Virus record (IMG/VR): IMGVR_UViG_3300005805_003857
Location: 1 to 64,000 of that record
Source of the DNA: a virus
Lineage: Duplodnaviria; Caudoviricetes
Length of the DNA: 64,000 nucleotides
Direction: 5' to 3' (one strand)
Below are positions 1-64,000 of this stretch, one piece after another. A model generated the notes under the pieces. That model saw nothing but the letters and a program-made list of their open reading frames with translations. It did not search any database and was not told where the DNA came from. Numbering within the stretch: position 1 is the stretch's first letter; the number at the start of each line of letters is the position of its first letter. Both the position numbers and the translations under genes were made by a program.

Positions 1-1053
1 GAATTTCAAAATCTACGAGACCAGTTTCTACGAAACGAAAGACCTGGTGGATGTAAAGCATGTTGGGATGAAGAAGCAGCCGGTATACCTAGTATGAGAT
101 TAACTAGAGAAAAAGGTGGTAAAGAACACCCCTATGCTACATTTTTCCATCATATACCTAGATTGTATCCAAAGACGTTAGATTTAAAACTAAGTAATTT
201 GTGCAATCTTAAATGTAGAATATGTACACCGTTTTTAAGTACGCAATGGATGAAAGAAATCATTGATTTACAAGTACATGACATGGGTGATGCTAAATCA
301 TTTACTAGTAATGCAAAAGAGAAGTTTTCAGAAAATCCCAATAATGAAGAAATATTAAAACAGTGGGCACCTACTATTGATTATTTAGAATTCTATGGTG
401 GTGAGCCGTTAATGCAACAAGAACATGATAAAATTCTACGTATTATGAATGAATACGGTAAGCCAAAAAATACCGGATTGTATTATAACACCAATGGCAC
501 TATTTGCGATGAAGAATTTTTTAAGTTGTGGGCACCATTCAAAGAAGTAACTATAAATTTCAGTATAGATGATATAGGGTCACGATTTGAGTATCAACGA
601 AAAAATGCTAAATGGAATGAAGTACAAGATAACATTGTAAAATATAAAGAATTAGCAGTAAAACACAATGTTAATATGATACTGAGATTTTATACTACAG
701 TTGGTATACTAAATGTATTTTACTTGAAGGAATTTTTTGAGTTTATTAAACAATATAATATGGAAGTAGTATTGAATTTAGTTCATTATCCACATCATTA
801 TTCTATTGTTAATTTCCCAACTGAGATTAAAGATATTATCAAAGAAAAATTGTTATCGATTGATGTATCTAACATGTTAACGGCTTGGTCACCCTCCATT
901 GATAACATTATCAACTTTATGTATGGAGCAGAGTATGATGTAAAATTGTTAAAAACGTTTTTTCACAAAACACAAATCCACGATGAATACAGAAACGAAT
1001 CGTTTAGTAAAACTTTTCCTGAATTAAATGAGATGTTAAAAAAATATGAGTAA
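1..1053 (+). CDS. Radical SAM protein with N-terminal twitch/SPASM-like domain (5'-truncated by window edge)
   Basis: Frame is open from base 1 (EFQNLRDQF...CKACWDEE), upstream of the ATG at 94; CNLKCRIC CxxxCxxC motif, GGEP, YNTNGT. Confidence 0.9.
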   Translation, partial: EFQNLRDQFLRNERPGGCKACWDEEAAGIPSMRLTREKGGKEHPYATFFHHIPRLYPKTLDLKLSNLCNLKCRICTPFLSTQWMKEIIDLQVHDMGDAKSFTSNAKEKFSENPNNEEILKQWAPTIDYLEFYGGEPLMQQEHDKILRIMNEYGKPKNTGLYYNTNGTICDEEFFKLWAPFKEVTINFSIDDIGSRFEYQRKNAKWNEVQDNIVKYKELAVKHNVNMILRFYTTVGILNVFYLKEFFEFIKQYNMEVVLNLVHYPHHYSIVNFPTEIKDIIKEKLLSIDVSNMLTAWSPSIDNIINFMYGAEYDVKLLKTFFHKTQIHDEYRNESFSKTFPELNEMLKKYE

Positions 1054-2227
1054 TAATTTACCTGAATCATTTTGTTCATTGCCGTGGGTTAATATATCTA
1101 CCGATGTTAATGGGTCATTGCGCCCGTGTTGTAAGTTTGCACAACCTGATATATCTAATGAATATCAACTACCTAATATGAAAGAGGGTAGATTAGATGT
1201 ATTATGGAATGACCAGCGTTTTCAAAATCTTAGACAAGCATTTTTGGATGGTAAGAAACCAAAAGAATGTCAAAGTTGTTGGGATGAAGAAGCTGCCGGA
1301 ATCAAGAGTTTTAGAGTTCAATGGGAAATTGACAAAAAGGTAGACACAACTGGTATGATTTTTGAACCTGTTGCTACTAGCGGTCCACGTGCAATGGACT
1401 TAAAACTAAACAACGTATGTAATCTCAAATGTAGAATCTGTGGTCCACAAGCAAGTTCAACTTTTTTGAAAGAACATCAAGAACGATTGAATATAACACT
1501 AGAAGGAAGCGAATATTGGATTAGCAATAAGATTCTTGGTACAGCCAATGAAGAAGTTATTAACAAATGGGCAGAAGATTTAATTCACCTTGAAGTTACT
1601 GGGGGTGAGCCAATGGCAAGTCCGGAGAACATAAAAATTCTAGACTTACTAATCAAGTCAGGCAAAGCCAAGAACATATCAGTATTGTTGAACACTAATG
1701 GCACCTTGTACAATAAAAAATTTTTAGATAATATACTTCAGTTCAAAGAAATAACACTGTGTCTATCAATTGATGATTTAGATGCTAGACTGGAGTACGA
1801 ACGCTATCCCACAGAATGGAACGTAATACAAGAAAATATAACAAAATTTATTGAATTACGAAAGACACATAGTAATCTGTTTCTAACGTTATGTCCTACT
1901 GTTAGTTCTTTTAACGTGTATTATCTGCCAGATTACTTAGAGTGGGCAAAGACACTGGATATATACACCTACTATAATATATTACATTACCCTCCTAGTC
2001 ATAGTGTGAAGAACTTACCGGATAAGTTAAAAGAAATTGTATCTGCCCGTTTAACACATGAAGATTTTGCCATCGTTAAAAACTTCTTGCATTTATCCAG
2101 AGATAATGATACACTTATCAATGAATTTATTAGTAAGAATGAAGAATTAGACCAATACAGACAACAAGATTTTAAAACCATATTTGGCGAATGGGGAAAC
2201 TTAGTTATGGAATACAAAGATGAATAA
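1046..2227 (+). CDS. Radical SAM protein with N-terminal twitch/SPASM-like domain
   Basis: N-terminal CSLPW...PCC...CQSC; CNLKCRIC; GGEP; NTNGT; paralog of the upstream gene. Confidence 0.9.
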   Translation: MSNNLPESFCSLPWVNISTDVNGSLRPCCKFAQPDISNEYQLPNMKEGRLDVLWNDQRFQNLRQAFLDGKKPKECQSCWDEEAAGIKSFRVQWEIDKKVDTTGMIFEPVATSGPRAMDLKLNNVCNLKCRICGPQASSTFLKEHQERLNITLEGSEYWISNKILGTANEEVINKWAEDLIHLEVTGGEPMASPENIKILDLLIKSGKAKNISVLLNTNGTLYNKKFLDNILQFKEITLCLSIDDLDARLEYERYPTEWNVIQENITKFIELRKTHSNLFLTLCPTVSSFNVYYLPDYLEWAKTLDIYTYYNILHYPPSHSVKNLPDKLKEIVSARLTHEDFAIVKNFLHLSRDNDTLINEFISKNEELDQYRQQDFKTIFGEWGNLVMEYKDE

Positions 2228-3368
2228 ATTAACACCAGAGCAAATTGACGCATATAATGGTAAGCGTAAAGAGTTTGACCGAAGTAGAGAAATAAACACA
2301 ATAAGTCCGTGTGTTGCTCCATTGAACAATATGTATTTTACTGTTGAAGGTAATGTAGCTCCTTGCTGGTTACTAGTGGGTAAAATAGATAAATGGAGTA
2401 CTTCACGTTCTATTAAAGATATATGGTTTGGTGAGAAATTCACTGAATATAGAAACAATCTTAAAGAAGGATTATTCAACAGTGAATGTAGAGTATGTAA
2501 ACAAAAAATAGAAGCTGATACTTGGCCCTTAGCATTAGCATATGATGGATTTACCGTAAAAGAATATCCTACATTACTTGAACTAGAACTTAGTAATCAA
2601 TGTAATTTAGAATGTATTATGTGCGAGGGTAGACTAAGTTCCGGTATCAGAAAGAACCGAGAAAAACTTCCACCTATGCCTGCAGTCTATGATGATAGTT
2701 TTGTAGAACAATTAAAAGAATTTATACCCCATTTAGAAGAACTACGTTTTAATGGTGGAGAACCATTCGCACAAAAGATTGTATATGACATTTGTATGGT
2801 AGTTGCACAAATTAATCCTTCCTTACGTATCAATATAGCTACTAATGGGACTGTATATAATAAACAAGTACGAGAAATATTAGAAAAATGTAATATTCAT
2901 TTGAATATTAGTATTGATAGTTTAGATAAAGATAATTATGAATCTATACGTATCAACGGAAACTTTGATGATTTGATGGAAAACTTTCAAAAGTTTAAAA
3001 AATATTGCCATGAAAATGATCGTGGATTAAGCGTTATGGTTAATCCTATGAACAACAACTGGTGGGAAATGCCAAACTTTGTTAAGTTTACTAATGATAA
3101 TAAAGTTAATTTGTGGTATAACACTATACATCATCCTGAACATTTAAGTATATGGAAGTTGCCTAGTAAAGATATAAGTGTCATATTACAAACATTAGAA
3201 CCACAAGTTGATGAACTTAAACCAATAGACTATTCAAATCATGTAGCATTTGGTAATTGGGAAAAGTTAAATCATTTTGTAAATAAACAAATTTCAAATT
3301 GGCATATTAAACAGTTGTCAAGAGAGCAAGAGATAAATAAAAAAATAATAAATATTGTAAAAAGTTAA
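2220..3368 (+). CDS. Radical SAM protein with N-terminal twitch/SPASM-like domain
   Basis: CVAP...PCW...CRVC; CNLECIMC; GGEP; ATNGT. Confidence 0.9.
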   Translation: MNKLTPEQIDAYNGKRKEFDRSREINTISPCVAPLNNMYFTVEGNVAPCWLLVGKIDKWSTSRSIKDIWFGEKFTEYRNNLKEGLFNSECRVCKQKIEADTWPLALAYDGFTVKEYPTLLELELSNQCNLECIMCEGRLSSGIRKNREKLPPMPAVYDDSFVEQLKEFIPHLEELRFNGGEPFAQKIVYDICMVVAQINPSLRINIATNGTVYNKQVREILEKCNIHLNISIDSLDKDNYESIRINGNFDDLMENFQKFKKYCHENDRGLSVMVNPMNNNWWEMPNFVKFTNDNKVNLWYNTIHHPEHLSIWKLPSKDISVILQTLEPQVDELKPIDYSNHVAFGNWEKLNHFVNKQISNWHIKQLSREQEINKKIINIVKS

Positions 3369-3370
3369 CT

Positions 3371-4243
3371 ATGAAAAAAATAGTGTTTAATGGTTGTAGT
3401 TTCATGGCAGGCGATGAGCTTGTATGGGATGATTATTCAAAAGAAATAGGTAATAAGTTATCATGGGAATGGTTTACGACGGTTCCGTCAGTACAACATA
3501 CTAACGAAAACAGAGTTATTTGGAACGAGTACCACAACGTTTATAAGAGAAAATATAACTTGCCGCAACTTGTATCTGAGTTAGTAGGTATTGATACTGA
3601 TAATAAAATTGATCTGTCGAATGAAGGAAAAAGTAACGATATGATTTCACTAGCTACTGTAAATTATATATTGTCTATTCCAATAGAAGATAGACATAAC
3701 TATCACGTAGTAATAGGATGGTCTAGTATTGCTAGAGCTATGAAATTTGGTAAACGAACTAAATCTTTTATAAATTTAAATCCTAATCAGCTAGGGAAAC
3801 ATAACTTTGCATTAGAGTATGAAGATTATATAAAAGTTCTTTTAATAGACGCAGATGATGTAGATTTGTATATTAACTATATTAAAAATATATTGCTTTT
3901 AGAAAATTTTCTACAAGCAAATGGTATATCTTATACTTTTTATCGAGCATTGGGCAATTCTAAAGATTTTATAATAGAATCTCTAGCATTTCAGTCTGGA
4001 ATTTTGCAAGATACACTTCGGTTGGTTGAATCATTGGATTCTAAATGTTGGATTAATTTTACTTCAACTGAGGACACACACCCATCTATAGGAGAATCGT
4101 GGACTAGTACAATGATACAGGTTCCTGGCCATAACGGAAAGTTTTGGGTTTCTCCTAAAAATGCACATCCAAATTTAGAATCAGTAAAAAGTTTTGCTAC
4201 AATTGTTGCACGTAAAATTAAAGAAGATAAGTGTTTAGATTAG
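3371..4243 (+). CDS. SGNH/GDSL-like hydrolase or acyltransferase
   Basis: Block I FNGCSF, block II GKSN, C-terminal AHP. Confidence 0.6.
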   Translation: MKKIVFNGCSFMAGDELVWDDYSKEIGNKLSWEWFTTVPSVQHTNENRVIWNEYHNVYKRKYNLPQLVSELVGIDTDNKIDLSNEGKSNDMISLATVNYILSIPIEDRHNYHVVIGWSSIARAMKFGKRTKSFINLNPNQLGKHNFALEYEDYIKVLLIDADDVDLYINYIKNILLLENFLQANGISYTFYRALGNSKDFIIESLAFQSGILQDTLRLVESLDSKCWINFTSTEDTHPSIGESWTSTMIQVPGHNGKFWVSPKNAHPNLESVKSFATIVARKIKEDKCLD

Positions 4244-6831
4244 CTTGTAGTACGTTGGATACATATCAAAGTGTCTACCTTTTCAACTATTTTCCATCCT
4301 TGATTTAATAATTCATTTATACCATTATAAACATCAACTCCGTATGTTTCATGGTATAAATGTGCTATGATATACCCTTCAGGCTTAACATGCTTAGTCC
4401 AAAATTCTAAATTAGTTTTAAAAATAGGATTTTGGTGTGTATTAATTAAACAAACATCTAGTGGAGTATTCCAATCTACAAAATCATTAAGTGTTGATGT
4501 ATGATGTAATTTTATATTAGAGTATTTTTTAGTAATACGTTCCCATGCTAGTTTACCGCTAGCATCAGACTCAAAATCCTCTTGTATAGACTGTAGTAAA
4601 TCATGCCCTATTTTTTTATCTACGTTGTTATCTTTGCAATTATCAAATAATTGTTCTCTTGCCCATGATTGCATAGAATCAAATTCTCTTTTTAACGAAT
4701 CTTGATCAAATGATTCAATAGAATGAATTATTATATTCTTATTAGCTCTTGCTAAAATAGATGCTCGTCCACCAAGCCCTGAGTTAGTTTCTAATACTAC
4801 ACTGTTTGGCTTAAGATATTTTGAAGTACGTAACAGCATAAATCGTTCTTCTACTGAGATAGATGAAAAGCAACTTTCAATAGGTAATACATTAGGAACT
4901 ACTGTTTCTGACTTAATAAAAAATATTTTGTTTATTTTAGTTTTGGTTGATTCAGTCCATTGACCAGAATCCTCATGAGTATAGTCAAAACCATCCATAT
5001 TAATAATATCTTTAAAGTTATTAACAAAGTTAAAATCACACTTGGTTACAAAATTTCCAATATCATCTATTTTAAAATATAACTTAGCAGTATATGTATG
5101 TGAATCAGGGGCAATAGTAAAGATAAAATCTCTGTGGTCTAATTCACTATTAAAATTTAATGTCATTTCAAATCCTCCACGAACTCTCCACAACATTCTA
5201 AAGAATCCAAATGCTTCATTCATTACACTATCAGCAAATGCGCCATGCCCTGATTTAATAATATTAAAATCAAAATTCTCATATTCAACATGTTCATTTA
5301 TGTATTCTGAATCAAATTGTAGTTGAAAATGATCGGTAATAGCTCCTTCTGAACTATGTACATTAGCAATAGTACCACCGTACTCCTTGCATAGATGTAA
5401 CCAAATATGCATACATTTAATTCTAATATGTCTATGGAGCTTTGTATTAGTTAAGTCTAATGTATACCATCCACCTAGCCATGGACTATTTCTTGGGTTT
5501 AGGTTGAACTTTTCTCTATCATCATATGCTGAACCCATGTTATCACCTAATCCTGGACCCGGACTACATGCTATAATTCTTGCTCTATGATTCCACAACA
5601 TATTAAAACTATGTGTAAATGCTTCTATATCTTCGCCGGGCGCTCCTATAACCCAACAAGCAGATACTTTCATACCCACTTTATCAGAGTCAATAATGTT
5701 TTGATTAATTTCTGCTACTGTGTTTTTTTTATTAATAGCTTTTAATACTTTATCGCTACCGGTCTCAATTCCATAATTGAATCCTTGGGCGCCCGCCGCC
5801 TTCATTAATTTATAGAATTCTAAATCCATTCTACCATCAGCTCTGGCATATCCCCACCAGTTAATACCTAATTTTCTATTTACTAATTCTTGACAAAAAT
5901 TGTTAAATTCTTTTAAATTACCATTCATTAAACTATCAACAAATGAAACAAAACTAATACCGTATTTTTTAACTTGAAATTCTAATTCATCTACTACATT
6001 GTTAGCACCACGGTCACGGAATTTCCAATAATATACTTCAGTACAGTAGCTACATTTAGCGATACAACCTCTACTGATTTCGGCGCATATGCTATTTTTC
6101 CCCCAATATTTAGTTAAATCAAAATCACTATAGTCTGGATAAGGTAGACTATCAATGTCAATACGTGTATCACTATATAGACTACCTATTGCGGGTTGTA
6201 ATGGTTTTATTCCGTTTTCCCAATTTTCTAAGAAATCTAATATGTTTTGTTCGCTTTCACCAATAAAGTAATAATCTACTTCATCTGGTTTTTTATAATA
6301 ATTTTCGTGACATTCAGGACCGCCCATTACAATTGTTATATCAGGTCTTCTTTTTTTAATTTCAGCCATCATCCACTTAGTGGGTAGCAAATTTGTGTAA
6401 TATGTACTGAAACCTATAATATCTGGATCACCTGCTAACAAAATTTCTAAAGATTCTTTTAATATAGGTTCATATGTAGGGTGAATTCTTTTATAATATT
6501 CATCACCTTGCCACCACCAATAATTTGCACCGTTCCACGCATCATCTAAATTAGTATTAGCTTCTTTAAGTGCATAGTGTGACTCTACGTTGAAATCATA
6601 TACTGTAGTAGGATATCCAGCTTCACGCATTAATCCAACAAGTCTTGCTAAATTATAAGGCGGCATATATATAGCCCAACTGCCTAGTACACATAAGGTA
6701 AACTTAGTCTTACGATAGCCAACATTTACACCCACTGATTTTACATTTAATCTAGGTCTTCTACTAGTATTAATTTCTGTGTTTTTTGGAATTAGATTTT
6801 CAGCTATCCAAGTATCTTTGTCCATTGCCAT
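4240..6831 (-). CDS. B12-binding radical SAM enzyme fused to a C-terminal class I SAM-methyltransferase-like domain
   Basis: PPYNL, IIGFSTY, VMGGPE, IGESE (cobalamin-binding domain); SRGCIAKCSYC; GIETGS; C-terminal LETNSGLGG...VKPEGYII. Confidence 0.85.
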   Translation of the reverse strand: MAMDKDTWIAENLIPKNTEINTSRRPRLNVKSVGVNVGYRKTKFTLCVLGSWAIYMPPYNLARLVGLMREAGYPTTVYDFNVESHYALKEANTNLDDAWNGANYWWWQGDEYYKRIHPTYEPILKESLEILLAGDPDIIGFSTYYTNLLPTKWMMAEIKKRRPDITIVMGGPECHENYYKKPDEVDYYFIGESEQNILDFLENWENGIKPLQPAIGSLYSDTRIDIDSLPYPDYSDFDLTKYWGKNSICAEISRGCIAKCSYCTEVYYWKFRDRGANNVVDELEFQVKKYGISFVSFVDSLMNGNLKEFNNFCQELVNRKLGINWWGYARADGRMDLEFYKLMKAAGAQGFNYGIETGSDKVLKAINKKNTVAEINQNIIDSDKVGMKVSACWVIGAPGEDIEAFTHSFNMLWNHRARIIACSPGPGLGDNMGSAYDDREKFNLNPRNSPWLGGWYTLDLTNTKLHRHIRIKCMHIWLHLCKEYGGTIANVHSSEGAITDHFQLQFDSEYINEHVEYENFDFNIIKSGHGAFADSVMNEAFGFFRMLWRVRGGFEMTLNFNSELDHRDFIFTIAPDSHTYTAKLYFKIDDIGNFVTKCDFNFVNNFKDIINMDGFDYTHEDSGQWTESTKTKINKIFFIKSETVVPNVLPIESCFSSISVEERFMLLRTSKYLKPNSVVLETNSGLGGRASILARANKNIIIHSIESFDQDSLKREFDSMQSWAREQLFDNCKDNNVDKKIGHDLLQSIQEDFESDASGKLAWERITKKYSNIKLHHTSTLNDFVDWNTPLDVCLINTHQNPIFKTNLEFWTKHVKPEGYIIAHLYHETYGVDVYNGINELLNQGWKIVEKVDTLICIQRTTS

Positions 6832-7890
6832 TTATTTTCTATCCCCAAATAAGATATAATCTTCTTTTGTATAACCTTCCATTACTTCACTACCTGATCC
6901 AAATGTTGGTTCACTATTCTTGTTATTCAAGTCTCCGCGAATAGGAACAATAGCCCATGTACAATAATCACTAAAATGTGGTAACGCTTTTAGTTCAGTT
7001 TCTAAGCTTAATGTTTCATCACGGTTATGTGGAGCCATCATAAACTTAATTTCTAAATGACCGCAATCACCGTGTTCTGCTTTCTCTTTAGCAATAGCTT
7101 CTACTACCTTAACAAATTTCTTTCTATCATAGAATTCATAATGAACACTAAGATTTAAATCTCCGTAATGGATAACTTCTTTGTAATAATCAGGTAAACG
7201 ACTACCGTTACTATGTAAACTAACATGATGTCCACATGCATTTAGGTAACGCAACCAATCTAAGAAATCTTTGTTTACAGTAGGTTCTCCGCCACTGATG
7301 ATAAAGTTAACACTTTCACCCTTAGTAAACTTTTTCTCAATCAAATGAGTAGCTTTCATTAATTCTTCTAATGACTTGTGAGGATCCGTGTTGTTATGAA
7401 TCCATGGCCAGCAATAGCTACAATCATAGTTACATCTACGGCCTATTTCCCAATATATTTGTTTTTGTGTGCTAGCATGAGTACGTTCCATACCAACATA
7501 TTCTGTTAAATTATCATTACGTAATTCAGGTTGAACAGGTAATCCCTGACCTTTTCTTAATATAGGTTTGAATTCTATAATACTAGTTTTGGGTATGAAT
7601 AAATCAGCACCACAACTACATACGTTTTTAGTACAATCAATCCAATCTTCGGGTACAATAAAATCATCCCAAACACTACCTAATTTACCACCTACACGAC
7701 AGCTAGCAGTCCAGACACCTCCATCCATATCAATGAATAAACTGTCAACTCCGGCCCCACATTTCCAACCCTGAAGATAATTTAACTTAGCACCCACTAA
7801 TTCATCTGTGCTCCAATCTCTCCATGTTCCATTCGCTCCGTATGTGCGTATTGGTTTGCCCGGGGTAAATTCATAATTTATGTTATTCAC
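6832..7890 (-). CDS. Radical SAM protein with N-terminal SPASM/twitch-like domain
   Basis: CGAG...ASC...CTKNVCSC; CNYDCSYC; SGGEPT. Start reassigned to the GTG at 7890 (AGGAAC upstream); the ORF-track extension to 8088 overlaps two + strand genes. Confidence 0.85.
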   Translation of the reverse strand: MNNINYEFTPGKPIRTYGANGTWRDWSTDELVGAKLNYLQGWKCGAGVDSLFIDMDGGVWTASCRVGGKLGSVWDDFIVPEDWIDCTKNVCSCGADLFIPKTSIIEFKPILRKGQGLPVQPELRNDNLTEYVGMERTHASTQKQIYWEIGRRCNYDCSYCWPWIHNNTDPHKSLEELMKATHLIEKKFTKGESVNFIISGGEPTVNKDFLDWLRYLNACGHHVSLHSNGSRLPDYYKEVIHYGDLNLSVHYEFYDRKKFVKVVEAIAKEKAEHGDCGHLEIKFMMAPHNRDETLSLETELKALPHFSDYCTWAIVPIRGDLNNKNSEPTFGSGSEVMEGYTKEDYILFGDRK

Positions 7891-7919
7891 TATTAAGTTC
7901 CTGTGATGTTTTGATTTAC

Positions 7920-7933
7920 TAAATAGATATTTA
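7920..7933. promoter_or_regulatory. Back-to-back TAAATA late-type promoters (divergent)
   Basis: TAAATA on + (7920-7925) and on - (7933-7928), between the divergent radical SAM and carbamoyltransferase units; T4-type late promoter core. Confidence 0.6.
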
Positions 7934-7945
7934 TGATGGACTAAA

Positions 7946-8044
7946 ATGATGAATATATTTGGCTGGGTTAGAAAATTACGTGAGTATTTAAAATATCGTA
8001 AACGACTTAAAGAATTAAAGAAACGAGATCCTTTTATATATTGA
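7946..8044 (+). CDS. Small basic protein, 32 aa (MMNIFGWVRKLREYLKYRKRLKELKKRDPFIY), not in ORF track
   Basis: Translated by hand; lies between the late promoter and the carbamoyltransferase, with its stop 1 nt before that gene's ATG. Confidence 0.7.
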   Translation: MMNIFGWVRKLREYLKYRKRLKELKKRDPFIY

Positions 8045-8045
8045 T

Positions 8046-9551
8046 ATGAACTATTTAGGAATATCAACCGGTTTCCATGACTCTGCAATAAGTCTTATAG
8101 ATGATGCTGGCAATATATTATTTGCTGGACATAGTGAACGTTACACTAAACATAAGCATGATAAACATTTAAGTATGGATATAGTAACCGATGCGTTAGC
8201 ATATGCAACCTCACGTAATATTGAAGTTCATTATTATGAACGTCCATTAATGAAATATCTCCGACAGTTATATAGTGGGGAAAAACCCGCATTAGCAAAC
8301 ATATCAACTAAACATATTATTGGTGAAGGTTTATTGTATAAAATATCTGATGGTAGAGGTAGTAAAGTACATACACATAACCATCATTTAAGTCATGCAG
8401 CCGCAGGCTTTCAAACAAGTCCCTACAATGATGCTACTGTAGTTGTTATTGATGCTATCGGAGAGTTTGACACTATTAGTATTTGGAATGCGTATTATGA
8501 TAAGAATGGTATAGCAAAATATAAGAAGTTATGGGGACAACATTATCCACATAGTATAGGATTATTCTATAGTGCTATGACACAACGGGTGGGACTACGC
8601 CCATTAGACGAAGAATATATTTTGATGGGCATGGCAGCTTATGGTAAACATAATCTATCAAAAGAATTAAAAGAAATGTCTGACACATTAGTAAAATCAT
8701 ATAAAGACATTACTTTCAAACATAACTTACACATAGGAGTATCGGACGAATTCATCAAGGACGCTGATGATATGGATATTGCTTGTAGCGCACAACTAAT
8801 TGCCGAACTGTTGATTACATCCGTTATCAGTAAAGCAAGAGCACTCGGTGGTGGTAAGAATCTTGTATATGGTGGTGGCGTAGCATTAAATTGTTTAGCA
8901 AATAGATTATTAGGAAACTTTTATGACAACATTTGGATTATACCTAATCCTGGCGATGCTGGTTCTAGTCTTGGAGCGGCCTGTCTTGGCTATGGTAAAC
9001 GGGTTAATTGGACTAACGCTTTTCTTGGTTATGATATTAGTGGGCCTTATCCTACTAATCGTATACTTGATAGTCTACTCACTGATAAAATTGTGGGAGT
9101 CGCTAACGGACGAGCAGAGTTTGGGCCAAGGGCTTTGGGAAATAGAAGCTTACTTGCAGACCCAAGAGGAACAGAAATTAAGGATAAAGTAAATGAAATC
9201 AAACGAAGACAAAAATTCAGACCTTTTGCGCCAGTCATTCTGGAGGAATATGCTGATACTTATTTTGATATGCCACGTGGTTTCAATAACAGTAGGTATA
9301 TGCAGTCAATCGCTCGTTGTAGGGTTCCTTACTTATTTCCTGCTATCGTTCACCACGACGGCACTAGTCGTGTCCAGACTGTCCCGAAAGATGGAAGTGG
9401 AATACGAGAACTCCTTGAAAAATGGTACGTATTGACCGGTTGTCCAATGTTATTGAACACATCATTGAACATCAGGGGCGAGCCAATGGTAAATGACCGA
9501 AAAGATGCTGACAGGTTCGAATTAATGTATGGAGTGAAAGTTTGCTCCTAA
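8046..9551 (+). CDS. Carbamoyltransferase (NodU/CmcH/TobZ family)
   Basis: FHDSA, HHLSHAA, GGVALNC, GDAG, GRAEFGPRALGNRS, RPFAP, LLNTSLNIRGEP. Confidence 0.95.
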   Translation: MNYLGISTGFHDSAISLIDDAGNILFAGHSERYTKHKHDKHLSMDIVTDALAYATSRNIEVHYYERPLMKYLRQLYSGEKPALANISTKHIIGEGLLYKISDGRGSKVHTHNHHLSHAAAGFQTSPYNDATVVVIDAIGEFDTISIWNAYYDKNGIAKYKKLWGQHYPHSIGLFYSAMTQRVGLRPLDEEYILMGMAAYGKHNLSKELKEMSDTLVKSYKDITFKHNLHIGVSDEFIKDADDMDIACSAQLIAELLITSVISKARALGGGKNLVYGGGVALNCLANRLLGNFYDNIWIIPNPGDAGSSLGAACLGYGKRVNWTNAFLGYDISGPYPTNRILDSLLTDKIVGVANGRAEFGPRALGNRSLLADPRGTEIKDKVNEIKRRQKFRPFAPVILEEYADTYFDMPRGFNNSRYMQSIARCRVPYLFPAIVHHDGTSRVQTVPKDGSGIRELLEKWYVLTGCPMLLNTSLNIRGEPMVNDRKDADRFELMYGVKVCS

Positions 9552-9555
9552 GGCA

Positions 9556-9626
9556 TAAATAAAAGTGTAGTTCGCGGATCTGGACAATCCCAACTACTCT
9601 AATGCTAACAAGGAGCAATCAGCATG
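9556..9626 (+). ncRNA. Conserved structured endonuclease leader, copy 1 (candidate cis-regulatory RNA)
   Basis: TAAATA-aaa-GTGTAGTT-CGC-GGAtctggacaaTCC-C-AACTAC-TCTAATGCT-aa-CAAGGAGCAATCAGC-ATG; near-identical copies at 34799 (+) and 21770 (-). Confidence 0.8.
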
Positions 9627-10259
9627 AGTATTTATCGCAAAATATACGAGCAAAATTTTGGACCTATCCCTAAGGAACCAAATGGACGAACATATGAAAT
9701 TCATCACATAGATGGAAATCATAATAACAATGACCCAACTAACCTCAGTGCAATGACTATACAGGAGCACTATGATATTCATTACTCACAGGGTGATTGG
9801 GGTGCATGTTTCAAAATGGCAAAACGCATGGAAATGGCACCTGAGGTGAAATCAAGGTTAGCTAGCTTGGCATCAAAAAAGAGATTGACAGAAGGTACGC
9901 ACAATTTTCAGGGTGAAAACTTTCATACTAAACACAGTAGTATTAATCAACGAAATAGAGTTTTGTCGGGTAAGCATAATTTTTTAGGAAGTGGCCTACA
10001 AAAATCTAGGGTAGATAACGGAACACATCCTTTTTTAAAACAAAACAGAACAAAATATGATTGGTGTAGTAATCAACGATCTGCATTTGGAATTACACCT
10101 GAGAAAGCTAGAAAGATTCAACAAGACTTAATTCAAGCAGGTACACATACTGGAACAAAGCAATTTGCACAGATACATTCTTGTCCACATTGCGGGAAAG
10201 AAGGAAAGGGTTTGATTATGTTTAGATTCCACTTTGATAATTGTAAATTAATAAAATAA
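9624..10259 (+). CDS. HNH homing endonuclease
   Basis: YEIHHIDGNHNNNDPTNL...EHYDIH HNH core; HNF repeats; C-terminal CPHC...HFDNCK. Confidence 0.85.
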   Translation: MSIYRKIYEQNFGPIPKEPNGRTYEIHHIDGNHNNNDPTNLSAMTIQEHYDIHYSQGDWGACFKMAKRMEMAPEVKSRLASLASKKRLTEGTHNFQGENFHTKHSSINQRNRVLSGKHNFLGSGLQKSRVDNGTHPFLKQNRTKYDWCSNQRSAFGITPEKARKIQQDLIQAGTHTGTKQFAQIHSCPHCGKEGKGLIMFRFHFDNCKLIK

Positions 10260-10289
10260 AACATACACAACACGGGATTAAATAACATC

Positions 10290-13200
10290 ATGTTAATGAG
10301 AGATGTATTTTATTACGGTAAAAAACCGAATGCCCACCCAAGAGAGCAACACGCAATTGATTTAGCTAATGCTAGACAACAATCTACCACAGAACATTTT
10401 TGGATAATCAACGAACTATGTGATTATCGAAATTTTGACTGGGACTTTGATTTTGATTTCTTACCCGATGAAGATGTATGGGCACAAGAACATAACAATG
10501 TATGGCCTAGTCAGCATCAAAAAGATAGCGGCACTTGGTTATGTAACACAGATAATACACACGCATTAACAATCTACCGTAATGATGTAGAACCGGTGAT
10601 TCGCCGTAGAGAAAAATCAGACGCTTGGATATTAGTTGACTTGATTGATGAAACTAAGTTTGATTTATCATGGCATCCAGACCCAACGGATCCTCCATTC
10701 ATTTACAAATGGGGTAGTAAGTTTATACCAGCACAAGTTCAAGCCTGTTTAGAATATCATACTCCTAAGGCTACTCAAGTGAAGTACATGGATCAGAATA
10801 TTGAACTATTACCTAACATTGAATGCTGGAAAGAATATTATTCAATTGATAAAACTACATTTGATTTGTCATGGCGCCCCGACCCAACAAGTCCACCTTA
10901 TATCTATGTATGGGGTAATAAATTTGTATTCGGAGAAGTAGCACCCACTCTTGAATACACTGTACCAGGCGCAACACAACGAAAGTACATGCCAGATTTA
11001 TTGACATTATTACCCACTACAGAACATTGGGTTACACATGAAGATGTTATTGATTTTGACTATTGTTGGATTCCTAATCCAAGAGATCCGGCATACATTT
11101 ATGTGTGGGGTAACAAGTGGATTCCCGGAGAATTAAAATCAACAATTGAATACCACGTAGATGGTGCTACTGAGTACAAGTATATGGACAATGTTGAAGT
11201 TAAGCCCGAATGGGACAGATGGAATATAGTTATTCCTGTCGATAAAACTACATTTGATTTTACATGGAGACCAGATCCAACTAGCCCTCCATACATATAC
11301 GTATGGGGTAATAAATTTCACCCAGCCGAAGAAAAACCCACAGTTGAATATCATGTGCCTAGTGCTACTGAATACAAGTACATGGGTATTGTTGATTTAG
11401 CACCTGAATGGGACAGATGGAATATAATAATCCCTATTGACATGAATAGTTTTGATTTTAGGTGGAGACCTGATCCCAATCTATATGAACCCCCTATGAT
11501 ATATGTCTTTGGCAACAAGTGGAATGATAGCGCAACTGAGCCAACAATAGAGTATGTTGTGCCTGGTGCCACTGTTAAAAAATATATGGACTATCCTCTT
11601 GCTATACCTAAGATTGATATATCATTGTGGACAGTAAGCAACAAAGAAGATTTAAACACTTTTGATTTTACATGGAGACCCAATCCACATAGTCCGCCTC
11701 AAATATATCAATGGGCTGATAACGGTCCTCGCTATACTATGCCTGATGCGACCGAAGTTGTGTTTATGGAACGCATAATAGAAACCCGTAACGCAGTAGT
11801 CAACCGTTATAAAATTAAAACAACACTTGAAGATTTGATACTAGAACACCCAGAAGAAGTGTTCTGGGCTATTAACCCTGACTTAAGTTACAGTAGGTTT
11901 GATTTCAACTGGAGACCTAACGAAGAAAACTTCAGACACATAAACGTATTTGGTAACGAATATAGTAAGAACACACAAACTTATTATGTTAACGCACCAT
12001 TGTACATGATGGGTCATCGTGAGTTTAACTATGTTGAGGATCAGAAAGTTGAAGTTGATAGTAACTTGAGCATGTTCTTTGTTGACAAGAGCAACATAGA
12101 AAGCAAATATCGATTTGAAGAATTACAAAAACGTTATCCCAAAATTCAAAAGACACGTTACTTGAATAGTTGGGTTGACACTATTAATCGTTGTATCAAT
12201 AAATCTGAAACAGAATTATGCTGGATATTGAACAGTGAACTAGATTACACCGGTTTCACATTTGATTACTATCCTAGCCCATGGCAACAAAAAATGGTAC
12301 ACGTGTTTGGCACACAATGGAGTCACTGGGGAACTACATTCATGGTTAACAAAGAATCATTTCCCGAAGATACAAAGTATGTAAAAATTATAGAACACTT
12401 GAATAACCTCAATTTTGTTAAAACAAAAAGGGCATTTGCAAGCAATTGTATATATGATGTGTACTTGATTGACTACGGCAACGACAATACAGCTAACATT
12501 ACTTCATTAATTGAAAACAAAACAAAGAAGAATGTCTACACCATTGAGTATGCTGGAGATTATTTGTCTACATTGAAAAATATGTTGTATGAGTTAGGTA
12601 TCAAAAAGGATCACTATATTTGGGTTTGTAGTTCAATATGTGATTATACACGATTTGACTTCACATACATTTGTGATCCCTTCTCATTGGAACAGTTACA
12701 TGTATTCCCTAGTGATAAACAAAAATACGGGGACACATTCTTTATAAATGTAAACCGATTACGTACATTGGTTGAAGATTTAGATACGCTAGAGAATATT
12801 GATAAGATTAACTTCAATCAACATCAGCAAGTAAAACGTTTACCTGCTCCTAGCTTTATAACTGAAGGTGACACGCATGTCTCTGTTACTAATACTGATT
12901 TTGATTGGCCTTATGCTACATTCATTACAGCAGACAATAAAGAAATAAAAGTTGTTGACAATGAACCAATTAGCTTATGGTCAAAAGAATCTAAGAACAT
13001 ACTAATTACTAGTACAGGTGGAACACATATTGTTGTTCCCAAAGAAGCCAAAGAGTATGTCAACAATGAATTGTATGATTACCCATACATTGCTAAATCT
13101 AATAAATTAGCAACATCCCAGCCACTAGATATAGTCTTCCTAAGCAACGGTGAAACTGGAGCTGATGAGAATTATGAACACTTACTGAAAGTGACTAAGG

Positions 13201-13793
13201 GATTACCTAATAGAGTTGTTAGAGTTGATGGTGTCAATGGTCGTGTAGCAGCCTATCATGCCGCAGCAGAAGCAAGTAACACCCCTTGGATGTTTACTGT
13301 ATTTGCCAAGTTAAAAGTCAATCAGAAATTTGATTTCTCATGGCAACCAGATAGATTACAAGTTCCTAAGCATTACATTTTCTACGCAAGTAACCCAGTC
13401 AATGGTTTAGTATATGGTCACCAAGCTATGATTGCGTACAACAAACAGATTACATTAAATAATATGGGTAAAGGATTAGACTTTACATTGGATAGTGAAC
13501 ACGAAGTTGTTGAATTAAATAGTGGTGTAGCAAGATACAACACTGACGAATTTAGCACATGGCGCACTAGCTTTCGTGAAGTAATTAAATTGAAGCTAGA
13601 TGATAGCCCGGTAAGCAGAGACAGGCTGAAAACATGGTCAACAGTGGGTGTAGGTGACTTTGCCCAATATAGCATTCAAGGTGCCAAAGATGCTGTAGAA
13701 TACTATGACGAAGTTAGCGGTGACATTGATAAACTTAAATTAAGTTACGAATGGGCATGGCTTCAATCAAAATTTAATATCTTGACTAAATAA
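10290..13793 (+). CDS. 1167-aa repeat protein with C-terminal glycosyltransferase-like domain
   Basis: Tandem FDFxWRPDPxxPxYIYVWG units; C-terminal DIVFLSNGE...VDGVNG...HAAA...NPVNGLVYG...WRTSFRE resembles phage GT-A-like proteins. Confidence 0.6.
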   Translation: MLMRDVFYYGKKPNAHPREQHAIDLANARQQSTTEHFWIINELCDYRNFDWDFDFDFLPDEDVWAQEHNNVWPSQHQKDSGTWLCNTDNTHALTIYRNDVEPVIRRREKSDAWILVDLIDETKFDLSWHPDPTDPPFIYKWGSKFIPAQVQACLEYHTPKATQVKYMDQNIELLPNIECWKEYYSIDKTTFDLSWRPDPTSPPYIYVWGNKFVFGEVAPTLEYTVPGATQRKYMPDLLTLLPTTEHWVTHEDVIDFDYCWIPNPRDPAYIYVWGNKWIPGELKSTIEYHVDGATEYKYMDNVEVKPEWDRWNIVIPVDKTTFDFTWRPDPTSPPYIYVWGNKFHPAEEKPTVEYHVPSATEYKYMGIVDLAPEWDRWNIIIPIDMNSFDFRWRPDPNLYEPPMIYVFGNKWNDSATEPTIEYVVPGATVKKYMDYPLAIPKIDISLWTVSNKEDLNTFDFTWRPNPHSPPQIYQWADNGPRYTMPDATEVVFMERIIETRNAVVNRYKIKTTLEDLILEHPEEVFWAINPDLSYSRFDFNWRPNEENFRHINVFGNEYSKNTQTYYVNAPLYMMGHREFNYVEDQKVEVDSNLSMFFVDKSNIESKYRFEELQKRYPKIQKTRYLNSWVDTINRCINKSETELCWILNSELDYTGFTFDYYPSPWQQKMVHVFGTQWSHWGTTFMVNKESFPEDTKYVKIIEHLNNLNFVKTKRAFASNCIYDVYLIDYGNDNTANITSLIENKTKKNVYTIEYAGDYLSTLKNMLYELGIKKDHYIWVCSSICDYTRFDFTYICDPFSLEQLHVFPSDKQKYGDTFFINVNRLRTLVEDLDTLENIDKINFNQHQQVKRLPAPSFITEGDTHVSVTNTDFDWPYATFITADNKEIKVVDNEPISLWSKESKNILITSTGGTHIVVPKEAKEYVNNELYDYPYIAKSNKLATSQPLDIVFLSNGETGADENYEHLLKVTKGLPNRVVRVDGVNGRVAAYHAAAEASNTPWMFTVFAKLKVNQKFDFSWQPDRLQVPKHYIFYASNPVNGLVYGHQAMIAYNKQITLNNMGKGLDFTLDSEHEVVELNSGVARYNTDEFSTWRTSFREVIKLKLDDSPVSRDRLKTWSTVGVGDFAQYSIQGAKDAVEYYDEVSGDIDKLKLSYEWAWLQSKFNILTK
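10620..11760 (+). repeat. Five full and one partial ~62-66 aa tandem repeats within the 1167-aa protein
   Basis: W..IDKTTFDFxWRPDPTSPPYIYVWGNK..P...PT.EY.VPGAT..KYM visible repeatedly. Confidence 0.9.
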
Positions 13794-13816
13794 CTACATC
13801 TACAAAGGAGAAATGT

Positions 13817-14500
13817 ATGATCAAAAATATATTAATAGCACTAGCTATAGCTGTGACAACAGTTGGGTGTGCTACTAACAAAGACTATCAAATGTATGCC
13901 GAGACTCAACAGAAGATTGCTCACGCACAGGCTATGTCTGATACTGCAAGATATGCAGCACTGGCCGAGATTGCTAAAACCGGTGATTCCGGCGCACGTG
14001 TTGCTGCCGTTATGAGCATTAATTTCGGATCACAGTCTGGAAATAGCCCTAGGGTTCAACAAGTTAATCCTCCAAAAACGTTTGGTGACACTGCACTACA
14101 ATGGACCAGTATATTATTGCCTAGCTTGACCAACATCTACGGAATTACAGCTAATCGTCAGGTTGCTATCACACAGAGTAACAATGCAGCCGCAGTTGCA
14201 AAAAGCACTAATGATACATTTGCTACAATGAACGGCAATATGGCAACATCTAACACTGCTATTGCCAATTCAGGATTTACTGCTGTAACTGATGTAGCGA
14301 AGACCGGGATTGCACAAGTTGGAACTACTGCGGCGGCTGGATTAACTGCGGTGACTAATGTAAATGCTAACAGCAATACTGCTATTACTAATGTAGCCAA
14401 TGCGGCCAATGCCAGTATCAAAGCAGTAGCAGACATTATTCCGCAGTTACAACCAAATGTAACTACAACTACTACAACCAATAATACTGTAGCACCGTAA
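13817..14500 (+). CDS. Putative lipoprotein, Ala/Thr/Asn-rich
   Basis: Hydrophobic signal with lipobox-like TVGC; low-complexity C-terminus. Confidence 0.55.
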   Translation: MIKNILIALAIAVTTVGCATNKDYQMYAETQQKIAHAQAMSDTARYAALAEIAKTGDSGARVAAVMSINFGSQSGNSPRVQQVNPPKTFGDTALQWTSILLPSLTNIYGITANRQVAITQSNNAAAVAKSTNDTFATMNGNMATSNTAIANSGFTAVTDVAKTGIAQVGTTAAAGLTAVTNVNANSNTAITNVANAANASIKAVADIIPQLQPNVTTTTTTNNTVAP

Positions 14501-14514
14501 CATACCCGAAATAG

Positions 14515-14543
14515 TTGCAATCAACTATGTGTTATCGTATAAT
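14515..14543 (+). promoter_or_regulatory. Sigma70-type promoter of the tmRNA locus
   Basis: TTGCAA-17 nt-TATAAT; inverted repeat ATAGTTG-caat-CAACTAT (14511-14528) overlaps the -35. Confidence 0.85.
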
Positions 14544-14549
14544 TTAAGT

Positions 14550-14614
14550 TAAGACTGTATGAAGTAGACAGAAAAGGATTCAAGACCCGGGGGCAGTTCC
14601 CGGCAGGTCCACCA
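14550..14614 (+). ncRNA. ssrA: Two-piece (circularly permuted) tmRNA, acceptor piece
   Basis: GAC-CCGGG-GGCAGTT-CCCGG-CAGGTCC-ACCA is T arm + 3' acceptor strand + CCA; GACTGT and GATTCAA pair with ACAGTC and TTGGGTC of the downstream piece (P2). 5' end approximate. Confidence 0.92.
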
Positions 14615-14626
14615 TAAGGAAGTTTG

Positions 14627-14821
14627 ATGAAAATTTGTGTAAAGACAACAGCCGGTGAAGTTATTCCAATTATCTCTGCTACTAAATTTCAAGATGTGGG
14701 CATTTTAGTTCGCACTGAAAGAGAAGTCAGCCAAGGTAGTTGGATGTTTAAGTTCGTAGGCGGACCAAACGATTTTTACACAATGTTTTGTGATGAACAA
14801 GGTAAAGAAGTTTTCTTATGA
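14627..14821 (+). CDS. 64-aa protein encoded in the tmRNA intervening segment
   Basis: AAGGA SD at 14616-14620, ATG at 14627, TGA 1 nt before the mature 5' G; fills almost the whole 208-nt intervening segment. Confidence 0.65.
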   Translation: MKICVKTTAGEVIPIISATKFQDVGILVRTEREVSQGSWMFKFVGGPNDFYTMFCDEQGKEVFL

Positions 14822-14822
14822 T

Positions 14823-15070
14823 GGGCCTGACATAGATATCGATTGGGTCACAAGTATTGAAATGGACAGTCCGGCAATGTAGAAGCCGTTAGGATTGGGG
14901 GCAAAGTGTAGTCGCTATACCCATAGTATAGAAAGACGCTCTACTCGGTCGAAGACACAAAACCTTTATCTGCAAACGATGAAACATATCTATTGGCTGC
15001 AAACGCCTGATAGCGAAGTAGGTTTTACTTTGTAAAAGAAAAAACCCTTGTAGGAGCTTCGGCTCCTACT
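14823..15070 (+). ncRNA. ssrA: Two-piece tmRNA, coding piece
   Basis: GGGCCTG pairs with CAGGTCC giving G3.U70; D-loop-like ACATAGATATCGA; P2 strand; PK1-like CGGC/GCCG; U(-5)A(-4) before resume codon; tag ORF; 3' terminator. 3' end approximate. Confidence 0.92.
14972..15010 (+). other. tmRNA tag reading frame ANDETYLLAANA*
   Basis: gca aac gat gaa aca tat cta ttg gct gca aac gcc tga; resembles the canonical ANDENYALAA. Confidence 0.9.
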
Positions 15071-15075
15071 TGTTT
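15050..15075 (+). terminator. Intrinsic terminator after tmRNA
   Basis: GTAGGAGC-TTCG-GCTCCTAC followed by TTGTTT. Confidence 0.85.
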
Positions 15076-15102
15076 GACATAAATATCATACTATGTTACA
15101 AT
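15074..15102 (+). promoter_or_regulatory. Sigma70-type promoter (leaderless geometry)
   Basis: TTGACA-17-TACAAT, ATG 6 nt downstream. Confidence 0.8.
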
Positions 15103-15108
15103 AACAAT

Positions 15109-15363
15109 ATGAAAATTCAACATGCAATCGATTGGAATCAAGTTAGTATTGACTTAAGTAGTCAAATGAAAGACATTGGATACAACCCAGACTTAGTTCG
15201 AATGCATTTGAATATTGGTAAAATGGTGACTGAGTTGAGTAAACTTGAGGTAACTATGCGTAGGACCGGCAAATACTCTATGATAGACGACAAAGTTATT
15301 GCAATAAACAAAGCAATCGATCACTTTGAAAAGCTACTATTGATGGCAAATTTAATGAAGTAA
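15109..15363 (+). CDS. Hypothetical protein
   Basis: ORF; start moved to the ATG at 15109, downstream of the promoter. Confidence 0.7.
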   Translation: MKIQHAIDWNQVSIDLSSQMKDIGYNPDLVRMHLNIGKMVTELSKLEVTMRRTGKYSMIDDKVIAINKAIDHFEKLLLMANLMK

Positions 15364-15365
15364 AT

Positions 15366-15394
15366 TTGACAATAAATCACTTTGGGTATATAAT
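15366..15394 (+). promoter_or_regulatory. Early promoter, TTGACAATAAAT family
   Basis: TTGACA-17-TATAAT. Confidence 0.9.
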
Positions 15395-15426
15395 AGAATC
15401 TTAAACAGTCAACTAAAGGACTCGAA

Positions 15427-15714
15427 ATGACCAAGCAAGACTTCACAATGTATATCTACAAAACTGACAAGCGCACTAGATCAGGCGAGCGGGCTGTGAG
15501 CACTACAGTTTGGCGTAACCGTGATGAAGCCGAAATAAAGCGTGAAGTCCGAGAACTCCAATACGAACTTTACCCTGTAAGCAAAGGTTTTCGTATCGAG
15601 TTTTACCCTACTATGGTTACAGTCAAGAACCTGATGACCGGTGCAGACGTTCAAATCGACCGTGACACTCCTTGGTCTTGCAACCCTGCTAGCGAATCGT
15701 ACTGGTCAAATTAA
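15427..15714 (+). CDS. Hypothetical early protein
   Basis: ORF with AAGGA SD and own promoter. Confidence 0.8.
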   Translation: MTKQDFTMYIYKTDKRTRSGERAVSTTVWRNRDEAEIKREVRELQYELYPVSKGFRIEFYPTMVTVKNLMTGADVQIDRDTPWSCNPASESYWSN

Positions 15715-15715
15715 T

Positions 15716-15744
15716 TTGACAATAAATGGACCTTGTGCTACAAT
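15716..15744 (+). promoter_or_regulatory. Early promoter, TTGACAATAAAT family
   Basis: TTGACA-17-TACAAT with TG extended -10. Confidence 0.85.
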
Positions 15745-15776
15745 ACTTGTATTGACACTGAAACATAGGAACTAAA

Positions 15777-16076
15777 ATGACTCCCCTGACAGAACGCCAA
15801 AAAACCCTGATTGTCTCTAACGTTGTTAAAGCAGTCAAAAACATTGACAATCTGAACAAGACAGGTTACAACTTTGTCTATCAGTGTTCCGGTTTCATCG
15901 CACACTACGACCTGTACGGTTTCATTGCAAGCTATACAGGTGAATCATTGAAGCGTGACCTCATTTCGTATGCAGGTCAGAATCAATGGAACAACTTTCG
16001 CCCCGGCGAACGTGACTACGACTACATGATGGCAAAGAAGGATGTGTACAATCGCATCGTTGCCCAAATCATGTAA
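15777..16076 (+). CDS. Hypothetical early protein
   Basis: ORF with AGGA SD and own promoter. Confidence 0.8.
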   Translation: MTPLTERQKTLIVSNVVKAVKNIDNLNKTGYNFVYQCSGFIAHYDLYGFIASYTGESLKRDLISYAGQNQWNNFRPGERDYDYMMAKKDVYNRIVAQIM

Positions 16077-16083
16077 AAATAAT

Positions 16084-16112
16084 TTGACGATAAATCAAAT
16101 CTCTGTTACACT
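16084..16112 (+). promoter_or_regulatory. Early promoter (TTGACGATAAAT variant)
   Basis: TTGACG-17-TACACT. Confidence 0.75.
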
Positions 16113-16151
16113 ACAGTTTCTTTCTTAAGCCATCATTCATAGGAGCATACA

Positions 16152-17255
16152 ATGGCATCGCAACTCTCTGACAATCTGACAATCACCTCTGTTCAAGCAC
16201 GTAAGGCATTGCTTACCGCATTCAAATCTAAACGACCTGTTTTCTTGTGGGGTCCTCCCGGCATCGGTAAGAGTGAAGTTGTTGAGGAAATCACAAACGA
16301 ACTCGGCGGTCTGATGATTGACTTGCGTATGGCACAGATGGAGCCTACTGACATTCGTGGTATCCCGTTCTACAACAAAGACAAAAACTTGATGGAGTTT
16401 GCCCCTCCCGGCGACTTGCCTAACGCTGAACAATCATCACAGTACCCAATCGTTGTGTTGTTTCTTGATGAAATGAACTCGGCACCCCCAGCAGTGCAGG
16501 CTGCAGGTTATCAGTTGATTCTTAACCGTCGTATCGGTAAGTACATGTTGCCTGATAACGTTGTTATCGTTGCAGCCGGTAACCGAGATAGTGACAAGGG
16601 TGTGACTTATCGCATGCCGATGCCCCTTGCTAATCGTTTCGTTCACTTGGAAATGCGCCCTGACTTTACATCTTGGCAGAACTGGGCTGTGAACAAAGGC
16701 ATTCACAAAGACGTGGTTGGTTACTTGTCTTTTGCTAAACAAGACTTGTACGACTTTGATAGTAAGTCTGCATCACGTGCGTTTGCTACACCTCGTTCAT
16801 GGTGTTTCGTGTCTGACTTGCTGAATGATGAGGACAATACTGACACTGATACACTGTTCAACTTGGTTGCAGGTGCAGTTGGTGAAGGTCTTGCAGTTAA
16901 GTTTGCGGCACACCGCAAGATTGCAGGTAAGATGCCCGAACCTTCTGATATCTTGTCAGGTAAAGTTAAGGACCTTGCAGTCAAGGAAATTTCAGCAATG
17001 TACTCATTGACTATTTCAATGTGCTATGAATTGCGTGATGCACTTGAAAACAAGAAAGTGGATAGTAAGAAGTTCCACGAAATGGCTGACAACTTCTTTA
17101 ACTACATCATGGCAAACTTTGAGACTGAGTTGGTTGTGATGGGTGCAAAGATTGCACTTAAGACTTACAAGTTGCCGATCGAACCTTCACAGTTGAAAAA
17201 CTTTGACGAATTCCACAAGAAGTACGGTAAGTACATCGTACAAGCAGGAGAGTGA
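16152..17255 (+). CDS. MoxR-like AAA+ ATPase
   Basis: Walker A GPPGIGKS, Walker B FLDE, AAGN, NRF. Confidence 0.9.
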   Translation: MASQLSDNLTITSVQARKALLTAFKSKRPVFLWGPPGIGKSEVVEEITNELGGLMIDLRMAQMEPTDIRGIPFYNKDKNLMEFAPPGDLPNAEQSSQYPIVVLFLDEMNSAPPAVQAAGYQLILNRRIGKYMLPDNVVIVAAGNRDSDKGVTYRMPMPLANRFVHLEMRPDFTSWQNWAVNKGIHKDVVGYLSFAKQDLYDFDSKSASRAFATPRSWCFVSDLLNDEDNTDTDTLFNLVAGAVGEGLAVKFAAHRKIAGKMPEPSDILSGKVKDLAVKEISAMYSLTISMCYELRDALENKKVDSKKFHEMADNFFNYIMANFETELVVMGAKIALKTYKLPIEPSQLKNFDEFHKKYGKYIVQAGE

Positions 17256-17262
17256 TGATAAT

Positions 17263-17288
17263 GGGTGAGTATATTGCTATACTCACCC
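17263..17288 (+). terminator. Hairpin (possible terminator or processing site)
   Basis: GGGTGAGTAT-attgct-ATACTCACCC perfect 10-bp stem; weak U tract. Confidence 0.55.
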
Positions 17289-17317
17289 TTGACAATAAAG
17301 CAGAAGTGTGCTATAAT
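17289..17317 (+). promoter_or_regulatory. Early promoter, TTGACAATAAA family
   Basis: TTGACA-17-TATAAT. Confidence 0.85.
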
Positions 17318-17342
17318 AACACACAAACACTAAAGGACTAAT

Positions 17343-18635
17343 ATGAGCGAAGTACTGAATCCCACTAAAAAGCGTAAGCGTAGTAAGAAACTAGAAAATC
17401 TTATTGGACCTACAGACCCTAAGGTCGATCACCTAGCACGTGAACGTTTGGTAACAGCACGTATTGGTTTGTTGTTGCGTCATTCGTTTTTCGGTAATCT
17501 TGCTACACGGTTGACACTTATCAATGCAGACGAATGGTGTGCTACTGCGGCAACTGACGGTCAAAAGTTCTATTACAATAGCCGCTTCATTATGATGTTG
17601 AAGACTAAGGAAGTTGAATTCTTAGTAGCGCATGAGGTCCTTCACGTTGTCTATGACCACATGGGTCGTAGAGGTGATCGTGACCCGCAAATCTGGAACA
17701 TCGCCGATGACTATTGTGTTAATGCTGACTTGAAACGTCACAAGATTGGTCAATTCATTACCACTGTACCTTGCTTGTACGAACAAAAGTATGATGGTAA
17801 ATCGGCTGAGGAAGTATATGATGACTTGATGAAGAACGTTAAGAAAATCAGCATGGATGACTTGATTGACCAATTGCTTGACGATCACCTTGATAGTGAA
17901 GATGGAGATGGTGATGGTGACGGTGATGGTCAAGACGGTACTGGTAACAAAAAAGGTAAGGGTCGCCCACAACTTTCTGATGAAGAAAAAGAACGTATTC
18001 GTCAGGAAGTCAAGCAAGCAATTATCAATGCTTCAAGTACAGCAGAAGCCGGCTCATTGCCCGCAGGTGTTGAACGATTGATTCGTCAAGCTACTGACCC
18101 AGTCATGCCCTGGCGTGAACTGATTCAAACTAACTTGACAAGTTGTATTCGTACTGATTACTCTTGGATGCGCCCCTCACGTAGAGGCTGGCACATGGAT
18201 GCTATCATGCCCGGTATGACACCGGGAGAAGAAATCGATGTGGTCGTTGCTATTGACATGAGTGGTTCTATCTCTAACAAGCAAGCGCAAGCATTCTTAG
18301 GTGAAATTGGTGGCATGATGGATTCGTTTGATGGTTATAAGGTTCATGTGTTCTGTTTTGATACTGAGGTGTATAACCCGCAAGACTTCAATTCAGAGAA
18401 TATGGATGGTATCGATACATATGAGCCAGCAGGTGGAGGTGGTACTGACTTTGATGCTATCTTTGAATACTTGAAAAAAGTAGGCAATGTACCTAAGCGA
18501 TTGATTTGTTTCACTGACGGCTACCCCTGCGGTTCTTGGGGCGATCCAGACTATTGTGATACAACTTGGATCATTCACGGTGACCCGAATCCTAATCCCC
18601 CTTTCGGTACTTACGCAATCTATGATGAAAGATAA
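17343..18635 (+). CDS. Metallopeptidase-like + VWA domain protein (DUF2201-like), partner of the MoxR ATPase
   Basis: HEVLH (HExxH), acidic/Gly linker, MIDAS DMSGS, GGGGTDF. Confidence 0.85.
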   Translation: MSEVLNPTKKRKRSKKLENLIGPTDPKVDHLARERLVTARIGLLLRHSFFGNLATRLTLINADEWCATAATDGQKFYYNSRFIMMLKTKEVEFLVAHEVLHVVYDHMGRRGDRDPQIWNIADDYCVNADLKRHKIGQFITTVPCLYEQKYDGKSAEEVYDDLMKNVKKISMDDLIDQLLDDHLDSEDGDGDGDGDGQDGTGNKKGKGRPQLSDEEKERIRQEVKQAIINASSTAEAGSLPAGVERLIRQATDPVMPWRELIQTNLTSCIRTDYSWMRPSRRGWHMDAIMPGMTPGEEIDVVVAIDMSGSISNKQAQAFLGEIGGMMDSFDGYKVHVFCFDTEVYNPQDFNSENMDGIDTYEPAGGGGTDFDAIFEYLKKVGNVPKRLICFTDGYPCGSWGDPDYCDTTWIIHGDPNPNPPFGTYAIYDER

Positions 18636-18641
18636 TATAGT

Positions 18642-18755
18642 ATGTTTGAAGTACTTGGATATGTGGTTTTGGGTATTATCTCACTTGGTGTGATTGGCGT
18701 TTTTATTAAAGTCCTTGTACACGCCCTAGACACTATTACCAAGAATGATGATTAA
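18642..18755 (+). CDS. Small membrane protein (37 aa), not in ORF track
   Basis: MFEVLGYVVLGIISLGVIGVFIKVLVHALDTITKNDD; fills the intergenic gap. Confidence 0.55.
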   Translation: MFEVLGYVVLGIISLGVIGVFIKVLVHALDTITKNDD

Positions 18756-18990
18756 GTCAAGTGAAGAAATCGTAATATACGAAAGCCCAGATGGTGGTAA
18801 GACGGTCTACTCACGTAAGAGTGGATCGTCTGATAGAACAATGGTTAAAGAAGATACTTCCCAACATTACATTGCTAAATGGTATGAATGGAAAGAGATT
18901 CTTAAATTGGCAGAAACAGAACCTTCATTAGCAGACGCTATTAACAAAGCAGAGATGGTATATGCCCTCGTTAAGAAAGAACAAAACTAA
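18745..18990 (+). CDS. Hypothetical protein
   Basis: ORF in operon; IYESPDGGKTVY motif. Confidence 0.7.
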   Translation: MMIKSSEEIVIYESPDGGKTVYSRKSGSSDRTMVKEDTSQHYIAKWYEWKEILKLAETEPSLADAINKAEMVYALVKKEQN

Positions 18991-19336
18991 ACACTACTTG
19001 GCAATGTGGGACTCTAACGGTCTTGAATGCTTGTATGATGTTGATTTGCATATGAATAGGTATAATGAATGGGATAAGAAAAAGATTGTTTCTATCCTTA
19101 AAGAAGAAAAACTTCCTGAAAAACCCCCGCAAATTCCATTGCAACATATGATATTACGAGCAAGGGTGAATAGTCAACGATGCTATGAGATTTATGAATT
19201 CAATAGCACAATGGGATATAAAGAACTCACAGAAGTTTTTAATGATGACCCTCAACCGATTGTTGAATGGATTAGAGAAAACGGCAAAAAAGTTTACAGT
19301 GACTACGTTAAACAAAACAGAAAGATGATTGTATGA
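18962..19336 (+). CDS. Hypothetical protein
   Basis: Overlapping ORF in operon. Confidence 0.7.
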   Translation: MPSLRKNKTKHYLAMWDSNGLECLYDVDLHMNRYNEWDKKKIVSILKEEKLPEKPPQIPLQHMILRARVNSQRCYEIYEFNSTMGYKELTEVFNDDPQPIVEWIRENGKKVYSDYVKQNRKMIV

Positions 19337-19743
19337 TGCATATTGGAACAAGTTTAGGTAGATGTTTGCGTAGCATCCTATTAGGCGAAGTGTCCGAGGA
19401 TGATGTTTTATTGATTATTACCCGCACTATGACTCCTGATTTAGAAGGATTTATATTTATAGTAAAACAATACTACGATGAAGGTAATTATACATCACGT
19501 AATCCACAGGCTTATGACCTTTCAGTCAAACCTTGGGAAGAAGTAGAAGCACTAGCAACACGATTGTACACTAGTGGCAAGATTCACCAACCTAGAAACT
19601 TTGCGACTTTAGGTAGTCAGTTTATCCACCCTGACCTAAACAATGATCTTTGGGTAGATGTATCTCCCAAAAATCGTAACACTACTCCTATGGTTGTCGA
19701 GGCTTATGAAAAGTATAAGATGTTGGATGCACTAACTAAATGA
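19333..19743 (+). CDS. Hypothetical protein
   Basis: ATGA-coupled ORF. Confidence 0.7.
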   Translation: MMHIGTSLGRCLRSILLGEVSEDDVLLIITRTMTPDLEGFIFIVKQYYDEGNYTSRNPQAYDLSVKPWEEVEALATRLYTSGKIHQPRNFATLGSQFIHPDLNNDLWVDVSPKNRNTTPMVVEAYEKYKMLDALTK

Positions 19744-19988
19744 TTGATTATCATATTGATCCTATCGTGTGGTTTGCTGAACGACAACTTGATTATCCAC
19801 CAGTACATTTTGTTACAGTACATACACCATTAACAGAAGAATCAAGACAATGGGTATTGAACAAATTGCGTGGTCGATTTGCTGTTACAATAGACACAAC
19901 TGATTTTATGTTTAACTTAGAATCATTGGGATGCATCAGTTTTGAAGATCCCAAAGAAGCTACACTTTTTGAATTAAAATGGTCTTAA
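19740..19988 (+). CDS. Small protein of the W...F.D..A..F.L.W paralog family
   Basis: Ends FEDPKEATLFELKWS, like the genes at 48-49 kb. Confidence 0.65.
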   Translation: MIDYHIDPIVWFAERQLDYPPVHFVTVHTPLTEESRQWVLNKLRGRFAVTIDTTDFMFNLESLGCISFEDPKEATLFELKWS

Positions 19989-20071
19989 ATAGGGTATACT
20001 CGCTACAATAAAAAATATTTGATTGACTGATATCAGTTAAATATCTTTATCATATATGATAGGAGATTATT

Positions 20072-20734
20072 ATGTTTACACGACATGTAGGAAAACAAGG
20101 TGACCGCAAGGTTGCAGTAGTATTTCGAGAAGTTCCCGGAGAAGCTCATATGTGTTTGGTTGTTCATACTGAACTATTAAACCAACACATACACGATCCA
20201 TTGATTCAATGTATTGAAAGTGATATTGGGCAAAACAGCGAACACTTAGCAGATGCATTAAATCGTACCCACACAAAAGACGGTAGAATCATTCTTCAGG
20301 TGTTGCACGCCGAAGGACAATTAAAGAAAGTTCAAACAAGTCAAGTTTTAATGACACCTTCACCAAATCAATCTATTCGTTTAAATGAGTTGAATACAAT
20401 TTTAGATGAAATGAAACTAGGCGAGAGTGCAGTTAAGCGTTTACAAGAATTAGACAATAGCCGCGGTATACAAGACCCGGCTGACGTGGTTCGTAGAATG
20501 CGTGGCAATCAAAATCCAGTAGTACCAACAGGTGATTTGCTAGGTGATGCATCACTTGCAAAACAAAGACTTGAGCAAGCGCAAAAAATGGAACGTGAAG
20601 CAAAAGGCTTACTAGCAGAAGCACACCGATTAACTGAAGAGGCTAAGAGTCTTGACCCGTCAGTATTACCATCTGCCGCTATTGAAGCAAAACCAACTAA
20701 AGCAAGAAAAACAAGAGCAAAAGTTAGTGTCTAA
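20072..20734 (+). CDS. Hypothetical protein
   Basis: ORF with AGGAG SD. Confidence 0.75.
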   Translation: MFTRHVGKQGDRKVAVVFREVPGEAHMCLVVHTELLNQHIHDPLIQCIESDIGQNSEHLADALNRTHTKDGRIILQVLHAEGQLKKVQTSQVLMTPSPNQSIRLNELNTILDEMKLGESAVKRLQELDNSRGIQDPADVVRRMRGNQNPVVPTGDLLGDASLAKQRLEQAQKMEREAKGLLAEAHRLTEEAKSLDPSVLPSAAIEAKPTKARKTRAKVSV

Positions 20735-21036
20735 TGTCACCAGAATTTATTGAAAAATGGGAACACATTCTTGAAGATGTAGAAAAGAATAAGATACCTG
20801 TACAATTTATTAAGAAGTTAATTATTAAACTTCGGGGTAAAAAGCAACAGACTATCAATATCGCAAAATTCTTAGAACAAGGATTGGACCCAGATGAAAT
20901 TGAAAACGCCGTTAGTCGCAAACTAGATGAACTAGATGATATGATAGTGAGTGTAGAATTTGTTCTCAATGTTCAAAGTATTGCTGACACCGTACAGCCA
21001 ACGACAGATGATTTATTAAAAAACTTACTTAGTTGA
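20734..21036 (+). CDS. Hypothetical protein
   Basis: TAATG-coupled ORF. Confidence 0.7.
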   Translation: MSPEFIEKWEHILEDVEKNKIPVQFIKKLIIKLRGKKQQTINIAKFLEQGLDPDEIENAVSRKLDELDDMIVSVEFVLNVQSIADTVQPTTDDLLKNLLS

Positions 21037-21705
21037 ATGAATTTTCCAACCACACACTGTTTTTCGTTTACCATTCGCAACATTACATACATTACCGTGT
21101 GTCGTGTTGAATTTTATTCTGAATTCTTGTTTAGTTAATTGAATTAACTCACCCGTAGTAATATTCTCCCAAACATATTTGGTATGATTATAATTCTGGT
21201 GAGTTATTCCTTTTTTCTTTGGAATGTAGCCTAGTTTTCGTTGATAATTATTATCACCTGATAATTTCTCTACCGCTTCGGGTTTCTTGCTATTATTGTT
21301 AATCCCGGATAATTTCCAAATATATCCCGATTTCTTGGAATAATGATTTTCACCTGAAATCTTCTTTTTTATTTCAGGATCCTTCATTGGATTATTTCCA
21401 TGCAGGTCAACAAACCCACCGTCACCTTCTTCGGGTTTTAGGTTGGCCCATATTTTATTTCCTAGATTATCTACAGCATTGACTATATCCCATAAGTCAC
21501 TGTAGTATTTCCCCCAATGTTTAATTTCTTGATTGGATTGACATTCTTTTAATATCTCCGTTTCATGCGCTTTTCCATGCACCACCAAATGCCTTTTCCA
21601 ATATACTCCTGATCCGGGATAAATCAACGGGTTTCTTTTTGTCTTACCTAAGTATTTTAGGCCAGTTATTCTATGCGTCTTAACATAGAGGTAATAAATA
21701 GTTAT
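21025..21705 (-). CDS. GIY-YIG (Seg-like) homing endonuclease with ATA at the expected start
   Basis: Reading upstream of the ORF-track TTG gives (I)TIYYLYVKTHRITGLKYLGKT...YPGSGVYW, a complete GIY-YIG N-terminus; ATA at 21705-21703 sits where leader copy 1 has its ATG. Confidence 0.8.
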   Translation of the reverse strand: MTIYYLYVKTHRITGLKYLGKTKRNPLIYPGSGVYWKRHLVVHGKAHETEILKECQSNQEIKHWGKYYSDLWDIVNAVDNLGNKIWANLKPEEGDGGFVDLHGNNPMKDPEIKKKISGENHYSKKSGYIWKLSGINNNSKKPEAVEKLSGDNNYQRKLGYIPKKKGITHQNYNHTKYVWENITTGELIQLTKQEFRIKFNTTHGNVCNVANGKRKTVCGWKIHSTK

Positions 21706-21770
21706 GCTGATTGCTCCTTGCTAGCATTAGGGTAGTTGGGCCTGCCAGCCGCGAGGTACACTTTTATTTA
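21703..21770 (-). ncRNA. Conserved structured endonuclease leader, copy 3
   Basis: Reverse complement: TAAATA-aaa-GTGTAccT-CGC-GGCtggcagGCC-C-AACTAC-cCTAATGCT-ag-CAAGGAGCAATCAGC-ATA. Confidence 0.8.
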
Positions 21771-21781
21771 GTCCGTTTTAT

Positions 21782-21810
21782 TTGACTTACAAAACAACAT
21801 CTGATACAAT
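21782..21810 (+). promoter_or_regulatory. Sigma70-type promoter of thyA (leaderless geometry)
   Basis: TTGACT-17-TACAAT, ATG 6 nt downstream, no SD. Confidence 0.75.
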
Positions 21811-21816
21811 TATTAC

Positions 21817-22716
21817 ATGGAACAATATCACAATTTACTACAAGACATATTAGACAACGGAGAAGAAAAGGGAGATAGGACAGGAGTCGGCACATTATCT
21901 GTTTTTGCTAGACAACTTAGATTTGACTTGAGAAGAGGGTTTCCGGCAGTAACTACCAAAAAGTTGGCTTGGAGAGCAGTAGTAGGGGAGTTGTTGTGGT
22001 TTTTAGAAGGGTCATCCTCTGAGAGGCGTCTAGCAGAACTCACCCATGGTACTACCGAAGGCAAGGTTACTATCTGGACACCGAATGCGCTTGCGCCGTA
22101 TTGGAAACCAAAAGCGAAATTCGAAGGTGACTTGGGCAGGGTCTACGGCGTACAATGGCGTCACTGGAACAAAGACACGGTTGAAAAAGACATGGGTCCG
22201 GCGCATAAAGGTGGCACACGCCTCGCAGTTGACCGCACAGAAGTAGACCAACTCTCAAACTTACTTGAGGGTTTGATTAAAGATCCCAATGGTCGTAGAC
22301 ATATTATGAGTGCATGGAACGTCGGTGAACTCGATCAAATGGCACTACCTCCTTGTCATGTTATGAGTCAATTCTATGTCAATAAAAATAAAGAACTATC
22401 TTGTCATATGTACCAGCGTAGCGTGGATGTGTTTCTTGGTTTACCTTTTAACATTAGTAGCTATGCGTTACTCACACATTTGATTGCACATCACTGTGGA
22501 TTGAAAGTTGGTGAATTGATTATTTCTACGGGTGATACTCACATCTACAAAGATCATATTGAACAAGTAAAAGAACAATTGTCACGTACCGAATACCCAG
22601 CACCAACACTGATGTTGAACTCACAAAAGAACAACATCTTTGAAATGACAATGCAAGACATTCACTTAGAAAACTATGAGAGTCATGGACAAATCAAAGC
22701 GAATATGGCCGTCTGA
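21817..22716 (+). CDS. thyA: Thymidylate synthase
   Basis: DRTGVGT, GRVYGVQW, ALPPCH, YQRSVDVFLGLPFN (dUMP-specific Asn), GDTHIY. Confidence 0.97.
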   Translation: MEQYHNLLQDILDNGEEKGDRTGVGTLSVFARQLRFDLRRGFPAVTTKKLAWRAVVGELLWFLEGSSSERRLAELTHGTTEGKVTIWTPNALAPYWKPKAKFEGDLGRVYGVQWRHWNKDTVEKDMGPAHKGGTRLAVDRTEVDQLSNLLEGLIKDPNGRRHIMSAWNVGELDQMALPPCHVMSQFYVNKNKELSCHMYQRSVDVFLGLPFNISSYALLTHLIAHHCGLKVGELIISTGDTHIYKDHIEQVKEQLSRTEYPAPTLMLNSQKNNIFEMTMQDIHLENYESHGQIKANMAV

Positions 22717-22972
22717 TAAAGGGGATATTGTAACAATAGAACACATCGTTCATGAATTTAGACTGAGCGATGTCGATGATCCTGATATCTATGCTAGTCA
22801 GCCTATTTACGAGTGGCAACAGACAGATGCAGGTAAGTGGGTGATGGAAAATGCTATACAGAAACCTAGTTGGCATCGTGGATTTGATATGCTGACATAT
22901 GGTTATAAATACCAAATCAGAGCAGACTTAACACCCGAACAATTAACATTTTGGAAGTTAAAATATGAATGA
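22676..22972 (+). CDS. Hypothetical protein (start uncertain)
   Basis: ORF; ends LTFWKLKYE, loosely like the small paralog family. Confidence 0.65.
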   Translation: MRVMDKSKRIWPSDKGDIVTIEHIVHEFRLSDVDDPDIYASQPIYEWQQTDAGKWVMENAIQKPSWHRGFDMLTYGYKYQIRADLTPEQLTFWKLKYE

Positions 22973-23552
22973 GCTTGTGTATACCAGAGATGATTTTACT
23001 AATAATATATCAAACTGGGAAATGATATTGGTTTATTTAAATGATACTTTTGGAAAAAACTTAAACTGTCTAGAAGTAGGTTCATATGAAGGAAGATCAG
23101 CATCATACTTATTAGACAAGTTTGTAGGTGATGGGAATTTAATTGCTATTGATCAATTTATTAATCCGTTCGTTAAAGATAGATATTTTAAAAATATGTC
23201 TATTCACCCAAAATATAATCAGTTAAAAACATTAGTTGGTCTGTCATTTATTGAAATGTCTAAATTGTATGAACAACAATTACAGTTTGACTTTGTATAC
23301 ATTGATGCCGGAAAAACTGCAGGAGATAACATAGTAAATCTTATTCTTGCTGAAAGGTTACTTAAAGTGGGAGGTATAATAGTAGTTGATGATTATAACT
23401 GGGATAAGTTTGCAGATCCTAGATGTTGTCCTAAATTAGGGGTCGATTCATTCGTGAATATCACTTTGCTCAGTGAAGTTTTTATGAGAGGATACCAAAT
23501 GGCATTTAAAAAAATAAAAGACAATAATACACTATTCATACATAACAGGTAA
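22965..23552 (+). CDS. Class I SAM-dependent methyltransferase (Methyltransf_24-like)
   Basis: LEVGSYEGRS, FDFVYIDAG, LKVGGIIVVDDY. Confidence 0.85.
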   Translation: MNELVYTRDDFTNNISNWEMILVYLNDTFGKNLNCLEVGSYEGRSASYLLDKFVGDGNLIAIDQFINPFVKDRYFKNMSIHPKYNQLKTLVGLSFIEMSKLYEQQLQFDFVYIDAGKTAGDNIVNLILAERLLKVGGIIVVDDYNWDKFADPRCCPKLGVDSFVNITLLSEVFMRGYQMAFKKIKDNNTLFIHNR

Positions 23553-23556
23553 AATT

Positions 23557-24525
23557 ATGACACGCATTTTGGTCACGGGAGGTCTAGGACTTATAGGACA
23601 CACCGTAGTAAACAAACTACAACAACAAGGTCACAGTGTTGCTATTACCGATATACGAACTAATTACGGTATCATCCCGCAAGATGAGATAGACTATCTA
23701 ATAACAGAACGGTTGAAGAAAATTCAACCCGGTAGTATCCATGCTATTGATATTTCTAGTGAAAGTATTGATTGGTTATTTGGTCGATACAACTTTGATA
23801 TCGTAATTCATATGGCTAGCTTCCCAAGACAAAAAGTAGTCAATGCTAATCCTGCATGGGGGAGTCGTGTTATGAGCGAAGGGTTGCTCAACTTGTTGGA
23901 AGCAAGCAAAAAATATGATGTTCGCAAGTTCGTGTATATCAGTAGTTCAATGGTGTATGGCGACTTCACTGACGATGTTACAGAAGATGCAGTATGTAAC
24001 CCTCAAGGTCAATATGGCATTATGAAATTAGCAGGAGAATGGCTTGTTAGAGATTATAGCAGGCGTAATGGGCTTGTTGGAACAATTATTAGACCTAGTG
24101 CTGTATATGGTCCACTTGATGTTGAGGATCGTGTCATCGCTAAGTTCATGCTTACGGCGATGCGTGGTGGCACTCTCAATGTTAATGGTGCAAATGAAAC
24201 ATTAGACTTTACATATGTTGAAGATGCCGCAGATGGTATCGTTGGTGCCGCATTAAGTGATAATACCGCAAACAAGACTTACAATATTACCAAATCACAT
24301 AGTAGGACATTACTTGATGCAGCCAATCTTGCAGTTAACTTAGCAGGTAAAGGTACTATCAATGTACGAGATAAAGACGCAGACTTCCCAAGTCGAGGTG
24401 CATTAAACATTGATGCTGCCCGTAGAGACTTTGGATACGATCCTAAGGTAGATGTTGAAGAAGGCTTTGAGAAATATTATGAGTGGCTTAGTACATCTAG
24501 TTACTGGCAGGATAAAATAAAATGA
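23557..24525 (+). CDS. NAD-dependent nucleotide-sugar epimerase/dehydratase
   Basis: ILVTGGLGLIG, YISSSMVYG, YGIMK (YxxxK), DFTYVED. Confidence 0.92.
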   Translation: MTRILVTGGLGLIGHTVVNKLQQQGHSVAITDIRTNYGIIPQDEIDYLITERLKKIQPGSIHAIDISSESIDWLFGRYNFDIVIHMASFPRQKVVNANPAWGSRVMSEGLLNLLEASKKYDVRKFVYISSSMVYGDFTDDVTEDAVCNPQGQYGIMKLAGEWLVRDYSRRNGLVGTIIRPSAVYGPLDVEDRVIAKFMLTAMRGGTLNVNGANETLDFTYVEDAADGIVGAALSDNTANKTYNITKSHSRTLLDAANLAVNLAGKGTINVRDKDADFPSRGALNIDAARRDFGYDPKVDVEEGFEKYYEWLSTSSYWQDKIK

Positions 24526-24731
24526 ATGAACTAGCAACTGCATTAAAAACACATGACTGGACTCTAGATGGATATAAATCTAGAGTAATAGTAGATAAGT
24601 TGATGAAAGAAAATCCTGAACAATCAACAGTGTTATGGGAACAATATTGCCCGTGGTCAGTTACTAACGGCGGCTATATAGAATGGGCAAAAAATGAAAA
24701 TCACTCACTTCGGTCTAGCAAGGCAATATAA
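24522..24731 (+). CDS. Hypothetical protein
   Basis: ATGA-coupled small ORF. Confidence 0.6.
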   Translation: MNELATALKTHDWTLDGYKSRVIVDKLMKENPEQSTVLWEQYCPWSVTNGGYIEWAKNENHSLRSSKAI

Positions 24732-25755
24732 GAATATCGGGGAAGAGTTGCTAGATGCAACTCACCGTGCTTTAAAAGACGGACAACTTGTAGGTGGACA
24801 TTACACTCGTTCGTTTGAAGAATGGTTAAAACACCGCACTAAAACAAAGTATGCTGTCACAGTTCATAGTGGTACACAAGCATTAGAGATTATTGCAAGA
24901 TATAAGAAAAAGAAACACTTAGAGACATTTAAAAATACTCCCAAAATTCTAATCCCCAATCTAACTTATCCGGCAACATTGAATTCAATATTAAGTGCAG
25001 GGTGGGATGTTGAATTAGTTGACACTGATAAGAATGGTATAATGAATCATGAACCTAGAGTAGGCGGCATATATGACTGTGTGATGGGCTTTGCTGGTCG
25101 TAGACCCTGGCCTGATGTAAGATATGAAGACCGTCACGGTGTAATAGTTGACGGTGCCCAACATTGGTTAGAGGCTGGTGGCAATGTTGGTAGTGGTATG
25201 TCAATTAGCTTTGACCCTACAAAGAATCTACCTAGTTCAGGTAACGGTGGTGCTATTGTTACGAATGACGAACAACTATACTTGTTTGCCGCAACATATA
25301 GAGATAACAATAAACCGGCGTTTCATGATGTAGGAACTAACAGTAAGATGAGTGAACAAGATTGTGCTCAGATATTAGTTAGAGCAAAGTATATAGATGA
25401 GTGGCAAAAACGTAGAAGTGAAATAGCAAAGTATTGGTGTGATGAGTTCAGAGACTTACCATTGACTTGCTTATCTGATACAACGGATCCTCACGCACAT
25501 CAAAAGTTTGTAATGTACTTACCTGATCGCAATAGCTTACATACTCATTTACTAACTGATGGCATTGATAGTAAAGTTCATTATAATTATGTATTGGGGG
25601 ACCTGCCCACAGCAAAAAATTTATCAAAGCCAGATTTACTAAGTACTAGCGTAATGTTAAGTAGGGGAGTATTAAGCTTACCAATGTATCCGGAACTAAC
25701 TGATGAAGAAGTGGACTATATTTCGGATAAAGTAAAATTATTTTTTGATAAATAA
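24694..25755 (+). CDS. DegT/DnrJ/EryC1/StrS PLP-dependent aminotransferase
   Basis: SGTQAL, VDGAQ, SFDPTKNL (PLP lysine), GNGGA, LPMYP. Confidence 0.92.
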   Translation: MKITHFGLARQYKNIGEELLDATHRALKDGQLVGGHYTRSFEEWLKHRTKTKYAVTVHSGTQALEIIARYKKKKHLETFKNTPKILIPNLTYPATLNSILSAGWDVELVDTDKNGIMNHEPRVGGIYDCVMGFAGRRPWPDVRYEDRHGVIVDGAQHWLEAGGNVGSGMSISFDPTKNLPSSGNGGAIVTNDEQLYLFAATYRDNNKPAFHDVGTNSKMSEQDCAQILVRAKYIDEWQKRRSEIAKYWCDEFRDLPLTCLSDTTDPHAHQKFVMYLPDRNSLHTHLLTDGIDSKVHYNYVLGDLPTAKNLSKPDLLSTSVMLSRGVLSLPMYPELTDEEVDYISDKVKLFFDK

Positions 25756-25759
25756 CTTT

Positions 25760-26263
25760 ATGTGGATACTATCAATATTACCAGAAGCTGCAATACATAT
25801 AATCTTTGGATTAGGTATTTTGGGCACAATCGCAGGATTCGTCCTAGGATTCATTCCTTTTGTTAAAACCTATAAACTAGCAATACAAATAATTAGCTTA
25901 CTTGTATTAGTTTTTGGTGTATATCTAGAGGGAGGTCTAGCTGACTATAAAGAGTGGGAACTCAGAGTCAAAGAGATGGAAGCTAAAGTTGCAAAAGCTG
26001 AAGCTGAATCTGCAAACAAGAATGTAGAAATACAGGACAAGATTGTAGAAAAGACTAAAGTTGTCCGTGAAAAAGGTCGTGACATTATCAAGTATGTTGA
26101 TAAATGGAATACAAAAGAAATAATTAAAGAAGTAGAAGGTCCTGAGAGAATTAGGAGAGAAGAAGTTATCAAGTACATTGAAAACTGCCCTGTACCTAAA
26201 GAATTCATAGATTTACACAATCAGGCCGCTGAGTTAAATAAGGCTGCGGAGGCAAAGAAATGA
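25760..26263 (+). CDS. Putative i-spanin (Rz-like)
   Basis: N-terminal transmembrane segments, coiled coil, C-terminal Cys region; overlaps a lipoprotein gene. Confidence 0.65.
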   Translation: MWILSILPEAAIHIIFGLGILGTIAGFVLGFIPFVKTYKLAIQIISLLVLVFGVYLEGGLADYKEWELRVKEMEAKVAKAEAESANKNVEIQDKIVEKTKVVREKGRDIIKYVDKWNTKEIIKEVEGPERIRREEVIKYIENCPVPKEFIDLHNQAAELNKAAEAKK

Positions 26264-26526
26264 AATATCTATTAATTTCATTGTTGTTTATTGCAGGTTG
26301 TTCTACTACAGTTCCTGTCACTCAAAAGTTTCCTAATGCTACTTCTGAACTTATGAAGAAGTGTGAAGACCTCAAGAAAATTGAGGGTAACACCGTGGCA
26401 ATTACTGAGATGTTAAAAGTAATTGTTCATAACTATACATTGTATTGGGAATGCAGTGCTAAAGTAGATGGATGGCAAGACTGGTATAATGCACAAAAGA
26501 AAATTTACGATAGTATCGCAAAATAG
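26260..26526 (+). CDS. Putative o-spanin (Rz1-like lipoprotein)
   Basis: Lipobox IAGC; PVTQKFPNA...C...C. Confidence 0.65.
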   Translation: MKYLLISLLFIAGCSTTVPVTQKFPNATSELMKKCEDLKKIEGNTVAITEMLKVIVHNYTLYWECSAKVDGWQDWYNAQKKIYDSIAK

Positions 26527-26611
26527 TAGCATATTATTAGTATTGTGTGCTATCATATAGCAACCTAACAGTTGGCTTGATAATAGATAAATACTGTATC
26601 TAGGGATTTTT

Positions 26612-27448
26612 ATGACACAGCAAATCATTGATACAGGCGAAGTGCCAAACGACGGTACCGGTGACCCGTTACGCCAAGCCTTTGATAAGATTAACAACAA
26701 TTTTGCAAACTTGTTTGCACTAGCCCCCACCGCTAGTGTTGAGTTGATTGACCCTAATCAATTCCCTGAAGGTGACTCAAACACTACTAGTTCAAGTTTC
26801 TCTGGCAATATTACTATTAATGCCAACAATATCTATTTAGGTTCACAGTTATCTACTATACAATCAGATCCTACTGCGTCAATGTTAACATTTACGCAAC
26901 CAATTGGACCTTACTATAATCAAGAATATATCAATGTAGGTGCTACACCAAACGACGGGACCGGTGACCCACTACGCACTGCGTTTGAGAAGATTAACAA
27001 TAACTTCAGTAACTTGTTCTATGTTGGAACTGTTACATCTAGCACTTACAGTATTGGACTAACACCTAATCAAGTTATCTTTGAAACTTCTGCTAACATG
27101 TTTTCACAAGCAAGTTTTCAAATTAGATCCAGTGATACAGGAACCCCTGATAGCCAAGATATCACGATTACTGCACAAATATCTAATGACAGTGCGAATG
27201 TAAAGTATACAGGTTACGGAACTACTTTCTTTGGTAATGCATTGACACGCTACAACATGGATGTATTTGATGGTAATGTTCGTCTAATGGTTAATCCTAT
27301 AGTAGACCAAGTATTACTACACTTTATTTCTGCACAAATAACATTTATTGGTGATACTGAAAATGGTTTAAATATTGCATTAGATGGATATACTGATTCA
27401 GTGATGGATACTGAAGATGAATTTGAACTTACCACTGAAGCAAGTTAA
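26612..27448 (+). CDS. Baseplate-wedge-like protein (T4 gp9/gp10 N-terminal motif present twice)
   Basis: IDTGEVPNDGTGDPLRQAFDKINNNF and INVGATPNDGTGDPLRTAFEKINNNF. Confidence 0.65.
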   Translation: MTQQIIDTGEVPNDGTGDPLRQAFDKINNNFANLFALAPTASVELIDPNQFPEGDSNTTSSSFSGNITINANNIYLGSQLSTIQSDPTASMLTFTQPIGPYYNQEYINVGATPNDGTGDPLRTAFEKINNNFSNLFYVGTVTSSTYSIGLTPNQVIFETSANMFSQASFQIRSSDTGTPDSQDITITAQISNDSANVKYTGYGTTFFGNALTRYNMDVFDGNVRLMVNPIVDQVLLHFISAQITFIGDTENGLNIALDGYTDSVMDTEDEFELTTEAS

Positions 27449-27449
27449 T

Positions 27450-27854
27450 ATGAGAGCTAAAGAATTTATTGTTGAACAAAAATTAGATGATGTGCATGAT
27501 GGATTAGACATAGCAGATAAGTCACTTCCTAATACTTATATTATACCCTCATTACAAAATCAAGATTTTTATGAGTTATATAGATTTGGTGTAGCAATTG
27601 CAGCCGTAAGAGGTGAGAGTGGAATTAAAGACGGAGTCCAAAATGGCAATGAACCAGAGTTTAGAGCATCTAGTAGTTGGGGTGAAAATCAAATTGTTAG
27701 TTCGATGGATTCTGGTGTAGGTGAATTAATTGATAAAGCATTGGCTAAAATAGGTAAGTCTGGTAAAAAATCAGTCAGTAGCCCTAGTAGTGATGAGATG
27801 GATGATACACTAACACAATCACCTGTAAGAGCCTTTAAAGGATATAAAAGATAA
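27450..27854 (+). CDS. Putative internal virion protein (paralog 1)
   Basis: N-terminus MRAKEFIVE; C-terminus VRAFKGYKR shared with the next gene. Confidence 0.55.
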   Translation: MRAKEFIVEQKLDDVHDGLDIADKSLPNTYIIPSLQNQDFYELYRFGVAIAAVRGESGIKDGVQNGNEPEFRASSSWGENQIVSSMDSGVGELIDKALAKIGKSGKKSVSSPSSDEMDDTLTQSPVRAFKGYKR

Positions 27855-28231
27855 TGAGAGCAAGTGAATTTATATCCGAAGCTAGGGTTGGTAAAATATC
27901 TAAACAGCAACAACAATCTACCCGCGGTTTAAATATTTTTTCAAAGAAAATAGACAGCTATGATAGACAATATGATTTAAATCGTTTAATGATGGCTGTA
28001 GCAAGTAGCGATGGAATAAACCCAATCAACATGCCTGCAGAAAGTTGGGTAGGTAAACACAACACTGCACATCCTTACACTAAAGAAGAACAAGATATGC
28101 TTAAGTTAGCATATAAAGCTGCCGGTTTAGAATATATAGATGTAAATAATGGCGATATGGATAGTGAAGAACTATCTGATACAAATGCTCAAAGCATAGT
28201 TAAACCTTTCAAGGGTTACAAAAGAAAATAA
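27854..28231 (+). CDS. Putative internal virion protein (paralog 2)
   Basis: N-terminus MRASEFISE; C-terminus VKPFKGYKRK. Confidence 0.55.
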   Translation: MRASEFISEARVGKISKQQQQSTRGLNIFSKKIDSYDRQYDLNRLMMAVASSDGINPINMPAESWVGKHNTAHPYTKEEQDMLKLAYKAAGLEYIDVNNGDMDSEELSDTNAQSIVKPFKGYKRK

Positions 28232-28283
28232 TTTTACTGTCAGTTTTGAGAATAAGTAATTATATCAAATTACAGGAATCTCA

Positions 28284-28973
28284 ATGATTGACATTAACAA
28301 CACCCTCGACTTAATCAAATTAAAATTCTACAATGAATGGTTGTATACTGCTCATATCTATGATGAGGGCAATAGTCCGATGCATGAAAATCTCACTAAA
28401 CAGGTTATTACAAAATACATAGATCCGCTAAATTTACCCAAAGATGCTAAAATCTTAGATTTGGGTTGTGGCCCTGGCTATTTCTTAGATGGAATGAAAG
28501 AGCGTGAATATACAAATGTTACCGGAGTTACATTAAGTCCTGGCGACATTCAAATCTGTGAAAGTAAGGGTCATAAAATTGCAAAATATGATTTGAGTTT
28601 TATCCCACAAAAAGACGGATATTTTGATGAAAGCGTTGACTTCATTTTCTTACGTCACGCATTAGAACATAGCCCATATCCTATCTTTAGTTTGATGGAA
28701 TACAATCGTCTATTGAAACAAGGTGGCAAACTTTACATTGAAGTTCCTGCTCCCGATTGCGACCGTAGACACGAATGGAATCTAAATCACTATAGCATTC
28801 TAGGACAAAATCAATTGGCAGCATTGATAACACGATGTGGTTTTAATATTGATGTGTTCAATAATCTAGAGTTTGATATTCAAGGTAAAAATGAGCAAGG
28901 TGAGGATTATGTAGCAAAAGAGAAGTTCTACTGTATTATGGTCACTAAAGCTAGACCATTGGATATTAAATAA
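28284..28973 (+). CDS. Class I SAM-dependent methyltransferase
   Basis: ILDLGCGPG, VDFIFLRHALEH, LKQGGKL. Confidence 0.88.
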   Translation: MIDINNTLDLIKLKFYNEWLYTAHIYDEGNSPMHENLTKQVITKYIDPLNLPKDAKILDLGCGPGYFLDGMKEREYTNVTGVTLSPGDIQICESKGHKIAKYDLSFIPQKDGYFDESVDFIFLRHALEHSPYPIFSLMEYNRLLKQGGKLYIEVPAPDCDRRHEWNLNHYSILGQNQLAALITRCGFNIDVFNNLEFDIQGKNEQGEDYVAKEKFYCIMVTKARPLDIK

Positions 28974-28981
28974 ATTAAGAT

Positions 28982-29010
28982 AAATACTCACTGAAAGTGA
29001 GTATTTTTTT
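28982..29010 (+). terminator. Intrinsic terminator overlapping a TAAATA late promoter
   Basis: AAATACTCAC-tgaaa-GTGAGTATTT plus T run; TAAATA at 28981-28986. Confidence 0.75.
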
Positions 29011-30486
29011 ATGGCTACACCAGATCCAGCAAACGTTGCACCGTGGTATTTACGCAACATTAACCAAGCATTAGCACTAGACGAAACGTCCGGAAACGTC
29101 TATGTACGCACGGATGTACAGATTGCAAATGCCAATATTACAGTGGGTGATGTTGGTATTGTAAGTTTTGGTAATGTTGATATATCAGGTAATGCATTAC
29201 CGATTACCGGTAACATTACGATTGATCCTGGCCAGACAATAGAAGTTACACAAGGAACTGATCCGTGGGTCGTATCAGGAAACGTCAATGCTACAATAAC
29301 AGGTGGTAACTCAAATGTAGCAATCACTGGAACTAACCTAGATGCATTTGGACGTTTAAGAATAAGTGAACCCTATACATTGTTTGACAGCCAAAATCGT
29401 TACATTGACGGTGACCAATTTAGTAGTATCACTGCTACGGGTGGCAATGTAGTTTATGTTCAAAACGAAAGTTCATTTAATTTAAATGTTTCTTCCGCTA
29501 GTGGTAGTAGTGTAATTAGACAATCTAAGACAGTTCAAGCATATCAACCAGGCAAAAGTTTATTAACAATGAACACATTTGCAATGGCTACTCTTAAAGC
29601 GAACCTAAGACAACGAGTTGGTTATTTTACAACTGACAATGGTGTTTATTTTGAAGCAGTAGGTACTACACTTAATCTTGTTATTCGTAGTAGCACAACC
29701 GGAGTAGTAGTTGAAGAAAGAATTCCACAAGCTAATTGGAATGGAAATACCTTATTGTCCGGTATTGTGTTAGATCCGACATTGACACAAATATTTTGGT
29801 GTGACATTGAATGGTTGGGCGTAGGTAATGTTCGTGCAGGTTTTGTAATCAACGGTCAATTTATTGTATGTCATACATTCCAACACGCTAATCAGCCTGG
29901 AAACACGACTGTTTATATGACAACTGCATCATTGAATCCAAGATATGAAATAACAAATACCGGTGCAACAACTGGTAATAGCACAATGAAACAAATTTGT
30001 AGCACTGTTATCAGTGAAGGCGGCTATACACCAAGCACTACAATTGGATATGTTACTAACAATACAGTTCCTACAAGAGTAGGTTCGGCAAACACTGTAA
30101 TCTCATTATGTTCAATAAGATTAAATCCTGCATACCCGGACGCGGTCGTGGTTCCTGCTCAACTTGATTTGTTATCACTTGATGTTCGGTATGGTCAGTT
30201 TCAATTAATTGAAAACGCAACTATTGCAAATGCCTCATTTAGCAATGTGGCAGGATCAGTAGTTCAAAGTGCTATACACACTGATACTATAACAGACGGT
30301 AAAGTTGTTTATGCAGGATTATCTAGTAGCCGTGATGAAGTAGAAATTAGTGAAGATGTTAAGAAACGAATTCAATTATGGAGATATGCTAATGGTGCAC
30401 CTAGTACACTAACACTTGCTGTAGCGTACACAGCTAGCAATGCAGATTTGTTGTGGAAAATGGGCTGGGAAGAACTTACTAATTAA
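29011..30486 (+). CDS. Putative virion structural protein
   Basis: G/T/N/V-rich beta-type composition, DAFGRLRISEP.TLFDS motif, late promoter. Confidence 0.55.
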   Translation: MATPDPANVAPWYLRNINQALALDETSGNVYVRTDVQIANANITVGDVGIVSFGNVDISGNALPITGNITIDPGQTIEVTQGTDPWVVSGNVNATITGGNSNVAITGTNLDAFGRLRISEPYTLFDSQNRYIDGDQFSSITATGGNVVYVQNESSFNLNVSSASGSSVIRQSKTVQAYQPGKSLLTMNTFAMATLKANLRQRVGYFTTDNGVYFEAVGTTLNLVIRSSTTGVVVEERIPQANWNGNTLLSGIVLDPTLTQIFWCDIEWLGVGNVRAGFVINGQFIVCHTFQHANQPGNTTVYMTTASLNPRYEITNTGATTGNSTMKQICSTVISEGGYTPSTTIGYVTNNTVPTRVGSANTVISLCSIRLNPAYPDAVVVPAQLDLLSLDVRYGQFQLIENATIANASFSNVAGSVVQSAIHTDTITDGKVVYAGLSSSRDEVEISEDVKKRIQLWRYANGAPSTLTLAVAYTASNADLLWKMGWEELTN

Positions 30487-30510
30487 GTTTTTGGCACATA
30501 AATACTCACT

Positions 30511-32058
30511 ATGAGTAACGCACCTTCACTAGTAAAAAATCCTTATACTAAAACAGTTTTCAAAACTGATAAAGAACTACAGGATTTCATCAAATGCTGT
30601 GATCCAGATACAGGTTATCTATATTTTATGGATAACTTCTTTATGATTCAGCACCCTACTAAAGGTAGTATGGTCTATCATCCTTGGCCCTATCAAAAAC
30701 GATTAATTGAAACATATCACAACTATCGTTACTCTATTAGCTTGATGCCTCGACAATCAGGTAAGTCAACTTCAGCCGCAGGATACTTACTCTGGTACGC
30801 TATGTTTGTGCCAGACAGTACTATATTAGTTGCGGCACACAAATATACAGGTGCTCAGGAGATTATGCAACGTATTCGTTACGCATATGAAAACTGTCCC
30901 GATTACATTAAAGCAGGTGTTACCACATACAATAAAGGTTCATTAGACTTTGAGAATGGTAGCCGTATTGTTAGTGCTACTACAACTGAAAACACAGGTC
31001 GTGGTATGTCTATCACACTATTATACCTAGATGAGTTCGCATTCGTTAGACCAAGTATCGCTAAAGAATTCTGGACAGCTATTACTCCTACATTGTCAAC
31101 TGGTGGTAAAGCAATTATCACAAGTACACCAAATAGTGATGAGGATCAATTTGCGTTCATCTGGAAAGGTGCTAACAAGACTGAAGATGATTTTGGTAAC
31201 ACTACTGAAGTAGGAGTTAACGGGTTCAGAGCGTATAGAGCACATTGGAGTGAACAGCCCGGTAGAGATGATAAGTGGGCGGCTGAGATGAAGTCACAGC
31301 TTGGTGATGATCGTTTCAACCGAGAGATTGGTTGTGAGTTCATTATCGCTGACGAAACACTAATTAATCCAAACACCTTAATTGCCATGGAAGGCATTGA
31401 ACCTGTTAGTCGTATAGGACAAGTTCGTTGGTATGATAAGCCTACTAAAGGTAACTTATATTGTGTAGGGTTAGATCCAAGTCTTGGTACAGGTGGTGAC
31501 CCAGCCGCTATTCAAATATTTGAAGCAAACACAACTAAACAGATAGGTGAATGGAAGCATAATAAAACTGATATCCCGAGTCAAATTAAACTTTTGTCTC
31601 AGATTAACAAGTACATAGCTGAATGTACCGGCGAACCTAACAACATCTATTACAGTATTGAGTGTAATGGAATCGGTGAGGCCGCTATCGTATCATTAAA
31701 CGAATACGGAGAATCAGGTATCCCGGGAATCTTTATCAGTGAGACAGGTAAAGGTCGTAGAGGATTCAATACGACAAATAAGAGTAAACTAGCAAGTTGT
31801 GCCAAGTTCAAAACGTTAGTTGAAAGCAAGAAAATGACCATAAATAGTCGTAGTCTTATCAGTGAATTGAAAGCGTTTGTAGCACACGGTGGCAGTTATG
31901 CGGCTAAAATTGGTGATACAGATGACTTGATTATGGCTAGCTTGTTAGTAACACGTATGCTACAGCAATTAAGTGACTATCACTTTGATTTAGAGAATCA
32001 GATACGTGACCACGATGAATTTGTCGCCCCTTTACCGTTCTTTGCGGTCATGAGCTAA
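30511..32058 (+). CDS. terL: Terminase large subunit (T4 gp17-like)
   Basis: PRQSGKS Walker A, LDEFAF Walker B, TSTPN, GLDP nuclease motif, DDLIMA. Confidence 0.95.
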   Translation: MSNAPSLVKNPYTKTVFKTDKELQDFIKCCDPDTGYLYFMDNFFMIQHPTKGSMVYHPWPYQKRLIETYHNYRYSISLMPRQSGKSTSAAGYLLWYAMFVPDSTILVAAHKYTGAQEIMQRIRYAYENCPDYIKAGVTTYNKGSLDFENGSRIVSATTTENTGRGMSITLLYLDEFAFVRPSIAKEFWTAITPTLSTGGKAIITSTPNSDEDQFAFIWKGANKTEDDFGNTTEVGVNGFRAYRAHWSEQPGRDDKWAAEMKSQLGDDRFNREIGCEFIIADETLINPNTLIAMEGIEPVSRIGQVRWYDKPTKGNLYCVGLDPSLGTGGDPAAIQIFEANTTKQIGEWKHNKTDIPSQIKLLSQINKYIAECTGEPNNIYYSIECNGIGEAAIVSLNEYGESGIPGIFISETGKGRRGFNTTNKSKLASCAKFKTLVESKKMTINSRSLISELKAFVAHGGSYAAKIGDTDDLIMASLLVTRMLQQLSDYHFDLENQIRDHDEFVAPLPFFAVMS

Positions 32059-32080
32059 GAGGTAAAAGATAAATACTATT

Positions 32081-34021
32081 ATGCCAAAAAATACAGAATC
32101 ATTAAACCGCACCTTATTTGAGTTATTGCATAGCAAGGGCCTAGATCCTACTATGCTAGATACTTCAGGTAAGGAAATTCCAACACCAGAAGAAGCAGAA
32201 GTCTTTCAATTTAACTTTGTCAAAGACGGAGAAGACTATGGAACAGTCACTATTTCTATTGACGGTCTACACAAGTTAACAATCTATTTTAGTGATGAGG
32301 TTGCTAATAGTGAGAAAGAAGAATCAGAGTCTGATGACGTATCTTGGTATAAGTTACTAAATCAATTGAAGAAGTTTTCACAAAAATATCAATTGAGTTT
32401 TGAATTACGTAATGTAAGCAACTTAAAGCACGACATGGCAAAGAGGGAATATATGAAGAAAAAAGAATCAATCGCAGAAGGTTACTACCCAATGGGTAAA
32501 AAAGCAAGTTACAGTGATGCTGTACCTAGCGTAAAGATTGTGTTACAACATAGTCGCCAAATCGAAGAAGGTGAGCAACGTTATCGTAATGTTGAACGAA
32601 TCTTCCTAGAGAATGAACAAGGTGAAAGATTCCTAGCACCAACTACAAGACCCGGCATTGCACGTGTATATGCTAGACACATTGCAGAAGGTGGTAAGCC
32701 ACATGATGATCGTTGGAATCATATTGGTAGCTTGTGTGAAGAATACAGTAAGATGGCAGGATTTGTTCGTGCTACTCGTAATGGGCAATTTACAGAATCA
32801 ACACAGAAATTGATTGCTGAAGGTATTAATCATTATCAAGCATTGCGTGAGAGTTTAGGTAAACTAGCTGGTCATCGTGGTTACAATGCATACTTTGAAA
32901 GTTGGACTCCTCCATTAATGGAAGATGACAGCGACATGAGCAATATCAATGAATTGTTTGTACAAGAAACAGTTGATCCACGTATTGAATCAGTAATGCC
33001 TATCTTATCTAAACTACAGAAGAAGATTTCTGAAATGTCAGAAGTTAATGAGTTGAGTGAGTGGGCAGATAAGTTAATTGAAGGCGATGAAGATATTGAA
33101 GATAACGAAGCATCTGATGATATCGACAATGCCGAATCAGAGTTAACAGAAGAAGAAAGTCTAACAAGCAACAACCCACAAGGTGTACCTGAAGGCGTAG
33201 AAGAATTACCTCAAGATGCATTAGATTTAATTGATGAATATATTGCTAAGATTGAACCTGATGCAGACCGTGACGAAATGATACAAAGTCTATTAAGAGG
33301 GACTATTCATTCGTCTGAGTTAGAATATGCGTTACAAGACGATTTAGATGAAGGCATACTAGACACGATTAAGAGTGGTATCAAGAAAGTTGGCGGCAAG
33401 ATACTAGATAAAATAGGTCACGGTAGTGACGAAGATTTATTAAGAGACTTAAAAGATAAAGCAGGAGTTCGCAATCCACAAAATGGTAAGCCAAGTATGG
33501 CATACAGTGACGTTGAGAAGCGTACTGATGAAGTTGACATGGGTCAAGCCGACAGTTCATTAAGAAATGAACCAAAACAAGATAATGGTAAAATGGATCA
33601 CTTCACTGCGTTAGGCAAAGCATCAAATAAAATGGGACACGACCATTATATGGATGTACCTGATGACAAACTTGAAGCACTTAGAGCAATGGTTAAGAGA
33701 TTTAGAGCCGGTGAAGAAGTTGATGAAAGCGCACTACAAGCATACTTAGGCGACAAGAAGTATGGCAAAAAAGGTATGGATAAATTACGCAAAGCTGGAC
33801 AAGAAGATGCTAGCGAAAAAACAATGCAAAACATTCGTGCTGAGTATAGTAGTAAAGAAGAACCTGTAACAGAAGATGAATTTGCCGGTGACTATGCTAC
33901 AGGCGAAGCAGGTCAATGGCGTAACAAAGGTCCTAAAGCTAATAAGCCAGCAACGATCGGTGACTTAGTTGGTGAAGGCCAAGAAGACCTAGATACTATC
34001 AAAAGATTGTTGAGAAGATAA
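32081..34021 (+). CDS. Large acidic late protein, probably head-associated
   Basis: 646 aa, late promoter TAAATA-N5-ATG, many hydrophobic-x-E sites. Confidence 0.5.
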   Translation: MPKNTESLNRTLFELLHSKGLDPTMLDTSGKEIPTPEEAEVFQFNFVKDGEDYGTVTISIDGLHKLTIYFSDEVANSEKEESESDDVSWYKLLNQLKKFSQKYQLSFELRNVSNLKHDMAKREYMKKKESIAEGYYPMGKKASYSDAVPSVKIVLQHSRQIEEGEQRYRNVERIFLENEQGERFLAPTTRPGIARVYARHIAEGGKPHDDRWNHIGSLCEEYSKMAGFVRATRNGQFTESTQKLIAEGINHYQALRESLGKLAGHRGYNAYFESWTPPLMEDDSDMSNINELFVQETVDPRIESVMPILSKLQKKISEMSEVNELSEWADKLIEGDEDIEDNEASDDIDNAESELTEEESLTSNNPQGVPEGVEELPQDALDLIDEYIAKIEPDADRDEMIQSLLRGTIHSSELEYALQDDLDEGILDTIKSGIKKVGGKILDKIGHGSDEDLLRDLKDKAGVRNPQNGKPSMAYSDVEKRTDEVDMGQADSSLRNEPKQDNGKMDHFTALGKASNKMGHDHYMDVPDDKLEALRAMVKRFRAGEEVDESALQAYLGDKKYGKKGMDKLRKAGQEDASEKTMQNIRAEYSSKEEPVTEDEFAGDYATGEAGQWRNKGPKANKPATIGDLVGEGQEDLDTIKRLLRR

Positions 34022-34746
34022 TGCGTATTGATGAAGTTGTTCGTGTACAGAATCCAATGGGTGGTGACTACAAGTCACAGCTTGATAGAGACCGTGCCGC
34101 TGCCGCAGTAAGAGCGCAACGCCAGGCAAATAGAGAAATTTCTAATCGAGGGCCGGCATCTGGAGCAAAGTCTGGTACTGATCCACAAGGTGGAATGTTC
34201 ACTCCGGGAGCAGTCACTACTAAATCATACAACAATGCATTGACTAAACAGTTTGCAAGACCTGCAGGTCAAGGTAAAGGATTAGATATAATGGGCAATC
34301 CATTAAAGCAACCTGGACAGCGTAAGATTGAACCTGCAACACAACAACCACAGCAACCAACAACGGTTTCCACCACACCAAATTGGGTAGGTCAGAATAC
34401 TAATATACCTGCAGTACAGCGTAAACAACAAGCACAACCACCGGTACAACAGCCTACCCAACAACCAACAACGCAGCCTGCGGCAGAACCAACAGCGACT
34501 GCTGGAACCAGCGCACCCGCAACTGCACCTACCACTGTAGCGCAACCAACTCAGACAGTACCTAGTGAGCCAGTTAAGATTGGTGGACAAAAATTAAACC
34601 CAAATGATCCTGCTGATGCTAAGATGTTGCAAATGATTCAAAAGCAATTGCCACAAATGCCCACACCGCAGGTGGCTGCTGTAAAGCAAGTAGCAGACAA
34701 AACACTTGCTACACGCAGACGAAACAAGCCAAAGAAACGATTCTAA
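34021..34746 (+). CDS. Hypothetical Q/P/T-rich late protein
   Basis: ORF; low-complexity QQPT tract. Confidence 0.65.
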   Translation: MRIDEVVRVQNPMGGDYKSQLDRDRAAAAVRAQRQANREISNRGPASGAKSGTDPQGGMFTPGAVTTKSYNNALTKQFARPAGQGKGLDIMGNPLKQPGQRKIEPATQQPQQPTTVSTTPNWVGQNTNIPAVQRKQQAQPPVQQPTQQPTTQPAAEPTATAGTSAPATAPTTVAQPTQTVPSEPVKIGGQKLNPNDPADAKMLQMIQKQLPQMPTPQVAAVKQVADKTLATRRRNKPKKRF

Positions 34747-34758
34747 AAAGGGTAAATA

Positions 34759-34780
34759 AACCGCATAAAAATATGCGGTT
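34759..34780 (+). terminator. Hairpin upstream of leader copy 2
   Basis: AACCGCATA-aaaa-TATGCGGTT. Confidence 0.55.
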
Positions 34781-34798
34781 TCCCATATTCAACCAGCA

Positions 34799-34869
34799 TA
34801 AATAGTAGTGTAGTTCGCGGAGGTCGAAATCCCAACTACTCTAATGCTTTCAAGGAGCAATCAGCAATG
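34799..34869 (+). ncRNA. Conserved structured endonuclease leader, copy 2
   Basis: TAAATA-gta-GTGTAGTT-CGC-GGAggtcgaaaTCC-C-AACTAC-TCTAATGCT-tt-CAAGGAGCAATCAGC-aATG. Confidence 0.8.
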
Positions 34870-35439
34870 ATATTTAGTAGAAAAAATCCCCCGCCAGGAT
34901 TTTATGTATATGCTTATCTCAGAGAAGACGGTACCCCTTACTATATAGGGAAAGGTAAAGATATTAGAGCCTGGCACACTACTCACGGAGTCAACCTACC
35001 TAAAGATAAGTCAAGAATTTTAGTAATCTCATATGGATTACTAGAACTATGGGCATTCGCATTAGAGCGAAGAATGATAAAATGGTATGGCAGAAAAGAC
35101 AACAATACCGGCATACTAAGAAATAAAACAGATGGCGGCGAAGGTAGTTTGGGTACTGTAATAAATCCAATTGCTATTGCCAAACAAAAAGAAACTAAAC
35201 GAATCAACAAATCTAATTCTAACACCCCTGCTTCAATCTTGAAGCGAGTTAAAGCTAAGAAGGTCAATGGCACACTCAACAGCGATCCTGCAATTAAAGA
35301 AAAAATAAGGGCTACTAGATTAGCAAATGGATCAAATGCAAATACTCCTGAGTCTATTGCCAAACGAGTAGCAACAAGACGGGCAAATAAATTAGCAAAA
35401 GGGCTATCAAATAAATCAATTTTACCTAAACAGGCATAA
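34867..35439 (+). CDS. GIY-YIG homing endonuclease
   Basis: [19 protein letters not shown]...R...E...I..YGRK...G.L.N; C-terminal NTPES.IAKR repeats. Confidence 0.85.
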
Positions 35440-35444
35440 ATACA

Positions 35445-35473
35445 TTGACGGAGAGGTTATTATTCGCTATAAT
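35445..35473 (+). promoter_or_regulatory. Sigma70 promoter of ssb, directly after a GGCATAAATA late promoter
   Basis: TTGACG-17-TATAAT; TAAATA immediately upstream. Confidence 0.8.
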
Positions 35474-35553
35474 AGCTTCTGTGTTAGTCACTCGTGGTGA
35501 GTGGCGAATATTAAACCAGAGACCATCTCAATTTTATTAAAGGAAAATATATT

Positions 35554-36555
35554 ATGGCCAGCTTAAGCGAAATCCGTGCACGAATTGCTGCACAAGAAAA
35601 CAAATCTCAAAACAAAAACTCTGCATCCCAAGGTGATGGTGCTACCTATCCGCATTGGAACATGGACGAAGGCACTACTGCTAGTATTCGTTTCTTGCCC
35701 GATGGTAACTCAAAGAACGATTTCTTCTGGGTTGAAAAACAAATTATCAAACTTCCATTCAATGGCGTTAAGGGTGATCCTAACGTTAAGCGTATTGAAG
35801 TACAAGTACCATGCGTAGAAATGTATGGTGATAACTGTCCTATCTTGGCAGAAGTTCGTCCTTGGTATAAAGACGAATCATTGAAAGAAATGGCAAACAA
35901 GTATTGGAAGAAGCGTAGTTATCTATTTCAAGGTTTTGTTCGTCAGAACCCATTAGGCGATGACAAGACACCTGCGAACCCTATTCGTAGATTCATCATC
36001 AGCCCACAAATCATTCCAATCGTTAAAGCTGGATTGATGGATCCAGAGATTGAAGAATTGCCAACAGACTTCTTGCGTGGTCTTGATTTCAACATTAAGA
36101 AAACAAGCAAGGGTGGTTACGCAGATTACTCAACAAGTAACTGGGCACGTAAAGAATCTCCTCTCACTGAAGCAGAACAGGCCGCTGTCGAAGCACATGG
36201 TTTGTTTAACTTAGCTGACTTCTTGCCTAAGAAGCCCGGCGAAGCAGAATTGCGTATCATCAAGGAAATGTTTGAAGCATCAGTTGATGGTCAACCGTTC
36301 GACAACGAACGTTGGGGCGCATACTATCGTCCTTGGGGACTAGAAGCACCAGCAGGTGCGACAGCGGAAAAACAATCAGCGCCAGCATCGGAAGCAAGCG
36401 CACCCGCAACAGCACCCGTAGCAGAAACTTCTACAGCACCTTGGGATGATGAAGCATCTACAACAGCATCGGCTCCGATTGAAGTTCCAAAAGCAACTTC
36501 AACGGATAAGGCACAGGACATCCTAGCGATGATTCGTGCTAGACAAACTAAGTAA
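35554..36555 (+). CDS. Single-stranded DNA-binding protein (T4 gp32-like)
   Basis: IRFLPD, CPILAE, YWKKRSY, KGGYADYSTS, acidic/Ala-rich tail, ILAMIRAR end. Confidence 0.85.
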   Translation: MASLSEIRARIAAQENKSQNKNSASQGDGATYPHWNMDEGTTASIRFLPDGNSKNDFFWVEKQIIKLPFNGVKGDPNVKRIEVQVPCVEMYGDNCPILAEVRPWYKDESLKEMANKYWKKRSYLFQGFVRQNPLGDDKTPANPIRRFIISPQIIPIVKAGLMDPEIEELPTDFLRGLDFNIKKTSKGGYADYSTSNWARKESPLTEAEQAAVEAHGLFNLADFLPKKPGEAELRIIKEMFEASVDGQPFDNERWGAYYRPWGLEAPAGATAEKQSAPASEASAPATAPVAETSTAPWDDEASTTASAPIEVPKATSTDKAQDILAMIRARQTK

Positions 36556-36567
36556 TACTTATTGGAT

Positions 36568-36584
36568 AGGGAGCAATGCTCCCT
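36568..36584 (+). terminator. Hairpin after ssb
   Basis: AGGGAGC-aat-GCTCCCT; weak U tract. Confidence 0.45.
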
Positions 36585-36599
36585 TCCTTAGGAACCACG

Positions 36600-36830
36600 A
36601 TGACACTACCAGACGAACGCTACCGCGCCATTAAGCAAGGTAAAAAATTGTTGGAGGAACTATGCGACCCAGGTCGTACACCCAGAGTGCCTAGCATCAT
36701 TAGAGATAGAGCTAGAGGCGCACTAAGACATTTCCCTCAAGATTGGGAAATCGATTCAATGGCAGAAAAATGTCCAGACATGCTAGACAAGCAACCATTT
36801 AGCGTGTATACTAATGGTATGCACAAATAA
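36600..36830 (+). CDS. Hypothetical protein
   Basis: AGGA SD; MTLPDERYRA...LRHFP. Confidence 0.7.
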   Translation: MTLPDERYRAIKQGKKLLEELCDPGRTPRVPSIIRDRARGALRHFPQDWEIDSMAEKCPDMLDKQPFSVYTNGMHK

Positions 36831-36843
36831 CAAGGAGAATAAC

Positions 36844-37038
36844 ATGGCAAAAAAACTAAACAAACTATCAAAAGTAAATGAATCATTTACAATCAATCGT
36901 TATGATAACGGCTACATGATTGAAGTCAGTGGAAGAGACAAAGAGAATGATTGGAAAAACTGCAAAGTTATGTGTGCTACTGAAGCAGAACTTTTTGAAG
37001 TAATCAAAGAAGCACTCAGCATGGAAGTGGATAATTAA
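36844..37038 (+). CDS. Hypothetical protein
   Basis: AAGGAG SD. Confidence 0.7.
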   Translation: MAKKLNKLSKVNESFTINRYDNGYMIEVSGRDKENDWKNCKVMCATEAELFEVIKEALSMEVDN

Positions 37039-37039
37039 A

Positions 37040-38095
37040 ATGGGAAAACCCTTTGACATTAGTAAATTCCGCAAGGACATTACAAAAAGTATTGAAGGTC
37101 TATCAATAGGATTTAACGATCCAACTGATTGGATCTCAACAGGTAATTTCGCCCTCAATTATCTTATATCCGGTGATTTTAATAAAGGCGTACCTCTTGG
37201 TAAAGTTACTGTCTTTGCCGGAGAATCAGGAGCAGGAAAAAGTTTCATCTGCTCAGGAAACCTTGTTAGACACGCACAACAACAAGGAATCTTTGTAGTC
37301 TTAGTTGACTCAGAGAATGCCCTTGACGAAGCATGGCTACACGCACTTGGTGTATCAACTGACGACAGTAAGTTACTTAAACTTAATATGGCTATGATTG
37401 ACGAAGTAGGAAAAACTATTTCTATGTTCGTTAAGGATTACAAAGCACTACCAGAACAAGACAGACCAAAAGTATTGTTTGTTGTTGATAGTTTAGGTAT
37501 GTTATTAACACCAACTGATGTTAATCAGTTTGAAGCAGGTGATATGAAAGGTGACATGGGTCGTAAGCCTAAAGCACTGACAGCACTTGTTCGTAACTGT
37601 GTTAACATGTTTGGTTCACTTGGCATCGGTCTAGTCGCTACTAATCACACATATGCTAGTCAAGATATGTTTGATCCAGATGACAAAATCTCAGGTGGTC
37701 AAGGTTTCGTTTATGCAAGCTCTATTGTAGTTGCTATGAAGAAATTGAAACTTAAGGAAGATGAAGATGGTAATAAGATTAGTGAAGTGCGAGGTATTCG
37801 TGCGGCATGTAAGATTATGAAAACTCGTTATGCAAAACCATTTGAATCAGTTCAAGTTAAGATTCCATATGACCAAGGAATGAGCCCATTCTCAGGTCTT
37901 ACTGATTTGATTGAAGGCAAAGGTCTTTTGTCTAAAGAAGGTAATAGTCTTGTGTATACAACTAAAGAAGGTGAAATCATCAAAAAGTTCAGAAAAGGTT
38001 GGGAACGAAATGACGATAATTGTCTAGATGTTGTAATGAAAGAAATGATGGTGCCCGCGATCAATGCGACCACGGAACAGCCCACAGAAAAATAA
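37040..38095 (+). CDS. uvsX: RecA/UvsX-like recombinase
   Basis: AGESGAGKS, DSENA, VVDSLG, NHTY, ISGGQG. Confidence 0.93.
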   Translation: MGKPFDISKFRKDITKSIEGLSIGFNDPTDWISTGNFALNYLISGDFNKGVPLGKVTVFAGESGAGKSFICSGNLVRHAQQQGIFVVLVDSENALDEAWLHALGVSTDDSKLLKLNMAMIDEVGKTISMFVKDYKALPEQDRPKVLFVVDSLGMLLTPTDVNQFEAGDMKGDMGRKPKALTALVRNCVNMFGSLGIGLVATNHTYASQDMFDPDDKISGGQGFVYASSIVVAMKKLKLKEDEDGNKISEVRGIRAACKIMKTRYAKPFESVQVKIPYDQGMSPFSGLTDLIEGKGLLSKEGNSLVYTTKEGEIIKKFRKGWERNDDNCLDVVMKEMMVPAINATTEQPTEK

Positions 38096-38131
38096 CTATA
38101 CGGATTCATAGCAGTTGGCATAAATAATATT

Positions 38132-38890
38132 ATGGAGACTGTTATGTATTACATATACGCAATGATAGATATTAGAACTAACCTTCCTTTTTATATAGGA
38201 AAAGGAAAGATTAAAAATCAGAGACATTTGGATCACTTCAAAGAAACATTAGAAACAACTGATAATCGTCATAAATTTTTTAAGATTCAATCTTTAAAAG
38301 AGCAAGGCTATGAAATTCCCGTTTCAATTTTAGCTGACAATATTATTAACGAAAATGATGCGTATTCTACTGAGGCAGATTATATTAAACAATACGGCCG
38401 CAAAAATATTGATGAAGGTGGAATTTTAACGAACATTTGTTCAGATAATAGACCACCTAATCATAAAGGAAAAAAACAAACTTTAGAACATACTACTAAG
38501 CGAGTCAATAGTTATGTAGATACATGCAAGAGAGTTGGCCGTAAACCTCACAGCGAAGCAACAAAAAAGAAAATAGCAAGACCCGGAAAGTCAAATCCAT
38601 TTTACGGTAAACGTCATACTACCGAAAATAAACAAAAACATTCAGCGAGGATGGCAGGAAACAAGAATAACATAAAAACTTATAGGTTTGTTTCGCCAAA
38701 TGATGTTGAATATATGGTTGAAGGCTTTTATAATTTTTGTAATCTGAACAATTTAACTATACCTACAATGGAGAAAATTTTGAGAAATAAAAAAATACCT
38801 ACACGAGGCTCGTGTCAAGGATGGTTTGTAGAAAAAACTAAATCAACGATAAGTACTGTATCTAACATAGGAGAGGATGATACAGTATGA
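38132..38890 (+). CDS. GIY-YIG homing endonuclease with NUMOD3-like repeats
   Basis: YYIYAMID...PFYIGKG...RH..H; HSEATKKKI, NPFYGKRHT. Confidence 0.88.
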   Translation: METVMYYIYAMIDIRTNLPFYIGKGKIKNQRHLDHFKETLETTDNRHKFFKIQSLKEQGYEIPVSILADNIINENDAYSTEADYIKQYGRKNIDEGGILTNICSDNRPPNHKGKKQTLEHTTKRVNSYVDTCKRVGRKPHSEATKKKIARPGKSNPFYGKRHTTENKQKHSARMAGNKNNIKTYRFVSPNDVEYMVEGFYNFCNLNNLTIPTMEKILRNKKIPTRGSCQGWFVEKTKSTISTVSNIGEDDTV

Positions 38891-39138
38891 GTTTAGATTT
38901 TGTTGCAGAAGTATGGGACGCATTGCGTTCTCATATTGATTTCAATGACCGCACTGACGCGGCCGATTCACTAGTCAATCTACTGATTGATAACAATTAC
39001 GAAGCTGAAGATATCAAAGATGCCTTTAAGGGCGATAAAGAAATGCTAACTGCTCTTAAAGAGAATTTGGCACATCAAGATACTGAGGAATCGTATGAAG
39101 ATTATGAAGAAGATGACCAAGACGAAGACTGGGATTAA
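38887..39138 (+). CDS. Hypothetical acidic protein
   Basis: ATGA-coupled; acidic C-terminus. Confidence 0.75.
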   Translation: MSLDFVAEVWDALRSHIDFNDRTDAADSLVNLLIDNNYEAEDIKDAFKGDKEMLTALKENLAHQDTEESYEDYEEDDQDEDWD

Positions 39139-39597
39139 ATGAATTGGTATACACGCATCACCCAAAATCTTGGTGTGATACCCGATTTCATAACTCACTA
39201 TGAAGCCGAATTAATTTCGGCTAAACACGAAGTCAAGATATACGGGAATGTTGAAAAGAATATTGCCGCTATTCCCGGCGTAACTGAGCATCGTTTCAAT
39301 CAACTACAAGAGATTGAAGCGGTGCTTAATTATCTCAACATCCAATTACGGAAAATTCGCCGAAAACATTTTCAAAAATATTTAGAAGCGTATAATAGAG
39401 CATTGACAAGTCGTGATGCTGAAAAGTATGCTGAAGGTGAAGATGAAGTAATTGATATGGAAGTATTGATTAATGAAATTGCACTATTACGCAATAGATG
39501 GCTTGGCATAATGAAGGCATTGGAATCAAAAAATTTCATGCTAGGACATATCGTGCGATTACGCACAAGTGGAATGGAAGATATTACAATTGGCTAA
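39139..39597 (+). CDS. uvsY: UvsY-like recombination mediator
   Basis: Helical ~150 aa protein near uvsX; YLEAYNRAL..RDAEKY...KALESKNFML. Confidence 0.65.
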   Translation: MNWYTRITQNLGVIPDFITHYEAELISAKHEVKIYGNVEKNIAAIPGVTEHRFNQLQEIEAVLNYLNIQLRKIRRKHFQKYLEAYNRALTSRDAEKYAEGEDEVIDMEVLINEIALLRNRWLGIMKALESKNFMLGHIVRLRTSGMEDITIG

Positions 39598-40417
39598 TTA
39601 CAACACAAACAAACAAGTTGCAAAAATGATTTATAACGGTTCACTCACATCTAATCAATGGTTACACCCTCCTACTATCTCAATAGGTGCTGCCGGATCA
39701 GCTGGATATAGTGCTCCAAGTATCAATCTAGGTAATTTTGAATTCAATTTCAGTGACGATGTTAAAAAATACGAAGTCTATGAAATCAGTCAAGACCTTC
39801 TTGCACTAAGTGTGTGCTGGGCACGATATCGTAAGGCTAGAGATATCTCTGGTCCACAACCTACTATCACTAAGCTATTAGATAGTGAATTGTTTAGGCT
39901 TGTGACCGAAGAGGATATCGCACACGCTAATGTTATCCGTGATTATTATAGTAAGAAAATCATGGTACTGAAACTTAAGAATGAAGGCTTTACTGCTTTC
40001 CGTGAGGATTTGAACACATTCATTCATAGTGAAGGTAAGACATTTAAAGAAAGTATGCTACCATTGGCATATCGTCTTCCTGAGTTTTATGAGTATGATG
40101 TTGAATTTGAAAAAATGGTATTTGAATACAACAGAGAAGTCAAACGAAATGATGATCCGCATGTAGTAACTGTAAAACAATTGAAGTTTGTTAAAAAATT
40201 GTCAGTTAATAATAAGCGTCAGAAACGTAAAGAATATTGGTTCAGTGATAGACATAATAATCTTGTTAATATTAATATAGATAATAGTAATCCATTATTG
40301 TCATTAATGGACATGACAGTTAATAAAAATGATATTACTATTAAAGGTAATTTTAGAAAAAGTTCCCGCGATGGAGCAGAATACCTAAAGGTTAGTAATA
40401 AGTTCTCATTTGTTTGA
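39569..40417 (+). CDS. Hypothetical protein (start uncertain: 39590 or 39626)
   Basis: ORF. Confidence 0.7.
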   Translation: MEWKILQLANYNTNKQVAKMIYNGSLTSNQWLHPPTISIGAAGSAGYSAPSINLGNFEFNFSDDVKKYEVYEISQDLLALSVCWARYRKARDISGPQPTITKLLDSELFRLVTEEDIAHANVIRDYYSKKIMVLKLKNEGFTAFREDLNTFIHSEGKTFKESMLPLAYRLPEFYEYDVEFEKMVFEYNREVKRNDDPHVVTVKQLKFVKKLSVNNKRQKRKEYWFSDRHNNLVNINIDNSNPLLSLMDMTVNKNDITIKGNFRKSSRDGAEYLKVSNKFSFV

Positions 40418-40429
40418 TTGATCCAAAAT

Positions 40430-40458
40430 TTGACAATAAATGGATTTGGCTATACAAT
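40430..40458 (+). promoter_or_regulatory. Early promoter, TTGACAATAAAT family
   Basis: TTGACA-17-TACAAT. Confidence 0.85.
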
Positions 40459-40488
40459 AGAGTCTTATTCAGTCAAAAGGAGTTGTTC

Positions 40489-40701
40489 ATGGGTTACAAA
40501 GTTGTTGCAGACAAGTTTCAGATGGATGATATGCGTACCAAATATGGTCCTCGTCAGGGTCTAGAGGGCCCGTTCAATTTCTCTGGACGAGTGTTGTATT
40601 ATGACAACAAAGAGGGTCAATACTATGATCCTAGGTCTGACTTTTATGTAGAGCAGGATGAAATGAATCAAATTCATGCAAATTTGATAGCCAAAATTTG
40701 A
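40489..40701 (+). CDS. Hypothetical early protein
   Basis: AAGGAG SD; GLEGPF...LYYD...GQYYDP. Confidence 0.75.
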   Translation: MGYKVVADKFQMDDMRTKYGPRQGLEGPFNFSGRVLYYDNKEGQYYDPRSDFYVEQDEMNQIHANLIAKI

Positions 40702-40726
40702 CAATAAATGGGCTTTCTGCTATAAT
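40698..40726 (+). promoter_or_regulatory. Early promoter, TTGACAATAAAT family
   Basis: TTGACA-17-TATAAT; surrounding ~70 bp nearly identical to 15362-15438. Confidence 0.9.
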
Positions 40727-40759
40727 AGAATCTTAGACAGTTAAATAAAGGACTCGAAA

Positions 40760-40984
40760 ATGACCAAGCAATTCGTTCAAGTTAGCGCACAAAAAGACAG
40801 CAACAACTTTGCTCACTGTAGCAACCTGAGCCTCATGGCAAATGAGGGTCTGAATGCTGAACAAGCCCTGCGTAAATTGCTGGACATGGCTGATGAATAC
40901 GCACTGAACGGTTACACAATCGATTGGATCCGTGAAGATTTTGACGCCGCTTACGAAGAAATGTACGGCGATTTGTTTGCCTAA
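40760..40984 (+). CDS. Hypothetical early protein
   Basis: AAGGA SD, own promoter. Confidence 0.75.
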   Translation: MTKQFVQVSAQKDSNNFAHCSNLSLMANEGLNAEQALRKLLDMADEYALNGYTIDWIREDFDAAYEEMYGDLFA

Positions 40985-40986
40985 AT

Positions 40987-41015
40987 TTGACAATAAATGG
41001 GTATTGTGCTATAAT
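40987..41015 (+). promoter_or_regulatory. Early promoter, TTGACAATAAAT family
   Basis: TTGACA-17-TATAAT. Confidence 0.9.
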
Positions 41016-41047
41016 ATATTCTTAGACAGTCAAGTAAAGGAAACAAA

Positions 41048-42052
41048 ATGTCAAGCATCGTTCGTATCACTTCAGGTTCTTATCGCAACGAATCTATCAA
41101 AGGTGAAGTGTTCACACTAGTTAAAGGTTATCAACTTGGAAGTAAAGGTGGTTTTGTGACAGTGAAAAATGAAGGTCAGTTCCCCGGTCGTCCTGATCAA
41201 GTTCGTGTGAATGTTGACAATCAATCCATGATTGAATTTGTGTCAGGTCGTGATGCAGTAAAGGTTGAGACACCTAAGGAAACTGACGAAGAAGCAATGG
41301 ATCGTATTGCTAGCCGTTTTGCAGTACTTGATGAAATGTCCGGCGCATGTATTGCAGGTAACATTCGTGCTATGATTGTTACAGGTCCTGCAGGCATAGG
41401 TAAGAGTCACGGTGTGACTACTCAAATGGAGAAGGCATCTATGTTTGACAAAATCTCAGGTAAGCGTCCTCGCTTCGAGATTGTCAAAGGCGCTATCAGT
41501 GGTATCGGTCTGTTCGCTACATTGTACAAATACAGTGACGCTAAAAACGTTCTGGTGTTTGATGACTGTGACGTTTGGGAAGATCAAGATGCATTGAACG
41601 TACTCAAGGGTGCGTTGGATTCTGGCAAGACCCGTCGCATTTCTTGGAACAAGGATAGCCGTCTGTTGCGTGACGAAGGTGTACCAAACACTTTTAACTT
41701 TAACGGTTCTATCATTTTCATCACCAACAAGACTTTTGACAGTAAGAAGGCTTCTAAGATTCAACCTCACTTGGATGCTCTCCAGTCTCGTTGTCACTTT
41801 CTGGACTTGACTGTTGATAGTGAGCGTGACAAGATGCTCCGCATCAAGCAAGTTCACCGCGATGCCGATGGTGGTCTGTTCAAAGACTATGATTTTACTC
41901 AGGAACAAACTGACGAAATTATGTCGTTCATTGAGACCAATCACAGCAAATTGCGTGAAGTGTCCTTGCGTATGTGTCTCAAGATTGCAGATTTGGTTAA
42001 GATTTCCGCTAACTGGCGTGAACTGGCTAAGGCAACTTGCATTAAAGGTTAA
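41048..42052 (+). CDS. AAA+ ATPase with small N-terminal domain
   Basis: GPAGIGKS, LVFDDCD, FITN, ALQSRC. Confidence 0.85.
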   Translation: MSSIVRITSGSYRNESIKGEVFTLVKGYQLGSKGGFVTVKNEGQFPGRPDQVRVNVDNQSMIEFVSGRDAVKVETPKETDEEAMDRIASRFAVLDEMSGACIAGNIRAMIVTGPAGIGKSHGVTTQMEKASMFDKISGKRPRFEIVKGAISGIGLFATLYKYSDAKNVLVFDDCDVWEDQDALNVLKGALDSGKTRRISWNKDSRLLRDEGVPNTFNFNGSIIFITNKTFDSKKASKIQPHLDALQSRCHFLDLTVDSERDKMLRIKQVHRDADGGLFKDYDFTQEQTDEIMSFIETNHSKLREVSLRMCLKIADLVKISANWRELAKATCIKG

Positions 42053-42106
42053 CCCCTGCAGTGTGCGTAACGGCAATGTCAATAAGTCCGTTTCGATAAG
42101 GAAGAT

Positions 42107-42352
42107 ATGACAAACCCAACAGACTTGATTGACCGTGAACTTAATATTGATGACTTTGTGGTGTTTCACAACAACATCTACCGAGTTAAATCATTTGGCA
42201 AAGTACATCCAAGTAGCGGTAAAGGTTCTGTAAGAATCATGTTGGTAAATCCTAGTCCAACAACTCGTCCTGTCATGAAATACAGCGGTGATTTATGTAA
42301 GCTAGACAATGGTGAAGTGTTGTTCTGGATGTTAAGGAAAGATTACAAATGA
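42107..42352 (+). CDS. Hypothetical protein
   Basis: AAGGA SD; DLIDRELNIDDFV. Confidence 0.7.
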   Translation: MTNPTDLIDRELNIDDFVVFHNNIYRVKSFGKVHPSSGKGSVRIMLVNPSPTTRPVMKYSGDLCKLDNGEVLFWMLRKDYK

Positions 42353-42699
42353 AAGTTAAAACAGGTTTCTATTTCATTGGTTGGTTGATGAAAAGATTTT
42401 TCAAAACAGTATTCAGTCTCCCAATGAGCCTACATAGAAAATATATGGAGACGTACCAAGATAATCGTTGGATAGGATTTTTCGCCTGGATTATTACATC
42501 ATCTATCGGAATTTTTATTGCAGGTGTGATCGGGGCAGTTATTGGTGATACAGATGCAGAGAGCATAAGTAATTTTATTATGATATGTTTTATCGGATGG
42601 GGTGTAGCAGTAATTTATTTTATCACATGCGTAATCCTAGATCAGTATGAAAAATTTGAGAATGAACGAATGGCAACTTGGCATACGTTAAAAGACTAA
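42349..42699 (+). CDS. Membrane protein (two predicted TM segments)
   Basis: Hydrophobic stretches; ATGA-coupled. Confidence 0.7.
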   Translation: MKVKTGFYFIGWLMKRFFKTVFSLPMSLHRKYMETYQDNRWIGFFAWIITSSIGIFIAGVIGAVIGDTDAESISNFIMICFIGWGVAVIYFITCVILDQYEKFENERMATWHTLKD

Positions 42700-42707
42700 C
42701 AAAAATT

Positions 42708-42734
42708 AGTAGTACTTTAGTACTACTTTTTTTT
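42708..42734 (+). terminator. Intrinsic terminator
   Basis: AGTAGTAC-ttta-GTACTACT plus T7. Confidence 0.75.
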
Positions 42735-42736
42735 GG

Positions 42737-42765
42737 TTGACAATAAATCGGTTTGGATATATAAT
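42737..42765 (+). promoter_or_regulatory. Early promoter, TTGACAATAAAT family
   Basis: TTGACA-17-TATAAT. Confidence 0.85.
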
Positions 42766-42797
42766 ACATGTATTGAATCAGAAAACGGAGTTGACAA

Positions 42798-43022
42798 ATG
42801 AACGAACGAATTAACGAACTTGTGTTAACGGCACGGCAACAAGCAACTTCCGATACAAAAGACGGTAGCAAACAGTTTGATCTAGACTTGTTTCATAAAA
42901 AGTTCGCCGAGTTGATTGTGCGGGAATGCATGTGGCAAGTGGTAAAAGACAATCAAGTGCCGCAAGACATTCAAGTCTTGATTGGTGGACGGTTTAAAGA
43001 ACATTTTGGAGTCCAAGAATGA
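42798..43022 (+). CDS. Hypothetical protein
   Basis: GGAG SD; MNERI..L...KFAELIVREC motif common in phage small proteins. Confidence 0.75.
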   Translation: MNERINELVLTARQQATSDTKDGSKQFDLDLFHKKFAELIVRECMWQVVKDNQVPQDIQVLIGGRFKEHFGVQE

Positions 43023-43264
43023 AAACAGTATATTTGGTTTGTAGCACAGTTGATCTTGGTTACCATGCCGAGTATGGTTACACATCAATTGAAAAGGCAG
43101 AAGCTAAGATGGCCGAATTGATTGCTATGGCTAAAGAACGATACATTAAGTCAGCTATGACGCCAACACCTTATAACCTATTTCCTGTATACGAAAAGGT
43201 TGTCCAAAACGCTGATCGTTATCATGAGAAATATGAAATTGCCTCTGTGGAGATTGAAGAATGA
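43019..43264 (+). CDS. Hypothetical protein
   Basis: ATGA-coupled. Confidence 0.7.
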   Translation: MKTVYLVCSTVDLGYHAEYGYTSIEKAEAKMAELIAMAKERYIKSAMTPTPYNLFPVYEKVVQNADRYHEKYEIASVEIEE

Positions 43265-43416
43265 ACCTACGTGAAATGATGACTGAGCGAGTCCTGTTTG
43301 CCGTTGGTGAAGATGCCCTGGCTACAGAGTTCAACATTAGCCCGGACGAGATTGCCACACTGAGTGATCTGGATTTCCTAGAACTGTTTGAACAAGTCAC
43401 TGGATTTAATGGTTGA
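43261..43416 (+). CDS. Small acidic protein (51 aa), not in ORF track
   Basis: MNLREMMTERVLFAVGEDALATEFNISPDEIATLSDLDFLELFEQVTGFNG; ATGA-coupled, ends before the terminator. Confidence 0.65.
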   Translation: MNLREMMTERVLFAVGEDALATEFNISPDEIATLSDLDFLELFEQVTGFNG

Positions 43417-43432
43417 CTTAATTACACAATTT

Positions 43433-43458
43433 AAAGGGGACTCAGGTCCCCTTTTTTT
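43433..43458 (+). terminator. Intrinsic terminator
   Basis: AAAGGGGAC-tcag-GTCCCCTTT plus T run. Confidence 0.85.
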
Positions 43459-43468
43459 GCCTATAAAT

Positions 43469-43497
43469 TTGCATTTTGTGTAGTGTCCTGTTATACT
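43469..43497 (+). promoter_or_regulatory. Sigma70-type promoter (leaderless geometry)
   Basis: TTGCAT-17-TATACT, ATG 6 nt downstream. Confidence 0.7.
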
Positions 43498-43503
43498 TAG
43501 TAG

Positions 43504-44511
43504 ATGGATTTCAAAACACTTAATGAGCTTGCAACATGGATGCTTAGTAATATTAGACTGAGCAGATATGATGACCAATTCGTAAACAATCTTACCCTTT
43601 ACATCACACAACATAATCGGATCACTAGTAATCAGGACCTTTTGTTCAGAAAGGTAGCAGGTAAATATAAACGACAATTCTCTCAATTAAAAATTGAAGT
43701 AGACGAAGTACTGACTCGGTCTTGGGATGTTAACATAGTAGAAAGCATCCCTGAATATACAGGAGCGTCAATCAAAATAGAGAATGACAAACTGATTCTA
43801 CAATCTCCTTTTAATAAAAACTTTTTAACAGCACTTAAAAAGAACCCTATCTATTCATTACAGTGGATCAAAGATAGACGACAATATGAAGGTGAATATA
43901 GTCATACTAATTTAAAAGAATTGATGTACTTGACAGCAGACCACTATTCTATATTGAACTATTGCGAAAAGGTTACACAAATTATTGAGAGACTTAGCGT
44001 ATATGAGAATGTTAAATACTGGGTGCCCACTTTAGTCTATAAGGGACATTACTACATTGCCGCATTGAATGAACATTTGTATGAAGCAATTAAGGACATT
44101 GAAATAACAGACGATTTAAAAACAATAGCAACATTAGTTAAATATGGTATTGGTATCGACCAATCGGTCACAGATCATTTACTAGAGACAGAAATCCCTG
44201 CTAAGGTAAGACTTGCTATAAATTTTCAAGTTGAAATAGAATTGAGGGATACTCAATTAGCAATAGAATGGTTAGAAGAATTTGGATGTGATGCAATTTG
44301 TGAACCTAAAGCGTTTTTAACTAATTCTAAATTAGATATACACAATACAAGTATCAATGTTTGCAAGAATCCTAAAGACTTGAAAAACTATGAGAATAGT
44401 GTTATAGTGTATCAACGTGGTAATTTTTCATTAGTTAATGAAACGCCAATGAAGTTATTTAAAATAATAAAATTTGTAAACTTGGAACCAATAGATTTAG
44501 GACCTAAATGA
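43504..44511 (+). CDS. Hypothetical protein upstream of helicase
   Basis: ORF, 335 aa. Confidence 0.75.
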   Translation: MDFKTLNELATWMLSNIRLSRYDDQFVNNLTLYITQHNRITSNQDLLFRKVAGKYKRQFSQLKIEVDEVLTRSWDVNIVESIPEYTGASIKIENDKLILQSPFNKNFLTALKKNPIYSLQWIKDRRQYEGEYSHTNLKELMYLTADHYSILNYCEKVTQIIERLSVYENVKYWVPTLVYKGHYYIAALNEHLYEAIKDIEITDDLKTIATLVKYGIGIDQSVTDHLLETEIPAKVRLAINFQVEIELRDTQLAIEWLEEFGCDAICEPKAFLTNSKLDIHNTSINVCKNPKDLKNYENSVIVYQRGNFSLVNETPMKLFKIIKFVNLEPIDLGPK

Positions 44512-45986
44512 AAGAATGTAAAATAGAAATACGAGATGAAGTAAATTGCAAATTAATTGGTCTTGAGCTTGGAGATCGCAAGACATTGATGAAGATGTTT
44601 GAGTTTGAGGTTCCGGGCGCAAGATATCTTCCTGCAGTAAGGTTAGGTAGATGGAATGGTAAGAGTAGTTTCTTTGCACTAGGTGGTAGTACATATATCA
44701 ACTTACTACCAGAGATATTGCCATTACTAGATCAGGCTGGTTATGATATTGAACTAGATGATACTAGAGATTATCAAACAACATTCACATTTACTGAAGT
44801 GTCCGAGGATACATTCAAGCACAAGAATTGGCCAGTAGGTCATCCAATGGCGGGACAACCTATCATATTGCGTGACTATCAAATTGAGATTATCAATAAC
44901 TATTTGAAGAACCCTCAGTCATTGCAAGAGATTGCTACAGGTGCAGGTAAGACATTAATCACCGCCGCACTATCAAGTTGTGTAGAACAATATGGTCGTA
45001 GTATTGTTATTGTTCCTAACACTAGCCTGGTTACACAAACAGAAAAAGATTACATCAACTTGGGGTTAGATGTAGGTGTCTATTACGGTGGACGTAAAGA
45101 ATACGACAAGACACATACAATTTGTACGTGGCAGAGCCTAGGTAATATGTTAAAAAACACTAAAGCAGGTGAAGCAGAAGTACCATTCCAAGACTTCATT
45201 GAGGGTGTTGTATGTGTTATTGTAGATGAAGTGCATCAAGCAAAAGCTGATGTTCTTAAATCATTATTGTCCGGTGTGATGAGTCGTATACCATTACGAT
45301 GGGGGTTGACTGGAACTATCCCTAAAGCTAAACATGAATCAATGTCATTGACTGTAAGTTTAGGTCCTGTTATTAATCAATTGTCAGCAAGCACACTACA
45401 AGACATGGGTGTGTTATCACAATGTCACGTGAACATTGTTCAATTGCAAGATGGTATGGAGTTTACTAACTATCAAAGCGAACTTAAATTCTTGACCAGT
45501 GATGAAAAACGAATGCAAAAAATTGCTGAGTTATCTAATACAGTTAAGAACAGTGGCAACACATTGATCCTTGTAGATAGGATTGAAGCTGGACAACTAT
45601 TGCATTTGAAACTAGAAGAACTAGGTGTGCCGGAAGAGAATGTAGTGTTCGTATCAGGCGGAACTAAAAGTACAACTAGAACTGAACACTATGATGACAT
45701 TGCTACTGCTACAAACAAGATTATCATTGCTACATATGGTGTTGCGGCAGTTGGAATTAACATTCCCCGTATCTTTAATGTCATGTTACTTGAGCCGGGC
45801 AAGAGTTTTGTAAGAGTGATCCAATCAATAGGTCGTGGTATTCGTAAGGCAGAAGACAAAGATTTTGTACAAATTTGGGATATTACTAGTTCATGCAAAT
45901 TTGCAAAACGACATTTAACACAACGGAAAGCATTCTACAAAGAAGCTAACTACCCGTTTGACGTAGAAAAACTAAAGTATAAGTGA
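44508..45986 (+). CDS. uvsW: Superfamily 2 DNA helicase (UvsW-like)
   Basis: LRDYQ, ATGAGKT, VDEVH, GLTGT, GINIP, QSIGRG. Confidence 0.9.
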   Translation: MKECKIEIRDEVNCKLIGLELGDRKTLMKMFEFEVPGARYLPAVRLGRWNGKSSFFALGGSTYINLLPEILPLLDQAGYDIELDDTRDYQTTFTFTEVSEDTFKHKNWPVGHPMAGQPIILRDYQIEIINNYLKNPQSLQEIATGAGKTLITAALSSCVEQYGRSIVIVPNTSLVTQTEKDYINLGLDVGVYYGGRKEYDKTHTICTWQSLGNMLKNTKAGEAEVPFQDFIEGVVCVIVDEVHQAKADVLKSLLSGVMSRIPLRWGLTGTIPKAKHESMSLTVSLGPVINQLSASTLQDMGVLSQCHVNIVQLQDGMEFTNYQSELKFLTSDEKRMQKIAELSNTVKNSGNTLILVDRIEAGQLLHLKLEELGVPEENVVFVSGGTKSTTRTEHYDDIATATNKIIIATYGVAAVGINIPRIFNVMLLEPGKSFVRVIQSIGRGIRKAEDKDFVQIWDITSSCKFAKRHLTQRKAFYKEANYPFDVEKLKYK

Positions 45987-45997
45987 TATAATACATT

Positions 45998-46498
45998 ATG
46001 CGTATATTAACCCTAGACAACGAATTCTATAACTTAGAAACACTTCCCGAAGAGATTGATGATCTTAGATTCGCTATCTTAGATAACAGTAACCCAAGCA
46101 ATGTAGATTATCATTATATCCCCTTGATCTTTTTAGAATCATTTAACAGCCCTGCACTTGTATTGAAGATTGGCAACAGTACAATTAAGATGCCAATCGA
46201 TTGGCAAATACTTATTGGTGAACAAGAGCATGGTGACTTAGAAACATTGCCTCTTACTAGTATCAATGATAGAGGATTCAATGCATTTATTTTTAACCCG
46301 CTATCTTCATTTATGTTGGACTTTGCTCCAATTGAAATAGTAGACATTTACCATGATGTAACATGGTATGCACCTAGATTGAAGAACGGACAATTCTTAT
46401 GTGTCCCCATTGATGATGGTCCTTCTCCTAGATGTGCATATTTTGTAAAAGAAATTAGTCGCAATTGTGAAATTGTGGATGTTAGTCAGGCATTTTAA
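45998..46498 (+). CDS. Conserved hypothetical protein
   Basis: ORF, 166 aa. Confidence 0.75.
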   Translation: MRILTLDNEFYNLETLPEEIDDLRFAILDNSNPSNVDYHYIPLIFLESFNSPALVLKIGNSTIKMPIDWQILIGEQEHGDLETLPLTSINDRGFNAFIFNPLSSFMLDFAPIEIVDIYHDVTWYAPRLKNGQFLCVPIDDGPSPRCAYFVKEISRNCEIVDVSQAF

Positions 46499-46499
46499 T

Positions 46500-46730
46500 A
46501 TGAGTTGCAATCATCAAAGAGAAACCAGTCGTTGGGTAGAAGACGATGATTGGTACGAAAATTGTACTGCTACCGGGCATTGGGAATACGACTCCGTATC
46601 CACTACTGTAGACATCGACCTGCATCGTTATAAATGCACTCAATGCGGTGAAGTAATGTATTACTCAGGTCGTGCCAGACAATACTATGAAGAAGGTATC
46701 AAGAGCGACTGGATTACAGGATTAAATTAA
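46500..46730 (+). CDS. Small Cys-containing hypothetical protein
   Basis: C-x-H ... CTQC putative Zn ribbon. Confidence 0.6.
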   Translation: MSCNHQRETSRWVEDDDWYENCTATGHWEYDSVSTTVDIDLHRYKCTQCGEVMYYSGRARQYYEEGIKSDWITGLN

Positions 46731-47323
46731 TGGCAACGAAAAAGAATACTCCAACTGATGAAAAATTAGAGAAGCAAGACTTCCCGTTGTTTGATGCAAT
46801 TGCGGCGTTAGACAGAAAAGATTATACTTTCTATGACAAGTTGCCAGCAGAGCAACAAAAGAAATTCACATCATTCATGTTGGTTAGATACATGAGCTAT
46901 ATCAAAGGCTCAGGCGAGATTGCGGGTTACTATGCACGAAGTGTGGACTATCACGCTAACAAATATATCTTTAATGAATATGTGCAGAAACATCCTAAAC
47001 TACAATGGTTAATGTTATGTGCAAGTAGCCCGGGGTTGGGGAAACAATTTCATCCTTGGATCCCTCAGATTAAAGAGAAGGTTAGTTTGTTAAAAGAACC
47101 TGCTCAACTGAAAGATGTAAAAGAGTATTATAAGAAAATCTATCCTAAAGCAGGTGATGATGACATTGATGAAGTGTCAAAAGCATATGTAACAGAACAG
47201 AAAAAGAAATGTTATCTTGCTACTGTCTACCCAGAGATGAAGATAGCAGATATTGAAACACTAAGTCAAATGGTAACAGATGAAGAAATTGAGCAGTACG
47301 AAAGAGATAGAGGCAATCGGTAA
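46730..47323 (+). CDS. Possible clamp-loader small subunit (T4 gp62-like)
   Basis: FMLVRYMS...HPKLQWL...FHPWI pattern resembles the gp62 family; weak. Confidence 0.45.
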   Translation: MATKKNTPTDEKLEKQDFPLFDAIAALDRKDYTFYDKLPAEQQKKFTSFMLVRYMSYIKGSGEIAGYYARSVDYHANKYIFNEYVQKHPKLQWLMLCASSPGLGKQFHPWIPQIKEKVSLLKEPAQLKDVKEYYKKIYPKAGDDDIDEVSKAYVTEQKKKCYLATVYPEMKIADIETLSQMVTDEEIEQYERDRGNR

Positions 47324-47999
47324 GCCTAAATTTAAATGTGAGTTTTGCGCAGGTGAGTATTTGCGTGAATCTACACTGCTCACCCACATGTGCGAATCTA
47401 AACGCAGATGGATGAATAAGGACCTACAAGGTAATCGTATTGCATATCAAGCCTTTGTTCAGTTTTACAAAAAGAATAGTGCAAGTAAAAAGACAAAAAC
47501 TAATGAAGAATTCATTAAGAGTCCATACTATACAGCGTTCGTAAAGTTTGGCAATCACTGTGTAGAGATTAACGCATTGAATGTTAGCAGATATGCTGAC
47601 TGGTTAGTTAAAAGTCAAATCAGAATTGACACATGGTGTACTGACACAAACTACACGAACTATCTACTTGAATACATTCGTACAGAAGATCCGTTAGATG
47701 CTATTCATCGTAGCATTGAAACAACAATATCATTAGCAGAAATTGAAAAGATTCAAAGCAGAGATTATTTGCGATATGGCAATGTCAATAGAATCTGTTT
47801 AGAAATTACTAGAGGTAGAATCAGTCCCTGGATGTTGTTTCAAAGTGAGAGTGGTGTCAAGTTTGTAGAATCACTAGAGCAGGGACATGTCAAGATGGTG
47901 TTTGATTATATCGACCCTGAGAAGTGGGCATTAAAGTTTCATCGTGAACCAGAGAATGTAAAACAAGTCAAGGAATTACTAAATGCCGGCGGGTACTAA
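47280..47999 (+). CDS. Zinc-finger-containing hypothetical protein
   Basis: CEFC...THMC. Confidence 0.6.
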   Translation: MKKLSSTKEIEAIGKPKFKCEFCAGEYLRESTLLTHMCESKRRWMNKDLQGNRIAYQAFVQFYKKNSASKKTKTNEEFIKSPYYTAFVKFGNHCVEINALNVSRYADWLVKSQIRIDTWCTDTNYTNYLLEYIRTEDPLDAIHRSIETTISLAEIEKIQSRDYLRYGNVNRICLEITRGRISPWMLFQSESGVKFVESLEQGHVKMVFDYIDPEKWALKFHREPENVKQVKELLNAGGY

Positions 48000-48168
48000 G
48001 ATTTGTATTCCTTGGACAAGGAATGATTGGAACATAGCATGTGCCTGGGCTATGGAACAATACGGTTTGCCTGATGAAAGATTTACTACCCGCCCCGGTC
48101 ATGAAGGCATGTATTTCTATTTTAAGGATAAGCGTGACGCTGTTCATTTTGAATTAAGATGGGGTTAA
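47983..48168 (+). CDS. Small paralog-family protein
   Basis: Ends FKDKRDAVHFELRWG. Confidence 0.7.
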   Translation: MPAGTKICIPWTRNDWNIACAWAMEQYGLPDERFTTRPGHEGMYFYFKDKRDAVHFELRWG

Positions 48169-48169
48169 A

Positions 48170-48379
48170 GTGCAACAAGTAACATTGTATATTGATGTTG
48201 ACAACACACTAGATATAGTATCCGAGCTTAAACAAAAAGGATGGGTACAGGGCAAAGATTTTGATTTTGCATACCACCAAAGTAAATGGGACGAAATGAT
48301 TGGGGAAATTCCTAAACAAACAGTTTTCACTTTTTATAATGATAGTAATGCAAGTTATTTTATGTTGAGGTGGGGATGA
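48170..48379 (+). CDS. Small paralog-family protein
   Basis: Ends FYNDSNASYFMLRWG. Confidence 0.7.
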   Translation: MQQVTLYIDVDNTLDIVSELKQKGWVQGKDFDFAYHQSKWDEMIGEIPKQTVFTFYNDSNASYFMLRWG

Positions 48380-48588
48380 AGGATTTACCATACACTATAA
48401 TTACTAAGAAACTTGGATATGCCGCAGAAAAGTGGTGTAATAATAATCTAGGAGAACGCTATTTTGCTATAGACAGAAAGACAGGTAACTGGACGTGTTT
48501 TTATGCAAGTGACATAGATAGAAAAAGTTATCGCTGGCACTTTAGAAATGAAAAAGATGCTTTTTGGTTTTCACTGACATGGGCATGA
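48376..48588 (+). CDS. Small paralog-family protein
   Basis: KWC...FRNEKDAFWFSLTWA; ATGA-coupled. Confidence 0.7.
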   Translation: MKDLPYTIITKKLGYAAEKWCNNNLGERYFAIDRKTGNWTCFYASDIDRKSYRWHFRNEKDAFWFSLTWA

Positions 48589-48821
48589 GAGTTCAAAACT
48601 TTGACCAAAATCGTGGTTGGGAAGAAACTGATCCGGGTTGGTACGAACATCAGATACATGTTAGTATGAACATGACCGAAACATACGATGATATATTAGA
48701 ATGGCTGTATAATAGAATAGACAACTGTGAACGCCATGCTAGATGGCGAATCAGTAGAGGGCTTATACAACTTAAATTTAGGTATGAGCGTGATGTAATA
48801 CTATGTAAACTAAGTTTTTAA
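48585..48821 (+). CDS. Small paralog-family protein
   Basis: EWL...FRYERDVILCKLSF; ATGA-coupled. Confidence 0.7.
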   Translation: MRVQNFDQNRGWEETDPGWYEHQIHVSMNMTETYDDILEWLYNRIDNCERHARWRISRGLIQLKFRYERDVILCKLSF

Positions 48822-49069
48822 TGAACATCGAACATGAGATGATGGAAAAATTAGCAGATGATATGGCAAAAGAAATTGATTATGACATGCTTGTTACCTT
48901 GTTAAATTGGACAAGAGTTGAACTACCGCCATTCGATAGTCGTTATCAAGCCGTTGATATTGCTGATTGGTGTACTGATAACTGTACAGATAAGTTTATG
49001 AACTTTGGTGTTAAGTTTGCTTTTGAGAAAAGTAAAGACGCTGAGTGGTTTATATTGAGGTGGAAATGA
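48821..49069 (+). CDS. Small paralog-family protein
   Basis: DWC...FEKSKDAEWFILRWK. Confidence 0.7.
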   Translation: MNIEHEMMEKLADDMAKEIDYDMLVTLLNWTRVELPPFDSRYQAVDIADWCTDNCTDKFMNFGVKFAFEKSKDAEWFILRWK

Positions 49070-49494
49070 AAATGACTGACAATGAATTGATTGATTACAC
49101 TATCAAGTTTGACAATGACCCAGTGAGAGTTAGACTTGCTACATACATGGATCGTCACCCAGGCTCTATCCTAGATGACCTTGAACGAGCGGGTATGGAC
49201 CCAATATACTGCAACTTTAGAGATAAAGACACTTGCAATGATTATCTTCCTGGTCAGTACATCACTCACCTTGAAGGTGAAGTCAGTTACCTACAAGAAC
49301 AATTAGATCAGGCACTAGGTGAAATTGAAGAAATGAAAACAATGAAGGTCAGTGAGTTGATTAGTCAACTGCGACAAGAAGTTGTTACGGAAAAATATAT
49401 GAGAGAAGCGGCAGAACGAAGTCGATATAAAGCGCAAGAAGACCGTGAAGAAATGAAGAACAAACTTGACATGTGGGCAATATTGAACAGATAA
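49066..49494 (+). CDS. Hypothetical coiled-coil protein
   Basis: ATGA-coupled. Confidence 0.65.
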   Translation: MKMTDNELIDYTIKFDNDPVRVRLATYMDRHPGSILDDLERAGMDPIYCNFRDKDTCNDYLPGQYITHLEGEVSYLQEQLDQALGEIEEMKTMKVSELISQLRQEVVTEKYMREAAERSRYKAQEDREEMKNKLDMWAILNR

Positions 49495-49760
49495 TGGAAT
49501 ACTTTCATAGTGAAGGTGGCAACAATAAACCGTTTTTCATCTATAGATATAAAATTGATAGGGTATCTACTGAGATGTACCTATGGGCAGTAGAATATCC
49601 TAGCAAAGGACCCTTTAGTAGATTTCATGTTATATGGAATGCAGTAGAGAAAAATCCATATGACATTATTCAATTTGAATTGAAGGACGCTTACTTAGCA
49701 TTCAAGTATGCGTTCGCAGGAGAGATATTGCAAGACATTACTATACAAGAATATCAGTAA
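49494..49760 (+). CDS. Hypothetical protein
   Basis: TAATG-coupled. Confidence 0.6.
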   Translation: MEYFHSEGGNNKPFFIYRYKIDRVSTEMYLWAVEYPSKGPFSRFHVIWNAVEKNPYDIIQFELKDAYLAFKYAFAGEILQDITIQEYQ

Positions 49761-49765
49761 AAGAT

Positions 49766-49984
49766 ATGGATTATACTATTATCACAGACGGGGCGGATTG
49801 TTATCCATGGATAGAAACATTTGTTATATGGCCTAGAAAAAGTATCAGTGGTGCACCTCTATTCTTTACTAAAGCATACAAACGTAAAGTTTGGGTAATA
49901 TGGGGAACTGGCTTTCACATGGAGCCTGAAACGCAATATGCAACACTATTTGATTTGCTAACACATGGCAACGATACCCAATAA
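49766..49984 (+). CDS. Hypothetical protein
   Basis: ORF. Confidence 0.6.
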   Translation: MDYTIITDGADCYPWIETFVIWPRKSISGAPLFFTKAYKRKVWVIWGTGFHMEPETQYATLFDLLTHGNDTQ

Positions 49985-50240
49985 TATACAAGATTATGAT
50001 GACGATGATCCTAAAATAGATTTTCGTAAAAGACGATGGAACTATTGGGCGGCATTAAAACTTGTGCGTAGAGAATATCAGGAACAAAACAAATATACAG
50101 AGTTTGATGCGTATGATTTTGAAGATTACCTTGAAGGTAAGTACGGAGTAAAGATGAACATTGTCGGTGGTAACATAACAGATGGTTATCAGATAGTAGA
50201 CGAAAAGAAATACTTAATATTTTTATTGAAATTCCAATGA
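49965..50240 (+). CDS. Hypothetical protein
   Basis: Ends IVDEKKYLIFLLKFQ. Confidence 0.65.
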   Translation: MATIPNNIQDYDDDDPKIDFRKRRWNYWAALKLVRREYQEQNKYTEFDAYDFEDYLEGKYGVKMNIVGGNITDGYQIVDEKKYLIFLLKFQ

Positions 50241-50587
50241 CCAACTCACCTTTTGAATTATATGCAACTGATTTTGGCAATCATGTGGTACACTGGCCTA
50301 CATTCAAAAATATCAGAGATGTAGATACTAGAATAAAACTACTAGATATTTTATTCGGGGAAGTACAATGTTTTGAAGTAGGATTAGGTCTGTTGTTACA
50401 AGGCGGTGATCTTGATACATTGTGGATTAAATTTAGTGCTTGGGCACAAGATACTAATCATAGTTATAGTGAATATTTACAGGACATGTATGAGATTCGT
50501 GCTGTTGTGTTCCGAGACAAGACTGAAGCAATAAAGTTTCAAGACATACTAGAAAAGAAATACATATGGAAAATACTAAAGGCATAA
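50237..50587 (+). CDS. Hypothetical protein
   Basis: ATGA-coupled. Confidence 0.65.
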   Translation: MTNSPFELYATDFGNHVVHWPTFKNIRDVDTRIKLLDILFGEVQCFEVGLGLLLQGGDLDTLWIKFSAWAQDTNHSYSEYLQDMYEIRAVVFRDKTEAIKFQDILEKKYIWKILKA

Positions 50588-50588
50588 T

Positions 50589-51140
50589 ATGGATGTAATG
50601 ATTGATATCGAATCACTAGACACAACACCGGATTGTGTGATTCTTACTATTGGTGCAGTATTGTTTGACCCTAAGGGTAGTGGCATTATCGATAAAATTG
50701 AGATTCGTCCTACAATTGAAGATCAAACAGAGATTTATAATCGAAGTATTAATGATGCAACAATGGAATGGTGGGGCAAGCAATCACCTGAAGCAATTGA
50801 AGAAGCTATGGGTGACAGAGACCGTGTCTCTTTTGAAGAGGCAATGAATCAATTGTACAAGTTTTGTTGGAATCGTAGTAAAGGTGCGTGGAGTAACGGA
50901 GCAAGTTTTGACGTGGTAGTTATGGATCATGCTTGGAAACAACTTGGAAAAAACACACCTTGGAACTTCTGGGATATCAGAGACACCCGTACATTGTATG
51001 ATATCACTGGTGTCAACCTAAAAGACGGCGGGCATGTAACAAGCCATAAGGCAGTAGAAGATGCTGAACGCCAAGCAATCGTTGTACAACAAGGTTATGT
51101 GAAATTGATTAAAGCAGGATTGGTAACACCCGCAAGATGA
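50589..51140 (+). CDS. DEDDh 3'-5' exonuclease
   Basis: MIDIESL, WSNGASFD, RDTRT, HKAVEDA. Confidence 0.88.
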   Translation: MDVMIDIESLDTTPDCVILTIGAVLFDPKGSGIIDKIEIRPTIEDQTEIYNRSINDATMEWWGKQSPEAIEEAMGDRDRVSFEEAMNQLYKFCWNRSKGAWSNGASFDVVVMDHAWKQLGKNTPWNFWDIRDTRTLYDITGVNLKDGGHVTSHKAVEDAERQAIVVQQGYVKLIKAGLVTPAR

Positions 51141-51718
51141 GAATAGATTCAGATATTGACATTGACTTTGGTTCAAGGGATGAATTACTAAAGTTGATCC
51201 CTCATACACCTGCTTCAATGCGTAATGTCTCTCCTGTGCGTAGACACAATACAGGTGTTTATATAACAGACATTCCATATGATCCTGTCAATAACATGTC
51301 AGCACTTCATTATGAAGATGCAGAGAAGCGTGGATATTTCAAACTAGACTTATTGAATGTGCATGTATACTCTCAGGTTCGAGATGAACGGCACTTGATT
51401 GAGTTGATGCGTGAACCTGATTGGTCTAAGCTAAATGATAGAGAATTTGTTGAAAAACTGATTCACTTGGCAAATCATTATCAGAGTATTCAGAGGATGC
51501 CTGAACCTATTAATAGTATCCCTAGACTAGCAATGTTTTTAGCATTGATTCGTCCCGCCAAGAAGCATTTAATTGGCAAGAGTTGGAGTGAAGTGAGTCA
51601 AACTATATGGAATAAAGAAGATGATGGATATTCTTTTAAGAAAGCCCATGCAATTGGTTATTCGCAATTAGTTGCAGTGCATATGAATTTACTTACAACA
51701 TCCGTTTTACCAGCGTAA
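51137..51718 (+). CDS. Miniature DNA polymerase III alpha (DnaE)-like protein
   Basis: DSDIDIDF, HNTG, YFKLDLL, YSFKKAHA motifs in only 193 aa. Confidence 0.7.
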   Translation: MRIDSDIDIDFGSRDELLKLIPHTPASMRNVSPVRRHNTGVYITDIPYDPVNNMSALHYEDAEKRGYFKLDLLNVHVYSQVRDERHLIELMREPDWSKLNDREFVEKLIHLANHYQSIQRMPEPINSIPRLAMFLALIRPAKKHLIGKSWSEVSQTIWNKEDDGYSFKKAHAIGYSQLVAVHMNLLTTSVLPA

Positions 51719-52073
51719 TACTACGGCGTTTGGTCCTACGTTTATGTAGTTCACTTATACTACACGTAGGACCATGTATGACAGTCAAACTTTTATTGTT
51801 AAAAGTCCTTAAATAGGGCTTGAACATAATCCATTCTTCCTTTAAGAATAGATTGATGGGGACTAATCTATTACTTTCCCACCACCAAACATCCCCTAAT
51901 TCTAAGAATTTCTCCTTAACTATAGGGTCAATTATAGCACCATAGTCATAGATTGTGGTGACTATATCATCTCTATTCTGTACGATTCCAACATAATCTT
52001 GGTTGGCATATGAACATATAGTGATGAACGGGTGGTTTTCAGTTAGTTTCTGGAAGAATTCGTTTTGAATCAT
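51693..52073 (-). CDS. Hypothetical protein
   Basis: ORF; start moved to the ATG at 52073, downstream of a - strand TAAATA. Confidence 0.7.
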   Translation of the reverse strand: MIQNEFFQKLTENHPFITICSYANQDYVGIVQNRDDIVTTIYDYGAIIDPIVKEKFLELGDVWWWESNRLVPINLFLKEEWIMFKPYLRTFNNKSLTVIHGPTCSISELHKRRTKRRSITLVKRML

Positions 52074-52139
52074 TGTTATTGTATTGACCGAAATATTTAT
52101 CATCGGGTTGCCTGGCAATATATTTTGATAAATATGTTT

Positions 52140-52928
52140 ATGTACTCAACTCAAGTATTCGTTTATACGCAACGTCAAATCGTTATTCTTTTATCAGGAA
52201 ATTCCCCTAGGAGTTATATGCCTCAGTATGCCAAGCCACTTACTCTACACAAAGGTGTAGACAATCAAATTCAATTTCAGTTCCTTAATCAGGAACAGAA
52301 ACCTGTCAATATCACGGGAAAAGAAATCTCTTGCAGAATATTAAATGCTACCGGGGTTACAGTTCTTATTAGAAAAGCACTTACTATTCAATTAGGTGCA
52401 ACAGGCATAGCCGCATTAATGTTAAACCCAGGAGAGCTAGAAGAAATTGAAGCACAAAAATGTTATTACACATTAGAGATTCCAGTAGGCACATTTGATT
52501 ACCCTGTATTCGTAGACCAAAATGCAGGTGGTCGTGGCGATATGAACATTGTTAATAGCATATTACCTAGCTTTGTTCCTAGTAATGAACTAACTATTCC
52601 CACTGGTCAAGCATATCCTAACCCAGATTGGTATTCAAACGACGGAGAATATATGCCTGATTCTAATTCGGTCGTATATTATACTAGTGTTTATACCACA
52701 AGCAACAATCCTACATTAACACTGCAAGCCACATATACTGACTTCTATGGTAATGTATTGATTGAAGGTTCTACTATTGGTAACACAGATTGGTATCCAA
52801 TCAGTACAATATATAGTTATACTGAAATAACAGACACATTCCATTATAATGTAAATGGATATCACCCATTCATCCGTGTGGGCTTTGTAAGCAATGCGGG
52901 CGCAGTAACCAATATATTGGCAAGATAA
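52140..52928 (+). CDS. Putative late/structural protein
   Basis: TAAATA-N5-ATG; beta-rich composition. Confidence 0.55.
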   Translation: MYSTQVFVYTQRQIVILLSGNSPRSYMPQYAKPLTLHKGVDNQIQFQFLNQEQKPVNITGKEISCRILNATGVTVLIRKALTIQLGATGIAALMLNPGELEEIEAQKCYYTLEIPVGTFDYPVFVDQNAGGRGDMNIVNSILPSFVPSNELTIPTGQAYPNPDWYSNDGEYMPDSNSVVYYTSVYTTSNNPTLTLQATYTDFYGNVLIEGSTIGNTDWYPISTIYSYTEITDTFHYNVNGYHPFIRVGFVSNAGAVTNILAR

Positions 52929-52931
52929 GTA

Positions 52932-52960
52932 TTGACTGTGTGACACAATTGTGTTACACT
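52932..52960 (+). promoter_or_regulatory. Primase promoter with embedded 22-bp palindrome
   Basis: TTGACT-17-TACACT, ATG 6 nt downstream; GTGTGACACAA|TTGTGTTACAC. Confidence 0.75.
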
Positions 52961-52966
52961 AACTAA

Positions 52967-53947
52967 ATGTTCGATATTCTGTCTATAATTCCAGGCAAGA
53001 AAAAACTCACTCAAGGCGGCTGGCAAAGCTTTAATGCTGTGTGCTGTAATCATCGTGGGCACAAGACCGACACCCGTAGTCGAGGTGGTGTGAAATTTGA
53101 CGGACAAACTAATTGGTCATATCATTGTTTTAATTGCGGGTTCAAGTGTGGGTTTACATTAGGTAAGAGTTTATCAAAGAACACACGACAGTTACTGATA
53201 TGGTCTGGAGTTGATGATACGCAAATTAGTAAGTGGAGTTTAGAAAGTTTACAACAAAAAGATATATTAGACTTTACACAACCTAAGAAGAAAGTTAAGA
53301 TTAAGTTTGATGAACACAAATTGCCTGAAGATGCAGAACTACTTGATAAGAATAATCCACTACACAAAGTATATGTAGACTATTTACATGCTAGGGGTAT
53401 AAGTAGTAGTGAATATCCTTTCATGGTCACTCCTAACGAATCAAGTCGCATGGGAAATCGCATCATCATTCCTTATACATACAAAAACAAGATTGTCGGT
53501 CAAACAAGTAGATTCTTAGACAATAAGATTCCGAAATATATCAACGAACAACAACCTGGTTATGTATTTGGTTATGACTTTCAACAACCTAATCAAAGTG
53601 TTTGTATACTAGTCGAAGGCATCTTTGATGCACTGAGTCTAGGTGCTTGTGCGTTAACCCATAATACGATTAATGACGAGCAAGCAGAACTACTATCACA
53701 CCTTAACAGACAAATCATTTTCGTCCCCGACCGTGATAAAACAGGATTTGACTCCTGTGAGAGGGCAATTCAATTAGGCTATAATGTCAGTCTCCCATAT
53801 TGGGACAGTGACGTAAAAGATGTTAATGATGCCATTGTCAAATATGGTAGACTACCTACACTACTCAGTATATTACAGTCTGCTACAATGAGCAAAATTA
53901 AAATAGAAATACAAAGGAAGAAAATTGGTAAACAAAACGGATTCTAA
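52967..53947 (+). CDS. DNA primase (Zn-binding + TOPRIM)
   Basis: CCNH...YHCFNC; VEGIFDAL; PDRD; KDVND. Confidence 0.88.
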   Translation: MFDILSIIPGKKKLTQGGWQSFNAVCCNHRGHKTDTRSRGGVKFDGQTNWSYHCFNCGFKCGFTLGKSLSKNTRQLLIWSGVDDTQISKWSLESLQQKDILDFTQPKKKVKIKFDEHKLPEDAELLDKNNPLHKVYVDYLHARGISSSEYPFMVTPNESSRMGNRIIIPYTYKNKIVGQTSRFLDNKIPKYINEQQPGYVFGYDFQQPNQSVCILVEGIFDALSLGACALTHNTINDEQAELLSHLNRQIIFVPDRDKTGFDSCERAIQLGYNVSLPYWDSDVKDVNDAIVKYGRLPTLLSILQSATMSKIKIEIQRKKIGKQNGF

Positions 53948-55385
53948 AAAGCAGATTGATTATACACCAGATGTACAAAAGCTTTTTTTAAGAATGATGA
54001 TGACTAACGCTGAGTTATATACTCGGGTTATGAACATTATGAACAGTGAAAACTTTGACAAAAGCCTGCGTCCAGTAGCAGACATGTTCAAAGAACACAC
54101 TGACAGATATAAAGTTTTGCCTGATGTAACTCAGGTTAAAGCAATGACAGGAGTAGAGATTGAACCTATCCCTGACTTAAGTGAAGGGCACAATGAATGG
54201 TTCTTTGATGCATTTGAAGCATTTACTAAGCGACAAGAACTAGAACGGGCTATTCTCAAAGCCGCAGACTTACTTGAGAAGGGTGACTTTAGTCCTGTTG
54301 AAAAACTAATCAAAGATGCAGTGCAGATTAGTCTACAGCGAGACATGGGTACTGATTACTTCTTTGACCCTAAAGGTCGTATTAACAAATACTTCAATGC
54401 AGGCGGGCAAGTCTCGACAGGCTGGCCCCAGATGGATCGTATTTTATATGGTGGTATGAGTCGAGGTGAACTCAACATCTTTGCAGGTGGCTCGGGTTCA
54501 GGTAAGAGTCTTGTTATGATGAACATTGCATTGAACTGGTTACAAGCAGGGATGAGCGGAGTCTACATCACACTTGAATTGAGTGAAGAATTAACAAGTT
54601 TGCGTACTGATGCTATGTTAACACAGATGGGTACAAAGTCAATTCGTAAAGACATTGATACAACCGATCTTAAAGTTAAGATGGTAGGTAAGAAGTCTGG
54701 TAAGTATCGTGTTAAAGGATTGCCTGCACAAAGTAATGTGAATGATATTCGTGCTTACTTAAAAGAGGTACAAATACAAACAGGCATTAAGATTGACTTT
54801 GTGATGGTTGACTACTTAGACTTGGTTATGCCTGTCTCTGTTAAAGTTAATCCTAACGACCAGTTCATTAAAGACAAGTATGTTGCTGAAGAATTGCGTA
54901 ACTTAGCTAAAGAGATGGGTATCTTGTTAGTCACAGCTAGTCAGTTGAATCGTTCAGCCGTTGACGAAATTGAATTTGACCATAGTCACATTGCAGGTGG
55001 TATCAGTAAGATTAATACAGCAGATAACGTGTTTGGTATTTTTACAAGTCGTAGTATGCGTGAGCGTGGTAAGTATCAGATTCAATGTATGAAGTCACGT
55101 AGTTCAACTGGTGTGGGCATGAAGATTGACTTAGACTATGACATTGAAACAATGCGTATTAGTGATAGTGATCCTGATGGATATGCGGATCAACAAGCAA
55201 AGTATCGTCCAGCACCTAGCCCGACTGACATTATGAATCAAGTAAAAGCACAATCTACACTAGTTTCTACAGAACCTATCATTGACCAAGCTACGGGCGA
55301 AATAATAGAACCTCTGAATAAGAAGGTTGTAGTAGACGTTCAGGGTTCAAAACTCAAAAATTTACTCAACAGTTTGAAGAAATAA
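53925..55385 (+). CDS. Replicative DNA helicase (DnaB/T4 gp41-like)
   Basis: GGSGSGKS, ITLELS, MVDYLD, TASQLNR, MKSRS. Confidence 0.92.
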   Translation: MVNKTDSKKQIDYTPDVQKLFLRMMMTNAELYTRVMNIMNSENFDKSLRPVADMFKEHTDRYKVLPDVTQVKAMTGVEIEPIPDLSEGHNEWFFDAFEAFTKRQELERAILKAADLLEKGDFSPVEKLIKDAVQISLQRDMGTDYFFDPKGRINKYFNAGGQVSTGWPQMDRILYGGMSRGELNIFAGGSGSGKSLVMMNIALNWLQAGMSGVYITLELSEELTSLRTDAMLTQMGTKSIRKDIDTTDLKVKMVGKKSGKYRVKGLPAQSNVNDIRAYLKEVQIQTGIKIDFVMVDYLDLVMPVSVKVNPNDQFIKDKYVAEELRNLAKEMGILLVTASQLNRSAVDEIEFDHSHIAGGISKINTADNVFGIFTSRSMRERGKYQIQCMKSRSSTGVGMKIDLDYDIETMRISDSDPDGYADQQAKYRPAPSPTDIMNQVKAQSTLVSTEPIIDQATGEIIEPLNKKVVVDVQGSKLKNLLNSLKK

Positions 55386-55401
55386 GACTAAATACTATAT
55401 C

Positions 55402-55656
55402 ATGCAAAAACAAACTCGCAGCCTTTTGGAAGAATTAGAGTCGATTGGCAATAACCGTGATACAAGTCACATTATTGAGAGCCGTGGCCATAACATCATT
55501 ACTAGCGCAATCAATTTGCTAGAAATGATTAATAAACACTATACACCAGAACAGGCCGAGATATTAGAGCGCAAGCTACTAAGTGCTATCAAAAGCAAGG
55601 ATCAGAGTAGGTTTGCTAAGTCACTAAAAAAGAACAGTAAAAATGAGCCTATCTGA
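55402..55656 (+). CDS. Hypothetical late protein
   Basis: TAAATA-N7-ATG. Confidence 0.7.
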   Translation: MQKQTRSLLEELESIGNNRDTSHIIESRGHNIITSAINLLEMINKHYTPEQAEILERKLLSAIKSKDQSRFAKSLKKNSKNEPI

Positions 55657-56788
55657 ATCCCTATCATCACTCAAATCTAAAATTGAAAAACTATCGATTT
55701 TAGAAGGAAAAGGTCACCTTGACCATCCTGAGGATATGGTGTTTCTTGGTGGCAGTCAGGGTGCTACTCAAGCAATTAATGCTACAGTCGCTACTGCAAA
55801 GAATCCTAAGACAGTTACAATCAAGTGGGACGGTTATCCTGCATTAATATTTGGTCGTGGAACTAATGGCAAGTTCACTATTATGGACAAGCACATGTTC
55901 AACAAGAAAGATCAAACAGGACGCCAGGTATTCAGCCCTCAACAGTTTGTTGAATATGATCGTGCCCGTGGAGTAGATCGTTCAGGGTTGTATCAGATTA
56001 TTGCAGACTTATGGCCTGGACTTGAAAAAGCAGATAACAGTAAAGGTTTTTATTGGGGTGACTTATTGTTCACCCAACCATTACAAGACCAAAACGGCAT
56101 GTACAAGTTTAAAGCGAATCCTAATGGTATCGCATACACAGTAGACTCTGATAGTGAAATAGGTCAGTTGTTCAAGGGTAAGCAATCTGCTATTGTTGTA
56201 CACCAGTTCATTCCTGCATCAGCACAAACTACTGATGAATCAGTACCATTAGACGGTGGTATAGGAGCATTGAAGAATAATAGCAATGTAGCTATTGTTC
56301 CTGCTAAAATGCCTATCACTCCTAAACTAAAAGTAGATGCGGCATTAATCAAAAATGCACAGAGTGCGGTTAGCCAGCATGGAGCCGCAGTTGATAAGTT
56401 AATGAATACTGCACCGCAAGCTGCCAACACATTTCAAACATTATTTACTACATATATCAACAAACGTATTGTTGCAGGTGATTTGAACAATTTAGTCGAT
56501 GGATTCATGGAATACTTTAAAGCACGTCCTATGACTGACGCTATGCGAACTAAGTTGACACAGCACTTAGAAGCAAACAAAGAAGGTCTAGTTGGTGCAT
56601 TTACTATCTGGGTAGCGTTATATCAAATGAAAATGAACTTAGTTGCACAACTAAACAAAGCCGCAGAAGCAAGTCCTGTCAAAGGCTATTTACAAGACGG
56701 TACACAAACCCAAGAGGGTTTTGTTGCTAACGGACTTAAATTTGTAGATAGAATGGGCTTTAGTCGCCAAAATCTAGCCGGAAGATAA
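55643..56788 (+). CDS. DUF6267-like protein with ligase/nucleotidyltransferase-like motifs
   Basis: HLDHPED, IKWDG, WGDLLF, EGFV, LKFVDR. Confidence 0.55.
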   Translation: MSLSESLSSLKSKIEKLSILEGKGHLDHPEDMVFLGGSQGATQAINATVATAKNPKTVTIKWDGYPALIFGRGTNGKFTIMDKHMFNKKDQTGRQVFSPQQFVEYDRARGVDRSGLYQIIADLWPGLEKADNSKGFYWGDLLFTQPLQDQNGMYKFKANPNGIAYTVDSDSEIGQLFKGKQSAIVVHQFIPASAQTTDESVPLDGGIGALKNNSNVAIVPAKMPITPKLKVDAALIKNAQSAVSQHGAAVDKLMNTAPQAANTFQTLFTTYINKRIVAGDLNNLVDGFMEYFKARPMTDAMRTKLTQHLEANKEGLVGAFTIWVALYQMKMNLVAQLNKAAEASPVKGYLQDGTQTQEGFVANGLKFVDRMGFSRQNLAGR

Positions 56789-56870
56789 GCCCAAAACCAA
56801 CATTTTTTGTTGCCAGGCATAAATAATAGTATGAATCTATACGATTCAAACTTTTTAAAGGAATTTTATT

Positions 56871-57293
56871 ATGGCAGGCTTTACAAGAACACACGGCGAT
56901 GCACAACCAGTATTCGCAATGGACGTACAAAACGGTCCAGTAGCACCATCTACTGCGGCTAACGGCACAACTACAAACTTTATCGGTCCAGCAATGGACT
57001 TCTTCGGTTTTGACCTAGGTGCTGCCCCTACAGATCAACTAGGCGTTGACGAGATGGTTGCACAAGTTATGGTTTCAATCGAACAATTAGCTACAGTTAT
57101 GATGTACTCTGTATCAGCTACAGCAAACGTCACAAACATGTCTGTTGCTGTTTATCCAGTTGGCGCATACACAGCGGCTGCACTACAAACACAAGTTCGT
57201 GCTTTAGGTACAGTTAACGGTTATGACCTAAGTGGTGCTACAGTAACAAACGTTGGTTTCCGTCTAGCTTCTACAGCTACAAGCGCAAGCTAA
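56871..57293 (+). CDS. Putative abundant virion protein
   Basis: Own GGCATAAATA promoter, AAGGA SD, own terminator, biased codon use. Confidence 0.5.
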   Translation: MAGFTRTHGDAQPVFAMDVQNGPVAPSTAANGTTTNFIGPAMDFFGFDLGAAPTDQLGVDEMVAQVMVSIEQLATVMMYSVSATANVTNMSVAVYPVGAYTAAALQTQVRALGTVNGYDLSGATVTNVGFRLASTATSAS

Positions 57294-57313
57294 TCAGAAG
57301 TTTAACTTCAAAG

Positions 57314-57343
57314 AAATCCGAGATTTATTCTCGGATTTTTTTT
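57314..57343 (+). terminator. Intrinsic terminator
   Basis: AAATCCGAGA-tttat-TCTCGGATTT plus T run. Confidence 0.85.
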
Positions 57344-57359
57344 GCCTCTAAATACAGAT

Positions 57360-57818
57360 ATGAGTTTTAAAATAAGTTGCTACACATTATTTGATATCAC
57401 CCAAACAGGTGTTATCAATCGTTCCAGACCAGGGGTAGAAGATGACCCTGAGTTATGGCTACACAAAAGAAATACACAGTGCAATTTTGACACAATCGTA
57501 CAAGCAGTATCACTACGTTCACAACCTGAGGATATTACTACACCTAACTTAACAAAGATTAAGTTAAATGATTTTGACAGTTTTGGTTTTCTGTTTGAAG
57601 AAGAAGATATTGAAATCAATTGCTGGATCTTTGATTTTACAGTACAACATGCTAGTGTATACAATGATGGCATAACTGACTTGGGTTCATTGTATTCAGA
57701 TTGCGACCAAGTACCCATGATAAAGACAAATACAGTATGGAACAAATTACCCGAATTTTTGGATAGCTCAGATGAACTTAGAAACATTTATTTTAAGGTG
57801 GTCGAAAATGATGAATGA
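57360..57818 (+). CDS. Hypothetical late protein
   Basis: TAAATA-N5-ATG. Confidence 0.7.
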   Translation: MSFKISCYTLFDITQTGVINRSRPGVEDDPELWLHKRNTQCNFDTIVQAVSLRSQPEDITTPNLTKIKLNDFDSFGFLFEEEDIEINCWIFDFTVQHASVYNDGITDLGSLYSDCDQVPMIKTNTVWNKLPEFLDSSDELRNIYFKVVENDE

Positions 57819-58293
57819 CATTGAATTAGAACGTAGATTCAATAGGATGATTGACTCCAGGGAACTGGACGATTTACAGGATATTTCTATTTTTGAAACA
57901 TCTAAAGATAATTATGTTGTATTTAAAAATTACAATGTCATAAAAAAAACTAAAACAGACGTAGATGTATGTTTAATAAACGGTGATTTGGTTCATTCTT
58001 TTTCTAGTATGAGGAACGCAATTTGTTGGTGTATTTTTGACAAGCGTGGTAAATATGTGTTAGCTAATAGAATCATCACCTTAGATAGAGGTATATCTAA
58101 CGAAGAAGTGCAAATAAACATTCATAATAATTTGTTTAAAAAAGCAAAGAAAACAGACGATAAATTGATATTCCTAGCTAAATTAAACGAAGATAAGTTT
58201 AGACGAAGCTCAATGTATCGTGAATTAGAGAGTTATGTAGGAGAATCTGACTACTGGCAACAGCATCAGTTCAGATTAAAAACCACACATTAA
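57808..58293 (+). CDS. Hypothetical protein
   Basis: ORF, start adjusted. Confidence 0.7.
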   Translation: MMNDIELERRFNRMIDSRELDDLQDISIFETSKDNYVVFKNYNVIKKTKTDVDVCLINGDLVHSFSSMRNAICWCIFDKRGKYVLANRIITLDRGISNEEVQINIHNNLFKKAKKTDDKLIFLAKLNEDKFRRSSMYRELESYVGESDYWQQHQFRLKTTH

Positions 58294-58339
58294 AGCCAAA
58301 AGTGATAAATACTTTATATTAGTCTTGGGACCCACAATT

Positions 58340-59056
58340 ATGAAATTAACAGATTTTGACAAACAACCAGTATACAGTGCTCAAAGAGCATTGAAAGAAC
58401 ACTATGGTACATCCATTGATGTTAGCAGAATGTCTTATGCACAAGTCCGCACTATGCTAAGTAAAGTTCGCGGTTTGATGAGTGAATCAAAAGCATCAAA
58501 TAAATTTTACGAAAGCACAGGCAACGGTTCATACATGAAACTAGTTTTCATGGAACAAGCATTGAGCAAGCAGTTTGCTTACTTGAGCACACAACGTCCA
58601 CGTATAGTTGTTGAAAACGAAGAAGTAGAAAAGTCACAGACTATTCTAGCCGCACAAGATATGGTTGACTCTATCCAAAAGATGGTTGAGCAAGTCAGCG
58701 ATATGATTGTTAAAGAACTACCTGCATTAGTTGATTCAGTTCAATCTGAAATTGGTGTTAACGAGAGTTCATCATTCAGTCAACAAGCTTCAGAAGCATT
58801 GACTTCATTGCAAGCCGCATTGACTCAAAGCCAAACTACAATGAAGTCTGCTGTTAACGGTATCACTGGTCAAGGTGATATGGGTGCATTTGACGCAGGT
58901 AGTGACGTTTCTGCTGATATTGGTGGTGATTTAGGTGGTGAGGAAGATTTCGGCATGGATGCTACTGAAGAACTACCGGACGGTGGTGAAGAAGATATCG
59001 ATGTAGACATTGAAGAACCAGAAGATTTGGGTTCTGTTGGCCGCGCCAAGAGATAA
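58340..59056 (+). CDS. Putative prohead core/scaffold-like protein
   Basis: Coiled-coil, very acidic C-terminus, basic tail GRAKR, late promoter upstream. Confidence 0.45.
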   Translation: MKLTDFDKQPVYSAQRALKEHYGTSIDVSRMSYAQVRTMLSKVRGLMSESKASNKFYESTGNGSYMKLVFMEQALSKQFAYLSTQRPRIVVENEEVEKSQTILAAQDMVDSIQKMVEQVSDMIVKELPALVDSVQSEIGVNESSSFSQQASEALTSLQAALTQSQTTMKSAVNGITGQGDMGAFDAGSDVSADIGGDLGGEEDFGMDATEELPDGGEEDIDVDIEEPEDLGSVGRAKR

Positions 59057-59057
59057 T

Positions 59058-59378
59058 ATGAGACTCTTTGAGTTTGATACTAGTCCACTATTAGTTGGCT
59101 TGGTTGCAACGACCAGCCAACTAGTGAGTGAAATTGATTCTGGTAAAGTTAAACCAGATTGGACGGTTCCAGAACTCTTGCAATACTACAGAGATAATGA
59201 TATCATTATTGATAAGTCAGATTTGTACAACATGATTAAAAACCCTCCTTTGAACAAATACATTACCAACATACAAGCTGATAATGTAGTGTTTAAGGGT
59301 CAGACAGAAGGTGGGGAACAAGCTCCTGATGAAAATAAAAAAGTTGTACAACAAATGGCTAAGCAAGCAATGAAATGA
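59058..59378 (+). CDS. Hypothetical late protein
   Basis: N-terminus MRLFEF. Confidence 0.65.
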   Translation: MRLFEFDTSPLLVGLVATTSQLVSEIDSGKVKPDWTVPELLQYYRDNDIIIDKSDLYNMIKNPPLNKYITNIQADNVVFKGQTEGGEQAPDENKKVVQQMAKQAMK

Positions 59379-59695
59379 TAACACTAACAACAAAAGCAAG
59401 TAGCAAAGTACAACAGCAAATTCAAAAACGAGGCAAAGGTCTGGGGATTCGCATAGGTGTAAAAACTACGGGTTGCTCGGGCTTAGCCTATGTACTAGAG
59501 TTTGTTGACGCACCTATCGAAGGTGATATCAAAGTTGATTGTGAAGGTAGTGTATTATTTGTAGATCCAAAAAGTAGTGCATATGTTCAGGGATTAGAAA
59601 TTGATTTTGTCCGCAATGGACTGAATGAGGGTTTTGAATTTAAGAATCCCAATGAGCGTGACCGTTGTGGTTGCGGCGAGAGTTTCCGAATATAG
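59375..59695 (+). CDS. iscA: A-type Fe-S cluster carrier (IscA/HesB)
   Basis: GIRIGVKTTGCSGLAY, CGCGESF. Confidence 0.93.
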   Translation: MITLTTKASSKVQQQIQKRGKGLGIRIGVKTTGCSGLAYVLEFVDAPIEGDIKVDCEGSVLFVDPKSSAYVQGLEIDFVRNGLNEGFEFKNPNERDRCGCGESFRI

Positions 59696-59724
59696 TTGAC
59701 AATCGTACTATAATCAACTATAAT
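59696..59724 (+). promoter_or_regulatory. Sigma70 promoter with triple TATAAT and inverted repeat
   Basis: TTGACA-17-TATAAT; TATAAT at 59709, 59719, 59729; TATAGTTGA-N14-TCAACTATA. Confidence 0.75.
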
Positions 59725-59732
59725 TGACTATA

Positions 59733-60419
59733 ATGTACAATCCCACAAAATTCAATTATGTTCCCATGAGCCGTGTAGAGATAGACGGCAAACGCCGTTA
59801 TGCTACACCTGATGGTGAGAAACTACCCAGTGTCACTACGATACTAGACTTTACCAAGTCAGAAGAATCAAAACAAGCATTACAAAACTGGCGCAAGCGT
59901 GTTGGTGTTCAAAAAGCGCAAGAGATTACTACAGAAGCCGCAGGTCGTGGCACACGAATGCACAAGTGGCTAGAAGATTACATTAAGACTGGTGTACTCA
60001 ATGAGCCCGGAAGCAATCCATATAGCATCCAAAGCCATAAAATGGCCCAGAACATTATCTATCAAGGTCTTAGCAAGTGTAATGAATACTGGGGCACAGA
60101 AGTTCCTTTGTATTTTCCAAAGATTTACGCAGGGACGACGGACTTAGTAGGAATACATGATAGCGATGAAGCTATCATGGATCACAAACAAACAAATAAG
60201 CCTAAAAAGCGTGAGTGGATCGATGATTACTTTGTTCAGTTAGCGGCTTATGCTAATGCACATAATGAATTACACGGAACAAAGATACGCAAAGGTGTCA
60301 TTTTTATGTGTTCTGCTGATAATCTATATCAGGAATTCATCTTAGAAGGCTCTGAATTCGACAAGTATACTGATATGTGGTTCAAAAGAGTCGAACAGTA
60401 CTATACACAGTTCCTATAA
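59733..60419 (+). CDS. PD-(D/E)XK exonuclease
   Basis: LPSVTTIL, RGTRMH, YAGTTD, IMDHK, QLAAY. Confidence 0.85.
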   Translation: MYNPTKFNYVPMSRVEIDGKRRYATPDGEKLPSVTTILDFTKSEESKQALQNWRKRVGVQKAQEITTEAAGRGTRMHKWLEDYIKTGVLNEPGSNPYSIQSHKMAQNIIYQGLSKCNEYWGTEVPLYFPKIYAGTTDLVGIHDSDEAIMDHKQTNKPKKREWIDDYFVQLAAYANAHNELHGTKIRKGVIFMCSADNLYQEFILEGSEFDKYTDMWFKRVEQYYTQFL

Positions 60420-60462
60420 CAAAAATTGATAAATAAATGTAAATCTGTAAAGAATTACACTT

Positions 60463-61158
60463 ATGGTCATATATAAAACAATCAATCAAATTAATGGTAA
60501 ATGGTACATTGGTAAAGACGCCAGCAACCGCTCTTACTATCTAGGATCAGGAAAAGCATTAAGAAATGCTTTGAAAAAGTACGGGAAACAAAACTTTATA
60601 AAAGTTATCCTCGAAGAATGCACTGATCTTATCCATCTATCTATCCGTGAAAAACACTGGATAAGCATTACCTCGGCTACCACTAATTCTATGAGTTACA
60701 ATATTGCACCAGGCGGTGAAGGTGGTAATCGCAATGGCTTCATTGATTATACAAAAATAGATTATAGTAATCATAAAATGACTGGTGCTATTAATTGGTT
60801 CAACTCACTTAATGAAACCGAGAAAAAAGAATTTCATGCTACACAGGCTTTAACAAGATGTAAAGGCTGGTATGTTAGTACAGTGGATGACCCCACGGAG
60901 ACGTATGTGCTTAATATTGCTCAGTGGTGTAAAGATAATAACGTAGACCCTTCAACAGTTTCAAACTTGACGAATCCTAGTCATGTATTATTTCAAAAAC
61001 AAGTTAAAGGATGGAGATTTAGAAAAGAAGGACAGGCCCGATTATCCAAATATGTGAATAAACAAAAAATTGGTCATCCCAATGTAGCGTGTAAGGGTAA
61101 ATCATGGAAAATTGTCAATGGTATACGAGTTTGGTTTAATAAGGAGACTGTACTATGA
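60463..61158 (+). CDS. GIY-YIG (Seg-like) homing endonuclease
   Basis: VIYKTINQINGKWYIGKD...YLGSG...KYGKQNF...E...YN...GG. Confidence 0.88.
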   Translation: MVIYKTINQINGKWYIGKDASNRSYYLGSGKALRNALKKYGKQNFIKVILEECTDLIHLSIREKHWISITSATTNSMSYNIAPGGEGGNRNGFIDYTKIDYSNHKMTGAINWFNSLNETEKKEFHATQALTRCKGWYVSTVDDPTETYVLNIAQWCKDNNVDPSTVSNLTNPSHVLFQKQVKGWRFRKEGQARLSKYVNKQKIGHPNVACKGKSWKIVNGIRVWFNKETVL

Positions 61159-63530
61159 GTATTATCCAGATCAGTAAGATACAACAACGTTCTGGTAATC
61201 TAGTAGACCTACCACAACTTGACGAAGCGCAATTCGGCTGGGCATCAGATGCCAAACGACTGTTCATCGGTAAGACTACTCCCAATGAAAACATTGAAGT
61301 ATTAACTTCTTATTCTAACATTAGTTTTAGCCAAATTGATGGATCGGACGGGGGCAATTTTAATATTGCAAATGCTACGAACGGTCAAGTGTTGACATAT
61401 GTTGATACAACCAACACATGGGAAAACTGGCCTAGTACTACTATTCTCACTGCTAATGCTAACTTCAAACTTGATTTAGGCGATGTTGGCAATATCAAAA
61501 TGGATGGCGGGGCAACCGGCTACATTTTAGAAACCGATGGTGTAGGCAATGTAGCTTGGACTAGCAAAGGTACATTAAGAACTGTAATTACAGCCTTATC
61601 AAATGCTACCCCGGTAATTATGACAGTAGCAAATACCACTCCATATACTAATGGTTTGCCAGTTACTATTAGCGGCGCTAATGCTGCCAATGCAAATACA
61701 ATTGTCAATGGTCAAACTTTTTATGTAAAAGTTGCAGTTGATTTCCCTACATCAGGAAATGCCGAATTATATACGACTCAGGATTTAGCAAATGCAAATG
61801 CTGTAGTAGGTACAAATTTAGGTACATATACTGCCAACTCAGGGATCGCTACTGCACTTATTAGCGGTAGTGGCATATCTAATGCAGGTGGTTCTGTAAA
61901 TACAATTCAATTTAATAATTCTGGTGTATTAAATGGTTCTGCTAATTTTACAATAACAAGCGGTAACCTTGTTACATTAACAGGTAACTTTAGTGCAAGC
62001 AATATAGCAGGTGGAAATTTAGTAACTGCTAATTTTATAACGGGAAGATTAACAACAGCCGCACAACCTAACATTACAAGTACTGGTACTCTTGCGGGCT
62101 TAGTTGTTGCAGGTAATATTACTCCTAGTGCAAACATAACATATAATTTAGGTAATAACACAAATCGTTTTAATGATTTGTACCTGTCTAATAGTACAAT
62201 ATACATTGGTGCTCAAACAATTAGTGCTAACACCTCATCAGTTATTGTATCAGGAAATCTTGTTGCTAATATGATAGGAAATGTTTCTGGAAATGCAACA
62301 ACAGCAGGTACCGTAATAACTGCGGCACAGCCAAACATTACAAGTACAGGTACACTTGTATCACTATCTGTATCAGGGAATGCAAATATTGGCAACATTG
62401 GTACAGCTGGGTTAATTACAGCAACAGGTAATATCGGTGGCGGCAACATTAACACTGGTGGGTTGATTACAGCAACAGGTAACATCACTGGTGCAAACAT
62501 TATTACTGGTGGGTTGATTACAGCAACAGGTAACATCACTGGTGCAAACATTATTACTGGTGGTTTAATTACAGCTACTGGTAATGCTAATGTAGGTAAT
62601 TTAGGTACAGGTGGATTAATTACAGCAACAGGTAACATCACTGGTGCAAACATTATTACTGGTGGTTTAATTACAGCTACTGGAAACTTAAATGCAGGTA
62701 ACATTATTACCGCTGGTGTAGTAAGTGCGACAGGCAATGGTACATTTGGTAATGTGTCTGTTACAGGTATATTTGCATCAACATTGAGTGCAACAGCTAA
62801 CGCAAACGTAGGTAACTTGGGTACAGCAGGATTAATTGTTGCAACAGGTAATATCACCGGTGGCAACTTAACAACTAGTGGCGTAGTATCTGCTACATTG
62901 TATGTGGGCTCAGGTGCAAACTTAACCAACATTGCCGGCGCTAATGTAAGTGGTGAAGTTACATTTGCAACAACTGCAAACGCAGTGGCAGGCGCTAATG
63001 TGTCAGGCACCGTAACACAAGCAACAACTGTGATGGGTGCTACTCAAAATAATATCACTACGTTAGGTGCGTTAACTACATTAAGCACTGGTGCAAATAC
63101 AACATTAGGTAACATCACTGGCAATTGGCAATTGACAACAGGCTCACGCTTAAATGCAACATACGCTGACTTAGCAGAATACTATGAAGCTGACGCTCAG
63201 TTTGAGCCCGGCACAGTATTAGAGTTTGGTGGTGATAAAGAAGTTACATTAGCACAAGACGGAACAGCAAGAGTTGCAGGCGTAGTTTCAACTGATCCAG
63301 CATATGCAATGAATACAAATTGTCCTGGTATTGCAGTAGCAATAGCACTGCAAGGTCGTGTGCCAACTAAGGTACGTGGTACAGTGCGTAAGGGAGACAT
63401 GATGGTTAGTGCAGGCAACGGCTATGCAAGACCGTGGAACAACCCACAAATGGGAACAGTTATCGGCAAAGCACTAGAAAACTTTGACGGAATCGAAGGC
63501 GTAATTGAAGTCGCCGTTGGAAGATTATAA
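61155..63530 (+). CDS. Tail fibre/virion protein with G/A/N/T repeats and C-terminal ADLAE domain
   Basis: N-terminal IQQRSG..DLPQLDEAQFGW; repeats; YADLAEYY...GVVST.PAY...GRVP. Confidence 0.7.
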   Translation: MSIIQISKIQQRSGNLVDLPQLDEAQFGWASDAKRLFIGKTTPNENIEVLTSYSNISFSQIDGSDGGNFNIANATNGQVLTYVDTTNTWENWPSTTILTANANFKLDLGDVGNIKMDGGATGYILETDGVGNVAWTSKGTLRTVITALSNATPVIMTVANTTPYTNGLPVTISGANAANANTIVNGQTFYVKVAVDFPTSGNAELYTTQDLANANAVVGTNLGTYTANSGIATALISGSGISNAGGSVNTIQFNNSGVLNGSANFTITSGNLVTLTGNFSASNIAGGNLVTANFITGRLTTAAQPNITSTGTLAGLVVAGNITPSANITYNLGNNTNRFNDLYLSNSTIYIGAQTISANTSSVIVSGNLVANMIGNVSGNATTAGTVITAAQPNITSTGTLVSLSVSGNANIGNIGTAGLITATGNIGGGNINTGGLITATGNITGANIITGGLITATGNITGANIITGGLITATGNANVGNLGTGGLITATGNITGANIITGGLITATGNLNAGNIITAGVVSATGNGTFGNVSVTGIFASTLSATANANVGNLGTAGLIVATGNITGGNLTTSGVVSATLYVGSGANLTNIAGANVSGEVTFATTANAVAGANVSGTVTQATTVMGATQNNITTLGALTTLSTGANTTLGNITGNWQLTTGSRLNATYADLAEYYEADAQFEPGTVLEFGGDKEVTLAQDGTARVAGVVSTDPAYAMNTNCPGIAVAIALQGRVPTKVRGTVRKGDMMVSAGNGYARPWNNPQMGTVIGKALENFDGIEGVIEVAVGRL
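62406..62880 (+). repeat. ~8 copies of a 17-aa (51-nt) unit GGLITATGNITGANIIT
   Basis: Direct nucleotide repeats ggt ggg/tta att aca gca aca ggt aac atc act ggt gca aac att att act. Confidence 0.9.
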
Positions 63531-63543
63531 TTAGGAAAACAAA

Positions 63544-64000
63544 ATGGCATCATACGTATATACAGGTAATGCAGTATCACAGCAATCAGCTAATATTGCT
63601 ACGGACAAGATTAGAATAGCAACTACTGGTGTAGCTATACACGCTGTAACAGGTTATCCTAGAGTAGCGGGTACCGGTACAGCAACGGCAGCGACTAACA
63701 GTGCAACAGTTACTGGAGTTGGAACAGTGTTTAATACTCAACTTGAAGTGGGTGGTTGGATAGGCAATACAACTGGAACAACAGTTGGAATCATATCAAG
63801 TATTGCTAACGCTACTAGTTTAACGCTTACTGCTAATGCAGGTGTAGCACTATCAAATGTTGCATACACTTATAATAATGCAGGTGTTCCTTATGCAATT
63901 GCTACACAAAACTCAGAGATTTATTCTGCACAAGATGTTTTTAATAGCGTATACTGTGGTCAAGGCAATGTGGTAGCATTCATTACTACTGGATCAAATG
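63544..64000 (+). CDS. Putative virion protein (3'-truncated by window edge)
   Basis: AGGA SD; open frame MASYVYTGNAV...; T/G/A-rich. Confidence 0.65.
   Translation, partial: MASYVYTGNAVSQQSANIATDKIRIATTGVAIHAVTGYPRVAGTGTATAATNSATVTGVGTVFNTQLEVGGWIGNTTGTTVGIISSIANATSLTLTANAGVALSNVAYTYNNAGVPYAIATQNSEIYSAQDVFNSVYCGQGNVVAFITTGSN

Follow-up and report, generated by a model that had tools for sequence, protein, structure and literature searches.

Why should three dissimilar homing endonuclease genes, scattered over one viral genome, all begin behind the same short structured stretch of DNA? This is the question raised by positions 9556-9626 of a 64,000-nucleotide sequence from an uncultured phage (positions 1 to 64,000 of the IMG/VR record IMGVR_UViG_3300005805_003857, hereafter “the window”), and by two further copies of that stretch within it. 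Gene-specific hairpins and autorepression are the known means by which homing endonucleases are restrained; here a single element is shared among different genes. A first, sequence-only reading took it for a leader working in the late mRNA. The analysis described here leads instead to the other strand: the element is a cassette of about 88 bp which probably encodes a cis-antisense small RNA (sRNA) of about 68 nucleotides, made from an inverted late promoter and restraining the nucleases.

The three copies were confirmed at 9556-9626 (plus strand, copy 1), 21770-21703 (minus strand, copy 2) and 34799-34869 (plus strand, copy 3), and the layout given to them by the first reading was borne out by their coordinates, by a core pattern and by a covariance model. 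Aligned with one another, they show a mean identity of 79% over 130 nt, with unrelated flanks. The 23-base core pattern matches the window three times against 0.00 expected from shuffles, while the covariance model gives 100.3 bits for copy 1, 87.5 for copy 3, 77.9 for copy 2 and at most 14.4 for the rest of the window. Read along the gene strand, the window copies consist of a TAAATA box, GTG, an outer helix, a CRC bulge, a variable inner hairpin, a C and AACTAC, followed by CTAATGCT-nn-AAGGAGCA..CAGC and the start. When all the copies are parsed, the common layout has (G)ATAAATA separated by 5 nt from a G, after which come an outer helix of 6 bp, C-R-C, the inner hairpin and Y; the outer helix is completed by its 3′ strand, and then UCUA, AUGCU, a loop with AAGG at its end, AGCA(A)U and CAGC lead to the start codon and TATTTAT(C/T). 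The conserved region therefore passes the start codon and reaches a TATTTAT(C) box which the first reading did not mention; beyond the two A/T boxes conservation ends sharply. Both a disrupted outer helix and an ATA in place of the ATG are found in the minus-strand copy, 21770-21703. The parts of each copy are listed below, the hairpins being numbered along the predicted antisense RNA.

Copy 1:
9554-9561, plus strand, putative sense T4-type late-promoter box CATAAATA, recognised by sequence
9562-9566, A-rich spacer, which together with the reverse complement of the sense box makes up the U-rich antisense tail
9567-9597, minus strand, antisense hairpin 2 (from covariation and folding), corresponding to the outer helix and inner hairpin of the first reading
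9599-9622, minus strand, antisense hairpin 1, with an 8-bp stem in which CUGAU(U)GCU pairs with AGCAUUAG
9556-9623, minus strand, predicted antisense sRNA of about 68 nt, placed by the box-to-G spacing, the fold and the tail
9629-9636, minus strand, putative inverted late-promoter box, reading GATAAATA on the minus strand and lying inside codons 2-4 of the HNH gene
9624-10259, plus strand, HNH_3 homing endonuclease, 211 aa

Copy 2:
21694-21772, minus strand, cassette, 77.9 bits with the covariance model
21772-21765, minus strand, sense box ACTAAATA
21759-21732, hairpin 2, with two mismatches in the outer helix
21730-21707, hairpin 1
21709-21706, CAGC; at 21705-21703, ATA replaces ATG
21700-21694, inverted box TATTTAT
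21706 to about 21770, plus strand, predicted antisense RNA
21025-21705, minus strand, seg-like GIY-YIG endonuclease frame, 226 codons from the ATA

Copy 3:
34797-34877, plus strand, cassette, 87.5 bits with the covariance model
34797-34804, plus strand, sense box CATAAATA
34810-34839, hairpin 2
34841-34864, hairpin 1
34862-34865, CAGC; ATG at 34867
34871-34877, inverted box TATTTAG
34865 down to about 34799, minus strand, predicted antisense RNA
34867-35439, plus strand, GIY-YIG-like endonuclease, 190 aa

In copy 1, hairpin 2 is made of 6 bp, a bulged G, 1 bp, a second bulged G and 4-5 bp, a stem of terminator-like appearance, and on the sense strand the same region is the predicted 5′-terminal hairpin of the late mRNA. 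The loop of hairpin 1, CCUUGUU, is complementary to the AAGG of the Shine-Dalgarno (SD) sequence. The predicted antisense RNA would start near 9623 and finish within the U-tract, at about 9556-9562.

The phage carrying these copies is a jumbo phage of the T4 superfamily, its large terminase sharing 50.6% identity with the one of Sinorhizobium phage Phosso and 48.3% with the one of Pseudomonas phage PA5oct. It also has a permuted (two-piece) tmRNA gene (window 14553-15010, plus strand; Rfam RF04321, 77.8 bits, E 3.4e-13), and such a phage-borne gene hints at an alphaproteobacterial-type host. The endonuclease genes of copies 2 and 3 adjoin core genes of DNA metabolism: the former is divergent from a thymidylate synthase gene (21817-22716), and the latter stands directly upstream of a gp32-like SSB gene (35554-36555), the position that segG holds before gene 32 in T4.

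How widespread is the element? A fourth copy, more divergent than the others, is found further along the contig, beyond the window (71953-72048, minus strand, the same as L147:8053-8148, minus strand; 61.7 bits with the covariance model). An insertion of about 37 nt with a small hairpin of its own separates its sense late box from the long hairpin, and with the sense box displaced in this way it still keeps both a U-rich antisense tail beside the hairpin and the inverted box. Of two pattern scans of IMG/VR, one gave 43 loci and the next at least 120 stretches, and searches with the covariance model and HMMs brought the collection to 172 cassette instances, 120 of them distinct, in 143 viral loci, the unit of about 88 bp being known from more than 140 uncultured viral contigs. 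The larger contigs carry one to four copies each. Sixteen copies match neither search pattern and are thus unbiased with respect to the motifs fixed in those patterns. There is also a ghost element (L082:10985-11066), a left half in which the sense box, the long hairpin and CTCTAATGCT are kept before the sequence breaks off, without SD, inverted box or endonuclease. In a subset of copies (e.g., L006, L009, L019, L026, L028, L083, L099), TGTCAA(C/T/G) stands 8-12 nt upstream of the sense box; its TGTCAA, the complement of TTGACA, is part of a recurrent motif preceding the cassette. Megablast and blastn found no cassette in cultured phages, and the covariance model rejects as chance the two pattern matches that turned up among 185,579 prokaryotic species genomes. 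The first reading's suggestion of an undescribed cassette holds up against Rfam: scanned at gathering scores with Rfam 15, the whole window yields the permuted tmRNA as sole match and nothing at the cassette, and a scan of 9530-9660 on both strands at E<=10 returns only noise of 8-15 bits. Among the families without a match to the cassette are RNA-OUT, sar, Sok, CopA, C4 and HEARO.

What the cassette is attached to is uniform in kind and diverse in sequence. Behind it are 99 distinct ORFs, complete and no shorter than 100 aa, all of them endonucleases when intact, with Pfam and PHROG labels that overwhelmingly name homing endonucleases (HNH_3 in 17, HNH in 12, GIY-YIG in 7, SegE_GIY-YIG in 4 and NUMOD3 in 26; two PHROG “homing endonuclease” families match 58 and 33 of the 99). 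Compared over their N-terminal 95 residues, these proteins fall into at least 10 unrelated clusters, among which 30 are HNH-type, 28 seg-like, 25 of a second GIY-YIG type and 10 of a third type, with others besides. The window mirrors this, as the first reading had seen from the dissimilarity of the three proteins: the product of copy 1 is HNH_3; that of copy 2 is seg-like, being 39.5% identical to a paralogue that matches a PHROG “homing endonuclease” family; and that of copy 3 is GIY-YIG-like, its cluster profile, which has the Y/Y/G/R/E/N residues expected to be invariant, giving a weak match to GIY-YIG structures (E 0.0016). Single-sequence PDB searches with the copy 2 and copy 3 proteins gave no match. 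With 99 distinct ORFs in at least 10 N-terminal classes, the claim that the leader, not the ORF, is what is conserved proves correct: the cassette of about 88 bp is the conserved unit and the nuclease is interchangeable.

Across the 120 distinct copies in 143 loci, L047 and L086 being set aside, what comes next is always an HNH or GIY-YIG endonuclease or a decayed one, the short ORFs behind intact cassettes being endonucleases broken by nonsense mutations, frameshifts and internal deletions. Intact cassettes stand before endonuclease pseudogenes at L070, L060, L078, L119, L130, L015 and L016/L155:511-804; either the RNA element outlives its nuclease or the decay of the nuclease is recent. L016 was the best candidate for a “solo” cassette without endonuclease, but a frameshifted remnant lies behind it. 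At a few loci, ATA occupies the start-codon position before intact endonuclease frames (21703-21705, minus strand; L147:8065-8067, minus strand, at about 71965 of the contig; L013; L035), and these ATA-headed frames have 226, 210 and 273 codons. The two on the window's contig are paralogues only 39.5% identical, so that the ATA start is either old and tolerated, through weak AUA initiation, or has arisen repeatedly. Copy 2 may be decaying, though its frame of 226 codons is intact.

On which strand, then, does the structure form? Alignment of the copies agrees with the first reading that the outer helix and the inner hairpin covary. Counted on the sense strand, the cells of the outer helix are 671 Watson-Crick and 19 A.C, with G.U and all other combinations absent, and the pair between the two bulged Cs has 98 Watson-Crick, 17 A.C and again no G.U. 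These A.C cells occur at differing positions in differing lineages, and on the opposite strand they read G.U. Since every non-Watson-Crick cell is an A.C on the sense strand and hence a G.U on the other, the fold is assigned to the antisense strand: the helices are selected on the strand opposite the endonuclease gene. The 99 distinct copies were re-aligned in the antisense orientation with the mirrored structure and with the SD helix extended to 8 bp. Pairing is found in 98.5% of the 1881 cells of this alignment, and two-sided changes in 14 of its 19 pairs (205 cells), a level which none of 500 shuffles reaches and below which slid controls remain by far. For identical pairs, the antisense reading is 98.5% paired with 184 G.U, against 89.4% and 13 G.U for the sense reading. 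Hairpin 1 contains one invariant G.U (99/99) and a second in 26/99, both of which are A.C in the mRNA; the SD helix reaches only 3-5 bp on the sense strand, where conserved A.C mismatches break its extension. Given the alignment alone, RNAalifold returns the identical two-hairpin structure de novo.

Folding energies point the same way. The same nucleotides fold at -16.7 kcal/mol as antisense and at -13.1 kcal/mol as sense, the antisense strand being the more stable in 100/114 copies (Wilcoxon p = 6e-18), and its minimum free energy (MFE) structure is the two-hairpin form in 111/114. For copy 1 the antisense RNA has -17.6 kcal/mol (z -2.31) and the sense leader -12.5 (z -0.61); by their z-scores, sense-strand folds are no better than shuffles. 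Copy 2 takes the canonical fold on neither strand.

The covariation also settles the partner of TGCT. The first reading was right to pair (A)TGCT with an AGCA, but the partner is the SD-proximal one and not that at the start codon. Changes in TGCT are always compensated in the AGCA just after the SD's GG (TGTT/AACA, TGTC/GACA, TGCC/GGCA, TACT/AGTA, TGATT/AATCA, TAATT/AATTA), while the AGCA at the start codon never changes; with covariation confined to the former, pairing with the latter is ruled out. CAGC pairs with CUAA through G.U on the antisense strand only, a pairing that accounts for the strong conservation of CTCTAATG and CAGC. A pseudoknot between CAGC and the loop of the inner hairpin (CUGG/UUGG) was rejected by inspection, many loops having no complement, and a tRNA-like or T-loop interpretation of the long hairpin was dropped for the unconserved sequences of its loop.

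If an RNA is folded on this strand, its promoter has to lie to the right of CAGC, where nothing but the inverted box, an exact reverse complement of the sense box, is conserved. The inverted box is present in 114/114 parsed copies and lies 5 nt from CAGC in 106/114, the same distance that separates the sense box from the conserved G in 109/114. The box occurs in all three reading frames (89, 15 and 10 copies), and it is the ATG that shifts its place in the 5-nt spacer, not the box; being kept in all frames, it is a nucleic-acid signal and not a protein motif. The box matches TATAAATA, the core of the T4 late promoter (see also PMC2988022). By analogy, the TAAATA boxes are presumed to be T4-type late promoters, given the distribution of the motif and the gp55-like genes of related contigs. 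A gp55-like late sigma factor is encoded by 3/5 of the larger cassette-carrying contigs examined; no gp55 homologue was found on the window's own contig, an 88-kb fragment that is 21% complete and so uninformative in this respect. ATAAATA occurs 19 times on the gene strand (plus) of the window, 11 of them in the intergenic DNA that makes up 5.6% of it, and only four times on the minus strand, the inverted box of copy 1 included. This bias suggests selection against stray antisense late promoters. A sigma-70-like site was not found at the cassette.

At the other end, 5-7 of the 10 nt after hairpin 2, whose mean dG is -9.9 kcal/mol, are U. The antisense tail reads ACUUUUAUUUAU or close variants, a U-tract interrupted by A, and is the complement of the sense box and the A-rich spacer; like the inverted box, this U-rich tail went unmentioned in the first reading. 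A simple terminator scan passes over hairpin 2 on account of the bulges in its stem and the scarcity of G-C pairs towards the outside.

From this structure, its strand, the boxes and their spacing, the tail and the association with endonucleases, we infer that the RNA is produced and that it represses, stabilisation or processing being other conceivable effects. The cassette would be a portable unit of about 88 bp for expressing free-standing homing endonuclease genes in uncultured jumbo phages of the T4 superfamily, and two convergent T4-type late boxes, (G)ATAAATA ... TATTTAT(C), mark its limits. The left box would drive the endonuclease mRNA, with a 5′UTR of about 57 nt whose first base is that of the long hairpin. 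From the right box, in codons 2-4, would come the antisense RNA of about 68 nt, starting at the complement of CAGC, a single base ahead of the start codon. That RNA would begin almost flush with hairpin 1, a conserved 8-bp stem with two G.U pairs whose CCUU loop faces the AAGG of the SD; a single linker A would lead to hairpin 2, where the covarying bulged stem of 11-12 bp followed by ACUUUUAUUUAU would act as an intrinsic terminator. Complementary to the entire late 5′UTR, SD included, up to position -1, the antisense RNA could form a duplex of about 57 bp which would block ribosome binding, mark the mRNA for cleavage, or both, and convergent transcription over 68 bp would add interference. 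The net effect would be a low output of nuclease late in infection. The portable expression cassette proposed by the first reading is thereby retained, and taming toxic nucleases is likely its purpose, but through an antisense RNA.

Could one such RNA reach beyond its own gene? The SD-proximal half is nearly identical among the copies of one genome, and in 3/4 copies on the window's contig the antisense RNA begins with the same 14 nt, which makes action in trans on the other endonuclease mRNAs plausible, a form of multicopy inhibition. That the RNA should be a genome-wide governor of a phage's homing endonucleases, acting in trans and also silencing the endonucleases of co-infecting relatives, is a bolder idea that we hold to be unlikely; its second half draws on the SD-covering half being almost invariant across many phages. 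If true, it would make the RNA a device of immunity or conflict between selfish elements and between phages, and the inverted promoter pair a unit letting any nuclease gene plug into the control. The box also leaves its mark on the proteins, the N-terminus being fixed as M-x-I-Y by its position in codons 2-4. The ATT TAT codons for the I-Y of the N-terminal GIY motif are the complement of ATAAAT, and a GIY-YIG gene could have seeded the inverted promoter, the HNH genes that adopted the cassette having inherited the M-x-I-Y start.

Other explanations have to be weighed against an antisense RNA. That of the first reading, in which the leader works in the late mRNA as a riboregulator switched by a protein or a ligand, as a stabilising 5′ hairpin or as an RNA cofactor of the nuclease, has in its favour that the predicted sense transcript begins exactly at the first base of the long hairpin, that this hairpin and the short SD-adjacent helix are still 89% paired on the sense strand, and that a flush 5′ hairpin could protect the mRNA. 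The sense late promoter does lie upstream of the structure, as claimed. Action of the fold in the late mRNA finds no support in the helices, which are selected on the opposite strand: 36/36 non-Watson-Crick cells of the outer helix and bulge pair are A.C and none G.U, the extended SD helix would be broken by two A.C, one of them invariant and the other frequent, and the sense fold is the weaker in 100/114 copies with z-scores that are not significant. As the nuclease families differ, a common role as protein cofactor is implausible too. We therefore consider a sense riboregulator improbable, and the switch or cofactor of the first reading is not supported.

A different use of the second box would follow a mechanism established in T4 (PMC2988022). 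In transcripts reading through from upstream genes, TATTTAT could pair with the AUAAAUA of the promoter and close off the SD and start codon, while late transcripts, which lack the 5′ strand, would be translated; I-TevI, segB, mobE, e and soc are examples. In favour of this, the helix between promoter and TATTTAT appears in the MFE structures of the read-through RNAs of copies 1 and 3 (2/3), and G before TAAATA accompanies C after TATTTA in 4/5 cases. Yet the helix consists of 7 A-U pairs only, lacks decisive covariation and gives fold z-scores of -0.8 to -1.7, and C-type promoters are compensated in 0/12; nor does a closing helix need the exact 5-nt distance to CAGC seen in 106/114 copies, and the selection of the inner helices on the antisense strand is left unexplained. 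Such silencing, which could coexist with the antisense RNA, has in our view a small chance of being correct. Smaller still is that of a module acting as DNA, either a recombination or mobility sequence like the PeSLs or hairpins forming in single-stranded bottom-strand DNA, which we regard as very improbable. The unit is indeed repeated within and between genomes, it is joined, with sharp boundaries, to ORFs that are unrelated, some of its copies are ghosts or decayed, and PeSLs are composite repeats of promoter and stem-loop that mediate shuffling (PMC2839356, PMC4122927). Recombination homology, however, yields neither compensatory changes nor an asymmetry of G.U and A.C between strands; the promoter- and terminator-like signals are ordered as for an RNA, and the cassette is confined to endonuclease genes instead of serving diverse ORFs.

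If the antisense RNA is real, it would represent a new general way of taming selfish nucleases, with one portable cassette, common to unrelated HNH and GIY-YIG genes in hundreds of uncultured jumbo phages, bringing its own antisense repressor, and would add an abundant family of structured sRNAs to phage RNA biology. The design is compact, the sense promoter doubling as the terminator tail of the antisense RNA and the inverted one as codons 2-4, and it is easily testable, as a synonymous mutation of the box could separate RNA from protein. A broader lesson is that covarying “5′ leaders” can belong to the opposite strand, the asymmetry of G.U and A.C being diagnostic.

How does the cassette compare with known systems? 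PeSLs are early promoters with a stem-loop which flank many kinds of ORF in hyperplastic regions and are explained by recombination (PMC2839356, PMC4122927). The cassette resembles them as a short scattered repeat of promoter and stem-loop at the junctions of shuffled genes, and differs in its late-type boxes arranged in inverted pairs, in its RNA-type covariation and in being found with endonuclease genes only. With late-type boxes, no sigma-70-like site and endonucleases as its only ORFs, it is not a PeSL. Another comparison is CfrI of cyanophage S-PM2, an antisense RNA of about 225 nt that links an endonuclease gene to psbA and represents a single locus with no known function (Millard et al. 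2010, cited in PMC2984593). Like CfrI, the cassette RNA would be antisense over a homing endonuclease gene in a T4-like phage; unlike it, it is predicted to be about 68 nt long, to cover the 5′UTR only and to be repeated as a cassette. CfrI is the single precedent for an antisense RNA over a phage homing endonuclease. Hairpins that sequester the ribosome-binding site (RBS) and contain an internal late promoter have been described for I-TevI, I-TevII, I-TevIII, segB and Aeh1 mobE (PMC2988022). They share with the cassette a late promoter just upstream of the endonuclease gene, RNA structure at the SD and the apparent purpose of limiting nuclease translation. These T4-family hairpins, however, are sense structures, escaped by late transcripts and of gene-specific sequence, whereas the cassette has an antisense fold belonging to one shared family, a sense promoter outside the fold and a second, inverted promoter.

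Close parallels are found among the cis-encoded antisense sRNAs, the kind to which the cassette would belong on its sequence features, the structure lying on the opposite strand and an antisense promoter box being present. In IS10 RNA-OUT/RNA-IN and P22 sar/ant, a gene for a potentially harmful or selfish protein has at its 5′ end convergent promoters separated by a few tens of bp, and RNA-OUT and sar are structured antisense RNAs of about 70 nt, ended by a terminator and complementary to the ribosome-binding region. The cassette likewise has convergent promoters and a predicted antisense RNA over the SD, with action in trans possible among copies. The targets differ, a homing endonuclease here and a transposase or an antirepressor there. 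Both of its promoters are T4-type late boxes, the antisense one inside codons 2-4, and its antisense tail is the complement of the sense promoter. It has no similarity to RNA-OUT or sar in sequence or model, and one and the same family serves at least 10 unrelated classes of nuclease.

Follow-up and report, generated by a model that had tools for sequence, protein, structure and literature searches.

A selected small protein gene in the spacer of a permuted phage tmRNA gene, and the spacer as a probable slot for swappable small genes

The permuted tmRNA locus and its spacer

The window, by which we mean the whole stretch of 64,000 nucleotides that was analysed, belongs to an 88-kb IMG/VR virus record that is about 21% complete and derives from a phage with T4-like features. 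Searching the window with the Rfam covariance models gave a single match at the gathering level, to RF04321 (tmRNA_permuted), which together with RF01849 and RF01850 models circularly permuted tmRNA, a two-piece gene form that was reportedly described by Keiler, Shapiro and Williams in 2000. The match lies at 14553-15010 on the plus strand, covers model positions 1-213 of 213, and scores 77.8 bits against a cut-off of 47; the related loci described below score 67-137 bits. ARAGORN reported neither a tmRNA nor a tRNA in the window, probably because of the long spacer, and a blastn comparison of the tmRNA region with GenBank phages returned no match. The features of the locus, with the evidence on which each assignment is based, are the following:

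14515..14543, + strand: sigma-70-like putative promoter, TTGCAA-17-TATAAT (10 of 12 positions agree with the consensus in a scan; the Rfam match begins about 10 nt downstream)
14553..14614, + strand: acceptor piece, comprising the T arm, the acceptor-stem 3' strand CAGGTCC, A73 and the encoded CCA (RF04321 model positions 1-63; G3:U70 and A73 from sequence)
14611, 14612-14614 and 14823, + strand: A73, CCA and the mature G1, respectively (read from sequence)
14613..14625, + strand: 5' strand of the closing stem, with the Shine-Dalgarno (SD) sequence AAGGAAG at 14616-14622 (minimum free energy (MFE) structure of the precursor; pairing in 18 alleles; pair probabilities)
14615..14822, + strand: 208-nt spacer (intervening sequence), not part of the mature tmRNA (Rfam alignment, where it is an insertion separating CCA from G1)
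14627..14821, + strand: 64-codon protein gene P0001, ATG at 14627, TGA at 14819-14821 (translation; homologues; dN/dS; AF2 model)
14808..14822, + strand: 3' strand of the closing stem, comprising the last four codons, the UGA at 14819-14821 and U-1 at 14822 (precursor MFE; pairing in alleles; pair probabilities)
14823..15010, + strand: coding piece, comprising the 5' acceptor strand GGGCCUG and the tag reading frame at 14972-15010 (Rfam model positions 87-213; tag from sequence)
15050..15075, + strand: putative terminator, a hairpin of 8 bp with 5 GC pairs followed by a T-rich tail (consensus scan)

The order of the two pieces is permuted, the CCA standing upstream of the acceptor 5' strand. 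GGGCCUG (14823-14829) pairs with CAGGUCC (14604-14610) to form a tRNA-Ala-like acceptor stem with G3:U70 and A73; in all 18 distinct alleles described below the third pair of this stem is U:G, and pair 6 covaries (A-U, U-A, C-G). The tag frame runs from the alanine resume codon GCA at 14972 to the TGA at 15008-15010 and encodes ANDETYLLAANA, whose ...ANA end is atypical. Neither an SmpB gene nor an RF-1-domain gene was found in the 88-kb record, itself a fragment, and the SmpB partner is presumably that of the host. Judged by these sequence features, the gene that houses the spacer is a bona fide permuted tmRNA.

The original prediction, made from the sequence of this stretch alone, had assigned positions to the CCA, the spacer, the two strands of its closing stem and G1, all of which hold when checked against the sequence. 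It was likewise right in seeing the 208-nt spacer (14615-14822) as filled by an ORF of 64 residues (P0001, 14627-14821) with an AAGGA SD sequence of its own, and in locating the SD sequence in the 5' strand (14616-14622) and the stop codon in the 3' strand (14819-14821) of the stem that closes the spacer. The promoter-like site (14515-14543) and the terminator-like hairpin (15050-15069) bracket the acceptor piece, the spacer and the coding piece, so that the ORF would most simply be co-transcribed with the tmRNA. An internal promoter-like site at 14794-14822 (9 of 12 matches) was dismissed, as its start would fall inside the acceptor strand.

Conservation of the reading frame and of the closing stem

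A search of 5.8 billion proteins recovered eight clusters of P0001 homologues, each exactly 64 aa long and 67-97% identical, and further close homologues, with identities down to 61%, were found in viral and metagenome contigs. All of these close homologues (61-97% identity) sit within RF04321 matches. Four distant relatives (31-59% identity) came from a profile search that covered 1.8 billion representatives, and no relatives were found in 185,579 bacterial and archaeal species genomes or, by tblastn, in GenBank phage records.

Comparison of the spacer ORF among homologous loci, which the original prediction had proposed along with an estimate of dN/dS and a structure prediction of the protein, covered 19 distinct loci that carry 18 distinct coding sequences. 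The 64 codons are intact in all 18, with zero indels and zero internal stops, and the spacer measures 207-208 nt in 18 of 19 alleles. Among the 18 distinct alleles, variable sites are distributed over codon positions 1, 2 and 3 as 25, 18 and 43, and the median pairwise dN/dS is 0.15, which supports a selected frame. These patterns identify the ORF as a genuine protein gene under selection. Synonymous variation is depressed in the last 17 codons (entropy 0.15 versus 0.55 elsewhere); at codons 59-65 this can be ascribed to the closing stem, which does not account for the low variation at codons 49-58.

The structure prediction, for its part, yielded a confident small beta-barrel. With distant homologues in the alignment, the AF2 model has a pLDDT of 94 and a pTM of 0.79 and consists of five strands and one short helix; a model computed with the 14 close homologues alone had a pLDDT of 58.6 and was not used. 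Foldseek searches of PDB and BFVD gave only insignificant matches (E ≥ 0.2), and the best match in a wide VIA search, at Z 3.9 (rmsd 2.8 Å over 55 residues), was insignificant as well. These weak fold matches tie at Z 2.8-3.9 among SH3, Tudor, KOW and integrase C-terminal domains, Hfq also being weak. The P0001 product is thus predicted, on the strength of the model, to be a small SH3-like beta-barrel. The protein has no family match in Pfam, PHROGs, NCBIfam or PADLOC, and no usable match in the ESM Atlas.

One might suppose instead that the frame is untranslated, the spacer being conserved as a structured RNA for tmRNA processing and the ORF being incidental to it. The spacer alone does fold somewhat better than shuffled sequences (z = -2.6), and the low synonymous entropy of the last 17 codons would fit such a role. 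However, the codon-position pattern and the dN/dS of 0.15 argue against it, as do the maintenance of frame and length at 31-61% identity and the pLDDT of 94 reached once distant homologues are included. So do the free-standing coding homologues, which lie in operons with overlapping start and stop codons, and the known protein families in the same slot (both described below); furthermore, the helix predicted within the ORF is without compensatory changes. We therefore regard an untranslated frame as extremely improbable. The inner helix itself (codons 3-6 with 50-53 in the MFE structure) was dropped as a candidate feature; it is lost in L020, L028 and L033.

The stem closing the spacer is exactly as the original prediction had drawn it: CATAAGGAAG (14613-14622) is exactly complementary to TTTTCTTATG (14811-14820), and U-1 (14822) lies opposite A73. 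It can be extended by three pairs (14623-14625 with 14808-14810). The UGAU leader thus faces A76, C75, C74 (a mismatch) and A73, and in the MFE structure of the precursor the acceptor stem, A73:U-1, the C74/A-2 mismatch and 13 more pairs form one continuous helix. In the acceptor stem and spacer stem together, 21 of 21 pairs form in 18 of 18 distinct alleles; when the partner strand is slid by 1-3 columns as a control, pairing falls to 40-59%. The only stem changes seen among the 18 alleles are G-U to G-C and U-G to U-A, plus one doubly compensated acceptor pair. A thermodynamic model gives the first nine pairs of the closing stem a probability of 0.87-1.0 in the primary transcript and assigns the isolated closing stem about -9.4 kcal/mol.

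The distances at the two junctions are similarly constrained. Across the 19 alleles, the CCA and the ATG are separated by 11-12 nt, or by 22 nt in one allele carrying a 10-nt duplication, and the distance from stop codon to G1 is 1 nt in 19 of 19. It is also 1 nt in two distant members of the family: L030 (70 aa), in which the junction sequences are unchanged, and L033, which has a different acceptor stem (GGGGGUG) and shows a compensatory change, from U-A to A-U, in the pair adjoining the CCA.

Since the SD sequence lies in the stem, its accessibility was modelled thermodynamically. Its predicted probability of being unpaired rises from 5% in the primary transcript to 22% once RNase P has cut at G1 and to 37% when the spacer has been excised; being 95% paired in the primary transcript, it would require opening of the stem for efficient translation. 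These values raise the possibility that expression is coupled to processing, such that the stem masks the ribosome-binding site until RNase P and CCA maturation have acted and the protein is made only from the matured spacer RNA. Once RNase P had cut at G1 and the 3' end had been matured at the CCA, the closing stem would lose the acceptor stem stacked coaxially on it and would be loosened; the stop codon, now 1 nt from the new 3' end, would make the message nearly non-stop, with release factor 2 competing with trans-translation, and protein output would be tied to tmRNA activity. The ribosomes on which the tmRNA-SmpB complex acts are those in which few nucleotides of mRNA remain 3' of the P site. 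Besides this, the modelled gain in SD accessibility, the conservation of the closing stem with covariation, and the 1-nt distance, invariant in the 19 alleles and the two distant members, all count in favour of coupling. Against it, the accessibility values are thermodynamic models only, and further evidence comes from the census of related spacers reported below. Coupling of translation to tmRNA processing is plausible in the light of the model, and we hold it as a tentative explanation that is on balance unlikely; it would be compatible with a cassette slot, to which it would add a regulatory layer. A more elaborate version, in which the released message is split between normal release and tagging by its own tmRNA, would make the locus a built-in sensor or feedback for trans-translation capacity and its transcript a new class of mRNA made by tRNA-processing enzymes; this we consider doubtful.

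Small genes in the spacers of related tmRNAs

To place the locus among its relatives, we used pattern scans of IMG/VR at several spacer lengths, filtered for a T arm and for acceptor complementarity. The scans detect only tmRNAs with a GGGCCNG / GGTCCACCA acceptor stem, and the resulting census comprises five spacer-length ranges; the P0001 family (family 1) is over-represented, as it was also collected by protein search. At least 174 distinct permuted tmRNA candidates with spacers of 1-31 and 152-272 nt were obtained, and at least 81 further candidates with spacers of 92-122 nt.

Among the matches listed, 95 of 135 distinct spacers of 150-275 nt (70%) are filled to at least 80% by an ORF, versus 2 of 135 when the reverse strand is read and 1.3% when the cores are shuffled with matched composition. 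Clustering of 105 ORFs of at least 30 codons, again among the matches listed, resulted in at least 42 unrelated families, which include a thioredoxin (PF00085, 75 bits), a DUF2061 membrane protein and a PGDYG protein; some spacers carry two small membrane-peptide ORFs in tandem. Spacers of 92-122 nt are ORF-filled in 21 of 81 cases (among the matches listed) versus 9.6% of shuffles, and mostly encode hydrophobic peptides of 25-37 residues.

The position of the stop codon relative to the stem follows two main patterns. In 24 of the 42 families (among the matches listed), the ORF enters the stem and stops at the stem UGA, 1 nt from G1; because such ORFs run into the stem up to the UGA, unrelated cassette proteins share VSL, VFL or KSL ends. 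In 13 of the 42 (likewise among the matches listed), the ORF brings a stop of its own, which falls where the stem begins, 12-13 nt ahead of G1. Counted by spacer, the distance from stop to G1 is 1 nt in 73 of the 95 ORF-filled spacers among the matches listed, which is a further point in favour of coupling. However, the families that stop 12-13 nt before G1, together with several families in which the SD sequence lies outside the stem, indicate that this geometry is not obligatory.

The stem and the spacer end are more general than any one cassette. Spacers closed by a stem also occur in cultured phages of Xanthomonas and Stenotrophomonas. The spacer ends in TGAT in 136 of 174 candidates (among the matches listed), and the stems of related spacers, 114 of them distinct, show pairing of 86-96% at positions 1-10, with several pair types at each. 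Close relatives without an ORF have a 25-nt hairpin spacer, TAAG...TTTATGAT, whose ends are the same as those of the spacer in the window, and the acceptor piece that carries this hairpin matches that of L014, which bears an ORF, at 100% identity. The stem accordingly predates the gene, and the ORF occupies its loop; the occurrence of an identical stem and UGAU end in ORF-less spacers also speaks against coupling. Given that the same stem and UGAU end occur without an ORF, and that a third of the families have their own stop, the stem and the UGA are best read as tmRNA-processing features that cassettes exploit and that did not evolve for the ORF.

Identical acceptor pieces of 45 nt bear up to nine different cassette families, or a short hairpin. 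We take these distributions to mean that the spacer loop is a general slot for swappable small genes in mostly freshwater uncultured phages. The original prediction had offered, as one of its two alternatives, that a gene has colonised a self-excising safe site, and the support for this is stronger than was then proposed, coming from the at least 42 families, from the ORF-less alleles, and from the free-standing homologues described below. Its premise that the intervening segments of permuted tmRNAs are normally short and discarded stands for described bacterial tmRNAs; as to shortness it fails in this phage lineage, in which long, ORF-filled spacers are common.

Within the P0001 family, the spacer is better conserved than the tmRNA flanks, and spacer relationships conflict with flank relationships. 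L021 and L022 differ in T arm and tag region although their spacers are 100% identical; between L006 and L007, the spacers are 98% identical and the acceptor pieces 65% identical; conversely, L012 and L014 share acceptor pieces that are 98% identical and have spacers that are 84% identical. The genes around the tmRNA differ among loci that encode an identical protein. A metatranscriptome contig of 809 nt, which may be carried-over DNA, contains the spacer with one mismatch on another tmRNA backbone, and a second metatranscriptome contig, which may also be carried-over DNA, has a backbone like that of the window with a spacer of roughly 66 nt.

Two homologues, P0011 (54% identity) and P0013, are free-standing: no tmRNA accompanies them, and they belong to small-gene arrays whose stop and start codons overlap. 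Next to P0011, at L032, lies a gene 73% identical to another cassette family. The free-standing gene ends in TTATGA and is preceded by AAGG...TTTG...ATG. We infer that cassettes have been drawn from such small-gene arrays by recombination at short homologies and that they are now exchanged through the conserved tmRNA flanks.

The mosaic pattern could alternatively reflect active spread from one tmRNA gene to another by a selfish element of the homing type, in the manner of an intron endonuclease gene. A spacer far more conserved than its tmRNA flanks, with discordant relationships, and a cassette whose presence varies on identical backbones would both be in keeping with such an element. However, the 64-aa protein, which is too small for known homing endonucleases, has no nuclease match in Pfam, PHROGs, NCBIfam or PADLOC and is predicted to adopt an SH3-like fold, no group I intron or other ribozyme was found in the window by Rfam, and the mosaicism calls for no active mechanism, since it is explained by recombination in the conserved flanks. 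Active homing is in our estimate very improbable.

It might also be proposed that the P0001 protein is dedicated to the tmRNA as a partner or modulator, for example by serving as a cofactor, by chaperoning the tRNA-like domain or by inhibiting the tmRNA-SmpB of the host, and that its place in the spacer ensures joint production of the two. Its close homologues (61-97% identity) are always inside a tmRNA gene, small beta-barrels are common among RNA-binding proteins, with weak matches of this one to Hfq, Rof and a KOW-type ribosomal protein (Z ≤ 3.9), and another cassette-bearing locus adjoins a gene for an ArfB-like rescue factor. Yet those fold matches are below any significance level, free-standing homologues exist without a tmRNA, closely related tmRNAs function without a cassette, and 41 other unrelated families, thioredoxin and membrane peptides among them, occupy the same slot. 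A dedicated partner is thus improbable.

The reading that we prefer, at a probability of about 0.7, is a passive one, in which the spacer is a safe, co-transcribed cassette slot. The spacer loop would be discarded during tmRNA maturation and would for that reason tolerate insertions. A cassette placed there would be co-transcribed with the tmRNA and served by the tmRNA promoter, the 5' strand of the closing stem would supply the ribosome-binding site, and most cassettes would stop at the UGA contained in the UGAU leader, the pairing partner of the ACCA end. Translation would take place from the precursor, from the released spacer RNA, or from both, and cassettes would be exchanged by recombination in the flanks GGTCCACCA-TAAGGAAGTTTG and TTATGAT-GGGCC. 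The P0001 protein would then have a role separate from that of the tmRNA, and its gene would count among the many small, moron-like accessory genes of phages.

Such a slot would matter in several respects. Spacers of tmRNAs have hitherto been treated as disposable linkers; if the cassettes are expressed, the precursor of a stable RNA doubles as a messenger whose ends would be set by RNase P and 3' trimming enzymes. The slot would offer phages a compact route by which to gain or swap small accessory genes and leave an essential RNA undisturbed, and its catalogue amounts to at least 40 small phage proteins, for which early and abundant production is probable. As for P0001 in particular, it represents an orphan protein family that is conserved and whose fold is predicted with confidence. 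The locus also carries a warning for annotation, in that genes can hide in 'non-coding' RNA genes and finders of the ARAGORN type miss tmRNAs with long spacers.

Comparison with known systems

Two-piece tmRNAs are known in phages, chiefly aquatic ones, for example Methylophilales phage Melnitz (PMC9004378). A tmRNA database paper of 2025, based on 97,179 sequences, distinguishes three gene forms; for the spacers of permuted genes it records a single repetitive element and, as 'a unique feature', a single tRNA gene, and it mentions no protein gene, while the endonuclease genes that it reports are confined to group I introns situated in the T loop (PMC11915505). Full-text literature searches found no published account of ORF-bearing tmRNA spacers. 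The present gene agrees with described permuted tmRNAs in the order of its parts (acceptor piece with CCA, spacer, coding piece from G1), in G3:U70, A73, the T arm and the tag frame, and in having a precursor that needs cuts at both ends of the spacer. It differs in that described spacers are non-coding, whereas this one holds an mRNA-like cassette with its ribosome-binding site and stop codon in the processing stem.

The closest parallel in a stable-RNA gene is with the intervening sequences (IVS) of 23S rRNA in Coxiella and Leptospira, which are reported to carry the S23p ORF, the protein of which is apparently not made (PMC4990558). These are stem-closed, ORF-bearing segments that are excised without religation, they occur sporadically, as the cassettes do, and they are regarded as selfish or tolerated inserts (PMC4990558). 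They differ from the phage spacer in lying in helix 45 of a host rRNA, in being excised by RNase III, and in holding a single ORF family, S23p (PMC4990558), whereas the phage spacer holds at least 42 unrelated ORF families under selection and its ends would be generated by RNase P and CCA maturation. P0001 has no Pfam match, an all-beta model with one short helix, and a tmRNA as its host gene, so that its likeness to S23p is one of analogy only.

Homing-endonuclease genes of introns are likewise protein genes in a part of an RNA gene that is removed while the host gene stays functional. Unlike in those systems, neither a ribozyme nor splicing or ligation is involved here, and the two tmRNA halves stay separate; no intron family was found in the window and no nuclease family for P0001, which sets the locus apart from group I introns and their nucleases.

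A third comparison is with the PeSL cassettes of T4-type phages, in which promoter-early stem-loop motifs flank and shuffle small ORFs (PMC2839356, PMC4122927). Here too, short conserved motifs with a stem-loop flank diverse small ORFs that are apparently exchanged as modules by recombination, and by analogy the mode of exchange may be PeSL-like. In contrast to PeSL, where the flanks are promoter-terminator motifs, the cassettes here are flanked by the halves of a functional RNA gene and by the stem used in processing it; each tmRNA gene offers a single slot, maturation of the stable RNA would cut the cassette RNA out of the precursor, and the one good promoter-like site lies upstream of the whole tmRNA gene.

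The layout therefore differs from the 23S rRNA IVS, from intron endonuclease genes and from PeSL cassettes in combining tRNA-type excision without ligation, signals placed in the stem, and a slot common to dozens of unrelated genes. At the same time, it fits a known theme, that of genes housed in the discarded parts of stable-RNA genes.

Contents of the spacer slot

The tmRNA spacer slot, which in the window is filled by a 64-codon ORF, also houses members of known protein families in related loci:

L365, 213-464 (-): thioredoxin (PF00085, 75 bits), with a CGPC motif and a C terminus ending in ...KVSL
L219, 3295-3501 (-): DUF2061 membrane protein, by family match
L361, 329-547 (+): PGDYG protein, by family match

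The 215-nt spacer of L245 carries two small hydrophobic ORFs in succession, the first of 36 aa and the second of 25-30 aa, the latter stopping 13 nt before the mature 5' G1. Among the 135 distinct phage tmRNA spacers of 150-275 nt, 40 are not ORF-filled; examples of 165-174 nt, including those of L300, L307, L310 and L324, lack any ORF of at least 18 codons, yet their stem ends are the usual TAAGGAAATTTGAT...TTTATGTT. These ORF-less spacers could be decayed cassettes, that is, remnants of the swappable small genes that occupy the slot, or non-coding inserts.

In some loci the 5' junction of the spacer is duplicated: L028 (274-330) has 10 nt extra, TAAGGAAAT is present twice at the spacer start of L268, and a metatranscriptome (RNA-library) contig from run X1 contains two CCA-TAAGGAAGTTTGATGAA copies about 110 nt apart. 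Such duplications may have been left behind by cassette exchange or may mark cassettes in tandem.

Synonymous constraint and tag peptides

Across the 18 alleles compared, synonymous sites are nearly invariant in codons 49-58 of the ORF (window 14771-14800), a segment that lies outside the closing stem, and none of the structures tested accounts for this invariance.

As read from the sequence, the tmRNA of the window (14972-15010) encodes the tag ANDETYLLAANA, in which Asn-Ala adds two residues beyond the usual ...LAA end. Tag sequences diverge widely between relatives that share the window's cassette; for example, L021 has ANDSQFALAA, and the tag of L022 is of the alpha type, with 22 residues.

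Neighbouring genes

Two neighbours of the tmRNA gene in the window, and one gene from a related locus, are as follows:

Window 10290-13793: 1167-aa protein with internally repeated motifs; searches of Pfam and PHROG returned no matches
Window 16152-17255: MoxR/AAA ATPase (phrog_1297, E = 1e-99)
L030, 981-1355: RF-1-domain gene, 124 aa (ArfB-like, ribosome rescue)

The L030 gene lies next to a tRNA array and to the phage's cassette-bearing tmRNA, and this phage therefore has two adjacent rescue functions.

Permuted tmRNAs in cultured phages

Unannotated permuted tmRNAs, scoring 77-109 bits, were also found in three cultured phages:

L387, Xanthomonas phage X1 (OQ427096), 121009-121337
L388, phage Rb1
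L389, Stenotrophomonas phage vB_Sm_QDWS359 (ON331942)

In QDWS359, an annotated hypothetical CDS, probably a mis-call, overlies the tmRNA on the opposite strand. A long ORF is absent from the two cultured-phage spacers that were read, those of L387 and L389, both of which are stem-closed, span, as judged by eye, roughly 105-125 nt and have TGAT at the end.
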